A DNA stretch of 64,000 bases from Euglena gracilis (GCA_039621445.1 CP154954.1:23820954-23884953); one strand, 5' to 3'. Shown: positions 1 to 64,000, numbered from the stretch's first letter. Numbers and translations: made by a program. The notes: a model not told the origin generated them from the sequence alone.

Positions 1-3000
1 GTCTGAGGTAGCAATGGGGTTGGGTTTCTCTTTCCTACCACTCATCTCTATTCAAGTCCGCCAAACTTTCGACTTGTGGGGCCCGCTCAGCAAAAATGCG
101 TGCTCGTGCGCAGTGGTTGTGCCGCCTGGCACGTACAAACACATGAGCCGAGTTGAAGCTGACCTCAAAAGGCAACACAACTTAGAGCAATATGCGAACA
201 AGTCTGAAATGTGTCCAAAGAAATGCAAATGATGTCTTCACAAACGGATATGAACCACTGTCATAAATGAAATATTGAAAGAATTGTTCATAATAACAAA
301 GACGGGCCAACTCATTTCCCAAAGCATGAGCATGTCTCAAACATGCAAAAAAAAATAGATAATATACATACAAAAAACATACAAAAATGGGTAAAGCCCA
401 GATTCTTCAACAATAAAGACAGTCAGTGCCAGCTCGCGACCAGCTATCATCATGTTTCCGAGCGAGGTGCATTTCCTGGAATCCACTCCGCTTGTACACG
501 CTGTCGAAATATGGGATGTTGTACGACGCCCAGTACCCCCTCTGGTTCACGATGGACGTCATGTCTGCCACTTCCAGCAGACCTGGGGTCTGCTCCGGGG
601 GCAGAGCACCGGAAACCAACACGAGGAATGAAATTTCTGCACGATTTTTGTTTCCTGACAGAAAAGACAAATGCAACCAGTGAATGAATGGTGCTTTGAA
701 GACAGCCACCATGGGCGTACTTGAACTTTCTGGAGTCCAGATTTGTCCCCAGTGTTCAGCATCTGCAGGAGCAGCCAAGCAAATTGCACGCCTCTGCTGT
801 TGAGTGACCTTTACAGAAAAAAGTCCGGAGAGAAATCAAAGCTGGCTGCCGCGCCAGGGCCCTGGGCACCACGATGAGGCCCCCCTCCTGGAGGCCCACC
901 CCCGGCGCGAACTGTGCCAGGTCCAGCACCATCCACTGGTTGTTGTATGTGCCGCTGTTCAACATCGAGAACGGTGGCCGGGGGGGCCCGGGGACTTGGG
1001 AGGTTCCGACGGGGGCGTCGCCGTATTACGGAGGAGGTCCAGCACAGAGGCTTGAAAATGGGGCTGGCAGAACGAAGCTGGCGGCTGGCTAACCGCCCCC
1101 CACCAGTATCCCTGAGACAGTGAGAGCTGGAATGGGTCAAACCTGACACACAAAATTGAGACTGCAAAAAAAAGCAGAGCAAAAAAGCAGCCAGGCTTTA
1201 ATCTGTGAAGGCCATCCCATGTAATTTTAGCCCATTATGGCACCTTCAAAATCGAAAAAAAAGAATTCAGGGACAGAACCCAAACCCAGCGGGGAAAGGA
1301 CATTCATGCTCCCTGGGTTCACTGCCGACCTTATGTCGGGGCGCCGAATGGCTGAGAGCCTTGAAACACTGGCATCGGCGGACACTTTGGAGGACAGGTC
1401 CAAGAGGAGGTCACCAGCTGCACCAGACAGGTTGAGGATCCGTGGGAGTGGGAGGTTTATACCCCCATCACCCCCCTGGGGAGAAACCCAAGTGTTTCCT
1501 AAATCCGGGGACATGTAGTGCATACGGTCAGAAACGATGGCAATGGGTGGTCAACAGCGCATAAAATGAAAAATAGGGGTCAACCCCCCCCTTTAAGGGG
1601 TACCGAATCAGCCCAATCCCGGCCCGTTAAAGATGGGGATGAGCCAGACCACCCTCAGCCCCCTCCCCACAGGGTCCAACCTGGAGCGGAGCCAGAGGAG
1701 GAAAACAATCATGTTATCAGACGTTGCCCGGACACTGAAAAAAATGGAAAAAAAACGGGGCGGACAAGACAAAAATAAAAGGGGGAACCTTGGAAACGAG
1801 GAGGAAAAGGGGGAACCTTGCATGAAGGTTCCCCGCACGTCCGAGGTGGAGGGAACGGAGTCGAATGGTGGCGCATTGGCGGCCCTTTGGGGACGGAGGG
1901 CCGCCCCGGGCAGTTGAGCCCACTGCGTCGCGGAGCTGGCGAGCACATTGGCGGCGTAGGCCGACAGCAGAGGGTTGCGGAGGCCCCAGAGGGGCAGAGG
2001 AGGGGGGGGGGGGCACAGCTTGTGGCAGCTGACGATGGGAGGGAAGAGAATACGAGAGCCAGGTGTGGTGGCGGTCAAGGGCTGTTCGGGAGGCCCGCCC
2101 GGTGGGTGGCTGTCGGCAGCCCTGCCTGGAAGGGGTAGCCAAACCCCCCCACCGAGGTATTAAATGAGTGGGGGGAGGGGGTCTGGACCCCCCTCCCCCT
2201 GTGCAAGAAATCTTTGGGCCTTGAAAAAAGCCCCAAGACACATTTTTGCACAGTTTTTTTTATTAAAAAAAATCCCCAAAACAGACACCAAAAAATTCAG
2301 CTTCTTTGGTGCAAAGTGCATGGAGAATTCTTTTAGAGTTCTAGAGGGTGTCCCAGACACCCCCTCGGTCTGAAGAGGGGGAGGGGTCTGCACCCCTCGC
2401 CCTCCCCCGCAAACCAACGCGCACTTAATACCCTGCTCCCCACCAACCACAGCAGTTTCCAGGATTCTCCTTCAGCCCCGGGGGCTGCGTCCTTCCATGC
2501 ACCATCAAAGGCGGTCATCCTGCACCAACTCAGGTTCGATATCAGAGCAGGTGGAGGGGGTCAGACCCCCCCCCCCACACCTAAACTGCGATGCAGTCAG
2601 GGAGACCGAAATGTTTTGCTTCCAAAAATCAGCTGGAAATGCCATTTTGGTTTCTTTTTGGGTAAAAAAAAATTGGCAAGAAAAGCAAAAAAATTCGGCG
2701 CAAAGCGGCAGAAGGAAAAACCTGATCTTTGGGTAGGGGGTCCCGGGTTCGGTCTGGACCTTGTTGGGTGGGAGGGGGTGGTGCAGAACCCCCCTTGTAG
2801 TCCAGGGGAGGGGGGACCCGACCCCCTCTACCCTCACCCGGGCCCTCCCTCCTCCTCTCTGGATCATTGTGACAAACCACCCCACCTTCCCTCCTGAAGC
2901 CCGGCCTGGACGAAACACTCTGGGCCGCATCCAGGCGAGGATGGACTTCGGCGTGATGAGGGCGTAGAGGCCCGGGCGGTACATCCCGTTGGTGGTCTCC

Positions 3001-6000
3001 ATCACCGCCAGCCGGCTGTCCAGCAGGTGTGGGGAGGGGCTGGCCAGGGGGGGGAGGTCCACGTACCAAAGTGCCTCACCCCCCCTCACCCTACACCCTG
3101 GGGGACTCGTCTGCAGGTGAGCGATCGGATGGCAGTGGGGAGGTCGGGCTGCTTTTGAAGACCTCGGGAGGGGGATCCTCCCATCCACCCAACCTCGTGC
3201 AGATCCCCCAACACTGGGCTATCTTGAGGCGTTTTCCAAAACAGTTAAAGTGATTCGTTTGGAGGTGTGGTAGTGGAAACGGCGGCAGCTTTACATGGAT
3301 TGCGTGGCAGCTTTGCATTCGACTTCATCAGCCAAAATGTCTTCACCAAGGCAGGAAGACTTACCAAGACTTACAACCTTACCAAGACAGCCGTCTTTCC
3401 TGCTGGAGGGAGGGACTGCTGCCATTTCCCTGCTGCCATGGCCCACCGCCCTCAGCCGGGCCCTCAGCACCAGTCGTCGGCGGAAGTCAGGTAGCCCGGG
3501 CTGGAGGAGAAGGACACCTGCCGCTGCGTCGCCCCCCGGGCCCAGCTGTCGGAGGGGACGGCGTCCAGGGGGATGGGGAGGTCGGCGGGCACGTTGGCGC
3601 CACTGTGGGGGGGGGGGTGCAGGGTTTGATTGAGGACAGGTGCCCCCCGTCCAGGAGGACCCCCCTCCTCTACCATATTAAACGCCGGTGGTAAACAAAT
3701 ATGTGGCGAGCTTCATATCTTTCCCTCAAAAAAAAAGGATGGAACGTTTGGTTTTGGCGCAACGCAAGGTGTGAAAACGTATCCCCCAAACCCAATGAAC
3801 ACATTTGACAATCTAGACGGTCCGGCTGTGGAACATTCTTTGGGAATAGGTTGTATGGGAATTTGCATACAACTTGCGACTGGCAACGACTTGGACGGTC
3901 TGGACGCCCGCTGCTCATTGGGCATGGGTGTTCACTGGGCTTAGGGGGAGGTACCACGTTTTTTTTGCAAACTCTCAACGGCAATATAATTGATCCAGCT
4001 TCCAATGACAGGAGGAGGCGCCGCCGGGGGCATAATGCTTGAAGATGCGGTTCATGGCGCTGTACTCGTCCCACGTGGTAGGGCCAGGACTCGGCACCCA
4101 GAACCATTGTCCACGCTACTGCAGGGGGGGAACGCAACAAAAAAACCCTCAAAAATGCGACTCAAAAAGAACACAAAAAAAAACGAAAAAAAAACACAAA
4201 AAAAGAAACATAAAAAAAACACAAAAAAACACATTTTGCATTTTTTCTCCCCCCTGCTCTACTGCCACCAGCACAGACCCCGCCCTGCCCACAGCTCGTG
4301 GGGGTAGGGGTCAACCTCCCCTCTCCACCACAAGTGAATATCAAAAATCATTTGATGTGAAAGCAAAATTTGACACTCAGGGGTCTGACCTGTTGCACAC
4401 ACTGCCCCTGGCTCATTCCCCCCGCACCGCTCGTGGACCCCCAGGGTGTAGTCAACATGTAGTCAACCCTCAAAGTTGCATCCTCACCTGTTGGGTTCAA
4501 CCTGCCCCCCCCCTTTCAAGCCATTTAGCCAGGCGGCTCGTTCGTTGGAGTCAGGTGCCTGGCAGCCATGGGGTGGCGGTGCCTGGGGGTGGCCCCAGAG
4601 CAGGTCTTGGCGGTCGGAGGTCAGCCGGATGAGGGCGGAGCAGCGCAGGCTCTTCACCGCCTCCCCGCCAAAACCCTGCCCTCCAACCCGCAAAATGGCG
4701 TTGGTCGTCGCCCAAAGCACACACCCACCGAGAGAGTCAGCCGGAGAGGGGAAGGGGCACTTCTTTCGACGCCAAACCCCACCCCACCCCACCACGTTTT
4801 TCCAGGGGAAAGCCTTCCCTCGGGGCAGGGGCTTGTTCTTGGTATGGCATATGCGACCGCTGGGTCGCTTGGGTTGCGTGTCGCTTGTGCCGGACGGTGC
4901 CGTTCACGGCGGGGACCGGTGTCACGGTGATCTCTGGGACCCTGACGCCCATCCGACGTCAAAAGTGTGAGGCAACGTATATATACATATATGTACATAT
5001 ATATATACACACATATGTATGTATGCACACATACAATCATATATATGTATACACACATAAACCCCCCCACTTACAAACCCCCGGGGTTTATAGGATCCGG
5101 TTTGGTTGGTCGGCCGAAGGGGGGGGTTTATAGGTGGGGGGGGGGGTATAAGGTCTGGAATTGTTGGTGAAATTCCGACCCCCCAAAATGACCATGAAAC
5201 CCCCCCAAATTGGCAATTATCGGCAAATTTGGTCAAAAATGGCATTTTTGATGATGGTCGGTCTCAAAAAATTGCCAAAAAAATCAGTTTTTGGGTGGTT
5301 TGGTGGCCGGAAAAATCGTCCCCGGCGGCTTTCATTTTTCTTCCCCAGGGGGGGGGTTATAGGATCCGGTTTGGTTTGGTTGGTCGGCCCGAGGGGGGGT
5401 TTATAAGTGCAGGGGGTTTATAAATGGGGGGGGGGTTATAAGTGGGGGGTGGTGTTTATATACATATATGTGCACACAATAATTAACATATAATATGCAG
5501 ATGAATGAAAAAAATGAATTTGCAGAATAGACAACTGCGGGAACCTTTTCCGATTAAATACTTGATTCTGACAAAAAGAAGTTCGGCTTGTGACTCATTG
5601 TTTTGGACTCTCAGCCCCCCCCCCCCATCTGGGAACCAGCATCAAATGCCACAAAATGGGAAAAATTTGCAACAACGGAAAAACAGAGCCCATCAGACGG
5701 TCACCGTGGACAGGTCAATTAAGTCACCGTCTGCATTGAGTAGAAAAAGCTCTGCCTCGGAAAGCCACTCTTGTGGGCTGGCGAAGTCCTGGTAGCCGGC
5801 CACCAGCCCGTCGAACTGGGCTGCGGCCAGGCACCCCTCTGCTCCGTCACTCAGCTTCATCATCCAATCTGTATGTGTCAGCCGTTCCGTTATGGAAAAT
5901 GTTGATTTCAACAATACATTTTTAATGTATTATTTATCTTCAGTAATCATTTCAGTATTTTGAGTAAAATATAATAATATAATAATTTCAAAATATTTCA

Positions 6001-9000
6001 ACACTGCGCATTATCTCCAACTTCTGCTGCTCGATCTCACACCGGAGGTGGACACCGCGTGGCTCAGACACCCGCACACAGGAACAGCGGCCAGCCTAGG
6101 AGAGCCGGGGGCAGGATGCCGCCGACCACCTGCCAGTACTGCGGCGGTGGGCCGCTCTGCGACGTTTTGGGCGTCGTCCGGTGGGCGACCTCCTGGCGGA
6201 TCCACGCCAGGTTTCGGCCACGGAGGGGTGGGGCCCCGGCCAGCAGGGCGCTCCCTGAGGGGTGGTCCTTGACGGAAAACAAAAAGAATCCCGGCCTGTA
6301 TGGACCACCCTGCCAGCCAGGGGATCTCGGTGGACCTTGGGAGGAGGGGGATTTGTGCCTCTTCTTCCGCCCAATTTTTCCGAAACAGGTCCCAAGCATC
6401 ATCATCAGCATCATCATCAGCATCTTTTGGGCCGGTTTGGGTTTGTGGTTGTTGTTCAAAAAACATTCCCTTGGGGTTGTGGAGAATATTTCCTTCAATG
6501 AACCCCATTTTGGTCACCAACGCCCTCCAGGCGGCTCACACCCTGGGAGGGAGGGGCCAATACTTGACGGAAAGCCCCCCCCCCCGCCCCCCCCGGAGGT
6601 GGGGTCTGGGGGGTTTCCCGCCAGTTGCTGGGCTGGTTCTGGTTGGCACTCAACAACGGAGAAAGAAATGAAATCCAGCGGGGTTGGAATTCTTCGGGAA
6701 AAAATATTCAGGGGAAAGGGCTACAACTCCTCCCCTGGTCCCCGGCTGACTCCTGGAGCAGCTCGAGTTTCGCGTTGCGCGATCAACTCGCTGTGCTGGA
6801 CTGGGGAGGCATTCACGTTCGGAATCACTGCAACCCGTGCCTCGGGGGCCCGGCCACCCCTCCCTGGGCGTCGGCAAAAAAGCGGGCCAGCTTGGGGGGG
6901 ACGACGCGGTTGGGGAAGAACGTCTCCAGCGTGTTCCAGTAGTGCTCGTAGATGCGCCGGTGTGTCACCGCCCCTTCGGGGACCGGGGGGCCTGGGGTTG
7001 TGTGCGCTGCGCGATGGACCAACCACCCAGCTGGTTAATGACAATTTGTGTGTTTGTACGTATGTGTGTGCCATACGTGTCAGATGTGCGTTGTTACGGG
7101 GAGAGTCTGGGCCCAATAAATAAATATTCAACTGCCATTCTTGAACCATGGAAACTGAAATGCCACCGTTCAAACCATGGCATTTCTCAAAAACTTCACG
7201 TTACCAAATCTGCCACCATTCAGGGGGAGTGGGTTGCTGTTTGCCAGCGATTCTCTTCCTGAGCCTCCCGGGGTGGCGTACCCAGCTGCGAACATGCTCC
7301 GGCGGTAGCTTGCGTAGGACGGTTCATGGGGCACCGCTCGGACCCACAGCTCCCATCAGAGGTTTTTGTCGACTTCGCTGAGAAATAATCTGGGATTACC
7401 CTGGCCCCCTAAATTATCTTCACACAGAACTCTGGTGTGGGATCTGGTGTGGGGGATGCCCCATGATGTTCCGCAAGCAAAACTAAACCCAGAAGTGGTC
7501 TCCCACACCTGACATTTCGCACTGGAGGCGGCCGACCCCCCCCCACTGGTATCAGCACCCTGGTGGGAGGTTGCCGCACAGGGCCGTGCCAAACAACTCA
7601 GTTTACAAGGCGGAGGCACAACGAAAGAGAGACACACACCCTGCTCCGGCGGCATCCACTTGTGCAACGCGATGCCCCTGAAATTGCCAACGAAAAGGCC
7701 GCCAGTGCACTGTGGGGATTGCCCTGCCCCGATGCTGGGTGGCCCTGGGTTCTGGAGTGCGAGACACAACTGCCCACCTCACGGAGAATGCACACCTGCG
7801 CACCCACACCCCCACGGAATGCGCAGGTGCGCACTCTCGTGGATACCCAGCGCTCCTCCCCCCTCCCCACTACTCTCTGAAAGATTACTCCAAGCACACA
7901 CTAAACACTTGCCAGCGCCCCCTTGTGTGCCTCCCCCCCCCCCCGCTTCCAGCACAGGACCTCCCCTCCACTCTAACCGTATGGACCACCGTGCCCGCTT
8001 CCCACAGCCACCCCCGGGAGCTGCACTTACCGTATAAAACTTCAAGAAAAAGCCGGGACGGGGAGGAGGTTGAATGCGCACCTGCGCATTCACTGGGCAC
8101 CACAGAACAGGGGGACAAAGGGGTGGCAGGTACAAAGGTTCCACTTGATGTTCGTCCCCATAAGACAGCGTTACAGTGTTACAGACAGTGTTGCACTCTT
8201 TCCATCATCATTATCAGAGTCATTATCCCTTCTCCTCATCTATTTTATTCATGATGAAAAAGTCTGTGGAATTGGAGAACAGGTTGCTGGCGTTGGACAA
8301 GCTGGCATGCTGCACAACCTTAGATGGCTGGGAATGCACTATTCATTTTTGGTGTTTTTTTGCGCACCTTCACATTCTTTTTCGTCGCCATCACTTTGCA
8401 GGGCGGAACACCCGACAGGTGAAACCCGTGGTACCAAATGGGTGTCACTAATTTTTCAACCCCCATGCTTTCTTTCTGCGTAAACCAACTTTTTTCGTTT
8501 TGAAAATGGTGGTTTACCACCTCTGCGAACCAGGGAAAGAACCCCATCTTCCGAATTCGGTGAGGGTAGAGAGGAGAGAAAAAGACAGAGTGTAGCAGAG
8601 AGCAAGCGCAAGGAGGAGAGTGCTCATCAACTGTTGTCCATGCTTGTTTTCCCCTTTCAGGGAGAACTTGATCCTTGATGGAAAAGCCATTTTCAGAGGG
8701 ACACATTCATAAACGGGAGAAAGTGAAATTCACAATCATTCCTGGTGGTTTGTGGTGATTCGTGATTACTCGTGATTATCTCTGAAATTGGGAAATCCCC
8801 AAATTTGTGATGGTTCGTGAGTATTTGTGAAAGGGGCACCTCCAATCGTTCAAAAACGAGCTCCAATTCCATAAACTTGGGGCTGGGGCGTTCTTTTTGT
8901 GCTCTTGTGCTTTTGGGAATCGTTCCCAAACTGCGAAATTTGAAAAAGGAAGATTGGCAAAAACTTTGAACAAAGCAAGTTTTTCTGACTTTTCGTCAGT

Positions 9001-12000
9001 GAAATCTGATCCGTGGGGGAACAGAAAACCAGCAGGACAATCCTCACTTGTGTTGCCTAATTGTTCCCTTTTTGATACCCCGCCAGGAGGTACTAAGAAC
9101 TCTTAAACAGAAGCCTGCCCCAGTGAGCAGGCCAATCCAATTCTATTGGTGTGGCTGGTGACAATTCAAAAATCCTAAGGAAGAAACTTGTCCAAGATTT
9201 TTTTATAATTTCTATTATTTTTTCCCCAAAAAATATGTCTGTGTGTGTCTGGGTGGTAATGCCCCATTTTTCTCCCGATGCTGAGGTGAGAACCACTCAC
9301 GTGGGTCAACATTTGCAATGATGACTGTATGGTAGATATTGTAACTCATATTTAACAATAAATATGATACTTTTTTGAACAAAGGTCCGTATATATTCCT
9401 TGAGCATTACAGTCGTCCACCCAGATCAACAGAATATGTATGACGACCTTCTGGCCCCTTTTTGACCATTTGCCATTGTCCAAAGGGAAATAAAATGTGC
9501 CACGTTGAAGAAACTGTTCTCCTCTGGACCCCTGATGCAAAACAGAACCCGCCAGCTGAGTACAAATTGGATGTCGCCCCCTCCCCGAAACTGAGACAAG
9601 TTTTGCTTTTGAGCTGGAAAAAAAATCTTTTTTATTGTTTCGATCAAAAAATCTCTGGCTCCGACCAGCCAGAGACCTGCAGGCTGTCGTTGAACATGAC
9701 GCAGGCGGTTGCCTTGGCCTCGTCGCAGCCACCATAACAGGCAGGCCCACCATTCAAAGGGATGGGGGACTCCCAAGGGTTCGAGACAAGGACAGGGATG
9801 GGACTCCCCCCTCCTGTACGGCGCAGTCTGGGCCGAAAAACTTTACCCCCCTCCCCAAATCAAAAATGCCATTTTCGGGCGCTTTTCGGGCAAAAAAAAA
9901 TGCCAAAAAATGCTCAAGGTTCTAGAAGGGAAATTCGACCTTTTTTAAGGGGGGTTCCCAGGCAGCCCTCCCCCCCCCCCCCGGGGCCCCCGAACCCCCC
10001 TTGTCAGGTGGGTTCAGGGGGTGTTAAAGATGATCGCTAATTTGCATCGCATGTGAATATGTTGCAAATAACTCTAACTGCTTCGAGGGAACAAAAAAAA
10101 TGGTTTCAGATCAATTGTGTGAAACGAAGACATCATCTGGTGTCTTTGTTTTGACTTCCAGCGTTGCAACTGCCATTTGTGCAAAGAATGGAGGATTCAC
10201 GTTGTGTTCGTCCTTGTTGTTCCTTTTAACTCGAATAAATTTGTCGCAGCTTGTGCAAATGCGGTCTTCTTTTACTCGGCATCCACGCTCACGGGGATGC
10301 TGGAAGTAAGAGGCAACAATAATGGCTTCCAGTGGAGTGCTAGAAATGGCCGTAGAACAAAGCCGGCAGCGACCTTCCCCTGCAGTGGCAAACGGTGACC
10401 TATCCAGAGACCTCCTGCCAGCGGAGGCTGCGCGAGACGAACACCGCCGCCTCTGTGAACTGCGCCGGCTCTTCCTTCCTTTGAGGCGCCCGGGCCTGAT
10501 GACGAAAGAAAGAAGTGAGTGCAAATACACTCAGTGTGGTGTTGCCCATTCGGAGGGGGGGGGGCTGCTCGATTTCTGCTTCGTGCACAAAGAGGACACA
10601 ATTTCCCCCATTCTTCCCCCAAATACGCCCAAGACATAACTCAGCGAAACGAATTTAAATCAGCACTTCCGCAACCATATGATTCGACTGCAAAAAGATA
10701 AAGGGACCGAAATCATTACAAAAACCAGTGACTCACTTTCTTCAGAAAACCAGAGCCTGAAAAAACCAGTCACCCCTCCAGGGGGGACAAAGTGATCGCA
10801 TGACCAATGGCGATGTCAGTCAATGTAAACCCTCCCCCCCCCCCCACTTATAAACCCCCCGGGGTTTGTAGGATCCGGTTTGGTTGGTCGGCCGAAGAGG
10901 GGGGGGGATTTATAGGTCGGGGGGGGTCGCTGAGCTTATCCCTTTATGGGTAAGAGCGAAGCTTACACCCGGCGAAACCCCCCCCCCCGACCCCCCCCCC
11001 CCCCCCCCCCCCCCGGGTCGGGGCCACCAGGAGAACCGACGGATTATCACCATGATCCCGGCCCCGTTCCCGGAATTTTTTTTCAGTCGCGAGCGACTGG
11101 ATTTCTAGTTTCCGAATCACCTGGGTTTGACCCCCAACTCCCCGCCAGGCCCGAGTTATTCACGCGCGAAGGGGTCCAAACTGGGTAGGATTTACCCGCC
11201 CCCCCCTGGATAAGCCCCCCCCCCCTTTGGACTCTGCCATTTCGGCCAAAAAAATGTCAAATTTCAAAATATCTCCAAAATGAAGCCAAATCAAAGGAAA
11301 TGTCCGGAGACCTAATTTGAAGCCCTTGGAACGCCCCATCTACTGGTATTTTGATTTCCCCGCAACTCCCCGGCCCAGCCCGAGATACGGCCGTTTTCGG
11401 CGCAGATGGCCGTTTTGTGCACTTTTCCCTCTGTTCGACTAAGCCGTTTTTGGGGGGTGGGGGGTCAAAAAATCGATGTTTTCAAAATTTCTCGAAAATG
11501 ATGCAAAATCAAAGGAAATGTACAGAGACCTAAATTGAAGCCCTTGGAACGCTCTATCTACTGGGATTTTGGTTTCCCCGCAACTCCCCGCCCAGCCCGA
11601 GATACGGGCTTTTTTTGGCCAATTTAGGCCATCTTAGGCCATTTTGTACACTTTTTCCACTGTTCGACTTAGCCATTTTCGGCCAAAAAAGTCGAAAAAA
11701 ATCGAAAAACTTTTTTTTGCCCGAAACGATGTTTTTTGGCCTCCCGGACCCGGAAAAACTGTTTTTGAGCCGAAAACGAGCGTTTTTCGACCCGCCGACG
11801 CCCCGTTTTGGGCCGCCGACCCATTGACTTTGGGTCAAACCCAATTCAAAAAAGTCGAAAAAAATCGAAAAATTTTTTTTGCCCGAAACGATGTTTTTTT
11901 GCCTCCCGGACCCAGAAAAACTGTTTTTGAGCCGAAAACGAGCGTTTTTCGACCCGCCGGCGCCCCGTTTTGGGCCGCCGACCCATTGACTTTGGGTCAA

Positions 12001-13443
12001 ACCCAATTCAAAAAAGTCGAAAAAAATCGAAAAATTTTTTTTGCCCGAAACGATGTTTTTTGGCCTCCCGGACCCAGAACAACTGTTTTTGAGCCGAAAA
12101 CGAGCGTTTTTCGACCCGCCGGCGCCCTGTTTCTGGCACAAAACCGATGGATTTCAGTCAAAAGAGCTCCAAGGAGTGGGCCAGTATGTATGGAGGGGTC
12201 AATGAAGGGGTGGGTGTGTGCTTATTAAGAGCTCAGCACTATTCAAAACCTGGTTTATAGGATCCGGAATTGTTGGTGAAAATCTGACCCCCCAAAATGA
12301 CCCCGAAACCCCCCAAATTGGCAGTTTTTGGCAAATTTGGTCAAAAATGGCATTTTTGATGATGGTCGGTCTCAAAAAATTGCCAAAAAATCAGTTTTTG
12401 GGTGGTTTGCAGCCGAAAAAACTGTCCCTGACGGTTTCCATTTTTCTTCCCCAGGGGGGGTTTATAAGTGGGGGGTGGGGTTTACTTGTTGGAGTCAAGC
12501 ACACTGAATGGCATCCGGAAAAAAAAATCTGCTCAGGCCAAGGCCGAACACTGCGTGGAAGGGAGGCGGGGCATCACACCGGTGCGGCGGGCCGCTGCCA
12601 CCAGCCTTCCGTCAGGATGGCCACCACCACCAACGGCCTCAGACCCAACCATCCCCTGTCCCTTTGCCGGTGGGGCATAGAGTGGCCGTGGACCCAGACA
12701 GCTGCCGGCGCGACACGGAAAAGAGCGCAACACAAAAGAGAGGAATAGCCTGCCCACCCCTCAGGCTAACTTTGGACATCTTAGGACGGAACAAGGCTGC
12801 GGTGTGCCGGGTGGCGGGACAGCGGGGGGGGGGTGGCGGGGGGGGGGCCTGGGTGCGACCACCGCGAGGAGGGGCCACAGCCGGCCGAGGTCCGCGAGGG
12901 GCGTGGCGTCGAGGCACGCGAGGCGGGGTCGGCCTGGCCCCAGAGTTCGATGCAAGGGTGGGGGGGTTGGGAATCTGTCAAAAATCTGTCAAAAAAAATC
13001 ACGTGCACAGTGCCGGGAGGAACGTTTCGAGAGGAATGCCGGGTGTCCCCGCGGGCAGGTGTGGTGGTGGTGTGGTGTGGTGGTCCGAACCCCAGGGGAG
13101 TCCAGGGCTTCCAATTTTTTACCGACCCCCTCGGGGGGGGGGAGGGGGTCCGGGCCAAAAACTAGTCAGTCACTCTGAAAAAACCAGTCACCCCCTGGGG
13201 GGGGGGTCGGCCAGTGACTAAGTGATTGTATGGTCCAGGGGGGGGGGGGTCCGGAGGGGCCTCCTCAACCCTGTCACACCCCTTGTCATATCGAACGCTG
13301 GCCGGCCCCCACCGGGCCGCCCGCGGCGGGGGGGCCGGCGACGACGTAGACGGGGTGGCGGGGGCGCTGACGTCCGCGGCGGGGAAGGTGCCGTAGCGGG
13401 GGTCGGGCTGCCCCGGCAGTGGCAGCGCGGCGGCCGGCGCCAT
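1..13443 (-). CDS. Phospholipase B-like protein (Ntn-hydrolase, PLBD family), multi-exon; 3' end runs off the window start
   Basis: Family motifs occur in colinear order on short exons: [12 protein letters not shown] (ATG 13443), TM segment [15 protein letters not shown] (~12580-12935), [13 protein letters not shown] (~9660-9735), SMFAAGY (~7278-7325), [15 protein letters not shown] (~6912-6977), [18 protein letters not shown] (~6113-6215), [23 protein letters not shown] (~5705-5823), [18 protein letters not shown] (4589-~4650), [16 protein letters not shown] (4032-4079), [16 protein letters not shown] (3469-3583), [21 protein letters not shown] (2926-3028), [12 protein letters not shown] (1912-1962), [13 protein letters not shown] (868-972), [16 protein letters not shown] (441-596), [10 protein letters not shown] (~70-125). 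Confidence 0.92.
126..440 (-). other. GT-AG intron with complementary ends (possible intermediate type)
   Basis: TG|gtcgcgagCTGGCAC...GTGCCAG|G. Removal restores [14 protein letters not shown]. Confidence 0.65.
597..867 (-). other. Non-conventional (euglenid-type) intron in the PLB gene
   Basis: GTGGT|gccCAGggc...gctCTGccccc|GGAG. Removal restores LIVVEQTPG. No GT-AG; CAG at +4..+6 pairs with CTG at -8..-6. Confidence 0.85.
1963..2925 (-). other. Non-conventional intron in the PLB gene
   Basis: ATGCG|gccCAGagtgtt...aaccctCTGctgtc|GGCC. Removal restores [11 protein letters not shown], and 8 of 9 terminal positions are complementary. Confidence 0.85.
2153..2435. mobile_element. hAT-like MITE nested in an intron
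   Basis: Ends CGAGGTATTAA and TTAATACCCTG, flanks CCCCCCAC/CTCCCCAC (7/8). A related left end occurs near 33358. Confidence 0.65.
3029..3468 (-). other. Non-conventional intron with a GAG/CTC pair in place of CAG/CTG
   Basis: TGGT|gctGAGggc...gccCCTCcccac|ACCTG. Removal restores SADDWYLLDS. Confidence 0.8.
3780..3953. mobile_element. Short palindromic MITE; second copy at ~19266-19450
   Basis: CCCCCAAACCCAATGAAC...GTTCACTGGGCTTAGGGGG inverted ends and a shared internal CTAGACGGTYCGG in both copies. Confidence 0.6.
5057..5460. mobile_element. Interspersed repeat/MITE inserted in an (AT)/(AC)-rich tract; partial copies at ~10849-10925 and ~12255-12480
   Basis: Shared TATAGGATCCGG..TTGGTCGGCCGAAG and AAATTTGGTCAAAAATGGCATTTTTGATGATGGTCGGTCTCAAAAAATTGCC segments, with inverted TAAACCCCC/GGGGGTTTATA ends. 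Confidence 0.7.
11687..12127. repeat. Tandem repeat of a ~162-bp unit, about 2.7 copies, inside a larger intronic repeat element
   Basis: AAAAGTCGAAAAAAATCGAAAA recurs at ~11687, ~11850 and ~12012 with near-identical units. Confidence 0.85.
12936..13303 (-). mobile_element. MITE-derived non-conventional intron 1 of the PLB gene (element 12941-13300)
   Basis: TIRs CAGAGTTCGATGCAAG and TCATATCGAACGCTG, flanks CCTGGCCC/GCCGGCCC (6/8). Removal restores [14 protein letters not shown]. Confidence 0.75.
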
Positions 13444-13998
13444 GCGGGGGCGGCGAGGGGGGCCCCGGTCCTGCAGGGGAGAGGGGTGGGGGCTGGGCCC
13501 CACACCCGCGGCAGTGCCTGCACCCCTGGGCCGGGGCGGGAAGGAGCCGGCCACAAACGGTGCGAGGCGTCGCCAGAACACAGCGTTTCGCGACGACGGG
13601 GGAGTGCGGCGGACCAAAACGCTCGTACGCGTCACCTTCCTGAGGGGGTGCAAATGCGGGGGGAGAGGAGTCAGTCTTCCCGGAGCGCATCCTCACACTG
13701 TGGCTCAGGTCACAGTGTCTGACTGGACGGCCGATTTGGGTTTCGGCAATATCCGTGAGCCACTCAAGAGAACAAATCAAATTGCCGGGAGGGCTAATGG
13801 CTTTTTGGCTTCAATTTTTTTTGGCTTCAATTCTTCACCTGCATGCAGGTCTGCCTGATGTCAGGGTTTGCACTTGTATAATTGTGGCGACGCTGCATAG
13901 AGGTGACGAGCAGCATGTGAGGTGCATTGGAGTGTCTCCCGTCACCGGTATGGCTCGGATCCGACGCACAGCCACGGGGAGGGGTCGGCCGGGCGGGG

Positions 13999-24308
<10,310 letters not shown>

Positions 24309-26041
24309 CGGCCCGGCGGCAGGAGCGGGGTGGGCGGGCGGTGGCGGTGGGGGGCGGGGCTGGCCACAGGGCGGGCGGGGCGGCCTATGGGGCGGGGACC
24401 CCGTGGCGGCGTAGAGCACAGCCCGACAGTACCCCCCCCCCCCCCCCCCCCCCCCAACCCCAATTTGGTGTGTTTTGAAAACCCATTGCTGTCGTATGAA
24501 TACCTCCTTGACACCCTGTTTTTAAAGTTTTTGAACTCGGCCTTCAGCTTTGTCCAGAGTGGGGGTTCCCCAGCCCCCCCCCCCAACAAAAATGACGCCA
24601 CCCTTCTCTCTGCAACGGGCGGAAGAGTGTTATTTTGTGTGCCGGTTTATGTTGCCTATTTTGTATTCCTGACTTTGCTGGTGCAGCGTCCGACGGTGAT
24701 GGGTGACATTGGTTATGGCTGATACTCCTCAAGCCTGACTCCATCTCCATACATTCCCCCACAATTCCCACACTTCATTTTGGGAGCTCCACTTTATGCC
24801 ATATGTTCCACATGGTACACAGATAGGAAAAGGTGGGTGATAGGACAAAATTGACCGACTCCCCCATACAGGGCTTTCTCCTCGGCCACTCTGGAATCCC
24901 ATGAAGGGAAAATTGACTACAAACACAAAACAATTTTGCGCCTTCGGCACCAGGTCATTTCAGTATCCCGGTGCCAGTGGCTTTCTCAGTGTTGTTTCAG
25001 TGTTGTTGTTTTTTTGCTGACTGGGGGTCCGGTCAAAAAAAAAACAGACAGTCACTCCAGGGTGAGAGACAAGTCAGCGCCATTCTGGGGGGGGGGGGGG
25101 GCAGAGCCGACACAGGCCCACCCTGATCGGTCGACCCATCAACCCCAGCCGCGGGGGCGGCTGGGGAGGAACATGCCGATTGGGGTGCAGAGTGGCACTG
25201 GGGGATACAGCAGGTGCGGAGCGGCGTGCTGGTCAACGGTGTTCCAATGCGGCTCTGCCCCTGCACCCATTTTATACATTTTGCTGGAAAATACGACGCT
25301 TGGATACCTCTTGAATTATCTCGAAGTGTGGAACCTTTGTCCATTTTGTTCTCTTCTGGACCTTTTGGATTGTAAACACTTGTACTTACAATTACCTCTG
25401 TAGAATCTGTGGAATCTGTGGATACACGTGTACAGATTCCAAGCTGCACCTCTTGATCAGAGAACATTCAACTTTTGTAACAATGAATCTTGGTTACCAA
25501 ACCTGAATTCATGTGGTTGTTGAATGACACAGGTCTCTTGAGCGTTTGGGCTTATTTGGTGTTGTTTGTGCCCCTGCTTTTCGGGCTTTACGGGAAGACC
25601 TGGTGGAGGGGTCAACCACCAACCACCAACAGCACCACGCCTCCTTCGGCGCCAAATAAAAAAAGTAACCTAAAAAACGGCGCCCCTAGAAACACAGGAA
25701 AGCTTGCTGCCCCCCCCCCCCAGGATGGGGGTGGGGGTGGGGAAAGGGTGGGGGTCAACCTCCCAGCCATCGCACACAGGGTTTCGGTGATTCCCATACA
25801 GCCCTGTGCCCCTGTGTGATAAGCTGTTGTTGAGATCGGGCCGTCCCCCGGACCACCGCATCGCCGACATCGAAGAGTCATCCGGATTGCACGTCGCCAA
25901 CGAAAAGAACAACACAAACAAGATGAGCCGCGGGGCGACTGTGAGCGTGGTTGCTGTTCGGTGTTATGGGCGGGGGAGGGGGGAGGCCAGCAGGGTCGGC
26001 GGGCAGCGCGGAAGGCGGTGGCCGGACGCCCGGCCGGCACC

Positions 26042-29000
26042 TCAGCCCAGGAGCGGGTACTGGCTCGGAGACCGGAACACGGGCCGCCGTGGCGCCGCCT
26101 CCTGGGCGTCGTGCTCCGCCGCCTCCGCCATGATCCGGGCCCGGATGGCGAGGCGCTCCATCTTGCGCAGCTCCTGCTGCTCCCGCCGGTCCTGGTCCCT
26201 CTGGAGCCCCCTGTGCCGCAATGACAGACGGCCGATGAGTGCAGTGACGAAATATGTCGACAGGGGTCCTGGAGGATGACAGCAAGACAATGGAAAACGA
26301 TGTTCAGTAAGCAGTGCAAAGCAGATAGATACAAAGCAATGCAATCAGGGGCTTTCTTATGGACCCCAGGGCGTGGGAGGGTCCCGCAGGCCAGCTGAAA
26401 AAAGTTGCTGGCTGGACCCCCCCCCCAGGGGGGTTGTGGGGTCCAGCCGGCTGGGAGCTGGACCTGGCGGGTACCCAAAGAAGGCCCCCAAAGCCCGAAT
26501 TTTTCAAATTTTCAAAATCTGGAGGTGAAGGCCTCAAAACCACCAAAAATGCCATTTTTTTTGGCCATTTTGACCTCTTTTCCCAAATTTTCAGCGCGAA
26601 GCCAATTTTTCCAATTTTTTTATGGTCCAAACTTCGGACCCCCCCCCCGGGGGGATCCGCAGCCCAGCTGGGAGGTGCAGGCAGGAAAAAAGGTGCTGGC
26701 TGGCTGGACCCTCCTGGGGGCAGGGTCCCCTTTGGCTTAAGAAAACCCCTGAATGCAGTATGTCACCATATAAGACAATGCACTGCGTTGTGGTGAAATA
26801 CAATGCAGTACATGCAGACCAATACAATGCAACACACGATGCGATGCGATGCCGTACAATGCAATACAATACAAAAATATTTTTAACGGTGCGTATGTAC
26901 GCCACGCAAGCTCACTGTCCCCCCTTTGTCGTTGACACGCCAAAATACAGCAAAAGTGCGGTTGACACGGTGTGGTGTTGTGGACAAATTGTGTCAAGGA
27001 AAGGGGGGAGGTTCCCATAGGGGAGGGGATCGACAGGAAACAGCCCAAACAAAAAACTTCTTCTTAAAATTGTTCCCATGGTCCTTAAGGAAATAAAAAG
27101 AAAAAAACTCCGCTATCCCAGCACACTCAATGAAAAATATACAGGAAAATGGGCAAAGATATTTGTCATTTTTCAAGTTTTCGACGAGAACAGGTCGACA
27201 TCAGGAAAATATTGATTCCTGGCATCCTTGGACCATCACCCATGCACCCAAATAATCAAAAATGTGTTTTTCGACTCTTTAATTTTTGACCCCGTTCAAG
27301 TCCCAGTCCAGCCTTTGGTCGGCCCTTTGGTCGGAAGGGGGAGCGGTCCTTAAAGAAATAAAACAAAAACTGCCTGTCCCTTGAGGACCGCCCTGTTCCT
27401 CGTTCAAATCCCCAATTTTGGAGAGCTTGAAAACTTTGCAAACGAACCGAAACATTAACTCACTGGAACACAATTTGAAAGACCTGGCATTTTTGTCGGT
27501 CCGAAATTGTGCAAACCAATATGACCCATGCCCAACCTCCGCTCAACTTGGTATCATTTGCCCACGGATGGCACACCTGACGTTTGGCCCCACGTCCTTC
27601 CACACGCCCAGCTGGAGCAGGTGGGGGCTCTCCTGCAAGTACTGGTCCTTGATGGGCTTCAGCACCCGGGAGCGGATGGTGGTGCCGGGGGGCTTCGGGC
27701 GCTTCTTGCTCTTCCTGTACCTGTAGAGGCCTGCGGGGGCGGTGGCGGCGTGTATGCGGAAGGGCTGCAACCATGCGAGGACCGCGAAAAGAGCCAGCTG
27801 ACGACGCTACTCATCAGCTTCACAAAGAGAGTGACAATGCTTCGAACAACACGGTGGCGGAATATGTCTGCGCTTAAAAATTAGAACCCCAAGTCAAGAC
27901 ACGCTGTTGTGGCATCCATGACAATCCAGTCAAGACGCTTTCCAACGTCATGGACCTCTCTGTGTCCTGTAGAAATTGCACTCCCAGCATTGAGGAATCA
28001 CAAGCCCACAGAAGCGTTGGGTGAGCGCGTACTCTCGGGGATGTCGGGTAGCCCCTGCAGGCGACGGAGGCGGGCTTCGAGGTTGGGCTTCACCACGTAG
28101 TCCACGTTGTGCGCCTTCTTGTCCTCCATCTTAGCCACCGCCGTCATGTGGACGATGTCCCCGATGGCCTGAGAGGTCGAGGCTGGTTCGTGGTCAGCAG
28201 ATAACACAACGTCCCACGCCATCTGCACCAACTGGCCAAAATTCATTTCATTTCACGAAGAATTCAAAGACAGGGGTGCCTTGCACATTTCCTTTCGCCT
28301 GCAAAGAACAATAGTGGAGGGATCATTCACCTTGTCACCTGGTGCCGAGTCGGGACAAACAAGCTGGAGTATTGCCTCCAAAAAAGGGTGGAAGGTGCAC
28401 CAGCGACTCTGTTTCGTTGTGGGCGCGGATACGGTTGCTCTTCAGGAACGTGCGGCCGTACTTGGGCCAGTACACAGGACTGTCGCAGGCCACCCAGACT
28501 GTCTTTGGCGTGATGCGCGAGATCTTGCATACCGTCCCTGCGCACCGACAGAGAACGTCGTGGTATGGACCAGGATTCGACATAAAGACAGGTGGGGGTT
28601 GAACCCCCTTCACACCCCACCACCTCCAGCTAAATGCCGTACAACCTCCTTGCATCGAAACCTGGTGTGGACCGCCTGCCAAGGCCCAACATGTTCCCTC
28701 TCAGCCAGGTGGAATTCCACCAATCTGGGGGCAGTAGAGAGCCCTGGGATGTGGCAGGCACCCCCTCCCAGGGGGGTCTTGCCTGGTCGTGCAGAGAAAT
28801 CGCAAAAAAGAGCCCGTTTTTCGGCACCGGAGTGCTTGGTCTGAAGACAAGTTGGGCCATGTCCCTGGTAAAGATCTGCCCCCCCCACCCCCGGGTGGGT
28901 CGGGTGCCTTAAAATTCAGCCTGCTCTCGGTGGTTGTCGTCTGAAGGCCTGAAGGGGCGTGTCCCATAGAAGAAGAGGGGGTGAGGGGAGGACGACACCG

Positions 29001-32000
29001 ATCTTCTCGAAGCCGCTGCTGCCCTTCGGCAGCACCAGGCTGAACTCCTTCTTCGCCTGAAACTCCTGGATGCCGCCCCTGAGCGGACGGGTGCCCCCTG
29101 CCCCAGGAAGCTGTGACCCGACAGGCCGCTCAATTCACTGGGTACCTGACATTTCCCAGGTGTGGCATTTGAGGTGGGGATCAGGGGTATTTTGAGACTG
29201 GGGGACCCACTCACTCTCCCCAAAAATGGCCAAAAATCGCGAAAATGCCAAAAATGGCACCTTTTTCAAAAAAAAATTGGCGCCGAAAAGTATATCCCCC
29301 CTGTGGGGAACGGGGGGGGGGGGTCGGCCGGACCCACCCGGTGGGGATGTAGACCCAGGTCGAACAGGATGATGGGTTGGTGCGTCACGGTATGGGTGAT
29401 TCTGACAGACCCAATCCATCAAAAAGGTAAATGTTGCTGATTTGGTCGGCAGTATTTCGAATGTCGGGTGAAACGTTCTGGAAATAAGGATGTGTACCTT
29501 CCTTTCTATTATGTAAATGTTGTGATCTTATCTTTTTACAGTCCCAAATGTGGCTCCCTTCCAGGCAATTACCTTTGGTGTTACCAGGGGAAGGGGGGTC
29601 ATTTTGCACTTTTAAAATCTAATCCATGAGAAGCCAGGTGGCCACTTCTATTTTTTTGTCCACGACGACTTTGGGGAATGGAAAACCTTCACCCAGAAAA
29701 AATCAAAGTAAATTCCACCAGCGCTTTGCACCAGGGACACATGTGGAAAAATCCCACCTAAACTGAACCTCAAATTTCATTTCGATCCTCACAGACTGGT
29801 TTTTTACAACCCAGGGGGGGGGCTTGCGTATGGGGTGCTGACAATAGCATACCCCCTGGGGGGGGGGGTTGGGCCCGGCCCCGGCCGATCCAGGCAACTT
29901 GAAAATGGCCCTATTCGAGTCCCAAGGCTCCGTGGGGGGGGGGTGCATTTTCACAACTCCTGCAAAATCTAAACAACTGAAAAATCCTTTTTTGCTTTCA
30001 CCTCTTCCACCAGGAGATGTGGACCAATGAAAAAATCCATGGTGCACCAGTTTGGGAGGTTGAGAGATGCAGATTGATAGCAGGTGCTTTCAGAGTGTCA
30101 ACGTGACCGAGTGGTGTGTGCACCGGTTCAGGGCTCACAACCAGACAGCTGGGAAGGGCTCTGAGAGCCAGGGTTAGAAGACATGCAGAGGGACCTTTTT
30201 CAGATAAAAATTAGGGGGTGCATCGACATTTCATGGATATTACAACAGTTGAAACATTTGTGCAGTTGCGCAAAGGAGTTGCCAAGTCCAGCACGCTGCT
30301 TCTGCTTAAGGGTTCACATTACCCCCCCCCCCCCGGAGGGGGCTGGGCTGCAGCTGGTCTGGCCGGGGGGGGGGTCTGCTAGCAGGGCTAGCTAGTGGAA
30401 TTTTTTTCCAGTGACCGTCGTGACACGTCGAATTTTTTTGAACCCCAAAACTGGCCAAAAAAACCATTTTTGGCCTTCTGGTTTTTTTGAAGAAAATCAG
30501 CCTTAAAAACCCCATCAAAAATCTCACTTCCGTTTTTTTCCATGATTTTTTCCCAGTCAGCGGGACCCCGGACCCCCCCTCTCCGGGAAGATGGGGTCCA
30601 GCTAGTCCATTTTTTCCAGTGTCTATCAAAATGCTAGCCAATGGACCATCCCGGGGGTGTCCAATTTTAACCCCCAAAAATGTGTGTTGAGATTGAGCAA
30701 TGCCCCCCCCCCCCATTCTCACTGTCCGTTTTGTCAGCAGGATCTGCTGCGGAGATTATGATGGGGATGATGGCGTTCAGGCAAACTCGGTGAGCAATAA
30801 TTAAAAAAAACCATCCCCCTTGCTTGAACCGAAGTATGGAATAATACATTAAGTGAAGACTTTTTTTTAGTATCCCGCAAACCATGAAAAATGAAGAACG
30901 GAATTTATTTTGAATCTGATTTACGCAATTACGCAAGTGATTGAAATTTTAACTTGTTTGCACAAATGCGCAAAGATATTTTTAGCTTTTGTTTCTGCGA
31001 TTGTGCAATTGATTCAGTTCATTTATCCTCATCAACACATTTTACTGAAGCAATATTTCTCCTGTCAGGTACATGCATGATCAGCTGCCAATTATCACAT
31101 TCTCCCTGTCAGCCTTTTTAACTCCAGTCCTCTCCAGCAGAAAAGTGTACATTTCTGATATCATTTTTTCCGCAAAGTTTCCGCAATTACCCCGCAATTT
31201 TTCAAGGCCTCTGATACAGGGGATTTCTTAAGGACCCCTCCCGGGGGGTCCAGCCTCCGGCTGGCTGCTGCCTGGAAATGAGCTGCTGGCTACCCCCCCC
31301 CCCAGGGGGATAGGGGGGAGGGGGGAGGGTCCAGGAATGGAGGGGGCTGGGCTGGGCTGGGTCGATGAAAAACAAATTTTATAAAACATTTTTGCCTTCT
31401 CGACATTTTGATGGAAGGAGATAGATCAAGGCTGGGGGGCTGTGATGTAGAAAGCTGTGATGAGAAAAAAATGAAGGGATAGGTGACCTGGGCAGTCCAG
31501 TTGGCTGGCCAGCCTGCAGCCGGCTGGCCTGGCCTCTGGCCGGGCTGCGGGCTGGACCCAACTTTATTTCACTCGACCCCGGGGGGGGGCTCCCAGCCCA
31601 GATTTGGGCTGCTGGCTGGATTTGAACTGCTGACTGGCTGGACCCCCCCCCCCCGGGGGATGAGGTCCCCTCTGGCTTAAGAAATCCCTTGTTCTGATAT
31701 CAAATTTCCCCCCTGTTTTAAATCCTGTTGCGCATGCTCCATCCAGTTGTGAAACTGGAGTGACATTTCGAAATCTCACAGCTGAACAAAAAATAGCCAT
31801 CACATCCCTTTCGTCGGATTCCAGTTTGCGCCGTACGGGAACACCGGGTGCAAACACAAGTGAATGAAGGGCAAACATCCGAAACACACTCTGAAAAGGG
31901 GCTGAACAGAGGCATTTTTAACCAATTCAAAAAGGCTTAGATCCTCAGCCATTGGAGTGAATCAGTTGGGTCTGTTGTAAAACACTAGAATACAATATAC

Positions 32001-32745
32001 TCTGTTGCAAATTTCCCAATAGGCGACGAAAGGGTGGCAGAACTCCGAACACCCCCGAACCCGCCATTTCGGTCCTGAAAAGACTGGCCATTGTGGCAGC
32101 AGTTGTTACCAGGTGCATACTCTTCGGAGGTGTGAACTTGTCGATCAGCTCCCAGGTGGCAGATTGCGCAAGACCACACAGTTGACAGGGTGAACCTTTG
32201 GAACTATCCAATGATGTTTTTGTGATTTGAACTGGAACGTTTGAATTCGATAGTTATGGGCTATTTTTGGGGGGAGTTTTGAGACGTTTTTTCATTCAAA
32301 AAACAAGGCTCAAAAACAGCTTCAAAAGGCCATAAAATCGGAATCGCCTTAGATTGCGCAATTGCGCAAGGCGAGTCCAGTTTTATGAGCTAAGTGCGAA
32401 GTAGCCCAGTTGGTGAGTTGGTGGCAGGCAGGATGGGAGAGTTACGGGGTTTTCGCCGGTTTGAAACGGTCCGAGTGCCCCTCAGAGTCGGTCCGTGCCA
32501 CCCACCCACCCACCCACCACCAATTTTGAGATCCTGTTCAGAGTGAAAATGAAAGCACTTATATTTATTGTATTGCATATGCTTAATCATGATGTAACAA
32601 ATCGAAATGCACAAACAATCGTGGCCATCACAGATCACGTCAGGCAACAATCCAGAATGACAGCATACACCAAGGTCTTGCTGATTGTGCCCTTCTTGCC
32701 TTTCAGTAGGCGGCTGAGGGGCATGTGCCGCGCCTGGCGCGACAT
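26042..32745 (-). CDS. MRPS17: Mitochondrial small-subunit ribosomal protein uS17m with long N- and C-terminal extensions, multi-exon
   Basis: AGTVCKISRITPKTVWVACDSPVYWPKYGRTFLKSNRI (~28427-28565) and AIGDIVHMTAVAKMEDKKAHNVDYVVKP (~28025-28190) match the uS17 pattern G.V....KT..V......HPKY.K......AHD....GD.V.I......K.K...V. The Arg-rich presequence-like start MSRQARHMPLSRLLK is at 32745. Other exons lie near 32100-32170, 28997-29100 and 27580-27760, and the last exon ends RSPSQYPLLG* at 26042. Confidence 0.75.
26346..26751. mobile_element. hAT-like MITE (CAGGGGnTTTCTTA family)
   Basis: CAGGGGCTTTCTTA...TAAGAAAACCCCTG, flanks AATGCAAT/AATGCAGT (7/8). Confidence 0.85.
28566..28667 (-). mobile_element. 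MITE-derived candidate intron (element 28571-28664) in uS17m
   Basis: GTATGGAC-CAGGATTCGACATAA...TTGCATCGAAACCTG-GTGTGGAC (TSD 7/8). Removal gives ALAGGPYHDVLCRC. Confidence 0.7.
31217..31691. mobile_element. hAT-like MITE (CAGGGGnTTTCTTA family)
   Basis: CAGGGGATTTCTTAAG...CTTAAGAAATCCCTTG, flanks CTCTGATA/TTCTGATA (7/8). Confidence 0.85.
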
Positions 32746-33737
32746 TGCAAAACGGCCCTGCGGCGGACGGGCCACGGTGGGATTAGGATCAAGCTGAACG
32801 GTCCCCAACTCCTTTGTCATCGTTGTTGTGATTGGCTGTTTGGCCAAGGGTCCTGACCTCCTTCCTCCTACGGGGCTGTTGATTACCCCCCCCCCAAAAG
32901 CGGAATACCCAGACTGTGCAAAAACGTGCCCTCTCAATGCAGCTCATTGCGAATATTTGCATCAGTGCCTTTGCAAAAAAGAATTCAGGGTGCCTTCAAA
33001 AAAAACAGTGAAGAAAATTGTACAAAATGGTTTAGTCGCTCGGTCACTCAGTTTAAGATAAAGATTGCAAAAATAGAAAATAGAAAACAGAAAAAAAAAA
33101 ATAAAAAAAAAAAATAAGAGAAAAAAAAGAAACAGAAGGAGCGACGACGTGCTGAAAAAGAAGCTAAGAGAAGCCGAAAATCGAAAAAACAATAAAACAT
33201 AAACAAAACAAACCTCACCCCCCCCCTAGGAGAACTCCGCAGAAAACAGCGAACCCCCCAGAGAAGAAGGCATCTTCTCCAAAAAATCTTCCAAAGGCAT
33301 CTTCCAAAAAATAGAAGCATCATCAACACTGATCTGTTTCTAGACCTTCTCCCCGACCAAGGGTATTAAATGAGCAGGGGAAGGGGGCGGCCCGAAGGGG
33401 GGGGGGGTCGCGACCCCCCCTCCCCCCTGTACAAAACCAGCACTCACGTAACACCCCGTCCCACTTCAAACCGGCAAAAAGTGGCACGCCTCACCCCCGC
33501 CCACCCTGGCCTCTCTCGTCACCGTGCGCCACCCACTTCCTTCTGTTTTGGGCACTTAAAGCAACCCAAAATGAACCCTACCTGGGTGGGAGAGTCTAAA
33601 GACAAATACAAAAATGCCCACTAGGAAAGTTTGCATGCATGATGCATGAATGCATCACATATGTATTATATTTATATGTGTTGCATGCACATGCATGTAC
33701 ATACATACGCTTGCATGTGTATGCACACGTGCATATG

Positions 33738-33870
33738 CATACATGCATACATACATACATACATACATACATACATACATACATACATACATACATACAT
33801 ACATACATACATACATACATACATACGTACGTACGTACGTACGTACGTACGTACGTACGTACATACATAC
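33738..33870. repeat. Compound (CATA)n/(CGTA)n microsatellite
   Basis: Directly visible. Confidence 0.95.
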
Positions 33871-34403
33871 ACACATACCTCCCCCCCTTCCCAGGCGCTT
33901 TGCCCGGGCCATTATTGAAGGTAAGGCCAGGGGGCCAACCTTAGGGGGCCAAGTTTGCACGTAAGGAGGGGGGGCCGAGCGCCCGGGTGGGGGCAAGTGC
34001 CAAAGGGCGGTATGTATGTATGTACGCATGCATGCATGCATACCTGCATCTATTTATGCAACAACATAATTGATGAATTTTTTCAGGCATTATATATAAA
34101 TATCTGTGATTAATGCATCGACATGACAAGCACAAAACAAAGCATTGTATTTGAAGTACAAAAATACACAAAGACGCAGGTTGGGGAGAAGGTAAAGAGG
34201 CCAGCAAACCAAAGACAGATCAAATTTCAAATGGAACATGGAGAAAACACAAGCTGAGGAAGGAAATACCGGACAAAAAATCCGTACAATATAGCATAGC
34301 CTGACCCCCGTAGAACTTTTCTTTTTTAAAAAGAATGGTTCTGACTCTGAGCACAGCTCAAATGGCAGAATGTCAAAAATCTCGGTGTCATGTTGCAAAA
34401 CCC

Positions 34404-37400
34404 CTACGAGTTCTTCGGATGGTGGGCCATCGCCCCGGTTGTGGGATTGGGTGCACGGTTGCGGTTACAGCTAAAAATAACAAATAAAAGGTAAATTTTA
34501 TGAATCAAATAATAATACACCGAGAAATAAATCAGTGCAAAAAAAATGGACCAAAACCATCTCTTCTCAGTGCCGGGGTGAGCCAGCACAGTTTGGTGGC
34601 CCATTCCGCTGTTCTTTTGTCTTCAGACAGTGAAAAAAGCCCAGAAGAAGAAGACAAGGGGGGAGATGAAACAAGATGGAGAAATACCCCTGTCCAACGA
34701 CCACTGATATTCTCCTTCACCAGGGGGCAGTCGTTAAAAAAGGCCACACTGCCAAAATTCAGCTAAAATTTGACAAAAGCCCCAAAAAGTTGCCGAAAGT
34801 GGACAAAACTGGCAAAGAAAAAAAGTGGCAAAACGAATGAGCCGAAAAGGGCCCAAACCAGCACAAATGACCCGTTTTTGCCCACCTGGGTGGTCCATTC
34901 CCCTCCTCTACCCCCCCCCTTGGCCAGACGTTTGGCCATTTGTCGTGATCTTGCAATGTCCAGCCGCCACAATTTTACTCATTGAGGGTATCGTACCCGC
35001 GTTTTGGGGACTGTCGTTTTTTTTTGTCATCATTTTTGGGCATTTTCAGCCAATTTACTGTGGATTCAAAAAATAATAACTTCCATAATTCTCACAATTA
35101 GTATTCACACTTATCTCATGCGACCATGCGCATCTGACCGGGGGGGGGGGTCGTTGGATTGGGGGGGGTGGGGGGTAGAGAAAGGGAAACTCTGGGAGTC
35201 GGAGATGACGACTTGCATACTTTCTTGGCATTTGGCATCTGTTTAAACTGCCTGGGAAAAGAAATAACACGCGGGTCCCTTTCTCCAGGCTGCGGAGTGG
35301 GTGGTTCCAAATGCTCCGTCTTCATCCGTGGGACGTGGTGGACCGCGAGCTGGGCAATGCCAGCCGTGATCTCCCTCGTTGCATAAAACGACGTCAGGAG
35401 GAGAGGCACACTAAACAGGAGCGGCCAAAAAGTTGAGTCCCAAAGACAATGCACGATACATCTCGTGGGGGGGGGGGCGGCGGGTAAAAAACACCAAAAA
35501 AAAGCACGTTGTAACACACTGCCCCTTCCTGCGCAAAGATGGTATACAGAGTCAAAGGGTGAGAAAAAGCGCAGTGGTGTGCGCGCACTTGTATGTTGTG
35601 GTCGGGTTGGTGCGTAGGTGGGTGAGGGGCACATTTGTCCATGTGCGTCGGTACAGCAAGCTCTGTCAAGGAACACCAGTGGGACCCCAGTCCCACTGCA
35701 CCCCGATAGTCCATCCAGCCACTCCACCCAAATACATCCAGATATGTATGTCGCGTATATGTATTCCACTTCCAAGAAGGAGTGGAAAACTTGAGGTAAT
35801 GATGCTGGTGGGCTCTTGGGGTTGGTTCTTTGCCGTAAGGAGGGGGAAGAAAATCAGGCCCTCTGTCGGTCTGCGGCAAACCCCCTCATCAAGGGCAAGG
35901 GCTGGTCAACGGCTGTCGGTCACAGGCAAGAAATTTTATGATCAGCTATTGGTCCATTAACCTTTCAAGGAAAAAAATACATGAAAAAAGAACTTGTTGT
36001 GCAAAAGACCGCAAAATTCTCGTTCAATTATTTGAAAAAAAAACCTCAAAAAAACCCGCCAAAATCTGGGTTTTTCCCTTATCACCTGGAAATATCCACA
36101 AAAAAGAACAAAGGAGGTATTTCATCGAATCAAATGCACTGATTTAGTCTGCACCAATGTTATCCATATCAAAAAATCTCCCCTCCCACCGTAGGGCATG
36201 AGCGCGACTGGCTTGAGTCCTCAGGCAGGTTGCAGCAAAGGATGGGAAGTTGGGGTGGGTCAACGCGGGGGTGGACCATACACCTCTCCTCCTTCGGTTG
36301 GCCCATGCCCAGGGTGGCGTGCCCTTCCCACCAGGCTTCTTTTAAGACCCCCCAGGGGGATTCCTTGCCACCCAGCCTGACGCAGGACCCCCCCCCCCTC
36401 CGGGAAGATCGGGCCATCTGAGGATATTTCCCCACAAAATTTTCAGCAGTTTGCGCCATATCCGTGACTCCAGCCCGCAAACAGAGTAATTGCTGGCGGA
36501 GAGGGGCTAAATCAAAGGGAGGTGAAAAGAGGCAAACCGCAGGAAGAAGCAAGCGCGAGAGTACAGAGGTTCCCACAGCTGGTGGGCGGCAAAAATGGCG
36601 CATTGGGGGTCCGGGGAGGGCGTTCCTCCCACAGAGCAAAACACAAGCGTCGGCCACACTTCTCAATTCGTCAATTCTCAATGCGCCCTCGCTGAGCAGG
36701 ATGCAGGCATCGCCACCCAGAGTGAGGGTGAGGCAGGCAGATGGACAAGAGGTCAAGCCCAGCGTGGGGGATTTGCCGCCGCAGCCGCCAGCCACCAGCG
36801 TGGGAAGAACGGGGATTGGGGTTGGGGGAAGAACGGGGGTTGGGCGCACGTGGACGACATGCAGCGGCAGAATGTTGGTGGGGCTGGAGGGGAGGCAGGA
36901 GAGGGAGGAGGGAAATGATGTGGGATGAGGACAGCCTCGCTGGCACTATCCCATGCCACCGGGAACTGAAGGTACGCAAAATAGACACAAGGAACAGCAG
37001 TATGAACGACACACCTTGTCGAAACAACAGGGTGCAAATGAAAAATGCCATGTGGCACCCCGGAAACGTATGTTTGACATGGGGAGGGGGTCGGTGTTAA
37101 TTCAACGGTACCGGACAATTTCAAAATATAGGCTCCCACTCAAGCCTAGCTTGCAGGTTGTTTTCAATCTGTGAATCGTTTTCAAAAAAAAGGTCTTGAA
37201 TGAGCCAACCGTGCGAACGTTTATATCTGTATATCTATCCCCAGACAAAATTTCCATTTAACCACGCATCTCCGGCACAAAGGGACAACAATACAATCAA
37301 AAAGCATTGATGCCTGGAACTAGAAACAGCAACTGCGGGAAGAGCAAAGGGGAATAATCTGGCAACAAAAGTTGCGATTACGATCTAAGTGCATCATTTT

Positions 37401-40400
37401 GTGCGGAATGACGCTTTTCGAGCTGGATACAAAATTTCCAACCGCTTGAAACTGCGATTCTCCTCAGAGAGTGTTGGGAATTGTGCATTTGAACGTTTAT
37501 TTGGTTAGACTAGAGTCTTGAACTTTGCTCCAAAGAGCCAACAACCCAGAAGAGGTTAAACTTCGCTCAACGTCATGGTGCCAATGCTTAATGCATTACG
37601 GTATGAGGGCAACTCTTTCGACACAGATAATTTGCTGGAGATTGCTTAAAATTCTTCTGAAACATTTGGCAAAACATTCTCAAAAACTTGGACTCTACCA
37701 GACAATGTTTCAAGTGCCGTAGAAATTGCAAGTCACATGTATTGTGTGGAATTTGTTGTGAGGTAGCACCTGGTTTGTTCCAGGTACGACAGACTGTCAC
37801 GAATTTTGCCGTTTTGTTACTCACTGCTGCAGGAAAATTGCTCAACAACAAAATTTTGATGCAACGCATGTGCTATTTACCGGTTCCTCTGTCCTCATGA
37901 GGCTACTGCAGAATTTTTGCATTTGCTATAAAAAAAATAATCCCAGAGTCTTTTTATATTTGGGTAAGTATGTGGTTCAAGGGCTTATTAAAGAGGCTGC
38001 CCCCTCCCATCACATTTGTGTCTTTCTTGGTGCTATTTGTGCTAATTACTGTCCCTGGCAAGATCCTGGCGATGAATGGATTTCGGAGAAAAGACACTGT
38101 GTGCGTCCATTGGCAAACCAGTCAAATACCCCTGGTCCAATGAACCACAAAATTGCCTCTACCAGCACACACAGATGTATGCCACATATGTCTCATGCGT
38201 TAAAGCCTGTCGAAGGTAGTCCACCAGAATTTCCCCAGCCAAATTGGACTAGCTGCAGTCCAGCCACCTTCCCCAGGAGGGTTATGCGAACCCTTAAGCA
38301 AGCCTGCCCAAGACAGAAAAAAAAACCACTTTGAAATGACCAAACGAGGTTGCCAAAAATGGACCAGTCCGACAAGCTGCTTGAGGTTGCCCAGATCCAT
38401 GCATCCAGGCCAACTCACAGGCGGAAACTGGAAGCAGGCTGCACTCTTTCCTAACCAGGAGAGGGAACGTGAAAGGAGGTTGTTACCCTGGGTCCCAAAT
38501 GTATGTGAATCTTACGTCGGCGCTTTTGGTTTTCATCATATTCATCTGAAAAAAATCGAATTTTTCCCCTGGAAAAGCAGGCATTCCTATGATCACCATT
38601 TTCCCACCTTTTTCAGCTTCTTTCTGGTGAACTTGCTCCATATGAGAATGAATACAAATAACAAAAATATTTTGTTGGTGTGTTGGTTGGGGGGGGGGGG
38701 GCTTTGCTCGCATTTTTCGAGCATCCTGCACGCCGCAGATGGGTTAGTTGCAATGAGTAACGCCATGGATAATGATTCCTGCAGGGCCTGGAGGGGGTTG
38801 TGTTAAAAGTGGGTTTAGGAATTAGGTATGGATTCATTGTTTGAAAAAACATGGTCTATCGTATTGTTTCTGTTTCTTTTTCCTTGAAAAATTTTTTTTT
38901 CTGACTCCTTTTCCACCTCTGATTTTTATACCACCTCTAACAATTTTCCATCATTTCCACAATTCCTATTTTTTTTGATTTTCTCCCTGGACACACAAAT
39001 TTGCAAAACCCTTTTCAAAAATCGCACGTGCACGCACATACGCACACACGTGCATACGTGGAAAAACAACAAAAACCATTTTCAACTGTTTCTGACCAAG
39101 AACTGATAACTGCATTGGTGCGGATGTTTAGATCCTCAAGACAGAAAGGGGGGGGAATGGTGGAAAGGCTTCACCGGTCTAGTGGTGTCGTGTCCAGCAA
39201 ACAGGAGGTGGAAAGTGGGCAAAGCGGCGGATTGCGCATGGCCATGGCAGCGGCAGTCGGCCGGGGCTCTTGCTGTCAGCCCCCGTCTTGCAGAGGGGCA
39301 TCAACGGGCTGGCTTCACCGGGCTGCCGGCGGGCCCTGGCACACTTGTGGGCAGGACAAAAATGGTCACTGCAACCATGCCTAAGCAGTACGTAGGCACG
39401 CGCTGGTTGGTAAACGTCCAGAACCCAAAAGGCTGCTGCAGTTCCCCGCCCGGCATGGACCACACACGTGGAGCTGCACCGCCGTGCCGGGTCCGGCTGG
39501 GGTAGCGGACTTGCGACTCCGACCGGCCTCCCCAGCCGAGATCGGTGGCAGACCCCTGCAAGCGCCTGCCATTGGACGGAGTGCTGGAATCTGCGCTGTT
39601 GTTTGTGGATCACACGGCATTGGACAATACACCTGTAACAGCCAACACCTTGGGTGATGAAAGACAGAGACAGAGAGGCAGACACATCCATCCATCAATC
39701 CATCCATCCATCCATCCATCCATCCATCCATCCATCCATCCATCATCCATCCATCCATCCATCCATCCATCCATCCATCCATCCCTCCATCCATCCATCC
39801 ACCCACGCCCACCCACCATCCATCCACCCACGCCCACCCACCCACCCACCCACCCACCCACCCACCCACCCAAACCCCACCACCCACCCCACCCTCCCTC
39901 CCTCCCTCCCTCCCTCCCTCCCTCCTTCCTCCCCCCCTCCCTCCCTCCCTCCCTCCCTCCCTCCCTCCACCTCCCTCCCTCCCACCCACGCCTACCCACC
40001 ATCCATCCACCCACGCCCACCCACCCACCCACCCACCCACCCCCCCCCCCTCCCTCCCTCCCTCCCTCCATCCATCCATCCATCCATCATACACAAACCT
40101 TCTGCAATCCCCGGTTTATCAGCAAACACCCAAAATAAGAGGCTGCAGGTTGATATTTGGGGGGGGGGTATTATTCTGCCATTTTTTGTCAAAATCAAAT
40201 ATTGTCCAAAACAAATGACACTCTTTATTCAGTTCTTTGGGTTTATTATATGCTGGATGTTCCTGGTGTGCGCAAACCCAGCCTCATTGATCATGTGCGT
40301 TTGAACTCATCTGATTTTCTCTTGTCTTCGTTCCTTCGTCTTTGTTGTGGACTGTGGGAGTGTTCATAATTTGGGCAGCTGGAATCAGCCCTTTGGGGTT

Positions 40401-42813
40401 TATTTTATCTGGGGTTAAGCATTGGAGGAGGTTGCGTGATCCCTTCACACACACCACACACCACACACCACACACCACACACCACACACCACACACAACC
40501 ACCTCACGTCCGATTTGACAGCATTCTCAGCATTGCTGTGTGTACACCATTGGTGACCATGAGCCCAACCACCCAACAAATCAATGTGGCACCCGGCATT
40601 GCCGCAGAGGACTGGTGGCCTTCGCCTGCGAGGGAGCCTTGGGACCCGCTGCGTACCAGCGGGCCGAAGTTGTGCACTGAGCTGGGAGCAGACTTGGGGG
40701 CAACTCTCTGGGGCTGAGGGGCAAATCGTGGGACGTTGGAGGATGTTTGGGGAAATCCTCCGCTTTCCCCCCTCCTTCTCACCCCTGTAAGGCCTTACGG
40801 AAATGATCCTTTCTGTTCGAATTGTGCATACTGGACCACCTGTACACATTGGCGATGGATCATCAACATAAAAAAAAAACACTAAACAAAAAGAACATCA
40901 CAAAAACTATGGTAGGAACCTGTTGCGATTCTTTTCTCAAAAAAAAACGCACACGTTAACTGCGTTCAAAATGGCAGGAAGGCCCTGCCCACCGCAAACT
41001 TAGGGTGACTTGTGCTCAAGTCTGGCCCTGGGAGGGACTGCGAGCCATACTTGACCGACCGGGGCCACCACTGACCGGACTGCGTTGCCAGGGCGGAGTG
41101 AGGGGATGTTGCCCGACCTGGCACTTGGCTCGGCCACCGACAAACTGCGCTGTCTTGCAATAACAAAGCCAGAATAACACCCTCAACGTGGCATTGGGAA
41201 TACACAACGATGATGTGGAAAAGCAGACACGACCTTGTCACACATCAAAAATCGCTGCACAGTCACAGGATGTGGTGTAGGAGCTGCCAAAGCAGAAATT
41301 GTTGTTGCCGGTCACAGATTGCTCATAAAATTTTGACATCGTGCTGGTTTGTGATCATCCTTGGTTTCTGTGGCATAAATTGCTGGGGCATCAATCCTGT
41401 GCATTCACCAGACTGTGTCTATGACTTCTGGGGGATAAAGAAGAGTTGAGTTGGACGAAGCACTTCGGAAGACAAGGCAAATAATTGGAGGCTTTTGTTC
41501 GTTCCTCCCTGGGTGTGCGGATGCGGCCGGAGGCGGGCAATCACATGAGTCTGCGCCGTCCACCGGCACCCCTGTCGGCTGGGGCTGGTCCATCGTGAAA
41601 TGGAGCGACCCCTCGCTGCAATGGCGGGCGGTAGCTTCAAAACCTAAGTTCAAAAAAAAGGGAAAAAAGAAAAAGGAAAGAAAAACAACAATGAACTGAA
41701 ACTTCTGGGATTCCTTTTACAATTGTGTAAAAGTAAATTAATCACAGGAAAGCAGGGAAGCCATTGGCTCCACAGTTCGCAATGGTGGCAGTGTCTGATG
41801 GTCTTAAGCAGCCTGTCCGCCTTGGGCCGGTGTTCAGCAAAGAGGCACACCGCCCCTCCCCTGTTTGCCCAAACAAGGTGAGTCGAGGATCGTGCAGGCT
41901 GACCCAACTACCTCCCCCCCCTGGGGTATTGACCTGGGTCAAGTTGAGCCCAACAGAGGAGGAGGTCAACTTCGGGGGGTCACGTTGGGCTCAGGGGGGG
42001 GGTCACTTTCCCCGTCACATGCCACGTAACTGGATGAATGCTCGTGACACCCTATCACCATCGGAATGTTTTCCTACAGAAATACCGTCTTCGTCTGACA
42101 ATGTAAGGAAGGTACCCAGCTAACAACAAAAAGTGCACTCAGCCACACCCCATGCAGCAAATAAACCCGCCCCCCCTAATAGAAGCGCGGGGCTGTTGCA
42201 AGCGCAGGGTCCAAATAACAGCGCACCCCCCGCCAACGAAGGCGGCGGTCCACTACAAGCGCACCCCCCATTTTTGATGGGATTTCAAAAGGAGATAAAC
42301 AAAAATCGGGCAGGAAGGGTCCAAATAGAAGCGCACCCCCTGCCACCAGAGGCGGCAGTCCGCTATAGGTGCACCCGTGCTTCTATTAGGGAGGGAGGGG
42401 TTAACGAAGTTGGGGCTCATTGGCATGCCTACATCTCCATTTTTCGGCTGATTCATGGCACAAAAGTGCCCGGATTGGACATACTTTTCGGCCACCACCA
42501 CACAGTAGCCTGTAATCGCGCATCGCCAACACAAATTTCAATCAAGAAGAATGACCCCAAAATCAAAACACTTTATTTGCAGTTCCTGGTGGGTTGAGTT
42601 AAAGGCAGCTGCCAGATTTAGGCAGGCATCTTTTCTAGCTCCAAGAGGCAAGTAATGGCGCAGAGTTGCCAGTTGCAGTGAGACCGCAATGCCCTCGATG
42701 GGTGTGGGCAAGGGCGCTGGTGGGGCTTGCTGCAGCATCCGCAGCCGGGCCGTGATGCGGCGCCGCTTGACCCACCAGTAGAAGCGGAGGACAGGATTCG
42801 CCCTCCGTCGCAT
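34404..42813 (-). CDS. Hypothetical protein, multi-exon, with a basic Arg-rich N-terminus (possible organellar targeting)
   Basis: ATG 42813 ([29 protein letters not shown]) lies 12 nt after a CAG. GC-rich exon-like islands occur near 41540-41630, 41030-41130, 40560-40680, 39390-39500 and 35310-35390 ([27 protein letters not shown]), with a candidate last exon AMAHHPKNS* at 34404. No family recognised and the frames of the middle exons are uncertain. Confidence 0.45.
39685..40090. repeat. Compound (CCAT)n/(CCCA)n/(CCCT)n microsatellite
   Basis: Directly visible; it explains the low-complexity ORFs here. Confidence 0.95.
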
Positions 42814-44429
42814 GGCCGGCGTGGACTGCGCCGGCCGATCGGCGGATGCAGAAAGAATTCGGAGGCATTTAATTGCTTTTCGTTTTCATTTTCGTCATCA
42901 TCGTTTTAGCGTTCCAAATCACACCCTCGCCCTTGTGGGCTGGGTGACAATCTCCATGCATGGGGTATGTGATTCACGCCAACAGCAAGCCTGGGTGAGT
43001 TGAGATCCAGGACGCCAGAAAAAGCGACTTTAGAAAAGAACTGCAATAAAATCAAACTAAATTAATTTTATTCATTTTTAGGTTCCGGTGGATCAAGAAT
43101 CAAGATAGTTAAAATACTTTCTGTGGTTTTGTAGAGTTTTGCTCTTTTTGGAATCTGCCCGTTCCAATACACAAACATGTCTGTAAAAAATTCAGGGCAG
43201 GCTTCGGATTAGGGAAATAATAAAGATTCAGGGGGCTACAGTAAAACAAATGGTTTTGTGCAATTGCTTGACTAAAAATAAAGCGAAATTTATGGCGGAC
43301 CCTAAAGTTAGACACACCCCTGGGAAAGACTGTACCGTGACACCCCCCCCTTGTCTAAGCTCCGGAAAAGATAGGTAAGAACCGGGGGGGGGGTGCTTAT
43401 TTTGCCAAAATATGGGTAAGAACCGGGGGGGGCGGGTGCTTAGACAAGGGGGAAAAATTTGACTGCAGAAAAAATCCGGCGCCGAAAAGAAAAATTCCCT
43501 TTATTTTGGTCCACTGTTGAACTTACACACATTTGGATGCAGAAATAAACAATATCTCACCAAATCAGGTCTCAGAAGTTGCAGATATTTCGAAATTTTT
43601 GAGAAATTTCCCTTAAAAATGCACACAAAATAAACCTCCCCGCGACGATGACCTTCAAAGGTGGGTAAGAACCGGGGGGGGGGGTGCTTAGACAAGGGTG
43701 GTGCTTAGACAAGGGGGGGGGGTAATTCAGCGAGTAAACCACCATCTCATGACCGCCCATTACCACCCCCAACGGGGGAGCTCTGGAGGCTTGGTCAGGG
43801 CCATATGTGAAGGGAAGGCCAGAGGGCCAACTAGGGGGGGGCAACGTTTATGTTACAAATGTTGCATAGAGCACGCGAGCGAAAATGGCCAAAGGGCCTA
43901 AAACGATGGGGGGAAGGTCAAAAGTTTAAAGAGTTTCAGAAGCTCCGAAGGTAAAATTTGGGGGGGGGGGTGGAAAATCTGCATTCAAAGAGGAAATGGG
44001 CCAAAAGTACCTGGGGGGGATGGTATTCCTGTTTCTCAGTTGCCAAATTCTTCGCAGAGGTTGGTACAATTGTTCTTTGCAGGAGCTCTTTTCCCCTTTC
44101 CCCGCTGTTTCCCACGATGTTTTGAATTCAACTCCAACATGCACGGTCGCAAATATTGACGTCTTTCGCTTCCTTTCACAATCTTAAGATCCTAAGGGTT
44201 TTTGCCTATTGGCCAGAAAAAAAATACACGTTTTTGCTCCGTTTCCTACCCGCCCACCCATTTGCCCACAAACCAGGATTCTGCAACATCTGACCGGGAG
44301 GGGAGGGTGAAACGCACCCCCTCGGTGCTCAGTATACGGGCAAAAGGGGGCGGGTTGCAGCTGCTCTGTCTGTGGTCGATCTGAATCTGAGAAAGAAAAG
44401 ATCGAAAATGTTTGGACATGAGCAGGGGG

Positions 44430-47400
44430 GAGGCTGGGAGGGGTCGGCGAAGCCTGAGCACAAGGCAGCGATGGCAACGCAACAGGTCAACGCCAGATGC
44501 CAAACAATGAAGGAGGCAGCAGTAATGTGTGTCATTGACCCCCCCGCATTGGGGGAATGGGAGGTAGATGAAATCTATATTGTATCAAGCAAACCAGAAA
44601 ATATACATCGCTCTGGCCATTCTCTTCCTTCAGCCAAGACGAACCCTGTGTATTTGTTTGATGCAAATAAAAAAAAAAGCAAACAGCATCAAAAGCAGAA
44701 TTCCAAATGTGGACTCCCAACAGTTTCCTTGAAAAGACCACTTGGTCGACACCCGTTATATCTTACCATAATCAGCACTTCAGACGTCAAAATATTGTTT
44801 GTGCATGAAAAGAAATGCCATCCAAAAAAAGATCGTGAATCAGAGAACAAAATACGATGCTTTATTCACCTCAATCACCACTGTTTCTACCAATCACCTT
44901 CAAGCAGGCGGCGATCGGCAACTTCCCGCGTAGCAAATTGGCAAGCATAGGGCCAGTGACAAACTTTGCATGCAGGAAACTTCGCGTTATTTGCCGTGTC
45001 CATTTCGACCGCTGTGGGTGCGGTGTTTCCTTTGGCAGGTTACCTGTAACAGCTCCCACCTTGCCCTCTTTGGAAGCGTGCGAGTTCCCAATGAAGACCC
45101 GAAAGGATGGGTCGGTCCCTCTCGCGTGTGCCGCCTGGCCACGGCGATGGCGATGGACACGACCCCCACGAGGGTGAAGTAGAACTGGGAGATGCAGTTG
45201 TTGAACGAGTTGCCGCAGACCTCCCCCGCGTAGCAGCACCACCGCGCGGTCCCCCTGGGGAGGGAAGGGGAGCATGGTGGTGGATGGCAGATTCGGACAC
45301 AGCCAAGCACCTATGACAGATTCCAAATTTTAGCCCACGGTCGGCTGCGGTCGGCCGCGGTCGGCTGCGGTCGGCTGCGGTCGGCTGCGGTTGGCTGCGG
45401 TCGGCAGCGGTCGGCAAAGTAGTTGGCTGTAGGTGGGGGGTAGGCCAACAAAAAATGAGCATATATCACAATCACACAATCCACTGTTGCCGACTTTTGG
45501 CCACTTTTGGCTGCTTTTGGCCAGTTTTTGGCCACTGTTGCCGACTTTTGGTCGATTTTTGCTGCCTTTGCCCATTATTTCCTGCCTTTTGCTTTCGTTT
45601 GGTCACTTTTGTTGCTTTTGCCCACCTTTTGCCCAAAAATGGTCCAAAATGACCCTGCTTTTGGCCGATCCGGGTCACTTTAGCAGCTTTTGTTCACTTT
45701 TGGCAACAAACTGGCGCAAAATGCTCAAAATGGTCAAACTCGACAAAAAAGAGACCAAAAAATGGGCAAAAATAACAAAAGAAAAGGTCGAAAGTGGCTT
45801 TATATGGTCAAAAATGGCCCTAAATGGCCCAAAATGGCCCAAGACCAGGACAAAATGGCCCAAAATTACAAGAAGTGGGCAAAAAGTGGCCAAAAATGGT
45901 CAAAATAGGTCAAAATGAGTGAATTATGGTGGCAAATGGGCCAAAAGGGGACAAAAGCGACCAAAAATGGCCAAAAATGGCCAAAAGTGGCCAAAAGTGA
46001 CAAGTGGCAACATGAGCCAGATGAGCCAGAAAAATCTCAACATCTGGGATAAAAATGAGCCTAATTCCTCATTCTCACTGAAAAATTGACATCAATTAGA
46101 AAAAAGTTGCGCGGTCGGCTGCGGTCGGCTGCGGTCGGCTGCGGTCGGCACCCCACCTATGACAGTCCTGAAACCCGCGTCCGGGCGCCGGCGGTTGCGG
46201 CCGTCTGCGGTCGGCTGCGGTCGGCTGCGGTCGGCATAGGTGCCTGGACACAGCTCAAAAGGGGGAAAGGCGTTATATGTCCCGTGGTTTGGCACAAGTG
46301 GTGGGGAAGGGAGGCTGTTGTTGGGGGTTATGGCGAGATGGCAATATTTCGTACAATAGATAGCAATGATTATTTTATGACCCGCGATGCCTTTGTGTGT
46401 CCAATGACAGGGCCATATTGAGGTGACAAGTTCCACAGAGGCAATTGTGAATGGAACGCACCTTTCAAGAAGGCTTCACATGCAGGGTGCCCCCCTAAGA
46501 CAAGGGGGCCCCCTGGAACCCCCAAAAAATTCTTCACCGGCGCTTTGCAACAGAAAAAGTATGTTTTTATCATCTGTTTTGTAAAGTTGGTAAAAAAACC
46601 CCTGAAAACGCAGTTCGGGCTTTTTTTTTGAAGCACTCAAAAATTTCCAGCGAGTTGTGCTGGGTTCTTTTCCCGAGGGGAAGGGGGGGGTCATCCTCCC
46701 CCCCCCCGTCCCGCTGGGGAGAAGGGGTCCGAGACCGCCCCACACATTCCCTCTCTTGCCTTCCCACAGCAATGCCATTAAATTGGAAATGGTCAGGAGG
46801 CGAATTCCCGTTTCCTCCTGCCCATTTGAAAAAAATTTTGGGGTTTTGCTGTGCGTGCTCTCCAAACCTCCGCAGAACCCTCCTTCCCATCATCAACGTC
46901 CACAAAAGAGGCAGTTTTTTTGCGACAGCCGCTCCCCGCTCTCGTGTTGGTGCTTGAGACCCCCCTTTCGGGTCGCGTTGCGTTTCAACGTGCAGCAGAA
47001 GTAGGCTCCATGAAACGTCACCTAAAAATTGCGGGAACCTTTGGCCGATTTCGCCTTCGGCTAAAAATTTAGGCACCTTTCTGCTCGCTTTGTCCTCAGA
47101 AGTCCTTTATCACAAACCAAAGCACCAGAGGAAATGGTCCAAAAATGGACCTTCCCAGAAACTATTCGGCACTTTCGACAAAAGCCCCAGGTTGGGGCTT
47201 CTTTTGGGGGCTGGCTACTAATGGGGACGGGTGCTTCTGTTAGAGGCAGGGGTTTTCATCAATCTCCAGATAATACTCATATCAGAAGATAGAAATTCAC
47301 CAAATGTTTCACAATCCCTCTACAGCAACCCCTCTAGTCAAGGCTAAATCCAGTGTCGCTGCTGCCTGCGACCTGTGACAAAAAAAAGCATTTTTTTGAT

Positions 47401-47649
47401 TTTATGCCACTGCTCATCGTCACTCCTTTCCGGATCTGTGCTCCAGTTCTGGATTTCAACAATTCTTCGCAAATTCCCATTTTATCCTTCGACCTCAGAC
47501 GCCACACGGCTGCCCGGCGTCACACACCGGCACAAGCAGGCGGCCGAGCCGGAGGGGTTTTCGTCGCAGTACTGGATCACCCCGTAGCAGTCCTGGGCGG
47601 CGGTCTGGGGCAACAGGCACGCTGCCAGCAGCCATCGCCGGCGGCGCAT
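44430..47649 (-). CDS. Small Cys-rich secretory-pathway membrane protein (signal peptide, Cys-rich ectodomain, TM segment(s)); 3' end uncertain
   Basis: Exon 1 reads MRRRRWLLAACLLPQTAAQDCYGVIQYCDENPSGSAACLCRCV (47649-~47495). The next exon reads RWCCYAGEVCGNSFNNCISQFYFTLVGVVSIAIAVA (~45135-45255). Further hydrophobic candidates lie near 44900-44935 and 44440-44525. Confidence 0.55.
45304..46246. mobile_element. Non-autonomous hAT-like element, 943 bp
   Basis: CAAGCACCTATG...CATAGGTGCCTG with a perfect TSD GACACAGC and subterminal (CGGTCGGCTG)n arrays at both ends. Confidence 0.88.
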
Positions 47650-47737
47650 GCTGGACGGGGAGGGAGGGCAGCGCAGGGAGATAGGCAGAGAGATATGGGG
47701 TGGGGTCACTTCACATGTGGGATGCCACTTGGCATAC

Positions 47738-47882
47738 CGGGTGTCACTAGACATATGGGGTGTCACCTGACATATGGGGTGTCACCTGACATATCAGGTG
47801 TCACCTGACATATGGGGTGTCACCTGACATATGGAGTGTCACCTGACATATCAGGTGTCACCTGACATATGGAGTGTCACTG
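47738..47882. repeat. Minisatellite with a 17-19-bp unit GTGTCACCTGACATAT(GGG/CAG)
   Basis: About 8 tandem copies visible. Confidence 0.9.
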
Positions 47883-49961
47883 GGGATGTGGGATGTCACT
47901 TGCAGCTGGTTGGGTGGGACAAGAAACGGTCCGATGGGGTGGGGGGGGACACCCCCCCCACCTAAACAGTGGCGCGGTCAGGGTGACCGAAAATTTTTGA
48001 CCCCCCAAATCGACCAAAAGTGCCATTTTGGGCACTTTTTGGGCAAAAATTGGCCAAAAATGCAAAAAATTTTCGGTGCGAAGCGCCGGAGGAAAAAAAC
48101 TGACCCTTTTTGGGGGGGGTCCCGGGTACCCCCCCCCAGGGTCGGTCCGGACCCCCCTTGCAGGTGGGGGGGGGTGGGGTGGTCCGGACCCCCCCTGCGG
48201 GCCAGGAGGGGGGGGGGTGGGGGGGACACCCCCCACCTAAACCATGTACGCCCTCCTTATATCGAACCCTGGCTATAGGGTGCCTGCCCCTAACAGGCAC
48301 ACCCCCGGGGGGGGGGTAGGGGTCCGGGGGGGGACCCAGAAAATTTTCATTGAAAATGGCCTTTTCCGGGCCGCCGGCGCCTTCGGCGCTGGGGTCGGAG
48401 GGGGGGTGCCTGCTATGGGCAGGCACCCCCCAAAACCCTACCCCCCGGGGGGGGGGGGTCGGATCGGGTGCTGTGGGGTACCTGCCCCTAGCACCCACCC
48501 CCCACCCCCCGTGGGGTAGGCACCCGACTAAGCACAAGCCTGGTCGGGGCAGGTGGCTGCCAGGTGGAGAAGGCTGAACCCGAAACAGAAAAAAGGGGGG
48601 AGCCCAAACCCATCTGGGTTGGGATTCTTTTGCCACATTCTTGGGGTGAAAAAACCCCAAAGCCCTCAAAAAAGCCCCTTTCTGGACCTTTTTCAAAAAC
48701 TTTCGGAATTTGCGCCAAATTTCTGTGGTCCAGCCAGGATTTGCCAGGCTGCCAAAACTTCATTTCTGCGCGGGGGGGGGGGCACAGTTCTGATGGGAGC
48801 TGACTGAAAAAAAGTGTGGCTGTCCAGAAGCCCCAGGGGAGTAGGGTCCCCTGTAGCTTCAGAAATCCGCTGCAATAGACCCACGCTGCTGGGGACCATA
48901 AATCTTTGTGACGTGCACAGCGCGGAGACAGTGAACAGGTTGAGTCTTCGGGCCAGGGAAAGGTTTGGACGCGGGATTTTGGTTACAATTCAGGATTATT
49001 TACCTGAAATAAGCCAAGTTTGGATCGAAACCTATTCCAAAATTCCTAAATTCCAGAAAAGAATTCCAAAAAAACTACTGCCACAATCCCAACCCAAAAC
49101 CCAAACCCAACAATGATTCCAAATATAACAAAAACCTTGACAAAACTGGATCAAAAGATGAGCAAAAATCTCTCGACAGTCCCTCCAAAAATCCAGACTG
49201 GGAGCCTCTGGTTCATGTTGGGGGGGCAACGTAAGGCTGCCATTTGACTTTGGTGCCAAGCATTTTTGACATTTTGGTGCTAAGCACCGTGGGTGCTGAG
49301 CACCAGAGCGTCAAATCAGCGCCGAAACAACAACAAGAACAACCCAAGAACAATTACATTGTTAAATAAAATAACCGTAAAATGAGACCCAAGCAATTTT
49401 GTGCCAAAAAAGCTAAATACATGTTAAAGATAGTGTGGTTGTGTGTGTACGTGTTCATGTGTGCATGTATGTGTGCGTGTGCGTGCGTCCATGCTTGCAC
49501 ATACGTATGCAGAGGGGGGGTCTCTCATTCACACATACGCATGTATGCATCCGGCACACATTAATGCTCACTGAAAAGTTCAGACTGCAATGTGCCATAT
49601 GGGTGAATTGAAAAGTGGGATGAGCAACATTCAAAAAATCCAGCAAAAAATGTGTGAAATAAGCGCAACATATCGCTCGGCAACGCTCGGCATATTCCAC
49701 TCAGCAAGAGGTGGAAACAATGGATATCTGGGAATTGTCGATCGGCACCACACAGGTGGGCATTTCAGAATCGGCGGAAAAGCGTGTGAGCAATGGACGA
49801 GACCACAGGTAGCTGCGGCCATATCCTTCCCCTCGAGGCGGGCGATGCCTGCAACTGTTGGTACAAAAATCAATCCGAACGGCCGGGAAAGCAGCCCGCT
49901 CGCAACGTTCCACCCAAACGCCGACCGAGCCGCATCCCGATCGTTGCGGGGACCGGGCGGG

Positions 49962-59020
<9,059 letters not shown>

Positions 59021-59860
59021 GTGTCCAGGCCTGGACAGCCGGAGAGAAGGGCGTGGCAAGCACAGGAGAGCAGGGGGGGGGGGCGTTGCCATTCAGGTTT
59101 CCGTGCAAACTGCCATAGTGGGTTGGAGTCGACCCCCCCCGGCGGGCCTTCCCGTAGTGGGGCTGCATCTCTCAGACGGAAAGTCGTTGGCAAATCTAGT
59201 AGGTATCTTTTGGCGAAAGAAAGGTAATGTGCTTCATTGCCTAACACCCTTCATAATAGGGGCAGTAAATTCCACTGCAGGGGGCAAAACATCAAAAATA
59301 TACCCGCGCCCCAAACGCAGCCAGTCAAAGTTAGTATCAACGTATATTTCAAATTTGTGGAACACGCTGTCTGAAACACAACCCCCTATTTAAGAGAAAC
59401 GAAACCTCGCAAAACCCCCAGCTGTTAAAGATGTCTCACTAGTTTATTTTGAAGCTTGCAAGCAAATTTGCTGAAAACAACATTCCTAAAGAAATGGGGG
59501 GGTGCTTGGAAAACTAATGAACACAAGCATCATGTTGCCTTTCCTTTTACATCCGAAAGTGCGTGCACCAATTGTGATCCGTGATGAAGTGCTTCTGAGA
59601 AACGAGAAAGGATCGCATCGTACATAGTTGCACCAGACATGAACTATCAGGCCAGCAGGGCTATGGTGCTGCGAGAGGGGTGACGCCTGGATAAGGTGAG
59701 CTACGCTGCCGAGTGCCGGGGACAGCACCGTCCAAAAGACCTGTGATTTGAGGGCCAACGCTAAGCTGGCCCCCCGCACTGAGGCAACGAACCGGGGCAG
59801 TGGCGGGCAGTGGTGGGCAGGGCCATGGGGTTGTGCAACGGTGGCCGGGGGGTCAACGGG

Positions 59861-62445
59861 TCACGGCCCGCGGCGGCCTTTGCCCCGCCCCCGGCCTTTG
59901 CCGCGCCCGCGGCCCCGGCCCTTCCCCCGCCCGCGGCCCCGGCCTTTGCCGAAGCGGGACCCGAAGCTGCGAGGGCGAGGGGGCGGCGGGGCAGGCCGAG
60001 AACATTCCGGCGGCGCGCCCAGTGAGGCACCCTCCGACACAGGCAGGTTGAGGCTGACCCGCCCCCGGGAGGGGGGAGGGGTGTTAAACGGTTAAAGTGC
60101 CCTGCTGAGGTGTCTGGGCCAGGCGTGGCCCACCCCCAAGCGTGGGCGGTGTCAAATCCAGCGGGTCGGCACTGCCCCACCCCCCACCTTGCTGGTCTCC
60201 AACCCCCAGGAGGGACTTCGATGTCCGTGGTGCCCATGCGACAATGCAATTTCGGGAATTTTCGGTCCGCAAATGTGATGTGTGCGATGGGAACGCACCC
60301 GGGGGGCACACCCACCCCCCTTTGTTGTCCCTGGGCCCGGCTGACCGGAGGTTTTTTTTGGCCGCACCTTGACATTTCGCTTGGTACCCAGTCTCCATCG
60401 GGGGTCACAGGAGACAGGTCAGCCAGACAATAAGGGGGGGAGAGTATTTTTTGGCTTCATGCCCCTTCCCCTCAGTCCCAGCCGCCGGCTGTCGGCTAGC
60501 TTGGGGCATACAACTCCTCCGCAAAGGCGTTCAGCTCCTCGTCGCACAGGATGCAGCCGGCGTACTCCTCGGGCTTGTCCTTCAGGGGGGACTTGTCCTT
60601 CTCGAAGGTCAGGTGGAGGATGTTGCTGCCGCACCCGTCGCACACGTCGTCCGCGTACACCGTCGCCTCTGCGCCGGAACGCAGCAGGTTAACCCCATTC
60701 AGGGCGTGGTTTAGCGTCCCCCCGCAAGCAGCTTTAGTTAAGCCCAACTTTTGCCCATTTGAGGCCATTGTCAGGCTAAAATAGCCTGACAAGGCCATTT
60801 TAGGCCATGTCAGGCTATTTTAACCTAAGGTGGGGTTCTTAAGAGCAAAATTTTGAATTTTTTTGTCCCAAAAATCATAACATGTGCGAATCTTCACTTA
60901 CTCAGCAGAATTGGACATGAAAGAAAATTCACGGACACTGGATCAAGCCAACAAGGAACTCAACAGTTCTTAATTCACACTCATGGAGGAATTCTGAGTG
61001 AAAGAATTTATTACAGGAAAAAAATTGTCGGAAAACATGATGATTGAAAAAACCCCGGTTGGGTCAAGCTTAGAGGCTGGAAAATTTGGGCTGGCTGAAA
61101 AAAGGCTGTTGGCGGGCTGGACCCCCCCTCGGAGGGATGGGGTGCCCTCGGACTTAAATGACACCCTGACCCCACCCATGACGGAGAAGCATTGCCCACT
61201 GGAGTCATGGCCAGTTTTCCCCCCAGGACCCCCCCAGGACCCCCCAAGACCCCACAAGACCCCCCCAGGACCCCCCCAGGACCCCCCCAGGACAGGGTCC
61301 TGGGGGGGGGGGAGGACTGGCCACAATTGGCCCACTGGCAGCTGAGCCTCAAGAGAACATAAAAAAAATGTCAGCTGACGTTGAGGACGAAGCAAGCAGT
61401 GTGCAACAGAGCCATGGTAGGAGGGAAGGTGCACCATCAATGACAAAATTATATGAGCCCGCCCCGTCGGGTCATCTTTGCATTGGCAACCAGTACCACC
61501 AGGAGCACACTTCTGGTCCCCGCAGGGAACTTGACGCTTCTGTTGCAGCTGTTACAATCCTGCCAGGCAAGAGCGATGTCGCTGCATGCATCCATGCATC
61601 ACAGACACGGGGCAGGGTCGCAAAAAATGCACCGTCAACGCCCCCTCGAAGTTAAAAAAAAAAGATCACATTTCCTCAATTGCCGCCAGAAAAGCCACAA
61701 GACGGCAACCCTGTAACGTTTGCAGTGACAAAAAAAAACACGCACACAATAAAGAAAGGTTCACATCTGACTGATCACCCACGGCGGGGCGGGTGTCACC
61801 CGGGAACAGGGATGGCGGCTTAGGGCCACCCCAATTCTCCATCCTGTGGATGGCGGTGCCGTTTTGCCGGCGGTGGCCGCAAGTCCCCACCCCTGTGACG
61901 GCTGTCGCCCCTCCCCCCACTGCCCAAGGAAATGTTTTTCCACAAATGGGGGTTCGGACCAGTGCATTTGGGTTGGAAAGGGCGGGAGGGGTTCGGCGGG
62001 GGGGCGGCTCCCCGACACTTCCTCACCCACGTCAAACGTCAGGCAGAGGTCTGGGAAACTGCCAGCGTCGCCCCAGGAGTGGGGGTTGGACATGGAGACA
62101 CCAAAACCCGATACCAGGACGCATCTGGAGACACCTTGAGAAGGTAAGAAAGGTACAAACAACAAAAATTATAAAGCTGGCAAACGTTTTGGAAATGGGG
62201 GAGAATACCATTCAAAAAAGCTGGGGGAAATGAATGTATTCCCTCACAGTCGAGACAAAGAAAGGAATATCACCACTCCAGAGCAGATGGAGGACCGGCA
62301 CACCATTTTCTGCACCTTGGCCCCCACCGGGTCGATGACCAGGAACCCGTTGCACGTCATATCCTGGCACGCACACACGCGGTTGTTCACCATCGAGTAC
62401 TTGCACGTCGGGTGGGCGCAGCTGTTGCACGCCATCGCTGCGGAG
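59861..62445 (-). CDS. TOP3B: DNA topoisomerase III beta, C-terminal Zn-finger and RGG exons; 5' part lies beyond the window end
   Basis: MACNSCAHPTCKYSM..CQDMTCNGFLVIDP..MVCRSSIC (~62283-62440), TAIHRMEN (~61833-61860) and VYADDVCDGCGSNILHLTFEKDKSPL..YAGCILCDEEL (~60508-60675) follow the TOP3B C-terminal pattern (MGCNECTHPSC..GVLVLDP..C..C..DFNKAKSPL..GCVFCD). The last exon encodes an RG-rich tail GKGRGRGRGKGRGRG..RRGP* with TGA at 59861. Confidence 0.9.
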
Positions 62446-62619
62446 GGGACGAGGTGGTGGAGCGCTGCCTGGGCTCTGTTTTTGCACGGTTTTTTGAACT
62501 TTTACACTGCTTCCAGGGCGGGAAATTAACAAATCTCCCCACCCACATGACACACTCAAAGATAACAAAAAAGCAACGAAATTGGCCGGCTCCGTCTCCG
62601 GACCTGGGTCTCGGTCTGG

Positions 62620-63655
62620 GCCTGGGGGGGGGGTTCTGGGGGGGGGGTACGTACCTGGGGTACAACCCCCCCCCAATACCTGTTGTACCTGTCCAGGTCC
62701 TGGGGGGGTACACACAGGTACCCCCCCAGTACGCAGGGGGGGGTACATACCTCCCTCACACCGGCGCCGACAAGGCCTATGTCTAAATAGGTACGCACCC
62801 CCCAGTACCTGTTGTACCTATACAGGTACACGCAGGTCCTGGGGGGGTACACGCAGGTCCTGGGGCGGGTCGGCATAGGTCCTGGGGGGGTACACGCAGG
62901 TCCTGGGGGGTACGCATAGGTCCTGGGGGGTACGTACCCCCCCACACCGGCGCCGACAAGGCCTATGTCTAAATAGGTACGTACCCCCCCCAGTACCTGT
63001 TGTACCTATACAGGTACACGCAGGGATACACAAAGGTCCTAGAGGGTACATATAGGTCGGCAAATCCCTTGTGTTTCCAAGTCATTTTGGTGGGCAATTC
63101 CCTTGTGTTTCCAAGTCGTTTTGGGGGGCAAATCCCTTTTGTTGTCCAATTGCTCGGGGCCCCAAAATAACAAAATCCCTTGTGTTTCCAAGTCGTTTTG
63201 GGGGACAAATCCCTTTTGTTGCTCAACTGTCGGAGGGCCCCAAAATAACAAAATCCCTTGTGTTTCCAAATCGTTTTGGGGAGCAAATCCTTTTTGTTGC
63301 TCAACTATTGGAGGGCCCCAAAGTAAAAAAATCCCTTGTGTTACCAAGTCCTTTTGTTGTGTACCTGCGTGTACCTGTACAGGTACACGCAGGTCCTGGG
63401 GGTACGTACCCCCCAGTACCAGCTTGTACCTGTACAGGTACACGCAGGTCCTGGGGGGTACGTACCAGGTACGTACCCCCCAGTACCTATCGTGTACCTG
63501 CTTGTACCTGTACAGGTACACGCAGGTCCTGGGGGGGTATGTACCTGTTTAGACATAGGCCTTGTCGGCGCCGGTGTGGGGGGGTCGGACCTGGTACGTA
63601 CCCCCCCCCCTGCGCGCCTTGTACCAGGTACGTACCTCCCCCAGAACCCCCCCCA
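62620..63655. mobile_element. Foldback-like element with modular GTAC-rich arms and an internal ~78-bp tandem repeat, inside a TOP3B intron
   Basis: CCGGCGCCGACAAGGCCTATGTCTAAATAGGTAC occurs at ~62761 and ~62947 and inverted at ~63541-63575. AAATCCCTTGTGTTTCCAAG recurs at ~63097, 63173, 63251 and 63329. Confidence 0.7.
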
Positions 63656-63693
63656 CGGCCAGGCTGCTACCTTGAGGGGCGGTCTATTAACCC

Positions 63694-63836
63694 GTCCATC
63701 CATCCATCCATCCGTCCATCCGTCCATCCATCCATCCATCCATCCATCCATCCATCCATCCATCCATCCATCCATCCATCCATCCAACCATCCATCCACC
63801 CATCCATCCATCCATCCGTCCACCCGTCCATCCACC
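63694..63836. repeat. (CCAT)n microsatellite
   Basis: Directly visible. Confidence 0.95.
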
Positions 63837-64000
63837 GGCATGCCCAACCCATCGACCCACCAGAAACAACTGTGTCAGGACAGACACGGGTGTCTACTGA
63901 ATCTTAGGCGGCCTAACTCGCACTTAGCTTTGAAAATGACTGTAAATTTGCGCCGACGCGCAAATCAAAAAAAAAGTTCTGTTTTCGAACACCGTGGCCT

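Follow-up and report, generated by a model that had tools for sequence, protein, structure and literature searches.

Our analysis of a 64,000-nucleotide stretch of the Euglena gracilis genome (the window) indicates that the first intron of a phospholipase B (PLB) gene is probably, at roughly 75%, a hAT-like non-autonomous cut-and-paste transposon, here called element A, that inserted into a PLB-like coding sequence and is excised as a nonconventional intron. We infer that the element arrived by transposition and was moved by a hAT-type transposase.

The window has a G+C content of about 53%, with many G and C runs, and prokaryotic gene structure is absent from it. Pfam Phospholip_B was matched by four minus-strand open frames, one of which, used as a query, retrieved protein P0001 (EG_transcript_4564, eukprot; 664 aa, PF04916, phospholipase B). 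By tblastn, this protein aligned in 18 pieces, mostly at 100% identity, between 13443 and 47 of the minus strand. Together with a second transcript-derived protein, P0003 (see below), it marks the DNA as nuclear sequence of Euglena gracilis type. Because a few residues differ between the protein and the window (in exon 8, for example, NLVWL versus NLAWI by tblastn), the transcript behind it may represent a different allele or copy from the one analysed. Non-GT-AG borders were found in 15 of the 16 introns of the PLB gene that were resolved here. The beginning of the gene was mapped as follows:

13304-13443, minus strand: coding part of PLB exon 1, from the Met codon at 13443-13441, residues 1-47, ending ...RWGP (tblastn at 100% identity; spliced walk).
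12936-13303, minus strand: PLB intron 1, nonconventional, 368 nt, GGC-CAG...CTG-GGGCC|A (spliced walk and code register).
12855-12935, minus strand: PLB exon 2, residues 48-74, opening GRPRLACLD... (tblastn, identical from residue 48 within the HSP of residues 36-72; spliced walk).

Residue 47 of P0001 was placed by tblastn at 13305-13303 and residue 48 from 12934 onwards. A spliced walk gave, as protein-level evidence, exactly 368 nt that must be removed between the two residues; the join is read from a single predicted protein of a transcript assembly, and the Pro47 codon is CCA or CCG. Nine pairs of boundaries are equivalent at the protein level, none of them GT/GC-AG (0/9), and register analysis found that only the pair 13303/12936 sets CAG at positions +4 to +6 and CTG at positions -8 to -6. 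With these borders the N3 spacer is GGC, the triplets are CAG and CTG, the N5 spacer is GGGCC and the first base of the following exon is A, the required purine. PLB intron 1, whose two triplets are complementary, follows the nonconventional code 5'-N3CDG-/-CH'GN5-6|R that was defined by knock-ins (Nomura et al. 2025, PMC12501133), in which the donor spacer is strictly 3 nt and the acceptor spacer preferably 5 nt. The original prediction had joined 13304 to 12935 and had set the ends of the element at offsets of +4/-6 from the intron borders. The protein, by skipping 368 nt, bears out the join, and the offsets are exact in this intron and agree with the code of Nomura et al. 2025.

Within and around this intron the following parts were recognised:

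12941-13300, no strand assigned: element A, MITE-like, 360 bp from CAG to CTG (inverted ends; its length plus 8 is the intron length).
13286-13300, minus strand: inverted end of element A on the intron 5' side, CAGCGTTCGATATGA, 13/15 to the consensus CAGGGTTCGAYATAA.
12941-12955, plus strand: inverted end of element A on the intron 3' side, CAGAGTTCGATGCAA, 12/15 to the same consensus.
13301-13308, minus strand: upstream (gene-sense) copy of the duplication, GGGCCGGC, 6/8 to the downstream copy (sequence and register).
12933-12940, minus strand: downstream copy of the duplication, GGGCCAGG (sequence and register analysis).

In plus-strand order come CCTGGCCC (12933-12940), CAGAGTTCGATGCAA ... 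TCATATCGAACGCTG (12941-13300) and GCCGGCCC (13301-13308). The inverted ends that had been described for PLB intron 1 are in place, CAGAGTTCGATGCAA at 12941-12955 (+) and CAGCGTTCGATATGA at 13300-13286 (-), and beyond CAG they have the 7 nt GTTCGAT in common. The arms 12940-12951 and 13290-13301 (12 nt) are 92% complementary, and folding of the intron RNA to minimum energy recovers the terminal stem; for the molecule as a whole the z-score, -1.0, is uninformative. Element A is rich in hairpins of G runs and C runs, and no coding capacity was seen in it. The cues to its orientation conflict: the types of its ends point to the minus strand and its profile alignment (see below) to the plus strand, and its core is partly palindromic.

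The length of the intron, 368 nt, equals the 360 of element A plus 8, that is, the length of the flanking duplication. The upstream 8-mer begins with five exonic nucleotides (GGGCC, 13308-13304) and ends with GGC (13303-13301), which forms the N3 spacer; the first five of the downstream 8-mer (12940-12936) are the N5 spacer and its last three, AGG (12935-12933), open exon 2. The equality of the last five nucleotides of exon 1 (13308-13304) and of intron 1 (12940-12936), GGGCC on the minus strand, was thus correctly noted in the original prediction. In the message the upstream 8-mer is represented by its first five nucleotides and the downstream one by its last three, so that one 8-mer remains, GGGCCAGG. 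The 8-mers differ from each other at two positions, both of which belong to the three intronic nucleotides of the upstream copy, unconstrained because they are intronic.

These features can be joined in the following mechanism. A hAT-like element with CAG...CTG tips and inverted ends of ~12-15 nt would have inserted in a PLB exon and duplicated 8 bp. In the pre-mRNA the inverted ends would pair (CCAG.CGUUCGAU with AUCGAAC.CUGG), and the resulting terminal hairpin would act as the splice signal, by analogy with the published knock-in work. Cuts by the nonconventional system would then fall 3 nt ahead of CAG and 5 nt past CTG. These spacers sum to 8, so the element would leave together with exactly one duplication's worth of sequence, and the message would be as before the insertion, with one 8-mer and its reading frame restored. 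Since its ends are symmetric, the element should be removable in either orientation; what would be required is for the sixth base of the sense-strand 8-mer to be a purine. Other elements with these ends lie in existing introns or where no gene was recognised, and splicing is unnecessary there.

The consensus CAGGGTTCGAYATAA, which was derived without the intron copy A, has 10 matches in the window at up to 3 mismatches, compared with a mean of 2.26 in dinucleotide shuffles, none of which (0/100) reached 10. Besides element A, these copies of the end-group were delimited:

19721-20075, plus strand: copy B, 355 bp, right end exact, left end degenerate (CAGGGTTCAACCAAA), 249 bits to the profile of B, D, F and G.
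28571-28664, plus strand: copy C, 94 bp, an internal-deletion derivative that has kept both ends (end motif).
47916-48271, plus strand: copy D, right end exact (48257-48271), interior close to those of G and B, 306 bits.
58152-58572, plus strand: copy E, 421 bp, left end exact, right end with 4 mismatches, inside intron 1 of the DUF4336 gene.
9775-10055, plus strand: copy F, left end AAGGGTTCGAGACAA with 3 mismatches, right end truncated, 199 bits, inside PLB intron 4.
2531-2862, plus strand: copy G, left end minus one base, right end missing, 280 bits, inside PLB intron 14.

The end-group therefore counts at least seven copies in 64 kb, from 94 to 421 bp in size. Two ends are present in A, B, C and E and one recognisable end in D, F and G (the left end of D is degenerate and adjoins a 19-nt tandem array); in none of the window's copies are both ends exact. 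The end motif was found where it had been placed by the original prediction: near 2531 (one base deleted), at 9775 (3 mismatches), and in exact form at 48257-48271 and 58152. Copy C (28571-28664) was absent from the earlier list of copies.

Copies with two ends were compared for their 8-bp flanks, the background being taken from 200,000 random position pairs in the window, among which 8-nt flanks match at 6/8 or better with a frequency of 0.0072 and at 7/8 or better with a frequency of 0.0011. The flanks match at 6/8 for A, at 7/8 for B (CTCCTCCT, 19713-19720, and CTCCTCCC, 20076-20083), at 7/8 for C (GTATGGAC, 28563-28570, and GTGTGGAC, 28665-28672) and at 6/8 for E (GAGGGGGT and GGGGGGGG), the last lying inside a G run and so saying little. 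A nonconventional intron recently gained by gapC of Euglena agilis has been described as having direct repeats of eight nucleotides at its junctions, which were ascribed to break repair (Milanowski et al. 2016, PMC4770533). This independent case also speaks for our reading of PLB intron 1. On the break-repair view, the junction repeat of PLB intron 1 could be the scar of double-strand-break repair with captured filler DNA. We regard this as very improbable, since break repair predicts neither the same inverted ends nor the same 8-bp repeat at four unrelated sites.

The flanks also bear on the direction of the process. The repeats might descend from introns that spread as RNA circles and were reverse-transcribed and re-inserted, and two points speak for such an origin: nonconventional introns are reportedly released as full-length circles (cited in the review PMC11282704), and no transposase was found by Pfam among 117 + 145 + 10 open frames, which, being confined to a 64-kb window, is weak evidence. 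However, B and C each have their own, different 8-bp flank repeat, the mark of a staggered DNA cut, whereas a circle would bring along the 3+5 nt of its donor; moreover, copies are found in both orientations relative to the host genes and also outside recognised genes. Descent of the repeats from introns is, on these grounds, quite improbable.

How far the end-group forms one family was then judged from the interiors. Those of B, D, F and G are well conserved, with 199-306 bits to their own profile and pairwise z of 3 to 33. Blastn of the interior of A against the window found only the interior itself at E<1e-6, and local alignments of A with B-G reached z of at most 2.7, none of them significant. 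When the profile built on B, D, F and G was used, A aligned over 12979-13117 with a window-wide E of 6e-4, and the interior of A without its ends scored 10.7 bits, a value reached by 1 in 1000 dinucleotide shuffles; in all, the similarity of A to this profile was weak, at 10.7-12.9 bits. With the same profile, PLB introns 3 and 9 and DUF4336 intron 2 yielded 13.7-20.5 bits at repeats whose ends are quite different. Because such repeats score as high or higher, we take the profile similarity for a module that is common to several repeat families. The claim of a single family, made in the original prediction, thus holds for the shared ends, the size and the length of the duplication, but not for the interior of A, which is not demonstrably homologous to those of B, D, F and G. 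Given the blastn, pairwise and profile results on its interior, A is counted as a member of the end-group and not of the B/D/F/G family. The same holds for E, and both were plausibly moved by the same enzyme as the rest of the end-group.

An ordinary nonconventional intron that resembles the repeat by convergence or chance is a further explanation, and one that gains from the unmatched interior of A. CAG...CTG and paired ends are required in every such intron, so that a few extra bases prove no descent. Inverted ends that begin with CAG or CAGAG are a feature of many other mapped introns, each with its own, and the published consensus of nonconventional introns, CCAGG...CCTG (PMC11170887), makes the first 4-5 bases of the motif generic. 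Against this stands the likeness beyond those bases: GTTCGAT follows CAG at both ends of A, and GATGCAAGG, which continues its 3'-side end, occurs also in the right end of copy C; the code (PMC12501133) demands nothing beyond CAG/CTG and the spacers. When the ends were scored in 18 introns, a set to which six further mapped DUF4336 introns did not belong, PLB intron 1 alone was family-like (13/15 and 12/15), all the other 17 scoring 9/15 or less. In addition, the intron is the element plus 8, and its flanks, read in the same register as those of B and C, match at 6/8. We therefore consider chance resemblance unlikely, and insertion of a mobile element the better account of PLB intron 1.

The same 8-mer register was read in the other mapped nonconventional introns. 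PLB intron 5 (2309 nt, with ends CAGAG(A/G)TTTTT) matches at 6/8, PLB intron 11 at 5/8 and the remaining ones at 1-4/8. In total, 2 of 21 nonconventional introns reach 6/8 or better, versus ~0.15 expected. The low match of the others is as expected if they are old or of other origin.

The original prediction had given the repeat two roles, that of a whole intron and that of a passenger inside other introns, and both were recovered. The first is seen in A, where the transcript-derived protein skips exactly the element plus 8 nt; the second in E, F and G, which share the ends and sit inside longer mapped introns. Copy F lies within PLB intron 4 (10405->9737), copy G within PLB intron 14 (2925->1963) and copy E within intron 1 (58909->58100) of the DUF4336 gene (P0003, EG_transcript_20317, PF14234; minus strand, 59020 to 49965), and in each case the intron has its own ends elsewhere. 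For copy B (19721-20075), the 7/8 duplication that had been reported stands, but the description of the copy as nested found no support, as no gene was recognised around it; nor was any recognised in the surroundings of C and D.

Several candidates around these copies were rejected. A frame near copy B (20175-20522, minus strand) looked coding by eye, but it had no Pfam match, and relatives turned up neither in proteins of 204-2000 residues nor in a set of 1.84 billion representatives. Copy C was considered as an intron, being spanned by an open frame (28173-28844, plus strand) in which 102 nt keeps the frame; nothing protein-like was found there. Copy E was considered as a whole intron beside an exon, but the mapping of P0003 puts the start of exon 2 at 58099, with E nested. 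Peptidase_G2 gave only a sub-threshold Pfam match (10 minus-strand frames), located in a tandem repeat. A GT microsatellite occupies 18040-18157.

Transposons of the hAT type are marked by an 8-bp target duplication and by YARNG tips such as CAGGG or CAGAG. The end-group has both, an 8-bp duplication and YARNG tips, and by the length of its duplication and this tip motif we infer that element A is hAT-like. Its likeness to hAT MITEs, the non-autonomous elements of the Ac/hobo/Tol2 type, comprises the 8-bp duplication, short inverted ends in CAGGG/CAGAG, small size, lack of coding capacity and heterogeneous interiors under shared ends. It differs in that neither an autonomous partner nor a hAT transposase was seen in the 64-kb window.

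With the nonconventional introns of euglenids (Milanowski et al. 2014, 2016; Nomura et al. 2025), PLB intron 1 has in common the non-GT-AG borders, CAG at +4 to +6 pairing with CTG at -8 to -6, spacers of 3 nt and 5 nt, a purine at exon position +1, a direct repeat that blurs the junction and inverted ends. Unlike them, it is tied to a repeated end-group with copies that are not whole introns and with 8-bp duplications. A parallel in mode of origin lies in the introners of Micromonas, Aureococcus and dinoflagellates. As proposed for element A, an intron arises there when a DNA transposon that bears inverted ends and makes a target duplication inserts, and the duplication supplies part of the removed sequence, so that the message is restored. 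Introners, however, draw spliceosomal GT/GC-AG sites from the element and the duplication, whereas element A is without such sites and uses the nonconventional code; furthermore, the whole-intron copy was seen once in the window. Element A works like an introner, but it is not a spliceosomal one.

An origin of nonconventional introns from MITEs has been known as a hypothesis since 2014, when it was proposed (PMC3935182), and was still treated as one in a 2024 review (PMC11282704), a 2025 PNAS discussion (PMC12501133) and a December 2025 diplonemid paper (PMC12621601). In these texts the origin is called unclear up to December 2025, with MITE-like insertion as a plausible source. In the open-access article texts that were searched, we found no named Euglena MITE family, no non-intronic copies and no link between the 3+5 spacers and an 8-bp duplication. 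What is new here is a named end-group with both intronic and non-intronic copies, and the observation that the 3-nt and 5-nt spacers sum to the 8-bp duplication.

These results permit a wider and more tentative reading, to which we give somewhat less than even odds: the nonconventional splicing code of Euglena may mirror hAT-type insertion at the RNA level, the 3+5 spacers corresponding to the 8-bp duplication and the CAG(G/A)G tips to the transposon ends, and the bulk of nonconventional introns may be decayed insertions. Nonconventional introns make up 71.8% of the introns of Euglena agilis (PMC12501133). If this reading is true, an exonic insertion in either orientation would be removed together with exactly one duplication, given a purine as the sixth base of the 8-mer, and the geometry of transposon ends would have shaped the evolution of the excision machinery, which at the boldest would derive from the transposon's own end-recognising protein. 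The PLB locus offers a concrete case, in which the intron borders would be transposon ends plus duplication, beside same-ended relatives that are not introns. The rule 3+5=8 would account both for the restoration of the message and for junctions of young introns that are ambiguous by up to 8 nt, and with it the question of intron origin becomes a census that is feasible with the genome and RNA-seq.

The phospholipase-B-like (PLB) gene extends over more than 13 kb of the window:

47-13443, minus strand, phospholipase-B-like gene, 18 coding exons

Among its 16 resolved introns, a GT-AG border was found only in intron 3 (12579->10496), which starts with GTGTG. The borders of the other 15 are non-GT-AG, and six of these 15 carry CAG and CTG at the +4/-6 register of the nonconventional code, that is, CAG 3 nt inside the 5' border and CTG 5 nt before the 3' border. 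The borders of intron 7 could not be fixed precisely because exon 8 (6112-6219, minus strand) mismatches the transcript-derived protein: the window encodes NLAWI versus NLVWL in the protein, and two residues before this differ as well. The exons adjoining exon 8 are identical to the protein. These mismatches point to allelic or paralogous copies.

A further intron of this gene has inverted ends of its own:

7352-9660, minus strand, PLB intron 5, 2309 nt, inverted ends CAGAGATTTTTTGATCGA / CAGAGGTTTTTGTCGAC

In the same 3/5 register as for intron 1, the 8-mers flanking intron 5 are GTCGGAGC/ATGGGAGC, matching at 6 of 8 positions. Intron 5 may be a second, larger transposon-born intron, belonging to a different end-group.

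Other repeats were also detected within introns. Positions 12256-12460 (PLB intron 3) and 5147-5354 (PLB intron 9) share 89% identity across a 208-bp stretch, and 10839-10926 and 5062-5144 about 90% across 88 bp; this is a different repeat family nested in two introns of the PLB gene (3 and 9). Intron 3 also holds 2.8 copies, 97% identical, of a 162-bp unit (11684-12132), adjoined by two copies of a 218-bp unit (11262-11695). An intron of the DUF4336 gene, the second mapped gene, contains a run of ∼150 G, 85% pure (50873-51046).

Partnerless ends similar to those of the end-group of intron 1 lie at 3620-3660 (plus strand; CAGGGTTTGATTGAGGACAGG at 3620, within PLB intron 12), 51207, 56877 and 44648, and are probably fragments of further copies.

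Another MITE-like element lies in the DUF4336 gene:

57450-57930, MITE-like element nested in DUF4336 intron 2 (58015->57284), ends about ACATCTCTTTAAGG ... CCTTAGAGAGATGT

Its ends differ from those of the CAGGGTTCGA end-group, with which it shares an A/T-rich core module (AAAATGCC..TTTTGGCC..GCGC; 20.5 bits against the profile of family copies B, D, F and G). More repeat units of the same plan, with G-run/C-run hairpins flanking the same core module, occur at 26350-26750 and 30300-30700; their ends, such as GGCTTTCTTATGGACCCC, differ again. One interior module seems to be common to several end-groups.
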